Part shown: positions 1 to 64,000 of the stretch, one piece after another | Numbering within the stretch: position 1 is the stretch's first letter | How the letters are laid out: each line of letters opens with the position of its first letter | NCBI RefSeq assembly: GCF_963921235.1 | Contig: NC_086107.1 | Location: forward strand, 111,478,001 to 111,542,000 | Direction of reading: 5' to 3' | Length of the DNA: 64,000 nucleotides | Origin: Mobula hypostoma | Lineage: Eukaryota | Notes under the pieces: model-generated | The model's input: only the letters and a program-made list of their open reading frames with translations | What the model was told of the DNA's origin: nothing | Databases searched by the model: none | Position numbers and translations under genes: made by a program

Positions 1-3000
1 AGTACTGTCCCACTGACAGTGAGACTCTCCCTCAGTGCTGTCCCTCCGAAAGTGTGACACTCCCTCAGTACTGTCCCTCTGACAGTGAGACACTCCCTCA
101 GTACTGTCCCTCTGACACTGAGGCACTCCCTCAGTACTCTCCCTCTGACAGTGAAGCACTCCCTCAGTACTGTCCCTTTGTCAGTGTGACACTCCCTCAG
201 TACTGTCCCTCTGGCAGTGAGGCACTCCCTCCGTACTGTCCCTCAAATCGTGTTACACTCCCTCAGTACTGTCCCTCTGACAGTGAAGCACTCCCTCAGT
301 ACTGTCCCTTTCTCAGTGTGACACTCCCTCAGTACTGTCCCTCTGACAGTGAAGCACTCCCTCAGTACTGTCCCTTTGTCAGTGTGACACTCCCTCAGTA
401 CTGTCCCTCTGACAGTGAAGCACTCCCTCAGTACTGTCCCTCTGACAGTGAGACACTCCCTCAGTACCGTCGCTCTGTGAGGCACTCCCTCCGTACTGTC
501 CCTCCCATCGTGAGACACTCCCTCAGTACTGTCCCTCCGACAGTGTGACACACCCTCAGTACTGTCCCTCTGACAGTGAGACACTCCCTCAGTACTGTCC
601 CTCTGACAGTGAGACACTCCCCCAGCACCATCCCTCTGACAGTGTGAAAACACCCTCAGTACTGTCCCTCTGACAGTGAGACGCTCCCTCTGACAGTGAG
701 ACACTCCCTCAGTACTGTCCCTCTGACAGTGTGAGATTCCCTCAGTACTGTCCCTCTGACAGTGAGACACTCCCTCAGTACTCTCCATCTGACAGTGAGA
801 CACTCCCTCAGTACCGTCCCTCTGACAGTGAGACACTCCCTCAGTACTCTCCCTCTGACAGTGAGATGCTCCCTCAGTACTGTCCCTCTAACAGTGCAAC
901 ACTCCCTCGGCACTGTCCCTCTGTTAGTGGGACACCCCATCAGTACTGTCCCTCTGACAGTGTGACACTCCCTCAGTACCATCCCTCTGACAGGGAGACA
1001 TCCCTCAGAACCGTCCCTCTGACAGTGAAGCACTCCCTCAATACTGTCCCTTTGTCAGTGTGAAACTCCCTCAGTACTGTCCCTCTGGCAGTGAGACACT
1101 CCCTCAGTACTGTCCCTCTGACAGTGAAACACTCCCTCAGTACTGTCCCTTTGTCAGTGTGACACTCCCTCAGTACTGTCCCTCTGACAGTGAAGCACTC
1201 CCTCAGTACTGTCCCTTTGTCAGAGTGACACTCCCTCAGTACTGTCCCTCTGGCAGTGAGACACTCCCTCTGTACTGTCCCTCTGACAGTGTGACACTCC
1301 CTTAGTACTGTCCCTCTGACAGTGAGACACTCCCTCAGTACCGTCCCTCTGGCAGTGTGACACTCCCTCAGTACTGTCCCTCTGACAGTGAGGTACTCCC
1401 TCAGTACTGTCCCTCTGACAGTGTGACACTCCCTTAGTACTGTCCCTCTGACAGTGAGACACTCCCTCAGTACTGTCCCTCTGACAGTGAGACGCTCCCT
1501 CTGACAGTGAGATACTCCCTCAGTACTGTCCCTCTGACAGTGTGACACTCCCTCAGTACTGTCCCTCAGACAGTGAGACACTCCCTCAGTACTCTCCCTC
1601 TGACAGTGAGACACTCCCTCAGTACCGTCCCTCTGGCAGTGAGACACTCCCTCAGTACTCTCCCTCTGACAGTGAGATGCTCCCTCAGTACTGTCCCTCT
1701 AACAGTGCAACACTCCCTCGGCACTGTCCCTCTGACAGTGGGACACCCCATCAGTACCGTCCCTCTGACAGTGAAGCACTCCCTCAGTACTGTCCCTTTG
1801 TTAGTGTGACACTCCCTCAGTACTGTCCCTCTGACAGTGAAGCACTCCCTCAGTACTGTCCCTTTGTCAGTGTGAAACTCCCTCAGTACTGTCCCTCTGA
1901 CAGTGAAGCACTCCCTCAGTACTGTCCCTTTGTCAGTGTGACACTCCCTCAGTACTGTCCCTCTGACGGTGAAGCACTCCCTCAGTACTGTCCCTCTGAC
2001 ACTGAGGCACTCCCTCAGTACTGTCCCTCTGACAGTGTGACACTCCCTCAGTACTGTCCCTCTGACAGTGTGACACTCCCTCAGTACTGTCCCTCTGACA
2101 ATGAAGAACTCCCTCAGTACTGTCCCTCTGGCAGTGAGACACTCCCTCAGTACTGTCCCTCCCATAGTGAGACACTCTCTCAGTACCGTCCCTCTGACAG
2201 TGAAGCACTCCCTCAGTACTGTCCCTTTGTCAGTGTGACACTCCCTCAGTACTGTCCCTCTGGCAGTGAGGCAATCCCTCCGTACTGTCCCTCCCATAGT
2301 GAGACACTCCCTCAGTACTGTCCCTCTGACAGTGAATCACTCCCTCAGTACTGTCCCTTTGTCAGTGTGACACTCCCTCAGTACTGTCCCTCTGACAGTG
2401 AAGCACTCCCTCAGTACTGTCCCTTTGTCAGTGTGACACTCCCTCAGTACTGTCCCTCTGACAGTGAGGTACTCCCTCAGTATCGTTGCTCTGTGAGGCA
2501 CTCCCTCCATACTGTCCCTCCCATAGTGAGACACTCCCTCAGTACTGTCCCTCTGACAGTGAAGCACTCCCTCAATACTGTCCCTTTGTCAGTGTGACAC
2601 TCCCTCAGTACTGTCCCTCTGACAGTGAGACACTCCCTCAGTACTGTCCCTCCCATAGTGAGACACTCCCTCAGTACTGTCCCTCTGACAGTGAGGCACT
2701 CCCTCCGTACTGCTCCTCCCATCGTGTTACACTCCCTCAGTACTGTCCCTCTGACAGTGAAGCACTCCCTCAGTACTGTCCCTTTGTCAGTGTGACACTC
2801 CCTCAGTACTGTCCCTCTGACAGTGTGACACTCCCTCAGTACTGTCCCTCTGACAGTGAGACACTCCCTCAATACCGTCGCTCTGTGAGGCACTCCCTCC
2901 GTACTGTCCCTCCCATCGTGAGACACTCCCTCAGTATTGTCCCTCCGACAGTGTGACACACCCTCAGTACTGTCCCTCTGACAGTGAGACACTCCCTCAG

Positions 3001-6000
3001 TACTGTCCCTCTGACAGTGAGACACTCCCCCAGCACCATCCCTCTGACAGTGTGAAAACACCCTCAGTACTGTCCCTCTGACAGTGAGACGCTGCCTCTG
3101 ACAGTGAGACACTCCCTCAGTACTGTCCCTCTGACAGTGTGAGATTCCCTCAGTACTGTCCCTCTGACAGTGAGACACTCCCTCAGTACTCTCCATCTGA
3201 CAGTGAGACACTCCCTCAGTACTCTCCATCTGACAGTGAGACACTCCCTCAGTACTCTCCATCTGACAGTGAGACACTCCCTCAGTACCGTCCCTCTGAC
3301 AGTGAGACACTCCCTCAGTACCATCCCTCTGACAGGGAGACATCCCTCAGTACCGTCCCTCTGACAGTGAAGCACTCCCTCAATACTGTCCCTTTGTCAG
3401 TGTGAAACTCCCTCAGTACTGTCCCTTTGTCAGTGTGACACTCGCTCAGTACTGTCCCTCTGACAGTGAAGCACTCCCTCAGTACTGTCCCTTTGTCAGT
3501 GTGACACTCCCTCAGTACTGTCCCTCTGGCAGTGAGACACTCCCTCTGTACTGTCCCTCTGACAGTGTGACACTCCCTTAGTACTGTCCCTCTGACAGTG
3601 AGACACTCCCTCAGTACCGTCCCTCTGGCAGTGTGACACTCCCTCAGTACTGTCCCTCTGAAAGTGAGGTACTCCCTCAGTACTGTCCCTCTGACAGTGT
3701 GACACTCCCTTAGTACTGTCCCTCTGACAGTGAGACACTCCCTCAGTACTGTCCCTCTGACAGTGAGACGCTCCCTCTGACAGTGAGATACTCCCTCAGT
3801 ACTGTCCCTCTGACAGTGTGACACACCCTCAGTACTGTCCCTCTGACAGTGAGACACTCCCTCAGTACTCTCCCTCTGACAGTGAGACACTCCCTCAGTA
3901 CCGTCCCTCTGGCAGTGAGACACTCCCTCAGTACTCTCCATCTGACAGTCAGATGCTCCCTCAGTACTGTCCCTCTAACAGTGCAACACTCCCTCGGCAC
4001 TGTCCCTCTGACAGTGGGACACCCCATCAGTACCGTCCCTCTGACAGTGAAGCACTCCCTCAGTACTGTCCCTTTGTCAGTGTGACACTCCCTCAGTACT
4101 GTCCCTCTGACAGTGAAGCACTCCCTCAGTACTGTCCCTTTGTCAGTGTGAAACTCCCTCAGTACTGTCCCTCTGACAGTGAAGCACTCCCTCAGTACTG
4201 TCCCTTTGTCAGTGTGACACTCCCTCAGTACTGTCCCTCTGACGGTGAAGCACTCCCTCAGTACTGTCCCTCTGACACTGAGGCACTCCCTCAGTACTGT
4301 CCCTCTGACAGTGTGACACTCCCTCAGTACTGTCCCTCTGACAATGAAGCACTCCCTCAGTACTGTCCCTCTGGCAGTGAGACACTCCTTCAGTACTGTC
4401 CCTCTGACAGTGAGGTACTCCCTCAGTACCCTCGCTCTGTGAGGCACTCCCTCCGTACTGTCCCTCCCATAGTGAGACACTCCCTCAGTAATGTCCCGCT
4501 GACAGTGAGGTACTCCCTCAGTACTGTCCCTCTGACAGTGTGACACTCCCTTAGTACAGTCCCTCTGACAGTGAGACGCTCCCTCTGACAGTGAGACACT
4601 CCCTCAGTACTGTCCCTCTGACAGTGTGACACTCCCTCAGTACTGTCCCTCTGACAGTGAGACACTCCCTCAGTACCGTCCCTCTGGCAGTGAGACACTC
4701 CCTCAGTACTCTCCCTCTGAGAGTGAGATGCTCCCTCAGTACTGTGTCTCTAACAGTGCAACACTCCCTCGGCACTGACCCTCTGACAGTGAAGCACTCC
4801 CTCAGTACTGTCCCTTTGTCAGTGTGACACTCCCTCAGTACTGTCCCTCTGGCAGTGAGACACTCCCTCAGTACTGTCCCTGTGACAGTGAAGCACTCCC
4901 TCAGTACTGTCCCTTTGTCAGTGTGAAACTCCCTCAGTACTGTCCCTCTGACAGTGAAGCACTCCCTCAGTACTGTCCCTTTGTCAGTGTGACACTCCCT
5001 CAGTACTGTCCCTCTGACGGTGAAGCACTCCCTCAGTACTGTCCCTTTGTCAGTGTGACACTCCCTCAGTACTGTCCCTCTGACACTGAGGCACTCCCTC
5101 AGTACTGTCCCTCTGACAGTGTGACACTCCCTCAGTACTGTCCCTCTGACAGTGAGACACTCCCTCAGTACTGTCCCTCTGACAATGAAGAACTCCCTCA
5201 GTACTGTCCCTCTGGCAGTGAGACACTCCCTCAGTACTGTCCCTCCCATAGTGAGACACTCCCTCAGTACCGTCCCTCTGACAGTGAAGCACTCCCTCAG
5301 TACTGTCCCTTTGTCAGTGTGACACTCCCTCAGTACTGTCCCTCTGACGGTGAAGCACTCCCTCAGTACTGTCCCTTTGTCAGTGTGACACTCCCTCAGT
5401 ACTGTCCCTCTGACGGTGAAGCACTCCCTCAGTACTGTCCCTTTGTCAGTGTGACACTCCCTCAGTACTGTCCCTCTGACACTGAGGCACTCCCTCAGTA
5501 CTGTCCCTCTGACAGTGTGACACTCCCTCAGTACTGTCCCTCTGACAGTGAGACACTCCCTCAGTACTGTCCCTCTGACAATGAAGAACTCCCTCAGTAC
5601 TGTCCCTCTGGCAGTGAGACACTCCCTCAGTACTGTCCCTCCCATAGTGAGACACTCCCTCAGTACCGTCCCTCTGACAGTGAAGCACTCCCTCAGTACT
5701 GTCCCTTTGTCAGTGTGACACTCCGTCAGTACTGTCCCTCTGGCAGTGAGGCACTCCCTCCGTACTGTCCCTCCCATAGTGAGACACTCCCTCAGTACTG
5801 TTCCTCTGACAGTGAAGCACTCCCTCAGTACTGTCCCTTTGTCAGTGTGACACTCCCTCAGTACTATCCCTCTGACAGTGAAGCACTCCCTCAGTACTGT
5901 TCCTTTGTCAGTGTGACACTCCCTCAGTACTGTCCGTCTGACAGTGAGGTATTCCCTCAGTATCGTCCCTCTGTGAGGCACTCCCTCCATACTGTCCCTC

Positions 6001-9000
6001 CCATAGTGAGACACTCCCTCACTACTGTCCCTCTGACAGTGAAGCACTCCCTCAATACTGTCCCTTTGTCAGTGTGACACTCCCTCAGTACTGTCCCTCT
6101 GACAGTGAGACACTCCCTCAGTACTGTCCCTCCCATAGTGAGACACTCCTTCAGTACTGTCCCTCTGACAGTGAAGCACTCCCTCAGTACTGTCCCTTTG
6201 TCAGTGTGACACTCCCTCAGTACTGTCCCTCTGGCAGTGAGGCACTCCCTCCGTACTGTCCCTCCCATCGTGTTACACTCCCTCAGTACAGTCCCTCTGA
6301 CAGTGAAGCACTCCCTCAGTACTGTCCCTTTCTCAGTGTGACACTCCCTCAGTACTGTCCCTCTGACAGTGAAGCACTCCCTCAGTACTGTCCCTTTGTC
6401 AGTGTTACACTCCCTCAGTACAGTCCCTCTGACAGTGAAGCACTCCCTCAGTACTGTCCCTCTGACAGTGAGACACTCCCTCAGTGCTGTCCCTCTGACA
6501 GTGAGACACTCCCTCAGTACCGTCGCTCTGTGAGGCACTCCCTCCGTACTGTCCCTCCCATCGTGAGACACTCCCTCAGTACTGTCCCTCTGACAGTGAG
6601 ACACTCCCCCAGCACCATCCCTCTGACAGTGTGAAAACACCGTCAGTACTGTCCCTCTGACAGTGAGACGCTCCCTCTGACAGTGAGACACTCCCTCAGT
6701 ACTGTCCCTCTGACAGTGTGAGATTCCCTCAGTACTGTCCCTCTGACAGTGAGACACTCCCTCAGTACTCTCCATCTGACAGTGAGACACTCCCTCAGTA
6801 CCGTCCCTCTGACAGTGAGACACTCCCTCAGTACTCTCCCTCTGACAGTGAGATGCTCCCTCAGTACTGTCCCTCTAACAGTGCAACACTCCCTCGGCAC
6901 TGTCCCTCTGTCAGTGGGACACCCCATCAGTACTGTCCCTCTGACAGTGTGACACTCCCTCAGTACCATCCCTCTGACAGCGAGACATCCCTCAGTACCG
7001 TCCCTCTGACAGTGAAGCACTCCCTCAGTACTGTCCCTTTGTCAGTGTGAAACTCCCTCAGTACTGTCCCTCTGGCAGTGAAGCACTCCCTCAGTACTGT
7101 CCCTTTGTCAGTGTGACACTCCCTCAGTACTGTCCCTCTGACAGTGAAGCACTCCCTCAGTTCTGTCCCTTTGTCAGTGTGACACTCCCTCAGTCCTGTC
7201 CCTCTGGCAGTGAGACACACCCTCTGTACTGTCCCTCTGACAGTGTGACACTCCCTTAGTACTGTCCCTCTGACAGTGAGACACTCCCTCAGTACCGTCC
7301 CTCTGGCAGTGTGACACTCCCTCAGTACTGTCCCTCTGACAGTGAGGTACTCCATCAGTACTGTCCCTCTGACAGTGTGACACTCCCTTAGTACTGTCCC
7401 TCTGACAGTGAGACACTCCCTCAGTACTGTCCCTCTGACAGTGAGACGCTCCCTCTGACAGTGAGATACTCCCTCAGTACTGTCCCTCTGACAGTGTGAC
7501 ACTCCCTCAGTACTGTCCCTCTGACAGTGAGACACTCCCTCAGTACTCTCCCTCTGACAGTGAGACACTCCCTCAGTACCGTCCCTCTGGCAGTCAGACA
7601 CTCCCTCAGTACTCTCCCTCTGACAGTGAGATGCTCCCTCAGTACTGTCCCTCTAACAGTGCAACGCTACCTCGGCACTGTCCCTCTGACAGTGAGACAC
7701 ACCCTCTGTACTGTCCCTCTGACAGTGTGACACTCCCTTAGTACTGTCCCTCTGACGGTGAAGCACTCCCTCAGTACTGTCCCTCTGACACTGAGGCACT
7801 CCCTCAGTACTGTCCCTCTGACAGTGTGACACTCCCTCAGTACTGTCCCTCTGACAATGAAGCACTCCCTCAGTACTGTCCCTCTGGCAGTGAGACACTC
7901 CCTCAGTACTGTCCCTCTGACAATGAAGCACTCCCTCAGTACTGTCCCTCTGGCAGTGAGACACTCCCTCAGTACCGTCCCTCTGACAGTGAGACACTCC
8001 TTCAGTACTGTCCCTCTGACAGTGAGGTACTCCCTCAGTACCGTCGCTCTCTGAGGCACTCCCTCCGTACTGTCTCTCCCATAGTGCGACACTCCCTCAG
8101 TACTGTCCCTCTGACAGTGAAGCACTCCCTCAGTACTGTCCCTTTGTCAGTGTGACACTCCCTCAGTACTGTCCCTCTGGCAGTGAGGCACTCCCGCAGT
8201 ACTGTCCCTCCCATAGTGAGACACTCCCTCAGTTCTGTCCCTCTGACAGTGAAGCACTCCCTCGGCACTGTCCCTCTGACAGTGGGTCACCCCATCAGTA
8301 CCGTCCCTCTGACAGTGAAGCACTCCCTCAGTACTGTCCCTTTGTCAGTGTGACACTCCCTCAGTACTGTCCCTCTGGCAGTGAGACACTCCCTCAGTAC
8401 TGTCCCTCTGACAGTGAAGCACTCCCTCAGTACTGTCCCTTTGTCAGTGTGAAACTCCCTCAGTACTGTCCCTCTGACAGTGAGCACTCCCTCAGTACTG
8501 TCCCTTTATCAGTGTGACACTCCCTCAGTACTGTCCCTCTGACAATGAAGCACTCCCTCAGTACTGTCCCTCTGGCACTGAGACACTCCCTCAGTACCGT
8601 CCCTCTGACAGTGAGACACTCCTTCAGTACAGTCCCTCTGACAGTGAGGTACTCCCTCGGTACCCTCGTTCTGTGAGGCACTCCCTCCGTACTGTCCCTC
8701 CCATAGTGAGACACTCCCTCAGTACTGTCCCTCTGACACTGAAGCACTCCCTCAGTACTGTCCCTTTATCAGTGTGACACTCCCTCAGTACTGTCCCTCT
8801 GACAGTGAAGCACTCCCTCAGTACTGTCCCTTTGTCAGTGTGACACTCCCTCAGTACTGTCCCTCTGGCAGTGAGACACTCCCTCTGTACTGTCCCTCTG
8901 ACAGTGCGACACTCCCTTAGTACTGTCCCTCTGACAGTGAGACACTCACTCAGTACCGTCCCTCTGGCAGTGTGACACTCCCTCAGTACTGTCCCTCTGA

Positions 9001-12000
9001 CAGTGAGGTACTCCCTCAGTACTGTCCCTCTGACAGTGTGACACTCCCTTAGTACTGTCCCTCTAACGGTGAGACACTCCCTCAGTACTGTCCCTCTGAC
9101 AGTGAGACGCTCCCTCTGACAGTGAGATACTCCCTCAGTACTGTCCCTCTGACAGTGTGACACTCCCTCAGTACTGTCCCTCTGACAGTGAGACACTCCC
9201 TCAGTACTCTCCCTCTGACAGTGAGACACTCCCTCAGTACCGTCCCTCTGGCAGTGAGACACTCCCTCAGTACTCTCCCTCTGACAGTGAGATGCTCCCT
9301 CAGTACTGTCCCTCTAACAGTGCAACACTCCCTCGGCACTGTCCCTCTGACAGTGGGACACCCCATCAGTACCGTCCCTCTGACAGTGTGAAACTCCCTC
9401 AGTACTGTCCCTCTGGCAGTGAGACACTCCCTCAGTACTGTTTCTCTGACAGTGAAGCACTCCCTCAGTACTGTCCCTTTGTCAGTGTGACACTCCCTCA
9501 ATACTGTCCCTCTGACGGTGAAGCACTCCCTCAGTACTGTCCCTCTGACACTGAGACACTCCCTCAGTACTGTTACTCTGACAGTGTGACACTCCCTCAG
9601 TACTGTCCCTCTGACAATGAAGCACTCCCTCAGTACTGTCCCTCTGGCAGTGAGACACTCCCTCAGTACCGTCCCTCTGACAGTGAGACACTCCCTCAGT
9701 ACTGTCCCTCTGACAGTGTGACACTCCCTCAGTACTGTCCCTCTGACAGTGAAGCACTCCCTCAGTACCGTCCCTCTGACAGTGTGACACTCCCTCAGTA
9801 CTGTCCCTCTGACAGTGAGGTACTCCCTCAGTACCGTCGCTCTGTGAGGCACTCCCTCCGTACTGTCTCTCCCATAGTGAGACACTCCCTCAGTACTGTC
9901 CCTCTGACAGTGAAGCACTCCCTCAGTACTGTCCCTTTGTCAGTGTGACACTCCCTCAGTACTGTCCCTCTGGCAGTGAGGCACTCCCGCAGTACTGTCC
10001 CTCCCATAGTGAGACACTCCCTCAGTTCTGTCCCTCTGACAGTGAAGCACTCCCTCAGTACTGTCCCTTTGTCAGTGTGATACTCCCTCAGTACTGTCCC
10101 TCTGACAGTGAAGCACTCCCTCAGTACTGTCCCTTTGTCAGTGTGACACTCCCTCAGTACTGTCCCTCCGACAGTGAAGCACTCCCTCAGTACTGTCCCT
10201 TTGTCAGTGTGACACTCCCTATGTACTGTCCCTCTGGCAGTGAAGCACTCCCTCAGTACTGTCCCTTTGTCAGTGTGACACTCCCTCAGTACTGTCCCTC
10301 TGACACTGAGGCACTCCCTCCGTACTGTCCCTCCCATAGTGAGACACTCCCTCAGTACTGTCCCTCTGACAGTGAAGCACTCCCTCAGTACTGTCCCTTT
10401 GTCAGTGTTACACTCCCTCAGTACTGACCCTCTGACAGTGAAGCACTCCCTCAGTACTGTCCCTTTGTCAGTGTGACACTCCCTCAGTACTGTCCCTCTG
10501 ACAGTGAGGTACTCCCTCAGTACCGTCGCTCTGTGAGGCACTCCCTCCGTACTGTTCCTCCCATAGTGAGACACTCCCTCAGTACTGTCCCTCTGACAGT
10601 GAAGCATTCCCTCAGTACTGTCCCTCTGACAGTGAGACACTCCCTCAGTACTGTCCCTCTGACAGTGAGACGCTCCCTCTGACAGTGAGATACTCCCTCA
10701 GTACTGTCCCTCTGACAGTGTGACACTCCCTCAGTACTGTCCCTCTGACAGTGAGTCACTCCCTCAGTACTCTCCCTCTGACAGTGAAGCACTCCCTCAG
10801 TACTGTCCCTTTGTCAGTGTGACACTCCCTCAGTACTGTCCCTCTGGCAGTGAGACACTCCCTCTGTACTTTCCCTCTGACAGTGTGACACTCCCTTAGT
10901 ACTGTCCCTCTGACAGTGAGACACTCCCTCAGTACCGTCCCTCTGGCAGTGTGACACTCCCTCAGTACTGTCCCTCTGACAGTGAGGTACTCCCTCAGTA
11001 CTGTCCCTCTGACAGTTTGACACTCCCTTAGTACAGTCCCTCTGACAGTGAGACACTCCCTCAGTACTGTCCCTCTGACAGTGAGACGCTCCCTCTGACA
11101 GTGAGATACTCCCTCAGTACTGTCCCTCTGACAGTGTGACACTCCCTCAGTACTGTCCCTCTGACAGTGAGACACTCCCTCAGTACTCTCCCTCTGACAG
11201 TGAGACACTCCCTCAGTACCGTCCCTCTGGCAGTGAGACACTCCCTCAGTACTCTCCATCTGACAGTGAGATGCTCCCGCAGTACTGTCCCTCTAACAGT
11301 GCAACACTCCCTCGGCACTGTCCCTCTGACAGTGGGTCACCCCATCAGTACCGTCCCTCTGACAGTGAAGCACTCCCTCAGTACTGTCCCTCTGACAGTG
11401 TGACACTCCCTCAGTACTGTCCCTCTGACAGTGAGACACTCCCTCAGTACTGTCCCTCTGACAGTGAGACGCTCCCTCTGACAGTGAGATACTCCCTCAG
11501 TACTGTCCATCTGACAGTGTGACACTCCCTCAGTACTGTCCCTCTGACAGTGAGACACTCCCTCAGTACTCTCCCTCTGACAGTGAGACACTCCCTCAGT
11601 ACCGTCCCTCTGGCAGTGAGACACTCCCTCAGTACTCTCCCTCTGACAGTGAGACACTCCCTCAGTACCGTCCCTCTGGCAGTGAGACACTCCCTCAGTA
11701 CTCTCCCTCTGACAGTGAGATGCTCCCTCAGTACTGTCCCTCTAACAGTGCAACACTCCCTCGGCACTGTCCCTCTGACAGTGGGACACCCCATCAGTAC
11801 CGTCCCTCTGACAGTGAAGCACTCCCTCAGTACTGTCCCTTTGTCAGTGTGACACTCCCTCAGTACTGTCCCTCTGGCAGTGAGACACTCCCTCAGTACT
11901 GTTTCTCTGACAGTGAAGCACTCCCTCAGTACTGTCCCTTTGTCAGTGTGACACTCCCTCAATACTGTCCCTCTGACGGTGAAGCACTCCCTCAGTACTG

Positions 12001-15000
12001 TCCCTCTGACACTGAGGCACTCCCTCAGTACTGTCCCTCTGACAGTGTGACACTCCCTCAGTACTGTCCCTCTGACAATGAAGCACTCCCTCAGTACTGT
12101 CCCTCTGGCAGTCAGACACTCCCTCAGTACTCTCCCTCTGACAGTGAGATGCTCCCTCAGTACTGTCCCTCTAACAGTGCAACGCTACCTCGGCACTGTC
12201 CCTCTGACAGTGAGACACACCCTCTGTACTGTCCCTCTGACAGTGTGACACTCCCTTAGTACTGTCCCTCTGACGGTGAAGCACTCCCTCAGTACTGTCC
12301 CTCTGACACTGAGGCACTCCCTCAGTACTGTCCCTCTGACAGTGTGACACTCCCTCAGTACTGTCCCTCTGGCAGTGAGGCACTCCCTCCGTACTGTCCC
12401 TCCCATAGTGAGACACTCCCTCAGTACTGTCCCTCTGACAGTGAAGCACTCCCTCAGTACTGTCCCTTTATCAGTGTGACACTCCCTCAGTACTGTCCCT
12501 CTGACAGTGAAGCACTCCCTCAGTACTGTCCCTTTGTCAGTGTGAAACTCCCTCAGTACTGTCCCTCTGGCAGTGAGACACTCCCTCAGTACTGTCCCTC
12601 TAACAGTGAAGCACTCCCTCAGTACTGACCCTTTTTCAGTGTGACACTCCCTCAGTACTGTCCCTCTGACAGTGAAGCACTCCCTCACTACTGTCCCTTT
12701 GTCAGTGTGACACTCCCTCAGTACTGTCCCTCTGGCAGTGAGACACTCCCTCTGTACTTTCCCTCTGACAGTGTGACACTCCCTTAGTACTGTCCCTCTG
12801 ACAGTGAGACACTCCCTCAGTACCGTCCCTCTGGCAGTGTGACACTCCCTCAGTACTGTCCCTCTGACAGTGAGGTACTCCCTCAGTACTGTCCCTCTGA
12901 CAGTTTGACACTCCCTTAGTACAGTCCCTCTGACAGTGAGACACTCCCTCAGTACTGTCCCTCTGACAGTGAGACGCTCCCTCTGACAGTGAGATACTCC
13001 CTCAGTACTGTCCCTCTGACAGTGTGACACTCCCTCAGTACTGTCCCTCTGACAGTGAGACACTCCCTCAGTACTCTCCCTCTGACAGTGAGACACTCCC
13101 TCAGTACCGTCCCTCTGGCAGTGAGACACTCCCTCAGTACTCTCCATCTGACAGTGAGATGCTCCCTCAGTACTGTCCCTCTAACAGTGCAACACTCCCT
13201 CGGCACTGTCCCTTTGTCAGTGTGACACTCCCTCAGTACTGTCCCTCTGACAGTGAGGTACTCCCTCAGTACCGTCGCTCTGTGAGGCACTCCCTCCGTA
13301 CTGTTCCTCCCATAGTGAGACACTCCCTCAGTACTGTCCCTCTGACAGTGAAGCATTCCCTCAGTACTGTCCCTCTGACAGTGAGACACTCCCTCAGTAC
13401 TGTCCCTCTGACAGTGAGACGCTCCCTCTGACAGTGAGATACTCCCTCAGTACTGTCCCTCTGACAGTGTGACACTCCCTCAGTACTGTCCCTCTGACAG
13501 TGAGTCACTCCCTCAGTACTCTCCCTCTGACAGTGAAGCACTCCCTCAGTACTGTCCCTTTGTCAGTGTGACACTCCCTCAGTACTGTCCCTCTGGCAGT
13601 GAGACACTCCCTCTGTACTTTCCCTCTGACAGTGTGACACTCCCTTAGTACTGTCCCTCTGACAGTGAGACACTCCCTCAGTACCGTCCCTCTGACAGTG
13701 GGACACCCCATCAGTACCGTCCCTCTGACAGTGAAGCACTCCCTCAGTACTGTCCCTCTGACAGTGTGACACTCCCTCAGTACTGTCCCTCTGACAGTGA
13801 GACACTCCCTCAGTACTGTCCCTCTGACAGTGAGACGCTCCCTCTGACAGTGAGATACTCCCTCAGTACTGTCCCTCTGACAGTGTGACACTCCCTCAGT
13901 ACTGTCCCTCTGACAGTGAGACACTCCCTCAGTACTCTCCCTCTGACAGTGAGACACTCCCTCAGTACCGTCCCTCTGGCAGTGAGACACTCCCTCAGTA
14001 CTCTCCCTCTGACAGTGAGATGCTCCCTCAGTACTGTCCCTCTAACAGTGCAACACTCCCTCGGCACTGTCCCTCTGACAGTGGGACACCCCATCAGTAC
14101 CGTCCCTCTGACAGTGAAGCACTCCCTCAGTACTGTCCCTTTGTCAGTGTGACACTCCCTCAGTACTGTCCCTCTGGCAGTGAGACACTCCCTCAGTACT
14201 GTTTCTCTGACAGTGAAGCACTCCCTCAGTACTGTCCCTTTGTCAGTGTGACACTCCCTCAATACTGTCCCTCTGACGGTGAAGCACTCCCTCAGTACTG
14301 TCCCTCTGACACTGAGGCACTCCCTCAGTACTGTCCCTCTGACAGTGTGACACTCCCTCAGTACTGTCCCTCTGACAATGAAGCACTCCCTCAGTACTGT
14401 CCCTCTGGCAGTCAGACACTCCCTCAGTACTCTCCCTCTGACAGTGAGATGCTCCCTCAGTACTGTCCCTCTAACAGTGCAACGCTACCTCGGCACTGTC
14501 CCTCTGACAGTGAGACACACCCTCTGTACTGTCCCTCTGACAGTGTGACACTCCCTTAGTACTGTCCCTCTGACGGTGAAGCACTCCCTCAGTACTGTCC
14601 CTCTGACACTGAGGCACTCCCTCAGTACTGTCCCTCTGACAGTGTGACACTCCCTCAGTACTGTCCCTCTGACAATGAAGCACTCCCTCAGTACTGTCCC
14701 TCTGGCAGTGAGACACTCCCTCAGTACCGTCCCTCTGACAGTGAGACACTCCTTCAGTACTGTCCCTCTGACAGTGAGGTACTCCCTCAGTACCCTCGCT
14801 CTGTGAGGCACTCCCTCCGTACTGTCCCTCCCATAGTGAGACACTCCCACAGTACTGTCCCTCTGACAGTGAAGCACTCCCTCTGTACTGTCCCTTTGTC
14901 AGTGTGACACTCCCTCAGTACTGTCCCTCTGGCAGTGAGGCACTCCCGCAGTACTGTCCCTCCCATAGTGAGACACTCCCTCAGTACTGTCCCTCTGACA

Positions 15001-18000
15001 GTGAAGCACTCCCTCAGTACTGTCCCTCTGTCAGTGTGACACTCCCTCAGTACTGTCCCTCTGACAGTGAAGCACTCCCTCAGTACTGTCCCTTTGTCAG
15101 TGTGACACTCCCTCAGTACTGTCCCTCTGGCAGTGAAGCACTCCCTCAGTACTGTCCCTTTGTCAGTGTGACACTCCCTCAGTACTGTCCCTCTGACACT
15201 GAGGCACTCCCTCAGTACTGTCCCTCTGACAGTGAAGCACTCCCTCAGTACTGTCCCTTTGTCAGTGTGACACTCCCTCAGTACTGTCCCTCTGGCAGTG
15301 AAGCACTCACTCAGTACTGTCCCTTTGTCAGTGTGACACTCCCTCAGGACTGTCCCTCTGGCAGTGAGGCACTCCCTCCGTACTGTCCCTCCCATAGTGA
15401 GACACTCCCTCAGTACTGTCCCTCTGACAGTGAAGCACTCCCTCAGTACTGTCCCTTTATCAGTGTGACACTCCCTCAGTACTGTCCCTCTGACAGTGAA
15501 GCACTCCCTCAGTACTGTCCCTTTGTCAGTGTGAAACTCCCTCAGTACTGTCCCTCTGGCAGTGAGACACTCCCTCAGTACTGTCCCTCTGACAGTGAAG
15601 CACTCCCTCAGTACTGACCCTTTTTCAGTGTGACACTCCCTCAGTACTGTCCCTCTGACAGTGAAGCACTCCCTCAGTACTGTCCCTTTGTCAGTGTGAC
15701 ACTCCCTCAGTACTGTCCCTCTGGCAGTGAGACACTCCCTCTGTACTTTCCCTCTGACAGTGTGACACTCCCTTAGTACTGTCCCTCTGACAGTGAGACA
15801 CTCCCTCAGTACCGTCCCTCTGGCAGTGTGACACTCCCTCAGTACTGTCCCTCTGACAGTGAGGTACTCCCTCAGTACTGTCCCTCTGACAGTTTGACAC
15901 TCCCTTAGTACAGTCCCTCTGACAGTGAGACACTCCCTCAGTACTGTCCCTCTGACAGTGAGACGCTCCCTCTGACAGTGAGATACTCCCTCAGTACTGT
16001 CCCTCTGACAGTGTGACACTCCCTCAGTACTGTCCCTCTGACAGTGAGACACTCCCTCAGTACTCTCCCTCTGACAGTGAGACACTCCCTCAGTACCTTC
16101 CCTCTGGCAGTGAGACACTCCCTCAGTACTCTCCATCTGACAGTGAGATGCTCCCTCAGTACTGTCCCTCTAACAGTGCAACACTCCCTCGGCACTGTCC
16201 CTCTGACAGTGGGACACCCCATCAGTACCGTCCCTCTGACAGTGAAGCACTCCCTCAGTACTGTCCCTCTGACAGTGTGACACTCCCTCAGTACTGTCCC
16301 TCTGACAGTGAGACACTCCCTCAGTACTGTCCCTCTGACAGTGAGGCGCTCCCTCTGACAGTGAGATACTCCCACAGTACTGTCCCTCTGACAGTGTGAC
16401 ACTCCCTCAGTACTGTCCCTCTGACAGTGAGACACTCCCTCAGTACTCTCCCTCTGACAGTGAGACACTCCCTCAGTACCGTCCCTCTGGCAGTGAGACA
16501 CTCCCTCAGTACTCTCCCTCTGACAGTGAGATGCTCCCTCAGTACTGTCCCTCTAACAGTGCAACACTCCCTCGGCACTGTCCCTCTGACAGTGGGACAC
16601 CCCATCAGTACCGTCCCTCTGACAGTGAAGCACTCCCTCAGTACTGTCCCTTTGTCAGTGTGACACTCCCTCAGTACTGTCCCTCTGGCAGTGAGACACT
16701 CCCTCAGTACTGTTTCTCTGACAGTGAAGCACTACCTCAGTACTGTCCCTTTGTCAGTGTGACACTCCCTCAATACTGTCCCTCTGACGGTGAAGCACTC
16801 CCTCAGTACTGTCCCTCTGACACTGAGGCACTCCCTCAGTACTGTCCCTCTGACAGTGTGACACTCCCTCAGTACTGTCCCTCTGACAATGAAGCACTCC
16901 CTCAGTACTGTCCCTCTGGCAGTGAGACACTCCCTCAGTACCGTCCCTCTGACAGTGAGACACTCCTTCAGTACTGTCCCTCTGACAGTGAGGTACTCCC
17001 TCAGTACCGTCGCTCTCTGAGGCACTCCCTCCGTACTGTCTCTCCCATAGTGCGACACTCCCTCAGTACTGTCCCTCTGACAGTGAAGCACTCCCTCAGT
17101 ACTGTCCCTTTGTCAGTGTGACACTCCCTCAGTACTGTCCCTCTGGCAGTGAGGCACTCCCGCAGTACTGTCCCTCCCATAGTGAGACACTCCCTCAGTT
17201 CTGTCCCTCTGACAGTGAAGCACTCCCTCGGCACTGTCCCTCTGACAGTGGGTCACCCCATCAGTACCGTCCCTCTGACAGTGAAGCACTCCCTCAGTAC
17301 TGTCCCTTTGTCAGTGTGACACTCCCTCAGTACTGTCCCTCTGGCAGTGAGACACTCCCTCAGTACTGTCCCTCTGACAGTGAAGCACTCCCTCAGTACT
17401 GTCCCTTTGTCAGTGTGAAACTCCCTCAGTACTGTCCCTCTGACAGTGAGCACTCCCTCAGTACTGTCCCTTTATCAGTGTGACACTCCCTCAGTACTGT
17501 CCCTCTGACAATGAAGCACTCCCTCAGTACTGTCCCTCTGGCACTGAGACACTCCCTCAGTACCGTCCCTCTGACAGTGAGACACTCCTTCAGTACAGTC
17601 CCTCTGACAGTGAGGTACTCCCTCGGTACCCTCGTTCTGTGAGGCACTCCCTCCGTACTGTCCCTCCCATAGTGAGACACTCCCTCAGTACTGTCCCTCT
17701 GACACTGAAGCACTCCCTCAGTACTGTCCCTTTATCAGTGTGACACTCCCTCAGTACTGTCCCTCTGACAGTGAAGCACTCCCTCAGTACTGTCCCTTTG
17801 TCAGTGTGACACTCCCTCAGTACTGTCCCTCTGGCAGTGAGACACTCCCTCTGTACTGTCCCTCTGACAGTGCGACACTCCCTTAGTACTGTCCCTCTGA
17901 CAGTGAGACACTCACTCAGTACCGTCCCTCTGGCAGTGTGACACTCCCTCAGTACTGTCCCTCTGACAGTGAGGTACTCCCTCAGTACTGTCCCTCTGAC

Positions 18001-21000
18001 AGTGTGACACTCCCTTAGTACTGTTCCTCTAACGGTGAGACACTCCCTCAGTACTGTCCCTCTGACAGTGAGACGCTCCCTCTGACAGTGAGATACTCCC
18101 TCAGTACTGTCCCTCTGACAGTGTGACACTCCCTCAGTACTGTCCCTCTGACAGTGAGACACTCCCTCAGTACTCTCCCTCTGACAGTGAGACACTCCCT
18201 CAGTACCGTCCCTCTGGCAGTGAGACACTCCCTCAGTACTCTCCCTCTGACAGTGAGATGCTCCCTCAGTACTGTCCCTCTAACAGTGCAACACTCCCTC
18301 GGCACTGTCCCTCTGACAGTGGGACACCCCATCAGTACCGTCCCTCTGACAGTGTGAAACTCCCTCAGTACTGTCCCTCTGGCAGTGAGACACTCCCTCA
18401 GTACTGTTTCTCTGACAGTGAAGCACTCCCTCAGTACTGTCCCTTTGTCAGTGTGACACTCCCTCAATACTGTCCCTCTGACGGTGAAGCACTCCCTCAG
18501 TACTGTCCCTCTGACACTGAGACACTCCCTCAGTACTGTTACTCTGACAGTGTGACACTCCCTCAGTACTGTCCCTCTGACAATGAAGCACTCCCTCAGT
18601 ACTGTCCCTCTGGCAGTGAGACACTCCCTCAGTACCGTCCCTCTGACAGTGAGACACTCCCTCAGTACTGTCCCTCTGACAGTGTGACACTCCCTCAGTA
18701 CTGTCCCTCTGACAGTGAAGCACTCCCTCAGTACCGTCCCTCTGACAGTGTGACACTCCCTCAGTACTGTCCCTCTGACAGTGAGGTACTCCCTCAGTAC
18801 CGTCGCTCTGTGAGGCACTCCCTCCGTACTGTCTCTCCCATAGTGAGACACTCCCTCAGTACTGTCCCTCTGACAGTGAAGCACTCCCTCAGTACTGTCC
18901 CTTTGTCAGTGTGACACTCCCTCAGTACTGTCCCTCTGGCAGTGAGGCACTCCCGCAGTACTGTCCCTCCCATAGTGAGACACTCCCTCAGTTCTGTCCC
19001 TCTGACAGTGAAGCACTCCCTCAGTACTGTCCCTTTGTCAGTGTGATACTCCCTCAGTACTGTCCCTCTTACAGTGAAGCACTCCCTCAGTACTGTCCCT
19101 TTGTCAGTGTGACACTCCCTCAGTACTGTCCCTCCGACAGTGAAGCACTCCCTCAGTACTGTCCCTTTGTCAGTGTGACACTCCCTAAGTACTGTCCCTC
19201 TGGCAGTGAAGCACTCCCTCAGTACTGTCCCTTTGTCAGTGTGACACTCCCTCAGTACTGTCCCTCTGACACTGAGGCACTCCCTCCGTACTGTCCCTCC
19301 CATAGTGAGACACTCCCTCAGTACTGTCCCTCTGACAGTGAAGCACTCCCTCAGTACTGTCCCTTTGTCAGTGTTACACTCCCTCAGTACTGACCCTCTG
19401 ACAGTGAAGCACTCCCTCAGTACTGTCCCTTTGTCAGTGTGACACTCCCTCAGTACTGTCCCTCTGACAGTGAGGTACTCCCTCAGTACCGTCGCTCTGT
19501 GAGGCACTCCCTCCGTACTGTTCCTCCCATAGTGAGACACTCCCTCAGTACTGTCCCTCTGACAGTGAAGCATTCCCTCAGTACTGTCCCTCTGACAGTG
19601 AGACACTCCCTCAGTACTGTCCCTCTGACAGTGAGACGCTCCCTCTGACAGTGAGATACTCCCTCAGTACTGTCCCTCAGACAGTGTGACACTCCCTCAG
19701 TACTGTCCCTCTGACAGTGAGTCACTCCCTCAGTACTCTCCCTCTGACAGTGACACACTCCCTCAGTACCGTCCCTCTGGCAGTGAGACACTCCCTCAGT
19801 ACTCTCCCTCTGACAGTGAGATGCTCCCTCAGTACTGTCCCTCTAACAGTGCAACACTCCCTCGGCACTGTCCCTCTGACAGTGGGACACCCCATCAGTA
19901 CCGTCCCTCTGACAGTGAAGCACTCCCTCAGTACTGTCCCTTTGTCAGTGTGACACTCCCTCAGTACTGTCCCTCTGACAGTGAAGCACTCCCTCAGTAC
20001 TGTCCCTATGTCAGTGTGAAACTCCCTCAGTACTGTCCCTCTGACAGTGAAGCACTCCCTCAGTACTGTCCCTTTGTCAGTGTGACACTCCCTCAGTACT
20101 GTCCCTCTGACGGTGAAGCACTCCCTCAGTACTGTCCCTCTGACACTGAGGCACTCCCTCAGTACTGTCCCTCTGACAGTGTGACACTCCCTCAGTACTG
20201 TCCCTCTGACAATGAAGCACTCCCTCAGTACTGTCCCTCTGGCAGTGAGACACTCCCTCAGTACCGTCCCTCTGACAGTGAGACACTCTTTCAGTACTGT
20301 CCCTCTGACAGTGAGGTACTCCCTCAGTACCCTCGCTCTGTGAGGCACTCCCTCCGTACTGTCCCTCCCATAGTGAGACACTCCCTCAGTACTGTCCCTC
20401 TGACAGTGAGGTACTTCTTCAGTACTGTCCCTCTGACAGTGTGACACTCCCTTAGTACTGTCCCTCTGACAGTGAGACACTCCCTCAGTACAGTCCCTCT
20501 GACAGTGAGACGCTCCCTCTGACAGTGAGACACTCCCTCAGTACTGTCCCTCTGACAGTGTGACACTCCCTCAGTACTGTCCCTCTGACAGTAAGACACT
20601 CCCTCAGTACCGTCCCTCTGGCAGTGAGACACTCCCTCAGTACTCTCCCTCTGAGAGTGAGATGCTCCCTCAGTACTGTGTCTCTAACAGTGCAACACTC
20701 CCTCGGCACTGTCCCTCTGACAGTGAAGCACTCCCTCAGTACTGTCCCTTTGTCAGTGTGACACTCCCTCAGTACTGTCCCTCTGGCAGTGAGACACTCC
20801 CTCAGTACTGTCCCTCTGACAGTGAAGCACTCCCTCAATACTGTCCCTTTGTCAGTGTGAAACTCCCTCAGTACTGTCCCTGTGACAGTGAAGCACTCCC
20901 TCAGTACTGTCCCTTTGTCAGTGTGACACTCCCTCAGTACTGTCCCTCTGACGGTGAAGCACTCACTCAGTACTGTCCCTTTGTCAGTGTGACACTCCCT

Positions 21001-24000
21001 CAGTACTGTCCTCTGACACTGAGGCACTCCCTCAGTACTGTCCCTCTGACAGTTTGACACTCCCTCAGTACTGTCCCTCTGACAGTGAGACACTCCCTCA
21101 GTACTGTCCCTCTGACAATGAAGAACTCCCTCAGTACTGTCCCTCTGGCAGTGAGACACTCCCTCAGTACTGTCCCTCCCATAGTGAGACACTCCCTCAG
21201 TACCGTCCCTCTGACAGTGAAGCACTCCCTCAGTACTGTCCCTTTGTCAGTGTGACACTCCCTCAGTACTGTCCCTCTGGCAGTGAGGCACTCCCTCCGT
21301 ACTGTCCCTTTGTCAGTGTGACACTCCCTCAGTACTGTCCCTCTGACGGTGAAGCACTCCCTCAATACTGTCCCTCTGACAGTGAGACACTCCCTCAGTA
21401 CTGTCCCTCTGACAATGAAGAACTCCCTCAGTACTGTCCCTCTGGCAGTGAGACACTCCCTCAGTACTGTCCCTCCCATAGTGAGACACTCCCTCAGTAC
21501 CGTCCCTCTGACAGTGAAGCACTCCCTCAGTACTGTCCCTTTGTCAGTGTGACACTCCCTCAGTACTGTCCCTCTGGCAGTGAGGCACTCCCTCCGTACT
21601 GTCCCTCCCATAGTGAGACACTCCCTCAGTACTGTCCCTCTGACAGTAAAGCACTCCCTCAGTACTGTCCCTTTGTCAGTGTGACACTCCCTCAGTACTG
21701 TCCCTCTGACAGTGAAGCACTCCCTCAGTACTGTCCCTTTGTCAGTGTGACTCTCCCTCAGTACTGTCCCTCTGACAGTGAGGTACTCCCTCAGTATCGT
21801 CGCTCTGTGAGGCACTCCCTCCATACTATCCCTCCCATAGTGAGACACTCCCTCACTACTGTCCCTCTGACAGTGAAGCACTCCCTCAATACTGTCCCTT
21901 TGTCAGTGTGACACTCCCTCAGTACTGTACCTCTGACAGTGAGACACTCCCTCAGTACTGTCCCTCCCATAGTGAGACACTCCTTCAGTACTGTCCCTCT
22001 GACAGTGAAGCACTCCCTCAGTACTGTCCCTTTGTCAGTGTGACACTCCCTCAGTACTGTCCCTCTGGCAGTCAGGCACTCCCTCCGTACTGTCCCTCCC
22101 ATCGTGTTACACTCCCTCAGTACTGTCCCTCTGACAGTGAAGCACTCCCTCAGTACTGTCCCTTTCTCAGTGTGACACTCCCTCAGTACTGTCCCTCTGA
22201 CAGTGAGACACTCCCTCAGTACCGTCCCTCTGGCTGTGAGACACTCCCTCAGTACTCTCCCTCTGAGAGTGAGATGCTCCCTCAGTACTGTGTCTCTAAC
22301 AGTGCAACACTCCCTCGGCACTGTACCTCTGACAGTGAAGCACTCCCTCAGTACTGTCCCTTTGTCAGTGTGACACTCCCTCAGTACTGTCCCTCTGGCA
22401 GTGAGACACTCCCTCAGTACTGTCCCTCTGACAGTGAAGCACTCCCTCAGTACTGTCCCTTTATCAGTGTGAAACTCCCTCAGTACTGTCCCTCTGACAG
22501 TGAAGCACTCCCTCAGTACTGTCCCTTTGTCAGTGTGACACTCCCTCAGTACTGTCCCTCTGACGGTGAAGCACTCCCTCAGTACTGTCCCTTTGTCAGT
22601 GTGACACTCCCTCAGTACTGTCCCTCTGACACTGAGGCACTCCCTCAGTACTGTCCCTCTGACAGTGTGACACTCCCTCAGTACTGTCCCTCTGACAGTG
22701 AGACACTCCCTCAGTACTGTCCCTCTGACAATGAAGAACTCCCTCAGTACTGTCCCTCTGGCAGTGAGACACTCCCTCAGTACTGTCCCTCCCATAGTGA
22801 GACACTCCCTCAGTACCGTCCCTCTGACAGTGAAGCACTCCCTCAGTACTGTCCCTTTGTCAGTGTCACACTCCCTCAGTACTGTCCCTCTGACGGTGAA
22901 GCACTCCCTCAGTACTGTCCCTTTGTCAGTGTGACACTCCCTCAGTACTGTCCCTCTGACGGTGAAGCACTCCCTCAGTACTGTCCCTTTGTCAGTGTGA
23001 CACTCCCTCAGAACTGTCCCTCTGACACTGACGCACTCCCTCATTACTGTCCCTCTGACAGAGTGACACTCCCTCAGTACTGTCCCTCTGACAGTGAGAC
23101 ACTCCCTCAGTACTGTCACTCTGACAATGAAGAACTCCCTCAGTACTGTCCCTCTGGCAGTGAGACACTCCCTCAGTACTGTCTCTCACAAAGTGAGACA
23201 CTCCCTCAGTACCGTCCCTCTGACAGTGAAGCACTCCCTCAGTACTGTCCCTTTGTCAGTGTGACACTCCCTCAGTACTGTCCCTCTGGCAGTGAGGCAC
23301 TCCCTCCGTACTGTCCCTCCCATAGTGAGACACTCCCTCAGTACTGTCCCTCTGACAGTAAAGCACTCCCTCAGTACTGTCCCTTTGTCAGTGTGACACT
23401 CCCTCAGTACTGTCCCTCTGACAGTGAAGCACTCCCTCAGTACTGTCCCTTTGTCAGTGTGACACTCCCTCAGTACTGTCCCTCTGACAGTGAGGTACTC
23501 CCTCAGTATCGTCGCTCTGTGAGGCACTCCCTCCATACTGTCCCTCCCATAGTGAGACACTCCCTCACTACTGTCCCTCTGACAGTGAAGCACTCCCTCA
23601 ATACTGTCCCTTTGTCAGTGTGACACTCCCTCAGTACTGTCCCTCTGACAGTGAGACACTCCCTCAGTACTGTCCCTCCCATAGTGAGACACTCCTTCAG
23701 TACTGTCCCTCTGACAGTGAAGCACTCCCTCAGTACTGTCCCTTTGTCAGTGTGACACTCCCTCAGTACTGTCCCTCTGGCAGTGAGGCACTCCCTCCGT
23801 ACTGTCCCTCAAATCGTGTTACACTCCCTCAGTACTGTCCCTCTGACAGTGAAGCACTCCATCAGTACTGTCCCTTTCTCAGTGTGACACTCCCTCAGTA
23901 CTGTCCCTCTGACAGTGAAGCACTCCCTCAGTACTGTCCCTTTGTCAGTGTGACACTCCCTCAGTACTGTCCCTCTGACAGTGAAGCACTCCCTCAGTAC

Positions 24001-27000
24001 TGTCCCTCTGACAGTGAGACACTCCCTCAGTACCGTCGCTCTGTGAGGCACTCCCTCCGTACTGTCCCTCCCATCGTGAGACACTCCCTCAGTACTGTCC
24101 CTCCGACAGTGTGACACACCCTCAGTACTGTCCCTCTGACAGTGAGACACTCCCTCAGTACTGTCCCTCTGACAGTGAGACACTCCCCCAGCACCATCCC
24201 TCTGACAGTGTGAAAACACCCTCAGTACTGTCCCTCTGACAGTGAGACGCTCCCTCTGACAGTGAGACACTCCCTCAGTACTGTCCCTCTGACAGTGTGA
24301 GATTCCCTCAGTACTGTCCCTCTGACAGTGAGACACTCCCTCAGTACTCTCCATCTGACAGTGAGACACTCCCTCAGTACCGTCCCTCTGACAGTGAGAC
24401 ACTCCCTCAGTACTCTCCCTCTGACAGTGAGATGCTCCCTCAGTACTGTCCCTCTAACAGTGCAACACTCCCTCGGCACTGTCCCTCTGTCAGTGGGACA
24501 CCCCATCAGTACTGTCCCTCTGACAGTGTGACACTCCCTCAGTACCATCCCTCTGACAGGGAGACATCCCTCAGTACCGTCCCTCTGACAGTGAAGCACT
24601 CCCTCAGTACTGTCCCTTTGTCAGTGTGAAACTCCCTCAGTACTGTCCCTCTGGCAGTGAAGCACTCCCTCAGTACTGTCCCTTTGTCAGTGTGACACTC
24701 CCTCAGTACTGTCCCTCTGACAGTGAAGCACTCCCTCAGTTCTGTCCCTTTGTCAGTGTGACATTCCCTCAGTACTGTCCCTCTGGCAGTGAGACACTCC
24801 CTCTGTACTGTCCCTCTGACAGTGTGACACTCCCTTAGTACTGTCCCTCTGACAGTGAGACACTCCCTCAGTACCGTCCCTCTGGCAGTGTGACACTCCC
24901 TCAGTACTGTCCCTCTGACAGTGAGGTACTCCATCAGTACTGTCCCTCTGACAGTGTGACACTCCCTTAGTACTGTCCCTCTCACAGTGAGACACTCCCT
25001 CAGTACTGTCCCTCTGACAGTGAGACGCTCCCTCTGACAGTGAGATACTCCCTCAGTACTGTCCCTCTGACAGTGTGACACTCCCTCAGTACTGTCCCTC
25101 TGACAGTGAGACACTCCCTCAGTACTCTCCCTCTGACAGTGAGACACTCCCTCAGTACCGTCCCTCTGGCAGTGAGACACTCCCTCAGTACTCTCCCTCT
25201 GACAGTGAGATGCTCCCTCAGTACTGTCCCTCTAACAGTGCAACGCTCCCTCGGCACTGTCCCTCTGACAGTGGGTCACCCCATCAGTACCGTCCCTCTG
25301 ACAGTGAAGCACTCCCTCAGTACTGTCCCTTTGTCAGTGTGACACTCCCTCAGTACTGTCCCTCTGGCAGTGAGACACTCCCTCAGTACTGTCCCTCTGA
25401 CAGTGAAGCACTCCCTCAGTACTGTCCCTTTGTCAGTGTGAAACTCCCTCAGTACTGTCCCTCTGACAGTGAAGCACTCCCTCAGTACTGTCCCTTTATC
25501 AGTGTGACACTCCCTCAGTACTGTCCCTCTGGCAGTGAGACACTCCCTCTGTACTTTCCCTCTGACAGTGTGACACTCCCTTAGTACTGTCCCTCTGACA
25601 ATGAAGCACTCCCTCAGTACTATCCCTCTGACAGTGAAGCACTCCCTCAGTACTGTCCCTCTGGCAGTGAGACACTCCCTCAGTACTGTCCCTCTCACAG
25701 TGAGGTACTCCCTCAGTACCCTCGCTCTGTGAGGCACTCCCTCCGTACTGTCCCTCCCATAGTGAGACACTCCCTCAGTACTGTCCCTCTGACAGTGAAG
25801 CACTCCCTCAGTACTGTCCCTTTGTCAGTGTGACACTCCCTCAGTACTGTCCCTCTGGCAGTGAGGCACTCCCGCAGTACTGTCCCTCCCATAGTGAGAC
25901 ACTCCCTCAGTACTGTCCCTCTGACAGTGAAGCACTCCCTCAGTACTGTCCCTTTGTCAGTGTGACACTCCCTCAGTACTGTCCCTCTGACAGTGAAGCA
26001 CTCCCTCAGTACTGTCCCTTTGTCAGTGTGACACTCCCTCAGTACTGTCCCTCTGGCAGTGAAGCACTCCCTCAGTACTGTCCCTTTGTCAGTGTGACAC
26101 TCCCTCAGTACTGTCCCTCTGGCAGTGAGGCACTCCCTCCGTACTGTCCCTCCCATAGTGAGACACTCCCTCAGTACTGTCCCTCTGACAGTGAAGCACT
26201 CCCTCAGTACTGTTCCTTTATCAGTGTGACACTCCCTCAGTACTGTCCCTCTGACAGTGAAGCACTCCCTCAGTACTGTCCCTTTGTCAGTGTGAAACTC
26301 CCTCAGTACTGTCCCTCTGGCAGTGAGACACTCCCTCAGTACTGTCCCTCTGACAGTGAAGCACTCCCTCAGTACTGTCCCTTTGTCAGTCTGACACTCC
26401 CTCAGTACTGTCCCTCTGACAGTGAAGCACTCCCTCAGTACTGTCCCTTTGTCAGTGTGACACTCCCTCAGTACTGTCCCTCTGGCAGTGAGACACTCCC
26501 TCTGTACTGTCCCTCTGACAGTGTGACACTCCCTTAGTACTGTCCCTCTGACAGTGAGACACTCCCTCAGTACCATCCCTCTGGCAGTGTGACACTCCCT
26601 TAGTACTGTCCCTCTGACAGTGAGACACTCCCTCAGTACTGTCCCTCTGACAGTGAGACGCTCCCTCTGACAGTGAGATACTCCCTCAGTACTGTCCCTC
26701 TGACAGTGTGACACTCCCTCAGTACTGTCCCTCTGACAGTGAGACACTCCCTCAGTACTCTCCCTCTGACAGTGAGACACTCCCTCAGTACCGTCCCTCT
26801 GGCAGTGAGACACTCCCTCAGTACTCTCCCTCTGACAGTGAGATGCTCCCTCAGTACTGTCCCTCTAACAGTGCAACACTCCCTCGGCACTGTCCCTGTG
26901 ACAGTGGGACACCCCATCAGTACCGTCCCTCTGACAGTGAAGCACTCCCTCAGTACTGTCCCTTTGTCAGTGTGACACTCCCTCAGTACTGTCCCTCTGG

Positions 27001-30000
27001 CAGTGAGACACTCCCTCAGTACTGTTTCTCTGACAGTGCAGCACTCCCTCAGTACTGTCCCTTTGTCAGTGTGACACTCCCTCAATACTGTCCCTCTGAC
27101 GGTGAAGCACTCCCTCAGTACTGTCCCTCTGACACTGAGGCACTCCCTCAGTACTGTCCCTCTGACAGTGTGACACTCCCTCTGTACTGTCCCTCTGACA
27201 ATGAAGCACTCCCTCAGTACTGTCCCTCTGGCAGTGAGACACTCCCTCAGTACCGTCCCTCTGACAGTGAGACACTCCTTCAGTACTGTCCCTCTGACAG
27301 TGAGGTACTCCCTCAGTACCGTCGCTCTGTGAGGCACTCCCTCCGTACTGTCACTCCCATAGTGAGACACTCCCTCAGTACTGTCCCTCTGACAGTGAAG
27401 CACTCCCTCAGTACTGTCCCTTTGTCAGTGTGACACTCCCTCAGTACTGTCCCTCTGCTGGTGAGGCACTCCCGCAGTACTGTCCCTCCCATAGTGAGAC
27501 ACTCTCTCAGTTCTGTCCCTCTGACAGTGAAGCACTCCCTCAGTACTGTCCCTTTGTCAGTGTGATACTCCCTCAGTACTGTCCCTCTGACAGTGAAGCA
27601 CTCCCTCAGTACTGTCCCTTTGTCAGTGTGACACTCCCTCAGTACTGTCCCTCTGACAGTGAAGCACTCCCTCAGTACTGTCCCTTTGTCAGTGTGACAC
27701 TCCCTAAGTACTGTCCCTCTGGCAGTGAAGCACTCCCTCAGTACTGTCCCTTTGTCAGTGTGACACTCCCTCAGTACTGTCCCTCTGACACTGAGGCACT
27801 CCCTCAGTACTGTCCCTCTGGCAGTGAAGCACTCCCTCAGTACTGTCCCTTTGTCAGTGTGACACTCCCTCAGTACTGTCCCTCTGGCAGTGAGGCACTC
27901 CCTCCGTACTGTCCCTCCCATAGTGAGACACTCCCTCAGTACTGTCCCTCTGACAGTGAAGCACTCCCTCAGTACTGTCCCTTTGTCAGTGTGACACTCC
28001 CTCAGTACTGTCCCTCTGACAGTGAAGCACTCCCTCAGTACTGTCCCTTTGTCAGTGTGACACTCCCTCAGTACTGTCCATCTGACAGTGAGGTACTCCC
28101 TCAGTACCGTCGCTCTGTGAGGCACTCCCTCCGTACTGTCCCTCCCATAGTGAGACACTCCCTCAGTACTGTCCCTCTGACAGTGAAGCACTCCCTCAGT
28201 ACTGTCCCTCTGACAGTGAGACACTCCCTCAGTACTGTCCCTCCGACAGTGTGACACTCCCTCAGTACTGTCCCTCTGACAGTGAGACACTCCCTCAGTA
28301 CCGTCGCTCTGTGAGGCACTCCCTCTGTACTGTCCCTCCCATAGTGAGACACTCCCTCAGTACCGTCCCTCTGACAGTGTGACACTCCCTCAGTACTGTC
28401 CCTCTGACACTGAGGCACTCCCTCAGTACTGTCCCTCTGACAGTGTGACACTCCCTCAGTACTGTCCCTTTGTCAGTGTGACACTCCCTCAGTACTGTCC
28501 CTCTGACACTGAGGCACTCCCTCAGTACTGTCCCTCTGACAGTGTGACACTCCCTCAGTACTGTCCCTCTGACAGTGAGACACTCCCTCAGTACTGTCCC
28601 TCTGACAATGAAGAACTCCCTCAGTACTGTCCCTCTGGCAGTGAGACACTCCCTCAGTACTGTCCCTCTGGCAGTGAGGCACTCCTTCCGTACTGTCCCT
28701 CCCATAGGGAGACACTCCCTCAGTACTGTCCCTCTGACAGTGAAGCACTCCCTCAGTACTGTCCCTTTGTCAGTGTGACACTCCCTCAGTACTGTCCCTC
28801 TGACAGTGAAGCACTCCCTCAGTACTGTCCCTTTGTCAGTGTGACACTCCCTCAGTACTGTCCCTCTGACAGTGAGGTACTCCCTCAGTACCGTCGCTCT
28901 GTGAGGCACTCCCTCCATACTGTCCCTCCCATAGTGAGACACTCCCTCACTACTGTCCCTCTGACAGTGAAGCACTCCCTCAGTACTGTCCGTTTGTCAG
29001 TGTGACACTCCCTCAGTACTGTCCCTCTGACAGTGAGACACTCCCTCAGTACTGTCCCTCCCATAGTGAGACACTCCTTCAGTACTGTCCCTCTGACAGT
29101 GAAGCACTCCCTCAGTACTGTCCCTTTGTCAGTGTGACACTCCCTCAGTACTGTCCCTCTGGCAGTGAGGCACTCCCTCAGTACTGTCCCTCCCATAGTG
29201 AGACACTCCCTCAGTACTGTCCCTCTGACAGTGAAGCACTCCCTCAGTACTGTCCCTTTGTCAGTGTGACACTCCCTCAGTACTGTCCCTCTGACAGTGA
29301 AGCACTCCCTCAGTACTGTCCCTTTGTCAGTGTGACACTCCCTCAGTACTTTCCCTCTGACAGTGTGACACTCCCTTAGTACTGTCCCTCTGACAGTGAG
29401 ACACTCCCTCAGTACTGTCCATCTGACAGTGAGACGCTCCCTCTGACAGTGAGACACTCCCTCAGTACTGTCCCTCTGACAGTGAGACACTCCCTCAGTA
29501 CCGTCCCTCTGGCAGTGAGACACTCCCTCAGTACTCTCCCTCTGAGAGTGAGATGCTCCCTCAGTACTGTCCCTCTAACAGTGCAACACTCCCTCGGCAC
29601 TGTCCCTCTGACAGTGGGACACCCCATCAGTACTGTCCCTCTGACAGTGAAGCACTCCCTCAATACCGTCCCTTTGTCAGTGTGACACTCCCTCAGTACT
29701 GTCCCTCTGACAGTGAAGCACTCCCTCAGTACTGTCCCTTTGTCAGTGTGACACTCCCTCAGTACTGTCCCTCTGACAGTGAAGCACTCCCTCAGTACTG
29801 TCCCTTTGTCAGTGTGACACTCCCTAAGTACTGTCCCTCTGGCAGTGAAGCACTCCCTCAGTACTGTCCCTTTGTCAGTGTGACACTCCCTCAGTACTGT
29901 CCCTCTGACAGTGAAGCACTCCCTCAGTACTGTCCCTCTGACAGTGAGACACTCCCTCAGTACTGTCCCTCCGACAGTGTGACACTCCCTCAGTACTGTC

Positions 30001-33000
30001 CCTCTGACAGTGAGACACTCCCTCAGTACCGTCGCTCTGTGAGGCACTCCCTCTGTACTGTCCCTCCCATAGTGAGACACTCCCTCAGTACCGTCCCTCT
30101 GACAGTGTGACACTCCCTCAGTACTGTCCCTCTGACACTGAGGCACTCCCTCAGTACTGTCCCTCTGACAGTGTGACACTCCCTCAATACTGTCCCTTTG
30201 TCAGTGTGACACTCCCTCAGTACTGTCCCTCTGACACTGAGGCACTCCCTCAGTACTGTCCCTCTGACAGTGTGACACTCCCTCAGTACTGTCCCTCTGA
30301 CAGTGAGACACTCCCTCAGTACTGTCCCTCTGACAATGAAGAACTCCCTCAGTACTGTCCCTCTGGCAGTGAGACACTCCCTCAGTACTGTCCCTCTGGC
30401 AGTGAGGCACTCCTTCCGTACTGTCCCTCCCATAGGGAGACACTCCCTCAGTACTGTCCCTCTGACAGTGAAGCACTCCCTCAGTACTGTCCCTTTGTCA
30501 GTGTGACACTCCCTCAGTACTGTCCCTCTGACAGTGAAGCACTCCCTCAGTACTGTCCCTTTGTCAGTGTGACACTCCCTCAGTACTGTCCATCTGACAG
30601 TGAGGTACTCCCTCAGTACCGTCACTCTGTGAGGCACTCCCTCCATACTGTCCCTCCCATAGTGAGACACTCCCTCACTACTGTCCCTCTGACAGTGAAG
30701 CACTCCCTCAGTACTGTCCGTTTGTCAGTGTGACACTCCCTCAGTACTGTCCCTCTGACAGTGAGACACTCCCTCAGTACTGTCCCTCCCATAGTGAGAC
30801 ACTCCTTCAGTACTGTCCCTCTGACAGTGAAGCACTCCCTCAGTACTGTCCCTTTGTCAGTGTGACACTCCCTCAGTACTGTCCCTCTGGCAGTGAGGCA
30901 CTCCCTCCGTACTGTCCCTCCCATAGTGAGACACTCCCTCAGTACTGTCCCTCTGACAGTGAAGCACTCCCTCAGTACTGTCCCTTTGTCAGTGTGACAC
31001 TCCCTCAGTACTGTCCCTCTGACAGTGAAGCACTCCCTCAGTACTGTCCCTTTGTCAGTGTGACACTCCCTCAGTACTTTCCCTCTGACAGTGTGACACT
31101 CCCTTAGTACTGTCCCTCTGACAGTGAGACACTCCCTCAGTACTTTCCATCTGACAGTGAGACGCTCCCTCTGACAGTGAGACACTCCCTCAGTACTGTC
31201 CCTCTGACAGTGTGACACTCCCTCAGTACTGTCCCTCTGACAGTGAGACACTCCCTCAGTACCGTCCCTCTGGCAGTGAGACACTCCCTCAGTACTCTCC
31301 CTCTGAGAGTGAGATGCTCCCTCAGTACTGTCCCTCTAACAGTGCAACACTCCCTCGGCACTGTCCCTCTGACAGTGGGACACCCCATCAGTACTGTCCC
31401 TCTGACAGTGAAGCACTCCCTCAATACCGTCCCTTTGTCAGTGTGACACTCCCTCAGTACTGTCCCTCTGACAGTGAAGCACTCCCTCAGTACTGTCCCT
31501 TTGTCAGTGTGACACTCCCTCAGTACTGTCCCTCTGACAGTGAAGCACTCCCTCAGTACTGTCCCTTTGTCAGTGTGACACTCCCTAAGTACTGTCCCTC
31601 TGGCAGTGAAGCACTCCCTCAGTACTGTCCCTTTGTCAGTGTGACACTCCCTCAGTACTGTCCCTCTGACACTGAGGCACTCCCTCAGTACTGTCCCTCT
31701 GGCAGTGAAGCACTCCCTCAGTACTGTCCCTTTGTCAGTGTGACACTCCCTCAGTACTGTCCCTCTGGCAGTGAGGCACTCCCTCCGTACTGTCCCTCCC
31801 ATAGTGAGACACTCCCTCAGTACTGTCCCTCTGACAGTGAAGCACTCCCTCAGTACTGTCCCTTTGTCAGTGTGACACTCCCTCAGTACTGTCCCTCTGA
31901 CAGTGAAGCACTCCCTCAGTACTGTCCCTTTGTCAGTGTGACACTCCCTCAGTACTGTCCCTCTGACAGTGAGGTACTCCCTCAGTACCGTCGCTCTGTG
32001 AGGCACTCCCTCCGTACTGTCCCTCCCATAGTGAGACACTCCCTCAGTACTGTCCCTCTGACAGTGAAGCACTCCCTCAGTACTGTCCCTCTGACAGTGA
32101 GACACTCCCTCAGTACTGTCCCTCCGACAGTGTGACACTCCCTCAGTACTGTCCCTCTGACAGTGAGACACTCCCTCAGTACCGTCGCTCTGTGAGGCAC
32201 TCCCTCTGTACTGTCCCTCCCATAGTGAGACACTCCCTCAGTACCGTCCCTCTGACAGTGTGACACTCCCTCAGTACTGTCCCTCTGACACTGAGGCACT
32301 CCCTCAGTACTGTCCCTCTGACAGTGTGACACTCCCTCAGTACTGTCCCTTTGTCAGTGTGACACTCCCTCAGTACTGTCCCTCTGACACTGAGGCACTC
32401 CCTCAGTCCTGTCCCTCTGACAGTGTGACACTCCCTCAGTACTGTCCCTCTGACAGTGAGACACTCCCTCAGTACTGTCCCTCTGACAATGAAGAACTCC
32501 CTCAGTACTGTCCCTCTGGCAGTGAGACACTCCCTCAGTACTGTCCCTCTGGCAGTGAGGCACTCCTTCCGTACTGTCCCTCCCATAGGGAGACACTCCC
32601 TCAGTACTGTCCCTCTGACAGTGAAGCACTCCCTCAGTACTGTCCCTTTGTCAGTGTGACACTCCCTCAGTACTGTCCCTCTGACAGTGAAGCACTCCCT
32701 CAGTACTGTCCCTTTGTCAGTGTGACACTCCCTCAGTACTGTCCCTCTGACAGTGAGGTACTCCCTCAGTACCGTCGCTCTGTGAGGAACTCCCTCCATA
32801 CTGTCCCTCCCATAGTGAGACACTCCCTCACTACTGTCCCTCTGACAGTGAAGCACTCCCTCAGTACTGTCCGTTTGTCAGTGTGACACTCCCTCAGTAC
32901 TGTCCCTCTGACAGTGAGACACTCCCTCAGTACTGTCCCTCCCATAGTGAGACACTCCTTCAGTACTGTCCCTCTGACAGTGAAGCACTCCCTCAGTACT

Positions 33001-36000
33001 GTCCCTTTGTCAGTGTGACACTCCCTCAGTACTGTCCCTCTGGCAGTGAGGCACTCCCTCCGTACTGTCCCTCCCATAGTGAGACACTCCCTCAGTACTG
33101 TCCCTCTGACAGTGAAGCACTCCCTCAGTACTGTCCCTTTGTCAGTGTGACACTCCCTCAGTACTGTCCCTCTGACAGTGAAGCACTCCCTCAGTACTGT
33201 CCCTTTGTCAGTGTGACACTCCCTCAGTACTTTCCCTCTGACAGTGTGACACTCCCTTAGTACTGTCCCTCTGACAGTGAGACACTCCCTCAGTACTGTC
33301 CATCTGACAGTGAGACGCTCCCTCTGACAGTGAGACACTCCCTCAGTACTGTCCCTCTGACAGTGTGACACTCCCTCAGTACTGTCCCTCTGACAGTGAG
33401 ACACTCCCTCAGTACCGTCCCTCTGGCAGTGAGACACTCCCTCAGTACTCTCCCTCTGAGAGTGAGATGCTCCCTCAGTACTGTCCCTCTAACAGTGCAA
33501 CACTCCCTCGGCACTGTCCCTCTGACAGTGGGACACCCCATCAGTACTGTCCCTCTGACAGTGAAGCACTCCCTCAGTACCGTCCCTTTGTCAATGTGAC
33601 ACTCCCTCAGTACTGTCCCTCTGGCAGTGAGACACTCCCTCAGTACTGTCCCTCTGACAGTGAAGCACTCACTCAGTACTGTCCCTTTGTCAGTGTGAAA
33701 CTCCGTCAGTACTGTCCCTCTGACAGTGAAGCACTCCCTCAGTACTGTCCCTTTGTCAGTGTGACACTCCCTCAGTACTGTCCCTCTGACGGTGAAGCAC
33801 TCCCTCAGTACTGTCCCTTTGTCAGTGTGACACTCCCTCAGTACTGTCCCTCTGACACTGAGGCACTCCCTCAGTACTCTCCCTCTGACAGTGTGACACT
33901 CCCTCAGTACTGTCCCTCTGACAGTGAGACACTCCCTCAGTACTGTCCCTCTGACAATGAAGAACTCCCTCAGTACTGTCCCTCTGGCAGTGAGACACTC
34001 CCTCAGTACTGTCCCTCCCATAGTGAGACACTCCCTCAGTACCGTCCCTCTGATAGTGAAGCACTCACTCAGTACTGTCCCTTTGTCAGTGTGACACTCC
34101 CTCAGTACTGTCCCTCTGGCAGTGAGGCACTCCCTCCGTACTGTCCCTCCCATAGTGAGACACTCCCTCAGTACTGTCCCTCTGACAGTGAAGCACTCCC
34201 TCAGTACTGTCCCTTTGTCAGTGTGACACTCCCTCAGTACTGTCCCTCTGACAGTGAAGCACTCCCTCAGTACTGTCCCTTTGTCAGTGTGACACTCCCT
34301 CAGTACTGTCCCTCTGACAGTGAGACACTNNNNNNNNNNNNNNNNNNNNNNNNNNNNNNNNNNNNNNNNNNNNNNNNNNNNNNNNNNNNNNNNNNNNNNN
34401 NNNNNNNNNNNNNNNNNNNNNNNNNNNNNNNNNNNNNNNNNNNNNNNNNNNNNNNNNNNNNNNNNNNNNNNNNNNNNNNNNNNNNNNNNNNNNNNNNNNN
34501 NNNNNNNNNNNNNNNNNNNNNNNNNNNNNTCCCTCAGTACTGTCCCTTTGTCAGTGTGACACTCCCTCAGTACTGTCCCTCTGACAGTGAGACACTCCCT
34601 CAGTACTGTCCCTCCCATAGTGAGACACTCCTTCAGTACTGTCCCTCTGACAGTGAAGCACTCCCTCAGTACTGTCCCTCCGACAGTGTGACACTCCCTC
34701 AGTACTGTCCCTCTGACAGTGAGATACTCCCTCAGTACCGTCGCTCTGTGAGGCACTCCCTCCGTACTGTCCCTCCCATAGTGAGACACTCCCTCAGTAC
34801 CGTCCCTCTGACACTGTGACACTCCCTCAGTACTGTCCCTCCGACAGTGTGACACTCCCTCAGTACCGTCCCTCTGACAGTGAGACACTCCCACAGTACT
34901 GTCCCTCCGACAGTTTGACACTCCCTCAGTACTGTCCCTCTGACAGTGTGACACTCCCTCAGTACTGTCCCTCCCATAGTGAGACACTCCCTCAGTACCG
35001 TCCCTCTGACAGTGTGACACTCCCTCAGTACAGTCCCTCTGACACTGAGGCACTCCCTCAGTACTGTCCCTCTGACAGTGTGACACTCCCTCAGTACTGT
35101 CCCTCTGACAGTGAGACACTCCCTCAGTACCATCCCTCTGACAGTGAGGCACTCCCTCAGTACCATCCCTCTGACAGTGAGGTACTCCCTCAGTACTGTC
35201 CCTCTGACAGTGAAGCACTCCCTCAGTACTGTCCCTTTGTCAGTGTGACACTCCCTCAGTACTGTCCCTCTGACAGTGAAGCACTCCCTCAGTACTGTCC
35301 CTTTGTCAGTGTGACACACCCTCAGTACTGTCCCTCTGGCAGTGAGACACACCCTCTGTACTGTCCCTCTGACAGTGTGACACTCCCTGAGTACTGTCCC
35401 TCTGACAGTGAGACACTCCCTCAGTACCATCCCTCTGGCAGTGTGACACTCCCTTAGTACTGTCCCTCTGACAGTGAGACACTCCCTCAGTACTGTCCCT
35501 CTGACAGTGAGACGCTCCCTCTGACAGTGAGATACTCCCTCAGTACTGTCCCTCTGACAGTGTGACACTCCCTCAGTACTGTCCCTCTGACAGTGAGACA
35601 CTCCCTCAGTACTCTCCCTCTGACAGTGAGACACTCCCTCATTACCGACCCTCTGGCAGTGAGACACTCCCTCAGTACTCTCCCTCTGACAGTGAGATGC
35701 TCCCTCAGTGCTGTCCCTCTAACAGTGCAACACTCCCTCGGCACTGTCCCTCTGACAGTGGGACACCCCATCAGTACCGTCCCTCTGACAGTGAAGCACT
35801 CCCTCAGTACTGTCCCTTTGTCAGTGTGACACTCCCTCAGTACTGTCCCTCTGGCAGTGAGACACTCCCTCAGTACTGTTTCTCTGACAGTGCAGCACTC
35901 CCTCAGTACTGTCCCTTTGTCAGTGTGACACTCCCTCAATACTGTCCCTCTGGCAGTGAGGCACTCCCTCCGTACTGTCCCTCCCATAGTGAGACACTCC

Positions 36001-39000
36001 CTCAGTACTGTCCCTCTGACAGTGAAGCACTCCCTCAGTACTGTCCCTTTGTCAGTGTGACACTCCCTCAGTACTGTCCCTCGGACAGTGAAGCACTCCC
36101 TCAGTACTGTCCCTCTGACAGTGAGACACTCCCTCAGTACTGTCCCTCTGACAGTGTGACACTCCCTCAGTACTGTCCCTCTGACAGTGAGACACTCCCT
36201 CAGTACTGTCCATCTGACAGTGAGACGCTCCCTCTGACAGTGAGACACTCCCTCAGTACTGTCCCTCTGACAGTGAGACACTCCTTCAGTACTGTCCCTC
36301 TGACAGTGAGGTACTCCCTCAGTACCGTCGCTCTGGCAGTGAGGCACTCCCTCCGTACTGTCTCTCCCATAGTGAGACACTCCCTCAGTACTGTCCCTCT
36401 GACAGTGAAGCACTCCCTCAGTACTGTCCCTTTGTCAGTGTGACACTCCCTCAGTACTGTCCCTCTGGCAGTGAGGCACTCCCGCAGTACTGTCCCTCCC
36501 ATAGTGAGACACTCTCTCAGTTCTGTCCCTCTGACAGTGAAGCACTCCCTCAGTACTGTCCCTTTGTCAGTGTGATACTCCCTCAGTACTGTCCCTCTGA
36601 CAGTGAAGCACTCCCTCAGTACTGTCCCTTTGTCAGTGTGACACTCCCTCAGTACTGTCCCTCTGACAGTGAAGCACTCCCTCAGTACTGTCCCTTTGTC
36701 AGTGTGACACTCCCTCAGTACTGTCCCTCTGGCAGTGAAGCACTCCCTCAGTACTGTCCCTTTGTCAGTGTGACACTCCCTCAGTACTGTCCCTCTGACA
36801 GTGAGGCACTCCCTCAGTACTGTCCCTCTGACAATGAAGAACTCCCTCAGTACTGTCCCTCTGGCAGTGAGACACTCCCTCAGTACTGTCCCTCCCATAG
36901 TGAGACACTCCCTCAGTACCGTCCCTCTGATAGTGAAGCACTCACTCAGTACTGTCCCTTTGTCAGTGTGACACTCCCTCAGTACTGTCCCTCTGGCAGT
37001 GAGGCACTCCCTCCGTACTGTCCCTCCCATAGTGAGACACTCCCTCAGTACTGTCCCTCTGACAGTGAAGCACTCCCTCAGTACTGTCCCTTTGTCAGTG
37101 TGACACTCCCTCAGTACTGTCCCTCTGACAGTGAAGCACTCCCTCAGTACTGTCCCTTTGTCAGTGTGACACTCCCTCAGTACTGTCCCTCTGACAGTGA
37201 GACACTCCCTCAGTACTGTCCCTCCCATAGTGAGACACTCCTTCAGTACTGTCCCTCTGACAGTGAAGCACTCCCTCAGTACTGTCCCTCCGACAGTGTG
37301 ACACTCCCTCAGTACTGTCCCTCTGACAGTGAGATACTCCCTCAGTACCGTCGCTCTGTGAGGCACTCCCTCCGTACTGTCCCTCCCATAGTGAGACACT
37401 CCCTCAGTACCGTCCCTCTGACAGTGTGACACTCCCTCAGTACTGTCCCTCTGACAGTGAGGCACTCCCTCAGTACTGTCCCTCTGACAGTGAGACACTC
37501 CCACAGTACTGTCCCTCCGACAGTTTGACACTCCCTCAGTACTGTCCCTTTGTCAGTGTGACACTCCCTCAGTACTGTCCCTCTGACAGTGAGGCACTCC
37601 CTCAGTACTGTCCCTCTGACAGTGTGACACTCCCTCAGTACTGTCCCTCTGACAGTGAGACACTCCCTCAGTACTGTCCCTCTGACAGTGAAGACACTCC
37701 CTCAGTACTGTCCCTCTGGCAGTGAGACACTCCCTCAGTACTGTCCCTCTGGCAGTGAGGCACTCCCTCCGTACTGTCCCTCCCATAGGGAGACACTCCC
37801 TCAGTACTGTCCCTCTGACAGTGAAGCACTCCCTCAGTACTGTCCCTTTGTCATTGTGACACTCCCTCAGTACTGTCCCTCTGACAGTGAAGCACTCCCT
37901 CAGTACTGTCCCTTTGTCAGTGTGACACTCCCTCAGTACTGTCCCTCTGGCAGTGAGACACACCCTCTGTACTGTCCCTCTGACAGTGTGACACTCCCTG
38001 AGTACTGTCCCTCTGACAGTGAGACACTCCCTCAGTACCATCCCTCTGGCAGTGTGACACTCCCTTAGTACTGTCCCTCTGACAGTGAGACACTCCCTCA
38101 GTACTGTCCCTCTGACAGTGAGACGCTCCCTCTGACAGTGAGATACTCCCTCAGTACTGTCCCTCTGACAGTGTGACACTCCCTCAGTACTGTCCCTCTG
38201 ACAGTGAGACACTCCCTCAGTACTCTCCCTCTGACAGTGAGACACTCCCTCATTACCGACCCTCTGGCAGTGAGACACTCCCTCAGTACTCTCCCTCTGA
38301 CAGTGAGATGCTCCCTCAGTGCTGTCCCTCTAACAGTGCAACACTCCCTCGGCACTGTCCCTCTGACAGTGGGACACCCCATCAGTACCGTCCCTCTGAC
38401 AGTGAAGCACTCCCTCAGTACTGTCCCTTTGTCAGTGTGACACTCCCTCAGTACTGTCCCTCTGGCAGTGAGACACTCCCTCAGTACTGTTTCTCTGACA
38501 GTGCAGCACTCCCTCAGTACTGTCCCTTTGTCAGTGTGACACTCCCTCAATACTGTCCCTCTGACGGTGAAGCACTCCCTCAGTACTGTCCCTCTGACAC
38601 TGAGGCACTCCTTCAGTACTGTCCCTCTGACAGTGTGACACTCCCTCAGTACTGTCCCTCGGACAATGAAGCACTCCCTCAGTACTGTCCCTCTGACAGT
38701 GAGACACTCCTTCAGTACTGTCCCTCTGACAGTGTGACACTCCCTCAGTACTGTCCCTCGGACAATGAAGCACTCCCTCAGTACTGTCCCTCTGACAGTG
38801 AGACACTCCTTCAGTACTGTCCCTCTGACAGTGAGGTACTCCCTCAGTACCGTCGCTCTGTGAGGCACTCCCTCCGTACTGTCTCTCCCATAGTGAGACA
38901 CTCCCTCAGTACTGTCCCTCTGACAGTGAAGCACTCCCTCAGTACTGTCCCTTTGTCAGTGTGACACTCCCTCAGTACTGTCCCTCTGGCAGTGAGGCAC

Positions 39001-42000
39001 TCCCGCAGTACTGTCCCTCCCATAGTGAGACACTCTCTCAGTTCTGTCCCTCTGACAGTGAAGCACTCCCTCAGTACTGTCCCTTTGTCAGTGTGATACT
39101 CCCTCAGTACTGTCCCTCTGACAGTGAAGCACTCCCTCAGTACTGTCCCTTTGTCAGTGTGACACTCCCTCAGTACTGTCCCTCTGACAGTGAAGCACTC
39201 CCTCAGTACTGTCCCTTTGTCAGTGTGACACTCCCTAAGTACTGTCCCTCTGGCAGTGAAGCACTCCCTCAGTACTGTCCCTTTGTCAGTGTGACACTCC
39301 CTCAGTACTGTCCCTCTGACACTGAGGCACTCCCTCAGTACTGTCCCTCTGGCAGTGAAGCACTCCCTCAGTACTGTCCCGTTGTCAGTGTGACACTCCC
39401 TCAGTACTGTCCCTCTGGCAGTGAGGCACTCCCTCCGTACTGTCCCTCCCATAGTGAGACACTCCCTCAGTACTGTCCCTCTGACAGTGAAGCACTCCCT
39501 CAGTACTGTCCCTTTGTCAGTGTGACACTCCCTCAGTACTGTCCCTCTGACAGTGAAGCACTCCCTCAGTACTGTCCCTTTGTCAGTGTGACACTCCCTC
39601 AGTACTGTCCCTCTGACAGTGAGGTACTCCCTCAGTACCGTCGCTCTGTGAGGCACTCCCTCCGTACTGTCCCTCCCATAGTGAGACACTCCCTCAGTAC
39701 CGTCCCTCTGACAGTGTGACACTCCCTCAGTACTGTCCCTCTGACACTGAGGCACTCCCTCAGTACTGTCCCTCTGACAGTGTGACACTCCCTCAGTACT
39801 GTCCCTTTGTCAGTGTGACACTCCCTCAGTACTGTCCCTCTGACACTGAGGCACTCCCTCAGTACTGTCCCTCTGACAGTGTGACACTCCCTCAGTACTG
39901 TCCCTCTGACAGTGAGACACTCCCTCAGTACTGTCCCTCTGACAATGAAGAACTCCCTCAGTACTGTCCCTCTGGCAGTGAGACACTCCCTCAGTACTGT
40001 CCCTCTGGCAGTGAGGCACTCCCTCCGTACTGTCCCTCCCATAGGGAGACACTCCCTCAGTACTGTCCCTCTGACAGTGAAGCACTCCCTCAGTACTGTC
40101 CCTTTGTCATTGTGACACTCCCTCAGTACTGTCCCTCTGACAGTGAAGCACTCCCTCAGTACTGTCCCTTTGTCAGTGTGACACTCCCTCAGTACTGTCC
40201 CTCTGACAGTGAGGTACTCCCTCAGTACCGTCGCTCTGTGAGGCACTCCCTCCATACTGTCCCTCCCATAGTGAGACACTCCCTCACTACTGTCCCTCTG
40301 ACAGTGAAGCACTCCCTCAGTACTGTCCGTTTGTCAGTGTGACACTCCCTCAGTACTGTCCCTCTGACAGTGAGACACTCCCTCAGTACTGTCCCTCCCA
40401 TAGTGAGACACTCCTTCAGTACTGTCCCTCTGGCAGTGAGGCACTCCCTCCGTACTGTCCCTCCCATAGTGACACACTCCCTCAGTACTGTCCCTCTGAC
40501 AGTGAAGCACTCCCTCAGTACTGTCCCTTTGTCAGTGTGACACTCCCTCAGTACTGTCCCTCTGACAGTGAAGCACTCCCTCAGTACTGTCCCTTTGTCA
40601 GTGTGACACTCCCTCAGTACTTTCCCTCTGACAGTGTGACACTCCCTTAGTACTGTCCCTCTGACAGTGAGACACTCCCTCAGTACTGTCCCTCTGACAG
40701 TGAAGCACTCCCTCAGTACTGTCCCTTTGTCAGTGTGACACTCCCTCAGTACTGTCCCTCTGACAGTGAGACACTCCCTCAGTACTGTCCCTCTGGCAGT
40801 GAGACACTCCCTCAGTACTCTCCCTCTGAGAGTGAGATGCTCCCTCAGTACTGTCCCTCTAACAGTGCAACACTCCCTCGGCACTGTCCCTCTGACAGTG
40901 GGACACCCCATCAGTACTGTCCCTCTGACAGTGAAGCACTCCCTCAGTACCGTCCCTTTGTCAGTGTGACACTCCCTCAGTACTGTCCCTCTGGCACTGA
41001 GACACTCCCTCAGTACTGTCCCTCTGACAGTGAAGCACTCCCTCAGTACTGTCCCTTTGTCAGTGTGAAACTCCCTCAGTACTGTCCCTCTGACAGTGAA
41101 GCACTCCCTCAGTACTGTCCCTTTGTCAGTGTGACACTCCCTCAGTACTGTCCCTCTGACGGTGAAGCACTCCCTCAGTACTGTCCCTTTGTCAGTGTGA
41201 CACTCCCTCAGTACTGTCCCTCTGACACTGAGGCACTCCCTCAGTACTCTCCCTCTGACAGTGTGACACTCCCTCAGTACTGTCCCTCTGACAGTGAGAC
41301 ACTCCCTCAGTACTGTCCCTCTGACAATGAAGAACTCCCTCAGTACTGTCCCTCTGGCAGTGAGACACTCCCTCAGTACTGTCCCTCCCATAGTGAGACA
41401 CTCCCTCAGTACCGTCCCTCTGATAGTGAAGCACTCACTCAGTACTGTCCCTTTGTCAGTGTGACACTCCCTCAGTACTGTCCCTCTGGCAGTGAGGCAC
41501 TCCCTCCGTACTGTCCCTCCCATAGTGAGACACTCCCTCAGTACTGTCCCTCTGACAGTGAAGCACTCCCTCAGTACTGTCCCTTTGTCAGTGTGACACT
41601 CCCTCAGTACTGTCCCTCTGACAGTGAAGCACTCCCTCAGTACTGTCCCTTTGTCAGTGTGACACTCCTCAGTACTGTCCCTCTGACAGTGAGACACTCC
41701 CTCAGTACTGTCCCTCCCATAGTGAGACACTCCTTCAGTACTGTCCCTCTGACAGTGAAGCACTCCCTCAGTACTGTCCCTCTGACAGTGAGACACTCCC
41801 TCAGTACTGTCCCTCCGACAGTGTGACACTCCCTCAGTACTGTCCCTCTGACAGTGAGATACTCCCTCAGTACCGTCGCTCTGTGAGGCACTCCCTCCGT
41901 ACTGTCCCTCCCATAGTGAGACACTCCCTCAGTACCGTCCCTCTGACAGTGTGACACTCCCTCAGTACTGTCCCTCCGACAGTGTGACACTCCCTCAGTA

Positions 42001-45000
42001 CCGTCCCTCTGACAGTGAGACACTCCCACAGTACTGTCCCTCCGACAGTTTGACACTCCCTCAGTACTGTCCCTCTGACAGTGTGACACTCTCTCAGTAC
42101 TGTCCCTCCCATAGTGAGACACTCCCTCAGTACCGTCCCTCTGACAGTGTGACACTCCCTCAGTACTGTCCCTCTGACACTGAGGCACTCCCTCAGTACT
42201 GTCCCTCTGACAGTGTGACACTCCCTCAGTACTGTCCCTCTGACAGTGAGACACTCCCTCAGTACCATCCCTCTGACAGTGAGGCACTCCCTCAGTACCA
42301 TCCCTCTGACAGTGAGGTACTCCCTCAGTACTGTCCCTCTGACAGTGAAGCACTCCCTCAGTACTGTCCCTTTGTCAGTGTGACACTCCCTCAGTACTGT
42401 CCCTCTGAGAGTGAAGCACTCCCTCAGTACTGTCCCTTTGTCAGTGTGACACTCCCTCAGTACTGTCCCTCTGGCAGTGAGACACTCCCTCTGTACTGTC
42501 ACTCTGACAGTGTGACACTCCCTGAGTACTGTCCCTCTGACAGTGAGACACTCCCTCAGTACCATCCCTCTGGCAGTGTGACACTCCCTTAGTACTGTCC
42601 CTCTGACAGTGAGACACTCCCTCAGTACTGTCCCTCTGACAGTGAGACGCTCCCTCTGACAGTGAGATACTCCCTCAGTACTGTCCCTCTGACAGTGTGA
42701 CACTCCCTCAGTACTGTCCCTCTGACAGTGAGACACTCCCTTAGTACTCTCCCTCTGACAGTGAGACACTCCCTCAGTACCGTCCCTCTGGCAGTGAGAC
42801 ACTCCCTCAGTACTCTCCCTCTGACAGTGAGATGCTCCCTCAGTACTGTCCCTCTGACGGTGAAGCACTCCCTCAGTACTGTCCCTCTGACACTGAGGCA
42901 CTCCCTCAGTACTGTCCCTCTGACAGTGTGACACTCCCTCAGTACTTTCCCTCTGACAATGAAGCACTCCCTCAGTACTGTCCCTCTGGCAGTGAGACAC
43001 TCCCTCAGTACCGTCCCTCTGACAGTGAGACACTCCTTCAGTACTGTCCCTCTGACAGTGAGGTACTCCCTCAGTACCGTCGCTCTGTGAGGCACTCCCT
43101 CTGTACTGTCTCTCCCATAGTGAGACACTCCCTCAGTACTGTCCCTCTGACAGTGAAGCACTCCCTCAGTACTGTCCCTTTGTCAGTGTGACACTCCCTC
43201 AGTACTGTCCCTCTGGCAGTGAGGCACTCCCGCAGTACTGTCCCTCCCATAGTGAGACACTCTCTCAGTTCTGTCCCTCTGACAGTGAAGCACTCCCTCA
43301 GTACTGTCCCTTTGTCAGTGTGATACTCCCTCAGTACTGTCCCTCTGACAGTGAAGCACTCCCTCAGTACTGTCCCTTTGTCAGTGTGACACTCCCTCAG
43401 TACTGTCCCTTTGACAGTGAAGCACTCCCTCAGTACTGTCCCTTTGTCAGTGTGACACTCCCTAAGTACTGTCCCTCTGGCAGTGAAGCACTCCCTCAGT
43501 ACTGTCCCTTTGTCAGTGTGACACTCCCTCAGTACTGTCCCTCTGACACTGAGGCACTCCCTCAGTACTGTCCCTCTGGCAGTGAAGCACTCCCTCAGTA
43601 CTGTCCCTTTGTCAGTGTGACACTCCCTCAGTACTGTCCCTCTGGCAGTGAGGCACTCTCTCCGTACTGTCCCTCCCATAGTGAGACACTCCCTCAGTAC
43701 TGTCCCTCTGACAGTGAAGCACTCCCTCAGTACTGTCCCTTTGTCAGTGTGACACTCCCTCAGTACTGTCCCTCTGACAGTGAAGCACTCCCTCAGTACT
43801 GTCCCTTTGTCAGTGTGACACTCCCTCAGTACTGTCCCTCTGACAGTGAGGTACTCCCTCAGTACCGTCGCTCTGTGAGGCACTCCCTCCGTACTGTCCC
43901 TCCCATAGTGAGACACTCCCTCAGTACTGTCCCTCTGACAGTGAAGCACTCCCTCAGTACTGTCCCTCTGACAGTGAGACACTCCCTCAGTACTGTCCCT
44001 TTGTCAGTGTGACACTCCCTCAGTACTGTCCCTCTGGCAGTGAGACACTCCCTCTGTACTGTCCCTCTGACAGTGTGACACTCCCTTAGTACTGTCCCTC
44101 TGACAGTGAGACACTCCCTCAGTACCATCCCTCTGGCAGTGTGACACTCCCTTAGTACTGTCCCTCTGACAGGGAGACACTCCCTCAGTACTGTCCCTCT
44201 GACAGTGAGACGCTCCCTCTGACAGTGAGATACTCCCTCAGTACTGTCCCTCTGACAGTGTGACACTCCCTCAGTACTGTCCCTCTGACAGTGAGACACT
44301 CCCTGAGTACTCTCCCTCTGACAGTGAGACACTCCCTCAGTACCGTCCCTCTGGCAGTGAGACACTCGCTCAGTACTCTCCCTCTGACAGTGAGATGCTC
44401 CCTCAGTACTGTCCCTCTAACAGTGCAACACTCCCTCGGCACTGTCCCTCTGACAGTGGGACACCCCATCAGTACCGTCCCTCTGACAGTGAAGCACTCC
44501 CTCAGTACTGTCCCTTTGTCAGTGTGACACTCCCTCAGTACTGTCCCTCTGGCAGTGAGACACTCCCTCAGTACTGTTTCTCTGACAGTGCAGCACTCCC
44601 TCAGTACTGTCCCTTTGTCAGTGTGACACTCCCTCAATACTGTCCCTCTGACGGTGAAGCACTCCCTCAGTACTGTCCCTCTGACACTGAGGCACTCCCT
44701 CAGTACTGTCCCTCTGACAGTGTGACACTCCCTCAGTACTGTCCCTCTGACAATGAAGCACTCCCTCAGTACTGTCCCTCTGGCAGTGAGACACTCCCTC
44801 AGTACCGTCCCTCTGACAGTGAGACACTCCTTCAGTACTGTCCCTCTGACAGTGAGGTACTCCCTCAGTACCGTCGCTCTGTGAGGCACTCCCTCCGTAC
44901 TGTCTCTCCCATAGTGAGACACTCCCTCAGTACTGTCCCTCTGACAGTGAAGCACTCCCTCAGTACTGTCCCTTTGTCAGTGTGACACTCCCTCAGTACT

Positions 45001-48000
45001 GTCCCTCTGGCAGTGAGGCACTCCCGCAGTACTGTCCCTCCCATAGTGAGACACTCTCTCAGTTCTGTCCCTCTGACAGTGAAGCACTCCCTCAGTACTG
45101 TCCCTTTGTCAGTGTGATACTCCCTCAGTACTGTCCCTCTGACAGTGAAGCACTCCCTCAGTACTGTCCCTTTGTCAGTGTGACACTCCCTCAGTACTGT
45201 CCCTCTGACAGTGAAGCACTCCCTCAGTACTGTCCCTTTGTCAGTGTGACACTCCCTAAGTACTGTCCCTCTGGCAGTGAAGCACTCCCTCAGTACTGTC
45301 CCTTTGTCAGTGTGACACTCCCTCAGTACTGTCCCTCTGACACTGAGGCACTCCCTCAGTACTGTCCCTCTGGCAGTGAAGCACTCCCTCAGTACTGTCC
45401 CTTTGTCAGTGTGACACTCCCTCAGTACTGTCCCTCTGGCAGTGAGGCACTCCCTCCGTACTGTCCCTCCCATAGTGAGACACTCCCTCAGTACTGTCCC
45501 TCTGACAGTGAAGCACTCCCTCAGTACTGTCCTTTTGTCAGTGTGACACTCCCTCAGTACTATCCCTCTGACAGTGAAGCACTCCCTCAGTACTGTCCCT
45601 TTGTCAGTGTGACACTCCCTCAGTACTGTCCCTCTGACAGTGAGGTACTCCCTCAGTACCGTCGCTCTGTGAGGCACTCCCTCCGTACTGTCCCTCCCAT
45701 AGTGAGACACTCCCTCAGTACTGTCCCTCTGACAGTGAAGCACTCCCTCAGTACTGTCCCTCTGACAGTGAGACACTCCCTCAGTACTGTCCCTCCGACA
45801 GTGTGACACTCCCTCAGTACTGTCCCTCTGACAGTGAGACACTCCCTCAGTACCGTCCCTCTGACAGTGTGACACTCCCTCAGTACTGTCTCTCGACAGT
45901 GTGACACTCCCTCAGTACCGTCCCTCTGACAGTGAGACACTCCCTCAGTACTGTCCCTCCCATAGTGAGACACTCCCTCAGTACCGTCCCTCTGACAGTG
46001 TGACACTCCCTCAGTACTGTCCCTCTGACACTGAGGCACTCCCTCAGTACTGTCCCTCTGACAGTGTGACACTCCCTCAGTACTGTCCCTTTGTCAGTGT
46101 GACACTCCCTCAGTACTGTCCCTCTGACACTGAGGCACTCCCTCAGTACTGTCCCTCTGACAGTGTGACACTCCCTCAGTACTGTCCCTCTGACAGTGAG
46201 ACACTCCCTCAGTACTGTCCCTCTGACAATGAAGAACTCCCTCAGTACTGTCCCTCTGGCAGTGAGACACTCCCTCAGTACTGTCCCTCTGGCAGTGAGG
46301 CTCTCCCTCCGTACTGTCCCTCCCATAGGGAGACACTCCCTCAGTACTGTCCCTCTGACAGTGAAGCACTCCCTCAGTACTGTCCCTTTGTCAGTGTGAC
46401 ACTCCCTCAGTACTGTCCCTCTGACAGTGAAGCACTCCCTCAGTACTGTCCCTTTGTCAGTGTGACACTCCCTCAGTACTGTCCCTCTGACAGTGAGGTA
46501 CTCCCTCAGTACCATCGCTCTGTGAGGCACTCCCTCCATACTGTCCCTCCCATAGTGAGACACTCCCTCACTACTGTCCCTCTGACAGTGAAGCACTCCC
46601 TCAGTACTGTCCGTTTGTCAGTGTGACACTCCCTCAGTACTGTCCCTCTGACAGTGAGACACTCCCTCAGTACTGTCCCTCCCATAGTGAGACACTCCTT
46701 CAGTACTGTCCCTCTGACAGTGAAGCACTCCCTCAGTACTGTCCCTTTGTCAGTGTGACACTCCCTCAGTACTGTCCCTCTGGCAGTGAGGCACTCCCTC
46801 CGTACTGTCCCTCCCATAGTGAGACACTCCCTCAGTACTGTCCCTTTGTCAGTGTGACACTCCCTCAGTACTGTCCCTCTGACAGTGAAGCACTCCCTCA
46901 GTACTGTCCCTTTGTCAGTGTGACACTCCCTCAGTACTTTCCCTCTGACAGTGTGACACTCCCTTAGTACTGTCCCTCTGACAGTGAGACACTCCCTCAG
47001 TACTGTCCATCTGACAGTGAGACGCTCCCTCTGACAGTGAGACACTCCCTCAGTACTGTCCCTCTGACAGTGTGACACTCCCTCAGTACTGTCCCTCTGA
47101 CAGTGAGACACTCCCTCAGTACCGTCCCTCTGGCAGTGAGACACTCCCTCAGTACTCTCCCTCTGAGAGTGAGATGCTCCCTCAGTACTGTGTCTCTAAC
47201 AGTGCAACACTCCCTCGGCACTGTCCCTCTGACAGTGGGACACCCCATCAGTACTGTCCCTCTGACAGTGAAGCACTCCCTCAGTACCGTCCCTTTGTCA
47301 GTGTGACACTCCCTCAGTACTGTCCCTCTGGCAGTGAGACACTCCCTCAGTACTGTCCCTCTGACAGTGAAGCACTCCCTCAGTACTGTCCCTTTGTCAG
47401 TGTGAAACTCCCTCAGTACTGTCCCTCTGACAGTGAAGCACTCCCTCAGTACTGTCCCTTTGTCAGTGTGACACTCCCTCATTACTGTCCCTCTGACGGT
47501 GAAGCACTCCCTCAGTACTGTCCCTTTGTCAGTGTGACACTCCCTCAGTACTGTCCCTCTGACACTGAGGCACTCCCTCAGTACTCTCCCTCTGACAGTG
47601 TGACACTCCCTCAGTACTGTCCCTCTGACAGTGAGACACTCCCTCAGTACTGTCCCTCCCAGAGTGAGACACTCCCTCAGTACCGTCCCTCTGATAGTGA
47701 AGCACTCACTCAGTACTGTCCCTTTGTCAGTGTGACACTCCCTCAGTACTGTCCCTCTGGCAGTGAGGCACTCCCTCCGTACTGTCCCTCCCATAGTGAG
47801 ACACTCCCTCAGTACTGTCCCTCTGACAGTGAAGCACTCCCTCAGTACTGTCCCTTTGTCAGTGTGACACTCCCTCAGTACTGTCCCTCTGACAGTGAAG
47901 CACTCCCTCAGTACTGTCCCTTTGTCAGTGTGACACTCCCTCAGTACTGTCCCTCTGACAGTGAGACAGTCCCTCAGTACTGTCCCTCCCATAGTGAGAC

Positions 48001-51000
48001 ACTCCTTCAGTACTGTCCCTCTGACAGTGAAGCACTCCCTCAGTACTGTCCCTCTGACAGTGAGACACTCCCTCAGTACTGTCCCTCCGACAGTGTGACA
48101 CTCCCTCAGTACTGTCCCTCTGACAGTGAGATACTCCCTCAGTACCGTCGCTCTGTGAGGCACTCCCTCCGTACTGTCCCTCCCATAGTGAGACACTCCC
48201 TCAGTACCGTCCCTCTGACAGTGTGACACTCCCTCAGTACTGTCCCTCCGACAGTGTGACACACCCTCAGTACCGTCCCTCTGACAGTGAGACACTCCCA
48301 CAGTACTGTCCCTCCGACAGTTTGACACTCCCTCAGTACTGTCCCTCTGACAGTGTGACACTCCCTCAGTACTGTCCCTCCCATAGTGAGACACTCCCTC
48401 AGTACCGTCCCTCTGACTGTGTGACACTCCCTCAGTACTGTCCCTCTGACACTGAGGCACTCCCTCAGTACCGTCCCTCTGACAGTGAGACTCTCCCTCA
48501 GTACTGTCCCTCCCATAGTGAGACACTCCCTCAGTACAGTCCCTCTGACAGTGTGACACTCCCTCAGTACTGTCCCTCTGACACTGAGGCACTCCCTCAG
48601 TACTGTCCCTCTGACAGTGTGACACTCCCTCAGTACTGTCCCTTTGTCAGTGTGACACTCCCTCAGTACTGTCCCTCTGACACTGAGGCACTCCCTCAGT
48701 ACTGTCCCTCTGACAGTGTGACACTCCCTCAGTACTGTCCCTCTGACAGTGAGACACTCCCTCAGTACTGTCCCTCTGACAATGAAGAACTCCCTCAGTA
48801 CTGTCCCTCTGGCAGTGAGACACTCCCTCAGTACTGTCCCTCTGGCAGTGAGGCACTCCCTCCGTACTGTCCCTCCCATAGGGAGACACTCCCTCAGTAC
48901 TGTCCCTCTGACAGTGAAGCACTCCCTCAGTACTGTCCCTTTGTCAGTGTGACACTCCCTCAGTACTGTCCCTCTGACAGTGAAGCACTCCCTCAGTACT
49001 GTCCCTTTGTCAGTGTGACACTCCCTCAGTACTGTCCCTCTGACAGTGAGGTACTCCCTCAGTACCGTCGCTCTGTGAGGCACTCCCTCCATACTGTCCC
49101 TCCCATAGTGAGACACTCCCTCACTACTGTCCCTCTGACAGTGAAGCACTCCCTCAGTACTGTCCGTTTGTCAGTGTGACACTCCCTCAGTACTGTCCCT
49201 CTGACAGTGAGACACTCCCTCAGTACTGTCCCTCCCATAGTGAGACACTCCTTCAGTACTGTCCCTCTGACAGTGAAGCACTCCCTCAGTACTGTCCCTT
49301 TGTCAGTGTGACACTCCCTCAGTACTGTCCCTCTGGCAGTGAGGCACTCCCTCCGTACTGTCCCTCCCATAGTGAGACACTCCCTCAGTACTGTCCCTCT
49401 GACAGTGAAGCACTCCCTCAGTACTGTCCCTCTGTCAGTGTGACACTCCCTCAGTACTGTCCCTCTGACAGTGAGGCACTCCCTCAGTACTGTCCCTTTG
49501 TCAGTGTGACACTCCCTCAGTACTTTCCCTCTGACAGTGTGACACTCCCTTAGTACTGTCCCTCTGACAGTGAGACACTCCCTCAGTACTGTCCATCTGA
49601 CAGTGAGACGCTCCCTCTGACAGTGAGACACTCCCTCAGTACTGTCCCTCTGACAGTGTGACACTCCCTCAGTACTGTCCCTCTGACAGTGAGACACTCC
49701 CTCAGTACCGTCCCTCTGGCAGTGAGACACTCCCTCAGTACTCTCCCTCTGAGAGTGAGATGCTCCCTCAGTACTGTGTCTCTAACAGTGCAACACTCCC
49801 TCGGCACTGTCCCTCTGACAGTGGGACACCCCATCAGTACTGTCCCTCTGACAGTGAAGCACTCCCTCAGTACCGTCCCTTTGTCAGTGTGACACTCCCT
49901 CAGTACTGTCCCTCTGGCAGTGAGACACTCCCTCAGTACTGTCCCTCTGACAGTGAAGCACTCCCTCAGTACTGTCCCTTTGTCAGTGTGAAACTCCCTC
50001 AGTACTGTCCCTCTGACAGTGAAGCACTCCCTCAGTACTGTCCCTTTGTCAGTGTGACACTCCCTCAGTACTGTCCCTCTGACGGTGAAGCACTCCCTCA
50101 GTACTGTCCCTTTGTCAGTGTGACACTCCCTCAGTACTGTCCCTCTGACACTGAGGCACTCCCTCAGTACTCTCCCTCTGACAGTGTGACACTCCCTCAG
50201 TACTGTCCCTCTGACAGTGAGACACTCCCTCAGTACTGTCCCTCTGACAATGAAGAACTCCCTCAGTACTGTCCCTCTGGCAGTGAGACACTCCCTCAGT
50301 ACTGTCCCTCCCATAGTGAGACACTCCCTCAGTACCGTCCCTCTGATAGTGAAGCACTCACTCAGTACTGTCCCTTTGTCAGTGTGACACTCCCTCAGTA
50401 CTGTCCCTCTGGCAGTGAGGCACTCCCTCCGTACTGTCCCTCCCATAGTGAGACACTCCCTCAGTACTGTCCCTCTGACAGTGAAGCACTCCCTCAGTAC
50501 TGTCCCTTTGTCAGTGTGACACTCCCTCAGTACTGTCCCTCTGACAGTGAAGCACTCCCTCAGTACTGTCCCTTTGTCAGTGTGACACTCCCTCAGTACT
50601 GTCCCTCTGACAGTGAGGTACTCCCTCAGTACTGTCCCTCCCATAGTGAGACACTCCTTCAGTACTGTCCCTCTGACAGTGAAGCACTCCCTCAGTACTG
50701 TCCCTCTGACAGTGAGACACTCCCTCAGTACTGTCCCTCCCATAGTGAGACACTCCTTCAGTACTGTCCCTCTGACAGTGAAGCACTCCCTCAGTACTGT
50801 CCCTCTGACAGTGAGACACTCCCTCAGTACTGTCCCTCCGACAGTGTGACACTCCCTCAGTACTGTCCCTCTGACAGTGAGATACTCCCTCAGTACCGTC
50901 GCTCTGTGAGGCACTCCCTCCGTACTATCCCTCCCATAGTGAGACACTCCCTCAGTACCGTCCCTCTGACAGTGTGACACTCCCTCAGTACTGTCCCTCC

Positions 51001-51650
51001 GACAGTGTGACACTCCCTCAGTACCGTCCCTCTGACAGTGAGACACTCCCACAGTACTGTCCCTCCGACAGTTTGACACTCCCTCAGTACTGTCCCTCTG
51101 ACAGTGTGACACTCCCTCAGTACTGTCCCTCCCATAGTGAGACACTCCCTCAGTACAGTCCCTCTGACAGTGAGACACTCCCTCAGTACTGTCCCTCTGA
51201 CACTGAGGCACTCCCTCAGTACTGTCCCTCTGACAGTGTGACACTCCCTCAGTACTGTCCCTCTGACAGTGAGACACTCCCTCAGTACCATCCCTCTGAC
51301 AGTGAGACACTCCCTCAGTACCATCCCTCTGACAGTGAGGTACTCCCTCAGTACTGTCCCTCTGACAGTGAGACAGTCCCTCAGTACTGTCCCTCTGACA
51401 GTGAGACACTCCCTCAGTACCATCCCTCTGACAGTGAGGCACTCCCTCAGTACCATCCCTCTGACAGTGAGGTACTCCCTCAGTACTGTCCCTCTGACAG
51501 TGAGACACTCCCTCAGTACTGTCCCTCTGATAGTGAGACACTCCCTCAGTACTGTCCCTCCGACAGTGTGACACTCCCTCAGTACTGTCCCTCTGACAGT
51601 GAGGTACTCCCTCAGTACAGTCGCTCTGTGAGGCACTCCCTCCGTACTGA
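1..51650. repeat. 33-bp tandem satellite array (roughly 1,500 monomers; continues beyond the left edge of the window)
   Basis: Head-to-tail repetition of CACTCCCTCAGTACTGTCCCTCTGACAGTG(AGA/TGA/AAG/AGG) with a limited set of recurrent variants, including 20-bp and 29-bp deletion monomers. The monomer count is estimated as length/33. Confidence 0.99.
34330..34529. other. Assembly gap (200 N) inside the satellite
   Basis: Exactly 200 N with satellite in the same orientation on both sides. The round size suggests a placeholder gap, so the true array length is unknown. Confidence 0.98.
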
Positions 51651-51985
51651 CCCCCTCGCACTAGGGTGCTTCCTTAGAATTGTCCCTCTCGCAGGGCAGT
51701 GACTCTCAGAACTACTTCTCTGACAGCACTGCCCATGTTATTGTAGGGTGCCTCCTCAGAACTACCTCCCTGGCAGTGCAGCCCTCCTTCAGTACTGCCT
51801 CTCTCACAGCTGGGGGCTTCCTCAGAATCATTCCTCTCACAGTGCAGTGACCCTCAATACTGCCTCCTCAGAGTGCAGTTCTCCTTCAGTATTGTCCCTC
51901 TGACAATGTGGTCCCTGAGAAATGGCCCTCTCACACAGCACCCCTCTCTCAGAACTGCCCTTCCTGTAGTGCACGCTCCGTTAGC
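51651..51985 (+). repeat. Degenerate satellite monomers at the array edge
   Basis: Diverged units such as GGCAGTGCAGCCCTCCTTCAGTACTGCCTCTCTCACAG and CTCCTTCAGTATTGTCCCTCTGACAATG keep the monomer motif. Confidence 0.85.
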
Positions 51986-52444
51986 ACGTCTGATATTGGT
52001 GAGAACAATCTCGCTCGAGTTGTTGGGTAGTGTCTGAAACCAGTACCTGTTTCTTATTAAATTTTGCTCTGATTTGGCACTGAACCACCTATTATAGGCC
52101 TTCTCAGAGAGTAGTTAAATGTCTGGACCGTGACTTAGCTTTTGTTATGCGCATTAGTAAACTATATAGTGTCTGAATAGTTTCATTTCCTCCAAAACTG
52201 CAACTTGTATTTATTCCAGATTTATCGAGCTGGCTCAATTCAGATAGCTGAGTGGCAATGGTGGGTCTGAACTTAGTTCTACATTTTTGGTTCAAGCCTC
52301 ATTATTGTTTGCAGAATCTGGGAATCAGAAATAAATACAGCCCAGTCAGGAACCAAATAAAACCCCAAGGAGAACCTTGAACTATCAGTGGAGCAGTTAG
52401 TCTGTGATATCCTTTCTTTTAATCTCTAAGGAACTGCCAGATTG

Positions 52445-52595
52445 AATTTGGAGTAGGTTAAAAGGACAGTACAGCATTGTGGGCAGAAGGGTTTATACTG
52501 TGCTGTAATGTTCTATATTCTACAGGGAAGGGTGAAATTGGTCTTGGAGTAGGTTCACAGGTCAGCACAACATTGTGGACCAAAGGACTGTGTCC
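52445..52595 (+). mobile_element. Two tandem CR1-type LINE 3'-end remnants
   Basis: GGAGTAGGTT...CATTGTGGGCAGAAGGG...ATGTTCTATATTCTA followed by a second GGAGTAGGTT...GCACAACATTGTGGACCAAAGG. Both resemble the reverse complement of the CR1 tail at 60,437-60,500. Confidence 0.65.
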
Positions 52596-52609
52596 TTTAA
52601 AGAATATGG

Positions 52610-52675
52610 CACTATTGGAAGTGGCAGTGCAAAGGGAGTGCCACATTGCTTCAGGGACAGTGATGAGAGACTGCT
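52610..52675 (-). repeat. Inverted degenerate satellite-like monomers
   Basis: GGCAGTGCAAAGGGAGTGCCACATTGCTTCAGGGACAGTGATGAGAGACTGC aligns to about 2 units of the reverse-complement monomer. Confidence 0.6.
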
Positions 52676-52782
52676 CCAGAAATGAAAATAAAGAAAACCC
52701 TGGAACTGTGATACATTTTGCCTACTTAGTTTTTCTTTCCTTTTCTTTAGCAAGGTGTTCACATATGACGTGGTAGTGTAAT

Positions 52783-53960
52783 CAAGTCAGGTTTATTGTC
52801 ATTTAATTATATACATGTGTACCATTAAACAAGACAACGTTTCTCTGCACCAGGGTGTAAAGCACAGTAGTACACATAACATACAATAACTTGGAAAGTG
52901 TGAGTTAAGTCAACAAGTGAATTATGCATAGATAGACCATATAAGTCCATATATTAAATATTGTAGGGTACAGAACAAGTTAACCGTGTGGTAACCGGAA
53001 TCTCCGGAGCTGAAGGCCCCGAAATCCTCGGCTTTGCGTGTTTCAGCGGCTGGGGAGAGGTCAAAGGCGCTCGGCAGAGGATGGAGCTCAGGAGGCTGTA
53101 TCGGAGAGGCTGCTCGGAAGCTCGGAGTTTTCGGACGGATGGACTCAGTGTTGGCTGTGGTCGGCTGCTTCCAAGGCATCGGCAAGTTGATGGTGCCTGG
53201 AGGTTTATGGCAGGGAGTTTCTTCCTTTTGCCGCCTGCTATCGGGGACTCAGGAGTTGATCAACTAGGGACTTTGAGACTTTTTTTTACTGTGTCCATGG
53301 TCTGTTCTTCATCAAATTACGGTATTGCTTTGCACTGCTGTAACTATATGTTATAATTATGTGGTTCTGTCAGTGTTAGTCTTTGGTCTGTCCTGTTTTC
53401 TGTGATATCACTCTGGAGAAACACTGTATCATTTCTTAATGCATGTATGCATTTCTAAATGACAATAAAAGAGGACTGAGTGTCCTCATAATCTAATCTA
53501 ATCTAAAATTATCCAGTGACAATTCGAATGTGATACGACAGGGTGTTCAGAAGCCTAATGAACTGAGGGAAGAAGCTGTTTCCCATCCTGATCGTTCCCG
53601 TCTTTCTGCATCGGAGTCTCCTGCCTGATGGTAGAAAGTCAAAGGGGATGCTGGATGGACGGGTGGGATCATCAATAATACTAAGGGCACTGCATACGCA
53701 GCGCTCCTGATAAGTATCCCTGATGGACGGTAGGGAGACCCCTATGATCCTCTCGGCCATTCTCACAGTCCTTTGTAGGGAATTCCAGTCCGATGCTCTG
53801 CTGCTCCCAGACCAGATGGAGAAGCAGCTTGTCAGGACGCTCTCAATGGTGCTCCTGTACAACTCAGTCAAGATGGGGGGTGGGGGGGGGGATGAGGGGA
53901 GAGCTTCGCTTGTCTCAATCTCCTCAGGAAGTGGAGGTGATGCTGTACTTTCTTATTCAG
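52783..53960 (-). mobile_element. 5'-truncated Rex1/Babar-type LINE (RT C-terminal region plus 3' tail), interrupted at ~52,990-53,505
   Basis: ORF 53509..53871 reads LYRSTIESVLT...LQRTVRMAERIIG...FDFLPSGRRLR...NSFFPQFIRLLN, with upstream HLHFLRRL. The tail rc reads AATGACAATAAACCTGACTTGA at ~52,783-52,803. Confidence 0.85.
52990..53505 (+). mobile_element. Non-autonomous retroposon with GC-rich body and Rex-like tail
   Basis: GC-rich 5' part and AT-rich 3' part ending AATGACAATAAAA...(AATCT)3. It splits the surrounding minus-strand Rex element. Confidence 0.6.
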
Positions 53961-54139
53961 GGAAATGATATTGAAGGACCAATAACTCTCTCAAAGGAGA
54001 AATTATGTATGCACGACGGGGATGGTGTATGCCATTCATCTACTTCTTACATATAACAAATAATGATTACTCAAATAATACTGAAATATTAAATATGCTA
54101 CAACTGCCACGCAACTTCGTGGAGGGGCATTACTGAAGG

Positions 54140-54410
54140 ATTGCCCCTCTTCTCATTGCTACCATCAGCGAACTGGTATGAGAGCCTGAAGACACACACT
54201 CAAACTTTTGGGAATAGCTCCTCCACCATCAGTTTTCTGAACAATGATCGCAAGAACTCTACTTCCTGATCTTTTGTTTGCATTAATTATTTTTTTAAAT
54301 ATTTCTTAAGGTAACTTATAGTAAATTTATTTTTTATTAATTGCACTGTCCTGCAAAACAACAAATTTCACGACATAGGTCAGCAATAGCAGACCTGATT
54401 CTCATTCTGA
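54140..54410 (+). mobile_element. Decayed Rex1-type LINE 3' fragment
   Basis: CTCTTCTCATTGCTACCATCAG (LFSLLPS) ...AGCCTGAAGACACACACTCAA (SLKTHTQ), then an AT-rich UTR ending CTGATTCTCATTCTGA. Confidence 0.65.
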
Positions 54411-54439
54411 AGGACTTGCTGCACCTGTGATCCAAGCCA

Positions 54440-55567
54440 TGCCCCTTTTCGAGCTGCTGCCGTCAGGAAGGAGGTACAGGAGCCTTAGCTTCCACACCAC
54501 CAGGTTCAGGAACAGTTATTACCCCTCAACCATCAGGCTCCTGAACCAGCATGGATACTTTCACTCAGCTCAACTCTGAACTGATTCCACAACCTGCAGA
54601 CTCACTTGCAAGGACTCTACCACCCAAGTTCTCGGTATTTATTGCTTTTTGATTGGTTGTATTTGCGCAGTTCGTCATCTTTTGCCAGTCTTTGCATGTA
54701 TTTTTGTATTTCTCTGTTCTACTGGGAATCCCTGCAAGAAAATTATAGTCATAGTCATAGTCATACTTTATTGATCCCGAGGGAAATTGATTTTCGTTAC
54801 AGTTGCCCCAACCAAGAATAGAGTATAAATATAGCAATATAAAACCATAAACAATTAAATAGAAATATGTAAATTATGCCAGGAAATAAGTCCAGGACCA
54901 GCCTATTGGCTCAGGGTGTCTGAGAATCCAAGGGAGGAGTTGTAAAGTTTGATGGCCATAGGCAGGAATGACTTCCTATGACACTCTGTGCTGCATCTCG
55001 GTGGAATGAGTCTCTGGCTGAATGTATTCCTGTGCCCAACCAGTACATTATGTAGTGGATAGGAGACATTGTCCAAGATGGCATGCAATTTGGACAGCAT
55101 CCTCTTTTCAGACACCACCGTCAGAGAGTCCAGTTTCATCCCCACAACATCACTGGCCTTACGAATGAGTTTGTTGATTCTGTTGGTGTTTGCTACCCTC
55201 AGCCTGCTGCCCCAGCACACAACAGCAAACATGATAGCACTGGCCACCATAGACTCGTAGAACATCCTCAGCATCATCTGGCAGATGTTAAAGGACCTCA
55301 GTCTCCTCAGGAAATAGAGACGGCTCTGACCCTTCTTGTAGACAGCCTCAGTGTTCTTGGACCAGTCCAGTTTATTGTCAATTCATATCCCCAGGTATTT
55401 GTAATCCTCCACCATGTCCACACTGACCCCCTGGATGGAAACAGGGGTCACCGGTACCTTAGCTCTCCTCAGGTCTACCACCAGCTCCTTAGTCTTTTTC
55501 ACACTAAGCTGCAGAATCTCAAGGTCACATATACGTACTTTAATAGTAAATTTATTTTGAACTTTGA
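54440..55567 (+). mobile_element. Rex1-type LINE 3' fragment split by the insertion at 54,745-55,513
   Basis: Encodes LLPSGRRYRSLSFHTTRFRNSYYPSTIRLLN. The UTR stops at GCAAGAAAAT and resumes at GAATCTCAAGG...TAAATTTATTTTGAACTTTGA (55,514-55,567). Confidence 0.75.
54745..55513 (-). mobile_element. 5'-truncated Rex1/Babar LINE, RT C-terminal pseudogene with a single in-frame stop
   Basis: LQLSVKKTKELVVDLRR...YKYLGI*IDNKLDWSKNTEAVYKKGQSRLYFLRRLRSF...KSFLPMAIKLYN in one frame (stop at 55,383-55,385), with a (GACTAT)n tail after AATAAA. Confidence 0.92.
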
Positions 55568-55574
55568 GCACCAG

Positions 55575-55740
55575 AGGGCCAGTGCGGAAGGTGCAGTGCA
55601 CTGCTGAAGGAACACCAAACTGATGGAGCTGAGGGGGTATAGTGATAGACCATTGCACTGAATACTGAGGGAGCATCACTGTCGGAATAGCAGTGCTGAG
55701 GGAGAACTCCCGTGTCAAAGGTACAATACTGAGGCACTGT
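55575..55740 (-). repeat. Inverted degenerate satellite-like monomers
   Basis: AATACTGAGGGAGCATCACTGTCGGAATAGCAGTGCTGAGGGAG...CAATACTGAGG. The minus-strand translation PQYCTFDTGVLPQHCYSDS echoes LPQYCPSDS. Confidence 0.75.
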
Positions 55741-55794
55741 AAGAACAATAGAGAGGGAGTATCAATGTAGAGGGAGAATTAGTGTTGAAAGCAG

Positions 55795-56725
55795 TAAGTT
55801 CGTTAAGTTTGAGCTTTATTGTCAATGCTAAGGACAACGAAAGTGCAGTAATACCATTCAGAGCAAGCACCACACTAGCAATTCAATTACTAATACCACA
55901 ATGATGAAACTTAAAATAACATCAGAGTTATTTAGAATGTCATCTATTGTCATCTGGCAGATGTTAAAGGACCTCAGTCTCCTCAGGAAATAGAGACGGC
56001 TCTGACCCTTCTTGTAGACAGCCTCAGTGTTCTTGGACCAGTCCAGTTTATTGTCAATTCATATCCCCAGGTATTTGTAATCCTCCACCAACAGAACTGA
56101 AAACAAACAACTCCAAAACGGGACATTGTTCATTTCCATGACAGCCCTGGGGAAGAAGCTGTTTCTCAGCCTGAATGTCTGTGCAGGGACATTTATGTCT
56201 CTCCTGCCAGACGGTAGGAGATCGAACAGGTGAATACTGAGCTGGGATGAGCCCATCACCACTTTGCGAGCCTGCCGTAGACATCGTCAGTTGTAGATGG
56301 TTTCCATATCTGGTAGCTGTGTCCCAGTGATGTTCTGTGCAGTCCTGTTCATTCACTGAAGTGCTTTTTGGTCAATCTCATTGCAGCTAATGTACACACT
56401 GAAATGTAGTAGGTCAGTATGCTCTCAATTGCACATTGATAAAGGTTTACCTGCAGCTTTTGGGGCAGATTTGCTCTCTTTATACTCCTAAGAAAGATTA
56501 AGCACTGCCGAGCCCTCACTACTATCGAGGAGGTGATGCTGGTCCAAGAGGGCTCCTCTGTGATGTTCACTCTCAAGAACTTAAAGCTGGAGACCCTTTC
56601 CACTGCTTCACTGTTAATTAGTAATGAAGCTTGTTCGCTTCTTCTCGATGTCCTGAAATTGATAATCATTTCTTTGTTGCTTTTTGATGTTGAGTGAAAG
56701 GTTATGGTTATTACACTGTTGGTTG
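55795..56725 (-). mobile_element. 5'-truncated, frameshifted Rex1/Babar LINE
   Basis: NLSLNIKK / IINFR...VERVSSFKFLRVNI...LYQCAIESILTY / LFDLLPSGRR...RLRNSFFPRAV, with an rc AATAAA tail near 55,815. Confidence 0.88.
55950..56090 (-). repeat. 141-bp exact copy of 55,274-55,414 inserted in the 3' UTR of a different Rex element
   Basis: Base-by-base identity from TCATCTGGCAG to TCCTCCACCA, offset 676 bp. Confidence 0.95.
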
Positions 56726-56944
56726 GACAATACTGTGTGTGTGTGTGGGGAGGGGGTGGTCACTGCTCTGCTGGAGGTACGGTTTAGACAGGCAGTACTG
56801 AGAGAGTTGTGCACTGTTGAGCAGCTCAATGTTTGATTTCCAGAGTCATTATGTTTGAGGTGGAAGACTGAGCATTAATAAATGTTCAAAAAGAAAATGG
56901 TGGAAATGTTCAGTAGGTCAGGCAGCATCTGTGGAAAGATGTTA

Positions 56945-57253
56945 AAGGCATCCGTTAGTCTAGCGAGACCATGGATCTGCGCCTGGAAAGTCTTCACACT
57001 CCAGGGCGCGGGCCTGGGCAAGGTTGTATGGAAGACCAGCAGTTGCCCATGCTGCAAGTCTCCCCTCTCCACGACACCGATGTTGTCCAAGGGAAGGGCA
57101 TTAGGACCCATACAGCTTGACACCAGTGTCGTCGCAGAGCAATGTGTGGTTAAGTGCCTTGCTCAAGGACACACACGCTGCCTCGGCTGGGGCTCGAACT
57201 CACGACCTTCAGATCACTGGTCGAATGCCTTAACCACTTGGCCACATGCCCAC
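56945..57253 (-). mobile_element. Full-length tRNA-derived SINE with CORE-like central motif
   Basis: Minus strand has A box TGGCCAAGTGG, B box GAGTTCGAGCC and central GTGTCCTTGAGCAAGGCACTTAACC. The TSD is 12 bp with one mismatch: GGAAAGATGTTA (56,933-56,944) / GGAAAGACGTTA (57,254-57,265). Confidence 0.9.
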
Positions 57254-57634
57254 GGAAAGACGTTAGGACCGGTAAATAGAGAGAGACACACAACTTAGTT
57301 TTCAGTAGGAGGGAAGTGTTGCAAGGATCTGTAGAACAAAGAGATTGTCTATGATAGGACAAGTTCAAGGATCAAGAATCAACTCTATTCACCATACACA
57401 TTTACACGCATTAGGAAGCTGCTGTGGCATGTAAGTACCAACAACAACACATGATATGGAGCAAACTTAGTACACTGGAAACCATCTCCATTAAGCCAGG
57501 AAAAGTCATTGCGGGCACTACCCACCCAGCAAACTGCCTTTTCTGAAAGCTCTCTTCTGAAAAGCTCTATAGAGCCAATAAAATGAAAGCTTTACATCAT
57601 CTTAAAAGTTTTTTCCCCAGGCAGTTAATCTAAT

Positions 57635-57828
57635 GGGGTGTATGGGGTGTCTAGAGAGGGGTAGCACCTGTAGTGTGGGGGTTTGCCGTGCCCTTTTTCA
57701 GGGCAGCTCGTCCACCTCTGGTACCCACCTGGCGCTCAGCTCTCACCTGTGGCTCCAAGTAGCTGTAGCACGCGCAGTGGCCACACCCCGGTAAACCGTC
57801 TCGGCAGACGGGCCAAACCAGGTGAGGG
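57635..57828 (+). ncRNA. HDV-like (nested double pseudoknot) ribozyme, copy 1
   Basis: P1 GGGGTGT 57635-41 / ACACCCC 57783-89; P2 57740-50 / 57817-28; P3 GGC/GCC; L3 TCCAAGT; P1.1 CC/GG 57790-91; P4 CCGTCT/AGACGG; J4/2 G-C-CAA with putative catalytic C at 57,813. Confidence 0.85.
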
Positions 57829-58166
57829 TAGCCGCCGGGTCTTCGACCATCGGTGAGATAGGGGATCTGCCTGTCCCAGCATGTGAAGTCTGGCCATGGC
57901 GGATTGAGCAGAGGAGACCGATTAATGGTCCAACGGTCAGGAAGGCAGGCCAGTGGGCGTTTGTGGAGCGCTAAGAGCACGACAAGGCACTTAGACATCC
58001 TGGTCATCCACTGCAAGAGGTGGTGATCTCTTTAAACTCACCCGGCAGAAGGCAAAGGCAAACCACTGCTGTAACTTGCCACGAACATGATTTCCCAACA
58101 TGTCAGAGTAGCGTGGAGGGAACTCGTCAGCCAACTGGAAATTTCAGATGCGACCTAACGACGACG
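57635..58166 (+). mobile_element. Non-autonomous retroelement with 5' HDV-like ribozyme and RTE-like 3' part (copy 1)
   Basis: Perfect 12-bp TSD AGTTAATCTAAT (57,623-57,634 / 58,167-58,178) and (ACG)n tail. GAAGGCAAAGGCAAACCACT resembles the RTE/Bov-A motif. The 5' 380 nt are colinear with 62,428-62,807. It is inserted in a Rex remnant (KSFFPQAVNLIN). Confidence 0.9.
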
Positions 58167-58779
58167 AGTTAATCTAATCAACCATTCTAGTCAGACCCCC
58201 ACACCCCTCTCTATACATTACATCAATCACTGCACTATGAACTCTTTAAACCATTTTTATAATGCTGTTTACAATATAAATTCATGTTGGTATTTATGTA
58301 TTTATTCCATATATGTATTGGCACAACAAAAGACAACATTCAATAATTATAAGGAGTACAGAATTATTCAGAAATAAGTTAGGGGTTAAAGTACAGAAAT
58401 TGGAATAAATGCATAAATATCAGCCACTTTTAGTCCTCCTAATTTCATCCTTAAAGATCTCTTCCATTTTCTTCAAGATCCCCTGGGTAACAGTCTTGTT
58501 CCTCAGACTTGTGCTGGGTCTTGAAACCTTGCAGAAGACCACAGAGAGAGTGGAAGTGGGATAACGGCCATCAAACAGAGCCAGGGTCACTCCCGCCGGC
58601 TGAGAGAAGGTGCTGCGTGAAACTATCACCCAGTTCACATCTGGTTCCCAACGTAGCGGAGGCCTCATTGTAAATATCAAATGCAGTACAGCACTACAGA
58701 TCCCCTACACTTCTGAATGAGCCCTCATACCTCAAATCTGACATATGGACATACTTTCGTCCTTAAAGACGGCAGAACT

Positions 58780-58989
58780 AACTTCTCTCTCCCTCTCCAT
58801 CCCCTTTTCTCTCTAATACACACACTTACTCTTTCCTTTACACATTCTCCTTCACACATACACACTTACTCTCTCTCTTACATCCTCAAATACACACACA
58901 CACACTACGCACTCTCTCTCTTTCACCCTCACACACACCATTCTCTCTCTCTCCCCTCCCCCTCCTCGCCTCCCCTTCCTCCCCCTCCC

Positions 58990-59035
<46 letters not shown>

Positions 59036-59075
59036 CCCTCCCCCTCCTACCCCTCCCCTCCTCCCTCCCTCTACA
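58780..59075. repeat. Low-complexity (CA)n/(CT)n and homopyrimidine tract
   Basis: Interspersed CA and CT runs, a pure (CT)n at ~58,993-59,030, and CCCCT-rich flanks. Confidence 0.95.
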
Positions 59076-59627
59076 GATAGGAAGCGAACTGCTGATTCAC
59101 CTGCAGAAGTCTCTCTGGAATCTCAGATACTGGGGGGAAGGGAAGAAGTGAAAGGACAGATGTTACGCATTATGTGGCTGAACCATTTTTCAGCTCCCAG
59201 TGCAAAGTGGATTTTTTTAAAACTCACTTCATTCTCACCAACACAATGTGGCAGCGCAGGGAAATTGCAGAGCTCCACACATCTTTGACTTTTCTGTGGT
59301 TTCAAATTACATCCAGCAGGGGGCCCTGGGTACCGACAGGATCAGAAGCTTGTGCTGGTTTCAGGAGGAGGGTCGTCTCCGATACCAGACAATAATGACA
59401 AAGCAGACGGAAGGATGACATATGGAATTTAACACGTTCATTCTGAGTTGATCAGACATCCCACCCTGCAAAAACTCATTTCAGGGAGGTAGCACCATCA
59501 ATTTGCGGGAGACTCCCGGAACTTCCGGGAGAGGTGGGATGTCTGCAATAGAGTAGCTCCTGAGCAGCTAGCCAGCTAGTTTAAATAACATTAGCTATGC
59601 TAATGAACGAATGACTGTTAAACTCAC

Positions 59628-59795
59628 CTCAACATGTCTTTTACAGTCTTAACCCACCATGGGCAATAGAAAAGTCACTGTTGCAAACAGTGCAGCGAGC
59701 AACACTGTCATTATTTTGACCCCTATTAGGCAGGGGTACACTTTAGTGTAGTCTGGGGTGACGTACGTTTTATATTTTTTTTGGAACACTGCCAT
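59628..59795 (-). pseudogene. Frameshifted first exon of a hAT transposase (BED-type zinc-finger region)
   Basis: Manual translation: MAVFQKKYKTYVTPDYTKVYPCLIGVK/NNDSVARCTVCNSDFSIAHGGL/DCKRHVE, then splice donor GAG|GTGAGT. CxxC...FSIxHGG..D..RH is typical of hAT transposase N-termini. Confidence 0.75.
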
Positions 59796-59799
59796 GGCG

Positions 59800-59962
59800 T
59801 GCTCTCTCTCTCTCTATCGTGGTCGCTTTCTCTCTCGCTCTCTCTACCTTGCTCGCGCGCTCTCGCTTGCTTGCTCTCGCTCTCTCTCGCGTGATCTCTC
59901 TCTCGTTGTGGTTCTCGCGCTTTCTCTTTTGCTTTCTCTCTCGCGCTCTTTCGCTCGCTCGC
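59800..59962. repeat. Compound (CT)/(CG) microsatellite inside the hAT element
   Basis: CTCTCTCGCGCTCT-type low-complexity run. Confidence 0.85.
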
Positions 59963-60109
59963 CCTCAAAAAATTGATTTCCGTGATATTGTATATAACTT
60001 CCGGGCATCAGGGAGCCACTATTAATATGCGGGAGACTCCCGGAACCTCCGGGAGGGGTGGGATGTCTGAGTTGATGCATGTTGGTACTTTTAATAAAAA
60101 TAATACGTA

Positions 60110-61310
60110 CACTATGAATGATATGGAACTGGAGAGTATTTAGGAACAAGTGGACTTTGAGGTACATGTCCAAGAATCACTGAAGATGGTTGAGAAGGTG
60201 TGCGAGAGACTTGCTTTCATTTGCCAAGCATACAGCATAGGAACAGGGAGGGCCCGTTTCTGTGCTCTATGACCCCATGACCCTGTGAAGCAAAACAGCC
60301 CGGAATACAGAAACACAAGCATCAACATAGCATGCCCACCACCTTCATCAGAGGGTGCAGGGGAGACTTACCAGGATGCTGCCTGGTCTGAGAGTATGTC
60401 TAATGAAGATAGGTTGAGCGAGCAAGGGCTTTTCTCATAGAAACATAGAAAACCTACAGCACATTACAGGCCCTTCGGCCCACAAAGTTGTGCCGAACAT
60501 GTCCTATGCTCCATGTACCTATCTAAAGGTCTCCTAAAAGACCCCATCGTACCTGCCACCACTACCGTTGCTGGCAGCCCATTCCATGCACTCACCGCTC
60601 TCTGAGTAAAAAACTTACCCCTGACATCACCTCTGTACCTACTCCCCAGCACCTTAACCTGTGTCCTCTTGCAGCAACCATTTCAGCCCTGGGAAAAAAC
60701 CTCTGACTATCCACATGATAAATGCCTCTCATCATCTTATACACCTCTGTCAGGTCACCTCTCATCCTCCGTCGCTCCAAGGAGAAAAGGCCGAGTTCAC
60801 TCAACCTATTCTCATGAGGCATGCTCCCCAATCCAGGCAACATCCTTGTAAATCTCCTCTGCACCCTTTCTATGGTTTCCACATCCTTCCTGTAGTGAGG
60901 CGACCAGAACTGAGCACAGTACTCCAAGTGGGGTCTGACCAGGGTCCTATATAGCTGCAACATTGCCTCTCGGCTCCTAAATTCAATTCCACAATAGATG
61001 AAGGCCAATACACCGTATGCCTTCTTAACCACAGAGTCAACCTGCGCAGTGCTTTGAGTATCCTATAGACTCAGACCCCCAAGATCCCTCTGATCCTCCA
61101 CACTGCCAAGAGTCTTACCATTAATACTATATTCTGCCATCATATTTGACCTCTTTGGAGAGTAGGAGAGTGAGAGGTGACTTGGTAGAGGTGTACGGGA
61201 CGATAGGAGACATAGATTGAGGGGATAGACAGAGACCTGTTATCTTGGGCAGAAATGGCTAGTAGCAGGGGCGTAACTTTAAGGTGATTGGAGGAAAGTA
61301 TGGGGGGGTT
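60110..61310 (+). mobile_element. Old CR1-type LINE fragments, split by an opposite-strand CR1
   Basis: GGGTGCAGGGGAGACTTACCAGGATGCTGCCTGG (VQGRLTRMLPG)...GGGCTTTTCTC | TTTGGAGAGTAGGAGAGTGAGAGGTGACTTGGTAGAGGTGTAC (LFSLE..RVRGDLVEVY) continues after 61,151. Confidence 0.75.
60437..61151 (-). mobile_element. 5'-truncated CR1-type LINE (RT C-terminal region plus 3' UTR)
   Basis: ORF 60592..61032 reads LYRTLVRPHLEYCAQFWSPHYRKDVETIERVQRRFTRMLPGL...LFSLERRRMRGDLTEVYK, with a TTTCTATG-repeat tail. Confidence 0.93.
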
Positions 61311-61454
61311 GTTGTTTGATCTTGGATAAAGAGTTGTTGAAAGAATAATTACACGGATAAACGATTATAAACATAATGAAGTGAACAATCCCAACTTGTG
61401 GAACAGCAGATAGAAACTGGGGATAGCATATCTTCAGGATGCTTATTATGAGTG

Positions 61455-62000
61455 AAACACGGACAGAATGCTGGAGGAACTCAGCGGGCCAGACAGCGTC
61501 TACGGTAATAAACGAAACACTCGATGTTTCGGGCCAAGAACTTTCCTCAGGATTGAGAAGGAAGGGGGGAAGACACCAGAATAAAAAGGTGGGGGAAGGG
61601 GAAGGAGATTAGCTAGAAGGTGGGGAGGAAAGGTAAAGGGGTTGGAGAGGAAGGATTCTGATAAGGGAGGAGAGTGGACCGTGGGAGAAAGGGAAGAAGG
61701 AGGGACACCAGGTGGAGGTGATAGGCAGGTGAGGGGAAGAGATAAAGGGCTGGAGAAGAAGAAATCTGATAGGAGAGGAAAGTGGACCGAAGGAGAAGGG
61801 AAGGAGGAGGGGCACCAGGGGGTGGTGATAGGCAGGTGAAGAGAAGAGGTAAGGGGCCACAGTGAGGAATAAAAGAAGAGGGAAGGGAAGAAGGAAAAAA
61901 TTACCTGAGGGAGTAATCGATGTTCATACCATCAGGGTGGAGGCTACTCAGATTGAATATAAGGTGTTGCTCTTCCATCATGAGGGATGGCCTCATCGTG
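61455..62000 (-). mobile_element. Penelope-like element 3' fragment (end of GIY-YIG endonuclease plus terminal repeat region)
   Basis: Minus strand 61,912-61,985 translates MEEQHLIFNLSSLHPDGMNIDY, followed by a pyrimidine-rich UTR and a hammerhead-like motif. Confidence 0.8.
61515..61556 (-). ncRNA. Decayed minimal type-I hammerhead ribozyme motif
   Basis: Minus strand CAATC-CTGAGGA-AAGTTCTTGGCCC-GAAACATC-GAGTG: CUGANGA and GAAA cores are present but the stems are mismatched. Confidence 0.55.
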
Positions 62001-62427
62001 ATTATTCAGTCCTTCCTCCACATTGTCAAATGCAAGCTGTCAGTTACGGAGATCAAACAGTTCCAAACTGCATTAATGCACTTTAAAGAAGTGATTGAGT
62101 AACTGGGGCTGATAATCAGGCCTCACACGCAATCTGCTTCTTGTTTAGGAAGCTCCACAATTGCTTGCAAATATCTACGTGTGCATACTGGGTAAGCTAT
62201 CCAAGACCTTTTATAGAAAACAATTAGCTTTATTTCCTCTTCAAAAAGACTCCAAATTAGATTAACTTTATTTGTCCCATGTAAATGAAACATAGAAGCA
62301 TACAGTGAAATGGGTCAAGATTTAGGTTTATTTTGCACATTTACATCAAAACATACAGAAAAGTGCGTTGTTTGTGTTGAAAACCAACATAACTAAGTGT
62401 TGTGCGTTCAATATTTCAATACTATTT

Positions 62428-62621
62428 GGGGTGTATGGAGTGTCAGGGAGGGGTAGCACCTCTGGTGGGGGAACATGTCGCGTCCTTTTCAGGGCGGTTA
62501 GTCCACCTTTGGTCCCCACCTGGCACTCAGCTCTCACCTGTGGCTCCCCGTAGCTATTTGCATACGACAGCGGCCACACCCCGGGCAACGGCTTCGACAA
62601 GCCGGCTAAACCAGGTGAGGG
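62428..62621 (+). ncRNA. HDV-like ribozyme, copy 2
   Basis: P1 GGGGTGT 62428-34 / ACACCCC 62576-82; P2 62531-41 / 62610-21; P3 GGC/GCC; L3 TCCCCGT; P1.1 GG 62583-84 then GCAA; P4 CGGCTT/AAGCCG; J4/2 G-C-TAA with putative catalytic C at 62,606. Confidence 0.88.
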
Positions 62622-62985
62622 TAGCCGACGGGTCTCAAACCCTCGGTGAGATAGGGAGTTGTCTATCCCAGCATGTGAAGACAGACTCCGGCGGATTGAG
62701 CGGACGAGACCTATAGAAGGTCCAACGGTCAAGAAGGCGGTCTCTGCAAGCGTTGTGGAACGTGTAGAGCACGACAAGACACGGAAGACGTCCTGATCAT
62801 CCACTGCGCCTAGTCCCATCTCCAGCCATCTCGACTCTGTCTTGCCACTGGATCCAGATGGGAATTGGGAAGAGAGAGTGAGGCTGACGCTGCGCATCTC
62901 TCCCTCACTTAAATCCAAATCTCGCGCTAGTCTCGACACCATCAATGGTGTCAAGGTCTTCATCGACGACGACGATGGACGAACA
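62428..62985 (+). mobile_element. Non-autonomous retroelement with 5' HDV-like ribozyme (copy 2, different 3' module)
   Basis: TSD ACTATTT (62,421-27 / 62,986-92), (GAC)n-type tail, and 5' 380 nt homologous to 57,635-58,014. Confidence 0.88.
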
Positions 62986-63044
62986 ACTATTTGTGTGATA
63001 TCATAAACTTATTGTTTGATTAAGCATTTTTTATAATAATAAAA

Positions 63045-63308
63045 TCACACCGTGGGTTGGCAATGTTTTACAGTGCAGGTGACCCGGGTTCAATTCCCAA
63101 TACTGCCTGCAGGGAGTTTGTACGTTCTCCCCGTGACCGCGCGGGTTTCCTCCGGGTGCTGCACAGTGCAAAAGCGCACCGGTTGGTAGGTTACTTGGTC
63201 GTTGTAAATTTTCCTGTGATTGGGCTGGGGCTAAATCGGAGATTGCTGGGTGCCGTGGCGCGAAGGGCCAGAAGGATCTATTCCACGTTTTTATCTCAAT
63301 TAAATAAG
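63045..63308 (+). mobile_element. tRNA-derived V-SINE (HE1-like), decayed
   Basis: B box GGTTCAATTCC at 63,087-63,097, V-domain-like GGAGTTTGTACGTTCTCCCCGTGACCGCGCGGGTTTCCTCCGGGTGCT, and an A-rich end. Confidence 0.8.
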
Positions 63309-63319
63309 CTTTTAAAAAA

Positions 63320-63722
63320 GCAAGGTCGGGTACTGGTCTTATCGTGGCCACGGAGTCCGAGAGCAAGGAACAACCTGATGCTTGGACAGTTTAAAAGCTG
63401 GGCCAGATTGAAATGGTCGGGGTGTCAGGGTTGGAGGCGAGTGAGGGGCTGATTCGATTTGCTGCTCCACAGGGTTTGCTCAAACCTGTGCTGGACTGAG
63501 GCCGTGGCCTGCACCCAGGAGGCTCTGGATCAGCTGCAGCGATGTCTGGCATTGCGAACTTCAGTTCTGAATGCTGATTGCTTGCTTTTATTGTTTGCAC
63601 AATTTGTTTTTTTCTCTCTCTCCACACATTGGGTGTTCGACAGTCTCCTGTTGTCTTTACAGAGTTCTATACATGCTTTGATAACTATACATATTTTGAT
63701 AATTAATGTGCTTTAAACTCTG
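63320..63722 (+). mobile_element. Probable non-autonomous retroposon (GC-rich body, Rex-like tail)
   Basis: Ends GATAATTAATGTGCTTTAAACTCTGA, similar to the tail at 55,540-55,567, and lies between pieces of the LTR-like element. Confidence 0.45.
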
Positions 63723-64000
63723 ATTCATTGCGGGACGGATGTAAAAGTACGTGAATTGCGTATGTCATGAGTCTAACATGTGATAACTGCGTACTTCATT
63801 TAAAGTAAGAACAAAGGTAGACTTGCCTTCCCGGCTCCTTAGTTTTCCCTGGAATTAGTTTTTATGTTTTGGAGTTATGAAACATAACACTGAGGCTGTT
63901 CTAAGGGCAGCCTGCAAGTGCTGATACATCTTCTGGAGCCAACATAGCTCACTCACGATGCTCGGCTGAACAATGCAGAACACAAGAAACAACAGCACAA

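What the first reader, a model, noticed from the sequence alone, without database searches (positions are those of the whole stretch)
57635..57828. HDV-like self-cleaving ribozyme forms the exact 5' end of a non-autonomous retroelement (copy 1)
Seen: every element of the HDV fold occurs in the right order (P1 7 bp, P2, P3, L3 UCCnnGU, P1.1, P4, J4/2 with C then NAA). The G that opens P1, the predicted cleavage site, is the first base after a perfect 12-bp TSD. Established: HDV-like ribozymes process the 5' ends of R2, RTE and L1Tc retrotransposon RNAs. Inference: this element has no Pol III boxes and no ORF, so it may cut itself out of read-through transcripts and borrow an RTE-type RT, acting as a promoter-less ribozyme-headed SINE in a vertebrate. 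Whether the family is already catalogued cannot be judged here. A second GGGGTGT at 57,644-57,650 could compete for P1 in this copy.
Basis: partly seen in the sequence, partly recalled or inferred. Interest (0 to 1): 0.92.

Follow-up and report, generated by a model that had tools for sequence, protein, structure and literature searches.

The report
Ribozyme-headed short retroelement family in a vertebrate
A short, non-coding jumping element present in thousands of copies begins exactly at the predicted cut site of a hepatitis-delta-type self-cutting RNA fold, so it probably trims itself out of longer transcripts instead of carrying its own promoter, a strategy known from insects and trypanosomes but here with an unusual extra hairpin in the catalytic loop.

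Summary
Window 57635-58166 is a 532-bp retroelement copy flanked by a perfect 12-bp target-site duplication. Its first 195 nt contain every HDV-fold element in the right order. The family has thousands of copies in at least three subfamilies, and their 5' ends pile up on the first G of P1.

My HDV-type descriptor hit only the two element copies among all start positions of the 64-kb window. It hit 3 of 20,000 shuffles.

Between subfamily consensuses, all 54 core positions are identical, against 77% identity elsewhere. P4 and the long J1/2 rod change by compensatory pairs.

There are three departures from textbook HDV:
- a 19-nt hairpin sits in the 3' side of L3;
- the cleavage-site pair is G-C, not G.U;
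- no Rfam model matches.

There are no Pol III boxes, and a T5 run lies at nt 60-64. One subfamily's tail is shared with a tRNA-derived SINE.

The LINE partner was not found, so the "RTE-type" claim is untested. No RNA or cleavage data could be obtained.

Verdict: probably (about 0.65) a real HDV-like ribozyme heading a promoter-less non-autonomous non-LTR element. It is a new variant of a known kind (R2 SIDEs, NARTc, RTE-derived bipartite elements).

The parts
57623..57634 (+). 5' target-site duplication AGTTAATCTAAT
   Evidence: Identical 12-mer at 58167-58178. A paralogous uninterrupted copy of the host repeat lies in L084.
57635..58166 (+). copy 1 of the element (subfamily sf1, 532 bp)
   Evidence: 4493 first-look candidates, 40 scored at 90-92% identity. 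Searches give the flanks.
57635..57641 (+). P1 5' strand; predicted cleavage is 5' of G57635
   Evidence: Pairs with 57783-57789. It is the first element base after the TSD.
57642..57738 (+). J1/2: a 97-nt rod-like peripheral domain whose closing helix uses the second GGGGTGT
   Evidence: MFE folds of five natural copies. 93.8% of 2244 cells are paired, against 38-56% when slid, with subfamily-level double changes at three pairs.
57739..57749 (+). P2 5' strand
   Evidence: Up to 11 bp with 57819-57829; 97.4% of cells paired.
57751..57753 (+). P3 5' strand (GGC)
   Evidence: Pairs with GCC 57780-57782; 98.1% of cells paired.
57754..57760 (+). L3 core UCCAAGU (the U and G of the reverse wobble; CC for P1.1)
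   Evidence: U, CC, G and U are invariant in the three subfamily consensuses; the two middle bases vary (AA/CC/AA).
57761..57779 (+). extra hairpin inserted in the 3' side of L3 (stem GCUG/CAGY, variable loop)
   Evidence: The local MFE stacks it on P3 in 3 of the 4 natural copies folded; in L054 the same stretch pairs in another way. The stem is 97.5% paired and the loop differs between subfamilies.
57780..57782 (+). P3 3' strand (GCC)
57783..57789 (+). P1 3' strand (ACACCCC)
57790..57791 (+). GG of P1.1
   Evidence: Pairs with CC 57755-57756; invariant in the consensuses.
57796..57811 (+). P4 hairpin
   Evidence: Compensatory between subfamilies at three pairs: CG 30/GC 25, CG 39/UA 25, UA 29/CG 25/UG 15.
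57812..57818 (+). J4/2, with the candidate catalytic C at 57813 followed by N-A-A
   Evidence: G-C-N-A-A-A is invariant apart from N (C/T/T).
57819..57829 (+). P2 3' strand
57830..58016 (+). rest of the 380-nt 'head' shared by all three subfamilies; function unknown
   Evidence: 75.7% identity between the sf1 and sf2 consensuses.
58017..58166 (+). sf1 tail module: 3' hairpin CTGGAAATTTCAG, then ...CGACCTAACGACGACG
   Evidence: About 120 nt are shared with a tRNA-derived SINE in L013:1174-1299.
58167..58178 (+). 3' target-site duplication
62428..62985 (+). copy 2 (subfamily sf2, younger), same head, different tail ending ...GATGGACGAACA; TSD ACTATTT at 62421-62427 and 62986-62992
   Evidence: The descriptor hits at 62428.

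Best explanation
The element belongs to a high-copy family of non-autonomous non-LTR retroelements whose first ~195 nt fold as an HDV-like self-cleaving ribozyme.

Proposed cycle (steps 1, 2 and the partner in step 3 are inferred; the TPRT hallmarks in step 3 are seen in the sequence):
1. A copy lying in a transcribed region is read through by a host polymerase. The element has no Pol III boxes and carries an internal T4-5 run.
2. The ribozyme folds. The 97-nt J1/2 rod brings P1 and P2 together, and C57813 in J4/2 acts as the catalytic base. The RNA cuts itself immediately 5' of G57635, which makes G1 the 5' end of the template.
3. A 3' hairpin plus a short-repeat tail, (ACG)n, (AAC)n or (ACC)n, is recognised in trans by an unidentified LINE reverse transcriptase. 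Target-primed reverse transcription then yields 7-15-bp TSDs, occasional 5' truncation, and 5' joining helped by the element's G-run.

The 380-nt ribozyme head has been combined with at least two unrelated tail modules. One of them is shared with a tRNA-derived SINE. The head therefore acts as a SINE head does, but supplies an RNA end instead of a promoter.
For: Fold and chance:
- The descriptor matched only at the element copies in the window, and in 3 of 20,000 shuffles.

5' ends:
- 29 of 40 and 30 of 40 best matches start at nt 1.
- 33 of 35 TSDs of 10 nt or more abut G1.
- No collinear shared upstream flank was found among 81 flanks, apart from one duplicated locus.
- In run X11, 60 contigs lose likeness just before 57635.

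Constraint on master copies:
- 54 of 54 core positions are identical between the sf1 and sf2 consensuses, against 257 of 332 elsewhere in the head (Fisher p = 4e-6). The third subfamily agrees.

Covariation:
- On 72 copies, 95.0% of 2337 cells are paired, against 33-48% when slid.
- There are 85 double-change cells, against 25.5 +/- 5.1 in shuffles (0 of 500 reach the observed value).
- P4 has three compensatory pairs.
- The J1/2 rod is 93.8% paired with three compensatory pairs.

Agreement with print:
- Long structured J1/2 domains that activate large HDV-like ribozymes are reported (abstract and passages of PMC4908430).
- J1/2 of 23 to over 700 nt and a variable P4 are reported for R2 (passages and section 16 of PMC3774820).

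No Pol III promoter:
- No box A or B within 1 mismatch, and T5 at nt 60-64.

Retroposition:
- TSDs, plus 5 5'-truncated copies and 1 internally deleted copy (L103) among 40 tail matches.
- The tail is shared with a tRNA-derived SINE.
- sf2 copies lie a median 1.8% from their consensus, so activity is recent (best-scoring 30 copies only).
Against: - No cleavage assay and no RNA data exist for this element.
- L3 carries a 19-nt hairpin. The papers I read describe length variation only in J1/2 and P4 (passages of PMC4836649; PMC3774820).
- The cleavage-site pair is G-C in all three consensuses. HDV has a G.U wobble there, known to me only from a reference title seen and from recall.
- J1.1/4 is 4 nt, against 0-2 in R2.
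- No Rfam family, HDV-type or other, matched at gathering score or at E up to 10 on copy 1 or on four sf3-type (older-head) loci.
- Effective covariation comes from only three subfamily lineages. Individual copies decay neutrally.
- The 'core' set and the descriptor were defined after seeing the fold.
- Sharp 5' ends would also follow from a fixed transcription start.
- The copies examined are the best-scoring ones, so they are biased towards full length.
- The partner LINE is unknown.
Confidence: 0.65

Rival explanations
1. The head is a structured 5' domain, for example an internal Pol II promoter, an RT-binding fold or an RNA-stabilising fold. The 5' end at G1 is a transcription start, and the HDV-like arrangement is not catalytic.
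For: Sharp 5' ends and a conserved, covarying structure are equally expected for a promoter or structural head. The L3 insertion, the G-C cleavage-site pair and the lack of any Rfam hit depart from known active ribozymes. L1Tc shows that one 5' segment can be both promoter and ribozyme (abstract of PMC3383444, listing).
Against: It does not explain why exactly the positions that define the HDV core are invariant while the tolerated positions vary. The invariant ones are the L3 U/CC/G, the GG of P1.1, C-N-A-A in J4/2, and P1' directly after P3. It also does not explain why a seven-part descriptor anchored at nt 1 is met (3 of 20,000 shuffles).
Confidence: 0.2
2. The element is simply an internally deleted LINE (a 'bipartite non-autonomous LINE', SIDE-like). 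Its head is the 5' UTR ribozyme of its own parent LINE, and that same parent mobilises it. It is not a head that shuffles between tails.
For: Bipartite non-autonomous LINEs that keep the LINE 5' end are described for RTE, Ingi and R2, with the 5' ribozyme proposed as the reason (passage of PMC5786205; SIDEs in PMC3414825, listing). sf2 and sf3 are alignable over their whole length. One locus joins a head copy to an RT ORF.
Against: No LINE with this head or these tails was found. 0 of 40 tail matches led into a LINE. A 1007-aa-ORF copy of the RT family seen at L036 has no head within 2.7 kb upstream, and it has a different (TATGAC)n tail. The sf1 tail is shared with a tRNA-derived SINE. This reading is compatible with the ribozyme reading and differs only on origin.
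Confidence: 0.35
3. It is a decayed or disabled ribozyme relic. An ancestor cleaved, but the present masters no longer do, because the L3 insertion or the G-C pair disables them. The fold persists by inertia.
For: The atypical L3 and cleavage-site pair.
Against: The core stays invariant across three subfamilies that differ by about 20-25% elsewhere, including a young one at 1.8% from its consensus. The compensatory changes in P4 and J1/2 argue for continued selection.
Confidence: 0.1

Closest known systems
R2 SIDEs (short internally deleted elements) and the R2 5' HDV-like ribozyme
   Same: Both are non-coding derivatives that keep a 5' HDV-like ribozyme and a 3' RT-recognition end. They are released from a co-transcript by self-cleavage at or near the element's first base, and they have a long J1/2 and a variable P4 (PMC3414825 abstract in listing; PMC3774820 passages and section 16).
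   Different: R2 and its SIDEs insert only in 28S rDNA and are co-transcribed with rRNA. This family is dispersed (TSDs of varied sequence), has thousands of copies and short-repeat tails, and carries an L3 hairpin. Its parent LINE is unknown.
L1Tc / NARTc of Trypanosoma cruzi (L1TcRz)
   Same: A dispersed non-LTR element and its non-autonomous partner both begin with an HDV-like ribozyme (abstracts of PMC3383444 and PMC3185411, listings).
   Different: L1TcRz is a minimal 77-nt ribozyme that doubles as a promoter in a protist with polycistronic transcription. Here the ribozyme is about 195 nt with a rod-like J1/2, the host is a chordate, and the promoter function is untested.
RTE-derived bipartite non-autonomous LINEs (e.g. 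RTESINE2/WALLSI3) and predicted RTE ribozymes
   Same: These are vertebrate short elements made of a LINE 5' end plus a LINE 3' end. A 5' self-cleaving ribozyme has been proposed as the reason the 5' end is kept (passage of PMC5786205).
   Different: Membership could not be tested because no RTE-type LINE was identified here. A resemblance of the tails to RTE/BovB-type 3' domains is only recalled.
Schistosoma SINE-like elements with hammerhead or twister-variant ribozymes
   Same: These are ribozyme-bearing SINE-like or non-LTR elements (passages of PMC6765202; abstract of PMC8501958, listing).
   Different: They use a different ribozyme class and Pol III transcription of tandem copies.
HDV and CPEB3 ribozymes
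   Same: They share the nested double pseudoknot, the L3 U...G and CC, the 2-bp P1.1, and a catalytic C followed by N-A-A in J4/2.
   Different: Here there is a G-C instead of a G.U at the cleavage site, a 19-nt helix inserted in L3, and a 97-nt J1/2.

Membership tests
HDV-like self-cleaving ribozymes | Nested double pseudoknot: P1, P2, P3, P1.1 and P4 in the canonical order | tested here: met
   The descriptor matches. 33 pairs are 95.0% paired on 72 copies, against 33-48% when slid.
HDV-like self-cleaving ribozymes | The P1 3' strand lies immediately downstream of P3/L3, and the cleavage site is the first nucleotide of P1 (PMC3774820, PMC4908430 passages) | tested here: met
   GCC 57780-82 abuts ACACCCC 57783-89. 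P1 nt 1 is the first element base after the TSD. Cleavage itself was not tested.
HDV-like self-cleaving ribozymes | Short L3 (about 7-8 nt) carrying the conserved U...G and the P1.1 partners | tested here: inconclusive
   The core UCCNNGU is present and invariant, but a 19-nt hairpin follows it, so L3 is 26-28 nt. I found no precedent in the papers I read.
HDV-like self-cleaving ribozymes | Catalytic C in J4/2 | tested here: met
   C57813 in G-C-N-A-A-A is invariant in the three consensuses. Its catalytic role was not tested.
HDV-like self-cleaving ribozymes | G.U wobble at the cleavage-site base pair (HDV, CPEB3; recalled, plus a reference title seen) | tested here: not met
   The pair is G1-C in 49 of 71 distinct copies and in all consensuses; G.U occurs in only 6 decayed copies. 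Whether this feature is required in retrotransposon ribozymes was not established.
HDV-like self-cleaving ribozymes | Match to a curated covariance model (Rfam HDV-type families) | tested here: not met
   There was no hit at gathering score or at E up to 10. This is expected if the L3 insertion and long J1/2 break the models.
HDV-like self-cleaving ribozymes | Mg2+-dependent site-specific self-scission | not testable with these tools
   This needs in vitro transcription.
Non-LTR (TPRT) retroposed element | Variable TSDs, 5' truncations, a defined 3' end with a short-repeat tail, and many dispersed copies | tested here: met
Canonical SINE | A head derived from a Pol III-transcribed small RNA, with box A and box B | tested here: not met
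   There are no boxes within 1 mismatch, a T5 run lies at nt 60-64, and no small-RNA family matched in Rfam.
Bipartite non-autonomous LINE / SIDE | The 5' and 3' parts are both identical to the ends of an autonomous parent LINE | tested here: inconclusive
   No parent was found.

The most novel reading that the evidence does not exclude
This would be a structurally new subclass of HDV-like ribozyme. Its catalytic loop L3 is opened and capped by an extra helix, and a G-C pair sits at the cleavage site. It serves as a portable 'head' that supplies a defined RNA 5' end instead of a promoter. It has been recombined with different LINE-type tails, one of them shared with a tRNA-derived SINE. The result is a recently active, thousands-of-copies 'ribozyme-headed SINE' class in a vertebrate genome and its relatives, which standard ribozyme models cannot see.
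Probability: 0.45. Interest if true: 0.7.

Novelty: new variant of a known kind. Interest (0 to 1): 0.55.

Why it matters
- If the fold cleaves, the HDV motif definition would have to allow a helix in L3, and curated models and standard descriptors would be missing such ribozymes.
- It would document, in a large vertebrate genome, a high-copy and recently active short retroelement that depends on read-through transcription plus self-cleavage rather than a Pol III promoter.
- It would show that a ribozyme head can be exchanged between LINE-type tails as SINE heads are.
- It would give a compact natural 5'-end-defining module with a built-in activating J1/2 rod.
- If the family is already in Dfam or Repbase, the value shrinks to the structural annotation of its head.

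Tried and rejected
- **Rfam.** I ran gathering threshold on the whole window and E up to 10 on 57500-58300 and on four sf3-type (older-head) loci. No ribozyme or small-RNA family matched.
- **RNA evidence.** No RNA holder was listed by the look-up of sequencing runs. All four runs laid were Logan contigs, and no table of molecule starts or ends was produced.
- **Partner LINE.**
  - The RT ORF next to a divergent head copy (L036/L061) belongs to an abundant CR1/Rex1-like family (Pfam RVT_1 plus ALKBH8_N; Chordata). That family has a (TATGAC)n tail, and a 1007-aa-ORF copy has no head within 2.7 kb upstream. The L036/L061 locus is therefore read as a chimera at a 14-15-nt microhomology.
  - I fetched 150 nt upstream of 40 tail matches: 34 were SINE bodies and 6 were truncated or rearranged copies, with no LINE among them.
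  - Regex scans for tail motifs over all held sequence found nothing new.
  - A weak tail-like hit in L011 proved to be another ~250-bp repeat family.
- **P1 compensatory change.** In L061, pair 4 reads C-G, but two other copies with the same 3' change lack it, so this is not counted as evidence.
- **RNAalifold.** On the 72-copy alignment it recovers P4 but not the pseudoknot. On J1/2 alone it gave a poor consensus, so the rod was taken from a single-copy MFE fold.
- **Alternative P3.** GGCU/AGCU with a 6-nt loop and an 18-nt J3/1 is not excluded. The local MFE prefers P3 stacked on the inserted helix in 3 of the 4 copies folded (L001, L004, L078); in L054 the insert stretch pairs differently.
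- **Paper searches.**
  - A 24-nt core string gave 0 papers.
  - A 14-nt tail motif gave 1 unrelated paper.
  - No held paper joined HDV-like ribozymes with vertebrate Rex1/CR1.
  - Webb 2009 and Ruminski 2011 are not held.
- **Earlier findings of the scan.** Nothing was returned in three look-ups.
- **Antisense open frame of sf2.** It has no Pfam family.

Full report
**What is there**

Window 57635-58166 is a 532-bp insertion bounded by a perfect 12-bp direct repeat, AGTTAATCTAAT, at 57623-57634 and 58167-58178. It sits inside another repeat. An uninterrupted paralogue of that host repeat is seen in L084, and contigs of other runs skip from about 57615 to about 58167.

A second copy lies at 62428-62985, with the TSD ACTATTT. 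It shares the first 380 nt at 79% identity but has a different 3' part.

The assembly that holds the window is 3.48 Gb in 200 contigs. It gave 4493 and 4227 first-look candidates for the two copies, of which only 40 each are scored.

I define three subfamilies:
- **sf1**: the copy 1 type, 532 bp. Its best 30 copies lie a median 5.6% from their consensus.
- **sf2**: the copy 2 type, about 562 bp, median 1.8% from its consensus.
- **sf3**: an older type, about 555 bp, found with a divergent head as query.

The copies studied are the best-scoring ones and so are biased towards intact copies.

**5' ends**

- 29 of 40 and 30 of 40 best matches begin at query nt 1. The worst begins at nt 9.
- Of 60 copies with flanks, 35 have a direct repeat of 10 nt or more (at most one mismatch) between the 5' and 3' flanks.
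- In 33 of those 35 the repeat ends between 1 nt before and 3 nt after G1. Overlaps of 1-3 nt with the element's GGGG cannot be resolved and suggest microhomology joining.
- Of the other two, one (L013) is an 8-nt truncated copy and one (L007) is a spurious match.
- Among 81 upstream flanks, none is shared collinearly up to the junction, except for one duplicated locus, L073/L074.
- In run X11 (coded organism E), 60 contigs lose likeness just before 57635.

So homology never runs upstream of the P1 G in what I examined.

**The fold**

Positions are given relative to 57635 = 1.
- P1: 1-7 with 149-155.
- J1/2: 8-104.
- P2: 105-115 with 185-195 (9 Watson-Crick pairs plus 2 G.U).
- P3: 117-119 with 146-148.
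- L3 core: UCCAAGU, 120-126.
- An extra hairpin: 127-145.
- P1.1: C121/C122 with G157/G156.
- J1.1/4: 158-161.
- P4: 162-167 with 172-177.
- J4/2: G-C179-C-A-A-A-C. C179 is window position 57813.

I wrote a permissive descriptor requiring:
- P1 of 7 bp starting at the tested base;
- P3 of 3 bp;
- L3 of 6-35 nt starting with U, whose bases 2-3 pair with the two bases after P1';
- P4 of at least 4 bp;
- C-N-A-A;
- P2 of at least 5 bp.

It matched 3 of 20,000 dinucleotide shuffles of the first 230 nt. Over all start positions on both strands of the window it matched only at 57635, 57644 and 62428. The descriptor was written after seeing the element, which weakens these numbers somewhat.

**Constraint and covariation**

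Individual copies decay neutrally, so the informative comparison is between subfamily consensuses, which are effectively three lineages.

- All 54 positions of P1, P2, P3, the fixed L3 bases, P1.1 and J4/2 (other than N) are identical between sf1 and sf2. Elsewhere in the 380-nt head, 257 of 332 are identical (Fisher p = 4e-6). sf3 agrees.
- The differences fall where HDV-like ribozymes tolerate change: J1/2, the two middle L3 bases, the loop of the extra hairpin, J1.1/4, the N of J4/2, and P4.
- P4 reads CCGTCT/AGACGG in sf1, CGGCTT/AAGCCG in sf2 and CCGCTT/AGGCGG in sf3. That is three pairs changed on both sides.
- On an alignment of 72 copies that start within 5 nt of element nt 1 (A2), the 33 pairs are formed in 95.0% of 2337 cells, against 33-48% when the 3' partners are slid by 1-3 columns. 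Before this count I dropped nine copies whose match begins at nt 4 or later: 3 sf1 (L006, L007, L013), 2 sf2 (L034, L049) and 4 sf3 (L062, L067, L069, L080).
- Cells changed on both sides number 85, against 25.5 +/- 5.1 in shuffles; 0 of 500 shuffles reach the observed value. RNAalifold also recovers P4.

**J1/2**

J1/2 is not a loose linker. In five natural copies it folds as a 95-97-nt rod (-39 to -54 kcal/mol).

Its closing helix starts 3 nt after P1 and ends 1 nt before P2. That helix uses the 'second GGGGTGT'.

On A2 the rod is 93.8% paired in 2244 cells, against 38-56% when slid. Subfamily-level double changes occur at three pairs: GC 52/AU 14, GC 39/AU 28 and UA 41/CG 26.

**Departures from the known family**

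1. *L3 insertion.* L3 is 26-28 nt because a hairpin (stem GCUG/CAGY, variable loop) lies between the 7-nt core and the P3 3' strand. The local MFE stacks this helix on P3 in 3 of the 4 natural copies folded, leaving CCAAGUA as a 7-nt bulge; in L054 the same stretch pairs in another way. From recall, the corresponding L3 position of the genomic HDV ribozyme (U27) is dispensable, which would make an insertion there plausible. I did not verify this. The papers I read report variation only in J1/2 and P4 (passages of PMC4836649; PMC3774820).
2. *Cleavage-site pair.* The pair is G-C, not G.U.
3. *J1.1/4.* It is 4 nt, against 0-2 in R2.
4. *Rfam.* No Rfam family matches.

**Not a Pol III SINE and not coding**

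- No box A or box B is found within one mismatch.
- T5 lies at nt 60-64 in copy 1, and T4 at 59-62 in copy 2.
- The sense frames carry stops.
- sf2 has a 186-aa antisense open frame. It is kept in 19 of 30 copies, has no Pfam family, and is absent from sf1. I take it as compositional.

**Tails and partner**

- sf1 ends with a hairpin and ...CGACCTAACG(ACG)n.
- sf2 ends ...GATGGACGAAC(AAC)n or (CAAC)n.
- sf3 ends ...GATGGACAACC(ACC)n.
- About 120 nt of the sf1 tail recur behind a tRNA-like head in L013:1060-1300. sf1 therefore looks like the common head joined to the tail of another SINE/LINE system.
- Truncated copies exist. Of 40 tail matches, 34 continue into the expected body, 5 are 5'-truncated and 1 is internally deleted, and none leads into a LINE.
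- A divergent head at L061:1-235(-) runs, through a 14-15-nt microhomology, into a 397-aa RT ORF (L036 3401-2208, minus strand).
- That RT family is very abundant and CR1/Rex1-like by recall (Pfam RVT_1 plus ALKBH8_N). It ends in (TATGAC)n, and one 1007-aa-ORF copy shows no head within 2.7 kb upstream. I read the locus as a chimera.
- The partner LINE is therefore unidentified and 'RTE-type' is untested. A resemblance of the tails to RTE/BovB-type 3' domains is recall only.

**Distribution**

Contigs of all four runs laid (coded organisms A, B, C and E) cover the element. The highest summed depth is in the bin 57735-57759, which holds the P2/P3/L3 core. Related copies therefore occur in those data sets. 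I do not know how those organisms relate to the source of the window.

**What is known**

- HDV-like ribozymes process the 5' ends of R2, R4, R1, RTE, LOA and Ingi-clade LINEs (passage of PMC5786205).
- Non-autonomous derivatives that keep the ribozyme are described: SIDEs (PMC3414825, listing and abstract) and NARTc (PMC3383444, abstract).
- 'Bipartite non-autonomous LINEs' derived from RTE occur in vertebrates (PMC5786205).
- A review notes hundreds of intergenic HDV-like copies with conserved downstream and varied upstream sequence, and states that some LINEs and SINEs use HDV-like ribozymes (passages of PMC6765202).

The principle is therefore not new. Three things appear new, subject to a Dfam/Repbase check that I could not run:
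- the L3-helix variant of the fold;
- the scale and youth of the family in a chordate genome;
- the exchange of tails under one ribozyme head.

None named this family.

**Verdict**

The best reading, at about 0.65, is a functional HDV-like ribozyme that sets the 5' end of a promoter-less non-autonomous non-LTR retroelement. It needs a cleavage assay.

Noticed in passing
L013:1060-1300: A tRNA-derived SINE, with a tRNA-like head carrying a box-B-like GAGTTCAAATCC, whose last ~120 nt are 79.5% identical to the sf1 tail (nt 400-519). The two SINE types appear to share a tail module and presumably a LINE partner.
   Followed up: partly
L061:1-235(-) with L036:2208-3562(-): A chimeric element made of a divergent ribozyme head (nt 1-282), a partial duplication of head nt ~180-228, and then the C-terminal 397 aa of a LINE RT with a 3' UTR and a (TATGAC)n tail. 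The parts are joined at a 14-15-nt microhomology. An sf2 copy is inserted in its 3' UTR.
   Followed up: partly
G000:C96:28160443-28163466 (L082, L083) and 104 scored matches: A very abundant CR1/Rex1-like LINE family (464,602 first-look candidates). Some copies have long open frames, up to 1007 aa without a stop, and the tail is ...AATAAAGTATGAC(TATGAC)n.
   Followed up: partly
window 57520-57634 and 58179-58240; L084, last ~200 bases: Copy 1 is inserted in another dispersed repeat. An uninterrupted paralogue and contigs that skip the insertion act as 'empty sites'.
   Followed up: partly
window 62430-62987 (-): The sf2 consensus and 19 of 30 copies keep a 186-aa antisense open frame spanning the whole element. 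It has no Pfam family, and sf1 has no equivalent.
   Followed up: partly
L011:2570-2821: Another ~250-bp repeat family (3887 first-look candidates) that shares a ~45-nt motif (…GAAGGCAATGGCAAACCACT…) with the sf1 tail and the tRNA-SINE tail.
   Followed up: partly
window 63060-63100: A tRNA-like or box-B-like stretch (…GACCCGGGTTCAATTCCC…) just downstream of copy 2, probably another SINE.
   Followed up: no
window 34330-34529: A run of 200 N (assembly gap or masked stretch).
   Followed up: no

What the first reader, a model, noticed from the sequence alone, without database searches (positions are those of the whole stretch)
57754..57782. Extra helix inserted in the L3 loop of both ribozymes
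Seen: after the canonical L3 heptamer (UCCAAGU; UCCCCGU in copy 2 at 62,545-51) an insert precedes the 3' strand of P3. It can form a hairpin: GCUGU/GCAGU in copy 1, and GCUAUU/GACAGC with one mismatch in copy 2. Established: HDV-like ribozymes commonly vary in J1/2 and P4, whereas L3 is usually 7-8 nt. Inference: this is a structural variant that fixed-length descriptors would miss, which could explain why the family was overlooked.
Basis: partly seen in the sequence, partly recalled or inferred. Interest (0 to 1): 0.78.

Follow-up and report, generated by a model that had tools for sequence, protein, structure and literature searches.

The report
Hairpin-sized insert in ribozyme core loop
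Two short jumping-gene copies each begin with a hepatitis-delta-type self-cutting RNA fold whose core loop carries an extra 19-21 bases that could form a small hairpin; the insert is real and family-wide, but the hairpin itself is plausible rather than proven.

Summary
In both window copies the L3 heptamer (57754-57760; 62545-62551) is followed by a 19 or 21 nt insert before the P3 3' strand. The stated pairings exist.

The copies are about 530-560 bp non-autonomous non-LTR retrotransposons. Both have target-site duplications and GAC-repeat tails. Each starts at G1 of a well-formed HDV-like fold.

Genome-wide, 1948 sites match the flanking core pattern (0 in the control), and 1940 keep the insert. 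All 30 sampled copies of the youngest subfamily (97-98% identical) keep it. So the insert does not prevent propagation.

Subfamily majority sequences give GCUGUU/GACAGC (6 bp) or GCUGU/GCAGC (5 bp), each with a 7 nt loop. The mismatch in copy 2 and the G.U in copy 1 are private decay.

Evidence that the hairpin forms is moderate:
- It is retained across three subfamilies while its loop changes.
- Its energy is not better than dinucleotide shuffles.
- No compensatory substitution is fixed in any subfamily, unlike P4.

No L3 helix turned up in the papers I could read, but the primary RTE-ribozyme papers were not available. Verdict: a probable new structural variant of a known ribozyme class. Cleavage and helix formation are untested.

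The parts
57623..57634 (+). copy 1 target-site duplication, 5' copy (AGTTAATCTAAT)
   Evidence: Repeated exactly at 58167-58178.
57635..58166 (+). copy 1: 532 bp non-autonomous non-LTR element, older subfamily F1, GAC-repeat tail
   Evidence: Homology to other copies starts at 57635 and ends at the tail. No ORF of 100 aa or more is specific to it.
57635..57641 (+). P1 5' strand GGGGUGU; predicted cleavage just 5' of G57635
   Evidence: Complementary to ACACCCC at 57783-57789. It is the first base of the element in the fetched copies.
57642..57739 (+). J1/2, about 98 nt, predicted rod-like peripheral domain
   Evidence: Constrained fold of subfamily copies L011 and L037. The basal part is conserved and the apical part diverges between subfamilies.
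57740..57750 (+). P2 5' strand CUCUCACCUG plus U57750
   Evidence: Pairs with 57819-57828 and with A57817. Pairing holds in 96.5% of cells in A3.
57751..57753 (+). P3 5' strand GGC
   Evidence: Pairs with GCC at 57780-57782. Invariant in 31 of 31 distinct rows.
57754..57760 (+). L3 core heptamer UCCAAGU (U...G, and CC for P1.1)
   Evidence: Read. Matches the U / CC / G positions of the published descriptor (passage read).
57761..57779 (+). L3 insert, 19 nt: A + GCUGU + AGCACGC + GCAGU + G (candidate hairpin)
   Evidence: The subfamily majority has GCAGC; the U here is a CpG decay.
57780..57782 (+). P3 3' strand GCC
57783..57791 (+). P1 3' strand ACACCCC (57783-57789) and GG of P1.1 (57790-57791)
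   Evidence: P1.1 paired in 91.7% of cells.
57796..57811 (+). P4 hairpin CCGUCU-CGGC-AGACGG
   Evidence: Five of 6 pairs change on both sides between subfamilies.
57812..57818 (+). J4/2 GCCAA, with candidate catalytic C57813, then A57817 (pairs U57750) and bulged C57818
   Evidence: Read. The C is conserved in at least 90% of rows. The catalytic role is inferred.
57819..57828 (+). P2 3' strand CAGGUGAGGG
62421..62427 (+). copy 2 target-site duplication, 5' copy (ACTATTT)
   Evidence: Repeated at 62986-62992.
62428..62985 (+). copy 2: 558 bp element of the young subfamily F2
   Evidence: The 40 best genomic matches are 97-100% identical.
62428..62621 (+). copy 2 ribozyme: P1 62428-62434 / 62576-62582; P2 62531-62540 / 62612-62621; P3 62542-62544 / 62573-62575; P1.1 62546-62547 / 62583-62584; P4 62589-62604; candidate catalytic C62606
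62545..62551 (+). copy 2 L3 core heptamer UCCCCGU
62552..62572 (+). copy 2 L3 insert, 21 nt: A + GCUAUU + UGCAUAC + GACAGC + G
   Evidence: A62556 is private to this copy: the subfamily has G, which gives a perfect 6 bp stem. Other organisms' contigs read G at this place in nearly all depth.

Best explanation
Both loci are copies of an abundant, SINE-like non-LTR retrotransposon. Its first ~194 nt fold as an HDV-like self-cleaving ribozyme with P1, a long J1/2 rod, P2, P3, P1.1, P4 and a J4/2 cytosine. When the element is read through from upstream DNA, the ribozyme most likely cuts just 5' of G1. This would give the RNA the exact 5' end that is later copied into new insertions. The 19-21 nt insert lies between the seventh L3 nucleotide and the 3' strand of P3. 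It most likely folds locally into a 5-6 bp hairpin with a 7 nt loop that points away from the catalytic core, so the core L3 contacts (U...G pair, CC of P1.1) stay intact. Shown here: the insert, its position, its retention in all subfamilies including the youngest, and element 5' ends at G1. Inferred: self-cleavage, hairpin formation, and that the hairpin is a tolerated or mildly stabilising peripheral helix, possibly a protein handle, rather than part of the chemistry.
For: The fold fits the published descriptor features G1:Y, CC/GG P1.1 and U...G in L3 (passage read; sequence). P4 shows compensatory change in 5 of 6 pairs across subfamilies. The whole structure is paired in 96.3% of cells against 31.6-53.6% when the partners are slid. 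Homology among copies starts at G1. Exact target-site duplications of 6 nt or more abut G1 in 17 of 60 loci, including both window copies. The insert is present in 60 of 60 fetched copies and in 1940 of 1948 pattern matches; the 8 exceptions are eight different private deletions. Majority sequences of three subfamilies, which differ by up to ~25-30%, keep the stem. The old F0 and the young F2 have the same 21 nt apart from CpG decay. F1 lost one U from the 5' side and one A from the 3' side and changed two loop bases, yet still gives 5 bp and a 7 nt loop. In a fold with the core helices enforced, the hairpin pairs have probability 0.88-0.93 (F1) and 0.32-0.45 (F2). Contigs of four other coded organisms carry the same stem letters, and read G where copy 2 has its mismatching A. 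The alternative P3 (GGCU/AGCU) is 1.4-5.5 kcal/mol worse than the fragment's minimum-energy fold in all five copies folded; that fold contains the hairpin in three of them (F1, copy 1, F0) and a competing pairing in the two F2 copies.
Against: The hairpin's energy is ordinary for its composition, with z from +0.76 to -1.39. No compensatory substitution is fixed in any subfamily. Genome-wide at the third pair there are 41 C.A, 35 U.G and only 2 C:G copies, which is what neutral decay predicts. Copies with A at the first stem base show U / C / A opposite in 47 / 21 / 2 of the older-type rows, by my manual tally of 100 listed rows of 105, which is no excess. The two stem pairs changed on both sides come from rows I fetched after seeing their stem variants: L084 because it carried the doubly changed third pair, L069 and L074 as older-type rows already seen to carry an A:U first pair. 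The F1 change is not strictly compensatory, because deleting the A alone would still leave 5 bp by slippage. For F2, a competing local pairing involving the L3 G and U lowers the predicted probability. F0 and F1 have A where the descriptor has a conserved C before the L3 G, and J4/2 reads C-Y-A-A rather than C-R-R-A. Cleavage has not been measured.
Confidence: 0.55

Rival explanations
1. The insert is a tolerated passenger. The ribozyme is active, but the extra bases in L3 are unstructured or only transiently paired. They have no role and persist only by descent from one founder.
For: Energy is not better than shuffles. No compensated subfamily was found. All copies descend from one family, so conservation could be inheritance. 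Zero differences in 21 insert positions, against 8 in about 70 other positions between the F0 and F2 majority rows, is only weakly unusual (my count; roughly 9% by Poisson).
Against: The F1 lineage changed four positions of the insert and none breaks the stem or alters the 7 nt loop size. 141 F1 copies keep the stem C, against 2 with the A.G mismatch. The hairpin is the dominant predicted local fold for F1.
Confidence: 0.25
2. The insert belongs to an alternative, non-catalytic long hairpin. UGUGGC (57748-57753) pairs with GCCACA (57780-57785), with the insert stem on top. This competes with P1 and acts as a folding trap or switch.
For: The fragment fold stacks the insert stem directly on an extended P3. 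ACA of the P1 3' strand can pair either with UGU of P1 or with UGU next to P3 (read).
Against: Element 5' ends at G1 argue that the P1-containing fold forms in vivo. There is no covariation for the extension because all of its positions are invariant.
Confidence: 0.1
3. The HDV-like resemblance does not give an active ribozyme. The uniform 5' ends would come from precise transcription initiation by an internal promoter, and the L3 insert marks a dead core.
For: Cleavage is untested. Rfam gives no hit. J4/2 and one L3 position depart from the design descriptor. A sub-group of young copies carries an uncompensated A at P1 position 6.
Against: All five helices, G1, the P1.1 CC/GG and a J4/2 C are in canonical order, and P4 covaries. 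No tRNA-like head was found. The family has more than 1900 copies with the core intact.
Confidence: 0.07

Closest known systems
HDV-like ribozymes at the 5' ends of non-LTR retrotransposons (R2, RTE, Baggins, L1Tc/NARTc)
   Same: The ribozyme occupies the extreme 5' end. Upstream sequence differs at every copy. The presumed role is release from a read-through transcript. Non-autonomous derivatives carrying the ribozyme are known (passages of PMC6765202 read; abstracts of PMC3383444 and PMC3414825 seen).
   Different: L3 carries a 19-21 nt insert. No autonomous partner with a reverse transcriptase was identified here, so the clade (RTE or other) is open.
Large HDV-like ribozymes with a structured J1/2 peripheral domain (P1.2; Webb et al. 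2016, PMC4908430)
   Same: A long J1/2 predicted to form a helix that joins P1 and P2. That paper establishes peripheral helices as activators (passages read).
   Different: The extra helix discussed here lies in L3, a site for which that paper's passages mention no peripheral element.
Genomic HDV, antigenomic HDV and CPEB3 ribozymes
   Same: The same double-pseudoknot core, with U...G and the P1.1 nucleotides in L3. L3 length already varies by one nucleotide among them: 8 nt (U20-U27) against 7 nt.
R2 ribozyme of the jewel wasp (Eickbush et al. 2013, PMC3774820)
   Same: A natural, active retrotransposon ribozyme whose L3 spacing departs from the norm (passage read).
   Different: That departure concerns the spacing of conserved nucleotides, not an inserted helix.

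Membership tests
HDV-like self-cleaving ribozyme | P1, P2, P3, P1.1 and P4 in the nested double-pseudoknot order | tested here: met
   All five helices can be drawn in both copies. 96.3% of 838 cells are paired in 31 distinct rows, against 31.6-53.6% when the partners are slid.
HDV-like self-cleaving ribozyme | G1 at the cleavage site paired to a pyrimidine; P1 of at least 6 bp | tested here: met
   G57635:C57789 and G62428:C62582, with P1 of 7 bp. The descriptor G1-Y and the 6 bp minimum come from passages read.
HDV-like self-cleaving ribozyme | L3 with a U and G for the reverse wobble pair, and CC pairing to GG after P1 (P1.1) | tested here: met
   UCCAAGU and UCCCCGU, with GG directly after P1. 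The conserved C before the G is present in F2 but is A in F0 and F1.
HDV-like self-cleaving ribozyme | L3 length of 7-8 nt | tested here: not met
   26 nt (copy 1) and 28 nt (copy 2) lie between the P3 strands. This is the variant feature itself.
HDV-like self-cleaving ribozyme | Catalytic cytosine in J4/2 (descriptor C-R-R-A) | tested here: inconclusive
   A conserved C (57813; 62606) is followed by Y-A-A, then an A that can pair with the U before P3, then a bulged C. The second position is Y, not R.
HDV-like self-cleaving ribozyme | Covariation supporting the helices | tested here: inconclusive
   P4: 5 of 6 pairs change on both sides. P3 never varies. In P2, 4 of 11 pairs never vary. The insert stem has no unbiased compensatory change.
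HDV-like self-cleaving ribozyme | Site-specific self-cleavage | not testable with these tools
   Indirect only: element 5' ends at G1.
HDV-like self-cleaving ribozyme | Match to a curated Rfam model of the family | tested here: not met
   No match at gathering score over the whole window, and none at E<=10 in 57400-64000. Those models cover specific sub-families and cannot score pseudoknots.
Ribozyme-headed non-LTR retrotransposon | Target-site duplications, a 3' simple-repeat tail and many dispersed copies | tested here: met
   Both window copies have duplications and GAC-rich tails. 17 of 60 loci have an exact duplication abutting G1. 1948 pattern matches occur on many contigs.
RTE clade | An autonomous partner encoding an RTE-type endonuclease and reverse transcriptase that shares the element's ends | tested here: inconclusive
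   No long ORF in either copy. The six loci that diverge after ~382 nt are another short form, not a LINE. A junction pattern search showed no clear further class.

The most novel reading that the evidence does not exclude
The L3 hairpin is a selected accessory module, for example a handle for the reverse transcriptase that mobilises this non-coding element in trans, or a folding aid for the core. On this reading it defines an unrecognised sub-class of HDV-like ribozymes with a helix inside the catalytic loop. Searches that fix L3 at 7-8 nt would have missed the sub-class systematically, including in other genomes.
Probability: 0.2. Interest if true: 0.7.

Novelty: new variant of a known kind. 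Interest (0 to 1): 0.5.

Why it matters
L3 forms one wall of the HDV-type active site, and published descriptors treat it as a short loop of fixed length. A successful family with about two thousand core-intact copies, and a very young subfamily, that carries 19-21 extra bases there suggests the site next to the P3 3' strand is permissive. If so, searches should allow an insertion at that point. It would also offer a natural position for grafting aptamers or protein-binding hairpins into this ribozyme. In addition, this is a large vertebrate-sized genome in which a ribozyme-headed, non-coding retrotransposon has recently been active.

Tried and rejected
- Rfam scans at gathering score and at E<=10 gave no HDV-type hit.
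- I built a covariance model of the 3' domain, but this genome cannot be searched with a model. I used pattern searches instead.
- Compensatory-change counts at the third stem pair and the first stem pair, and a test for a mismatch-bearing F1 sub-group, all fit neutral decay. They say nothing for or against selection.
- The alternative P3 (GGCU/AGCU with a 6 nt loop) was rejected as energetically worse, and because it would bury the L3 U.
- A tRNA-derived head or internal promoter was rejected: ARAGORN found nothing.
- I looked for complementarity between the insert loop and L4 by eye and found no consistent pairing.
- The search for the autonomous partner failed.
- RNA evidence: no RNA holder was listed. 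The four runs laid were contigs only, so they give no 5' ends or expression data.
- Earlier findings of this scan: nothing for this place, this sequence or these words bears on the report.
- Literature: full-text searches and passages of PMC3774820, PMC4908430, PMC8495972, PMC10879173, PMC6765202, PMC6326823 and the CPEB3 preprint show no helix in L3. The primary papers on RTE and genomic HDV-like ribozymes were not held, and their figures and supplements may bear on novelty.
- My recollection about the last L3 nucleotide of genomic HDV could not be verified.

Full report
**What is at the coordinates**

- Copy 1: GGC (57751-57753), UCCAAGU (57754-57760), a 19 nt insert (57761-57779), then GCC (57780-57782).
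- Copy 2: GGC (62542-62544), UCCCCGU (62545-62551), a 21 nt insert (62552-62572), then GCC (62573-62575).
- The proposed stems exist: GCUGU/GCAGU in copy 1 and GCUAUU/GACAGC with one A.C mismatch in copy 2.

**Context: what the two loci are**

The two loci align at 86% identity, and the homology begins exactly at GGGGTGT. Each copy is bounded by a target-site duplication and ends in a GAC-rich tail:
- Copy 1: AGTTAATCTAAT at 57623-57634 and 58167-58178.
- Copy 2: ACTATTT at 62421-62427 and 62986-62992.

The elements are 532 and 558 bp long and carry no ORF of their own. They are therefore short, non-autonomous non-LTR retrotransposons.

The window lies in a 3.48 Gb genome. The first 327 nt of each copy found 3341 and 1932 first-look candidates. 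The 40 scored matches were 89-100% identical for copy 1 and 97-100% identical for copy 2. Copy 2 thus belongs to a very young subfamily (F2) and copy 1 to an older one (F1). A still older group (F0) is about 70-75% identical to copy 2.

**The ribozyme**

From G1 the sequence fits the HDV-like plan:
- P1 GGGGUGU/ACACCCC.
- A J1/2 of about 98 nt that folds as a rod when the core helices are enforced.
- P2 CUCUCACCUG/CAGGUGAGGG.
- P3 GGC/GCC.
- P1.1 from the L3 CC and the GG after P1.
- P4.
- A J4/2 with a conserved C.

On 31 distinct rows from three subfamilies, 96.3% of cells are paired, against 31.6-53.6% when the partners are slid. P4 changes on both sides in 5 of 6 pairs: CCGCUU/AGGCGG, CCGUCU/AGACGG and CGGCUU/AAGCCG. 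P1, P2 and P3 hardly vary, so they say little either way.

The features G1:Y, CC/GG and the L3 U...G agree with a published descriptor (passage read). Two things depart from it:
- F0 and F1 have A where the descriptor has a C before the L3 G.
- J4/2 reads C-Y-A-A instead of C-R-R-A.

Rfam finds nothing, at gathering score or at E<=10. Self-cleavage is inferred from the fold and from the position of the element's 5' end at G1 in the fetched copies. It was not measured.

**Is the insert a family feature?**

Yes.
- All 60 fetched copies carry it.
- The pattern holding the P2/P3/L3 start and the P3/P1 3' strands, with 0-40 free bases between, matches 1948 sites. The reversed control matches 0.
- Only 8 of the 1948 have 14 or fewer bases in the gap, and these are eight different private deletions.
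- All 30 fetched F2 copies (97-98% identical) keep it.
- Contigs from runs of four other coded organisms also hold the family with the same stem letters. They read G where copy 2 has A62556: 1653 of 1658.7, 2101.4 of 2115.3, 2.3 of 2.3 and 19.6 of 19.6 depth.

**Is it a helix?**

Points for:
- The subfamily majority sequences give a perfect stem. F2 and F0 have GCUGUU/GACAGC with loop UGCAUGY. F1 has GCUGU/GCAGC with loop ARCACGC.
- The A.C mismatch of copy 2 and the terminal G.U of copy 1 are private changes in these two copies.
- F0 and F2 differ at 8 of about 70 other positions of the 3' domain but at none of the 21 insert positions, setting CpG decay aside (my count).
- F1 differs from them by four events inside the insert: one U lost on the 5' side, one A lost on the 3' side and two loop substitutions. 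None of these breaks the stem or changes the 7 nt loop.
- With the core helices enforced, the stem pairs have probability 0.88-0.93 in F1 and 0.32-0.45 in F2. In F2 a competing pairing uses the L3 G and U, which the folded core would occupy.
- In my manual tally of the 100 listed matches, 86 have a fully paired stem, counting G.U.

Points against:
- The hairpin is energetically ordinary. Against dinucleotide shuffles z is +0.76, +0.35, -0.17 and -1.39. With mononucleotide shuffles, 527 and 222 of 5000 fold at least as well.
- No compensated variant has spread. At the third pair the genome holds 41 C.A, 35 U.G and 2 C:G copies, close to the product of the single changes.
- 105 copies have A at the first stem base. 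In my manual tally of the 100 listed rows, the older-type rows show U / C / A opposite in 47 / 21 / 2, which matches the CpG decay seen in older copies with G.
- The A.G variant I had seen twice is just those 2 copies, against 141 F1 copies with the normal C.
- These counts reflect neutral decay of dead copies, so they neither support nor reject selection on the source genes.
- The two stem pairs changed on both sides come from rows I chose after seeing their stem variants: L084 for its doubly changed third pair, and L069 and L074 as older-type rows already seen to carry an A:U first pair. I discount them.
- The F1 indels are not strictly compensatory, because loss of the A alone would leave five pairs by slippage.

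**Alternatives considered**
- A P3 drawn as GGCU/AGCU is 1.4-5.5 kcal/mol worse than the minimum-energy fold of the P3-L3 fragment in all five copies folded. That minimum-energy fold contains the hairpin in three of them (the F1 majority-like copy, copy 1 and the F0 copy). In the two F2 copies it is instead the competing pairing through the L3 G and U. The alternative P3 would also bury the L3 U.
- The fragment fold stacks the insert stem on an extended P3, UGUGGC/GCCACA. That extension competes with P1 for ACA and could be an inactive conformer.
- No tRNA-like head is present.

**What is known**
- L3 is U20-U27 in genomic HDV (passage). It is 7 nt in antigenomic HDV and CPEB3 (passages).
- R2 ribozymes vary in J1/2 and P4 and, in one wasp, in L3 spacing (passages).
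- Peripheral activation has been shown for a J1/2 helix (passages).
- A review notes HDV-like ribozymes in RTE, Baggins, LINEs and SINEs, and that the R2 protein binds a pseudoknot within the extended ribozyme region (passages).
- Six full-text searches turned up no helix in L3.
- The primary papers on RTE and genomic HDV-like ribozymes were not held. I therefore cannot exclude prior description.
- The RTE label is untested. No autonomous partner was found.

**Verdict**

The interpretation as an extra helix in L3 of an HDV-like ribozyme is the best reading (about 0.55), but it rests on retention across subfamilies and local fold prediction, not on covariation or energy. It is a probable new structural variant of a known ribozyme class. 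A few cleavage and probing experiments would settle it.

Noticed in passing
window 57642-57739 and 62435-62530: J1/2 is about 96-98 nt. With the core helices enforced it is predicted to fold into one long rod. Its base is conserved and its tip diverges between subfamilies. It resembles the P1.2-type peripheral domain of large HDV-like ribozymes.
   Followed up: partly
window 57635-57650 and 62428-62443: The element starts with a near-tandem repeat, GGGGTGT AT GGGGTGT (in copy 2 the second unit reads GGAGTGT). The second unit could compete with the first for the P1 3' strand.
   Followed up: no
loci L036, L038, L052, L054 (also L033, L045, L058): About 7 of 30 young F2 copies have A instead of G at P1 position 6, with no matching change in the P1 3' strand. 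Some of these copies start 1-2 nt later. This may be a propagating sub-group with an A.C mismatch in P1.
   Followed up: no
window 58011-58016 and 62802-62807; loci L001-L060: The 5' module of about 380 nt ends at ...CATCCACTGC and is joined to three unrelated 3' modules: the F1 copy-1 type, a second F1 type as in L006, and the F2 type. This suggests the ribozyme-bearing head has been recombined with different tails.
   Followed up: partly
window 60592-61062, minus strand: A 156 aa open frame. To my eye it resembles the C-terminal part of a CR1/L2-type LINE reverse transcriptase, but Pfam gave no hit. It is unrelated to the ribozyme elements.
   Followed up: partly
window 58717-59290 and 59730-60010: Long CT/GA-rich low-complexity tracts lie between the two elements. 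All six frames are open with repetitive S/L/P or E/R peptides.
   Followed up: no
window about 63060-63110: Just downstream of copy 2 lies GGGTTCAATTCCC, which looks like a tRNA T-arm or B-box and so perhaps a tRNA-derived SINE. ARAGORN called no tRNA in 57400-63200.
   Followed up: no
window 62404-62700 against runs X1, X5, X9, X10: Contigs from runs labelled as four other coded organisms hold this family, both the AAGU and CCGU L3 types. The family is therefore shared beyond this assembly, though how distant those organisms are is unknown.
   Followed up: partly
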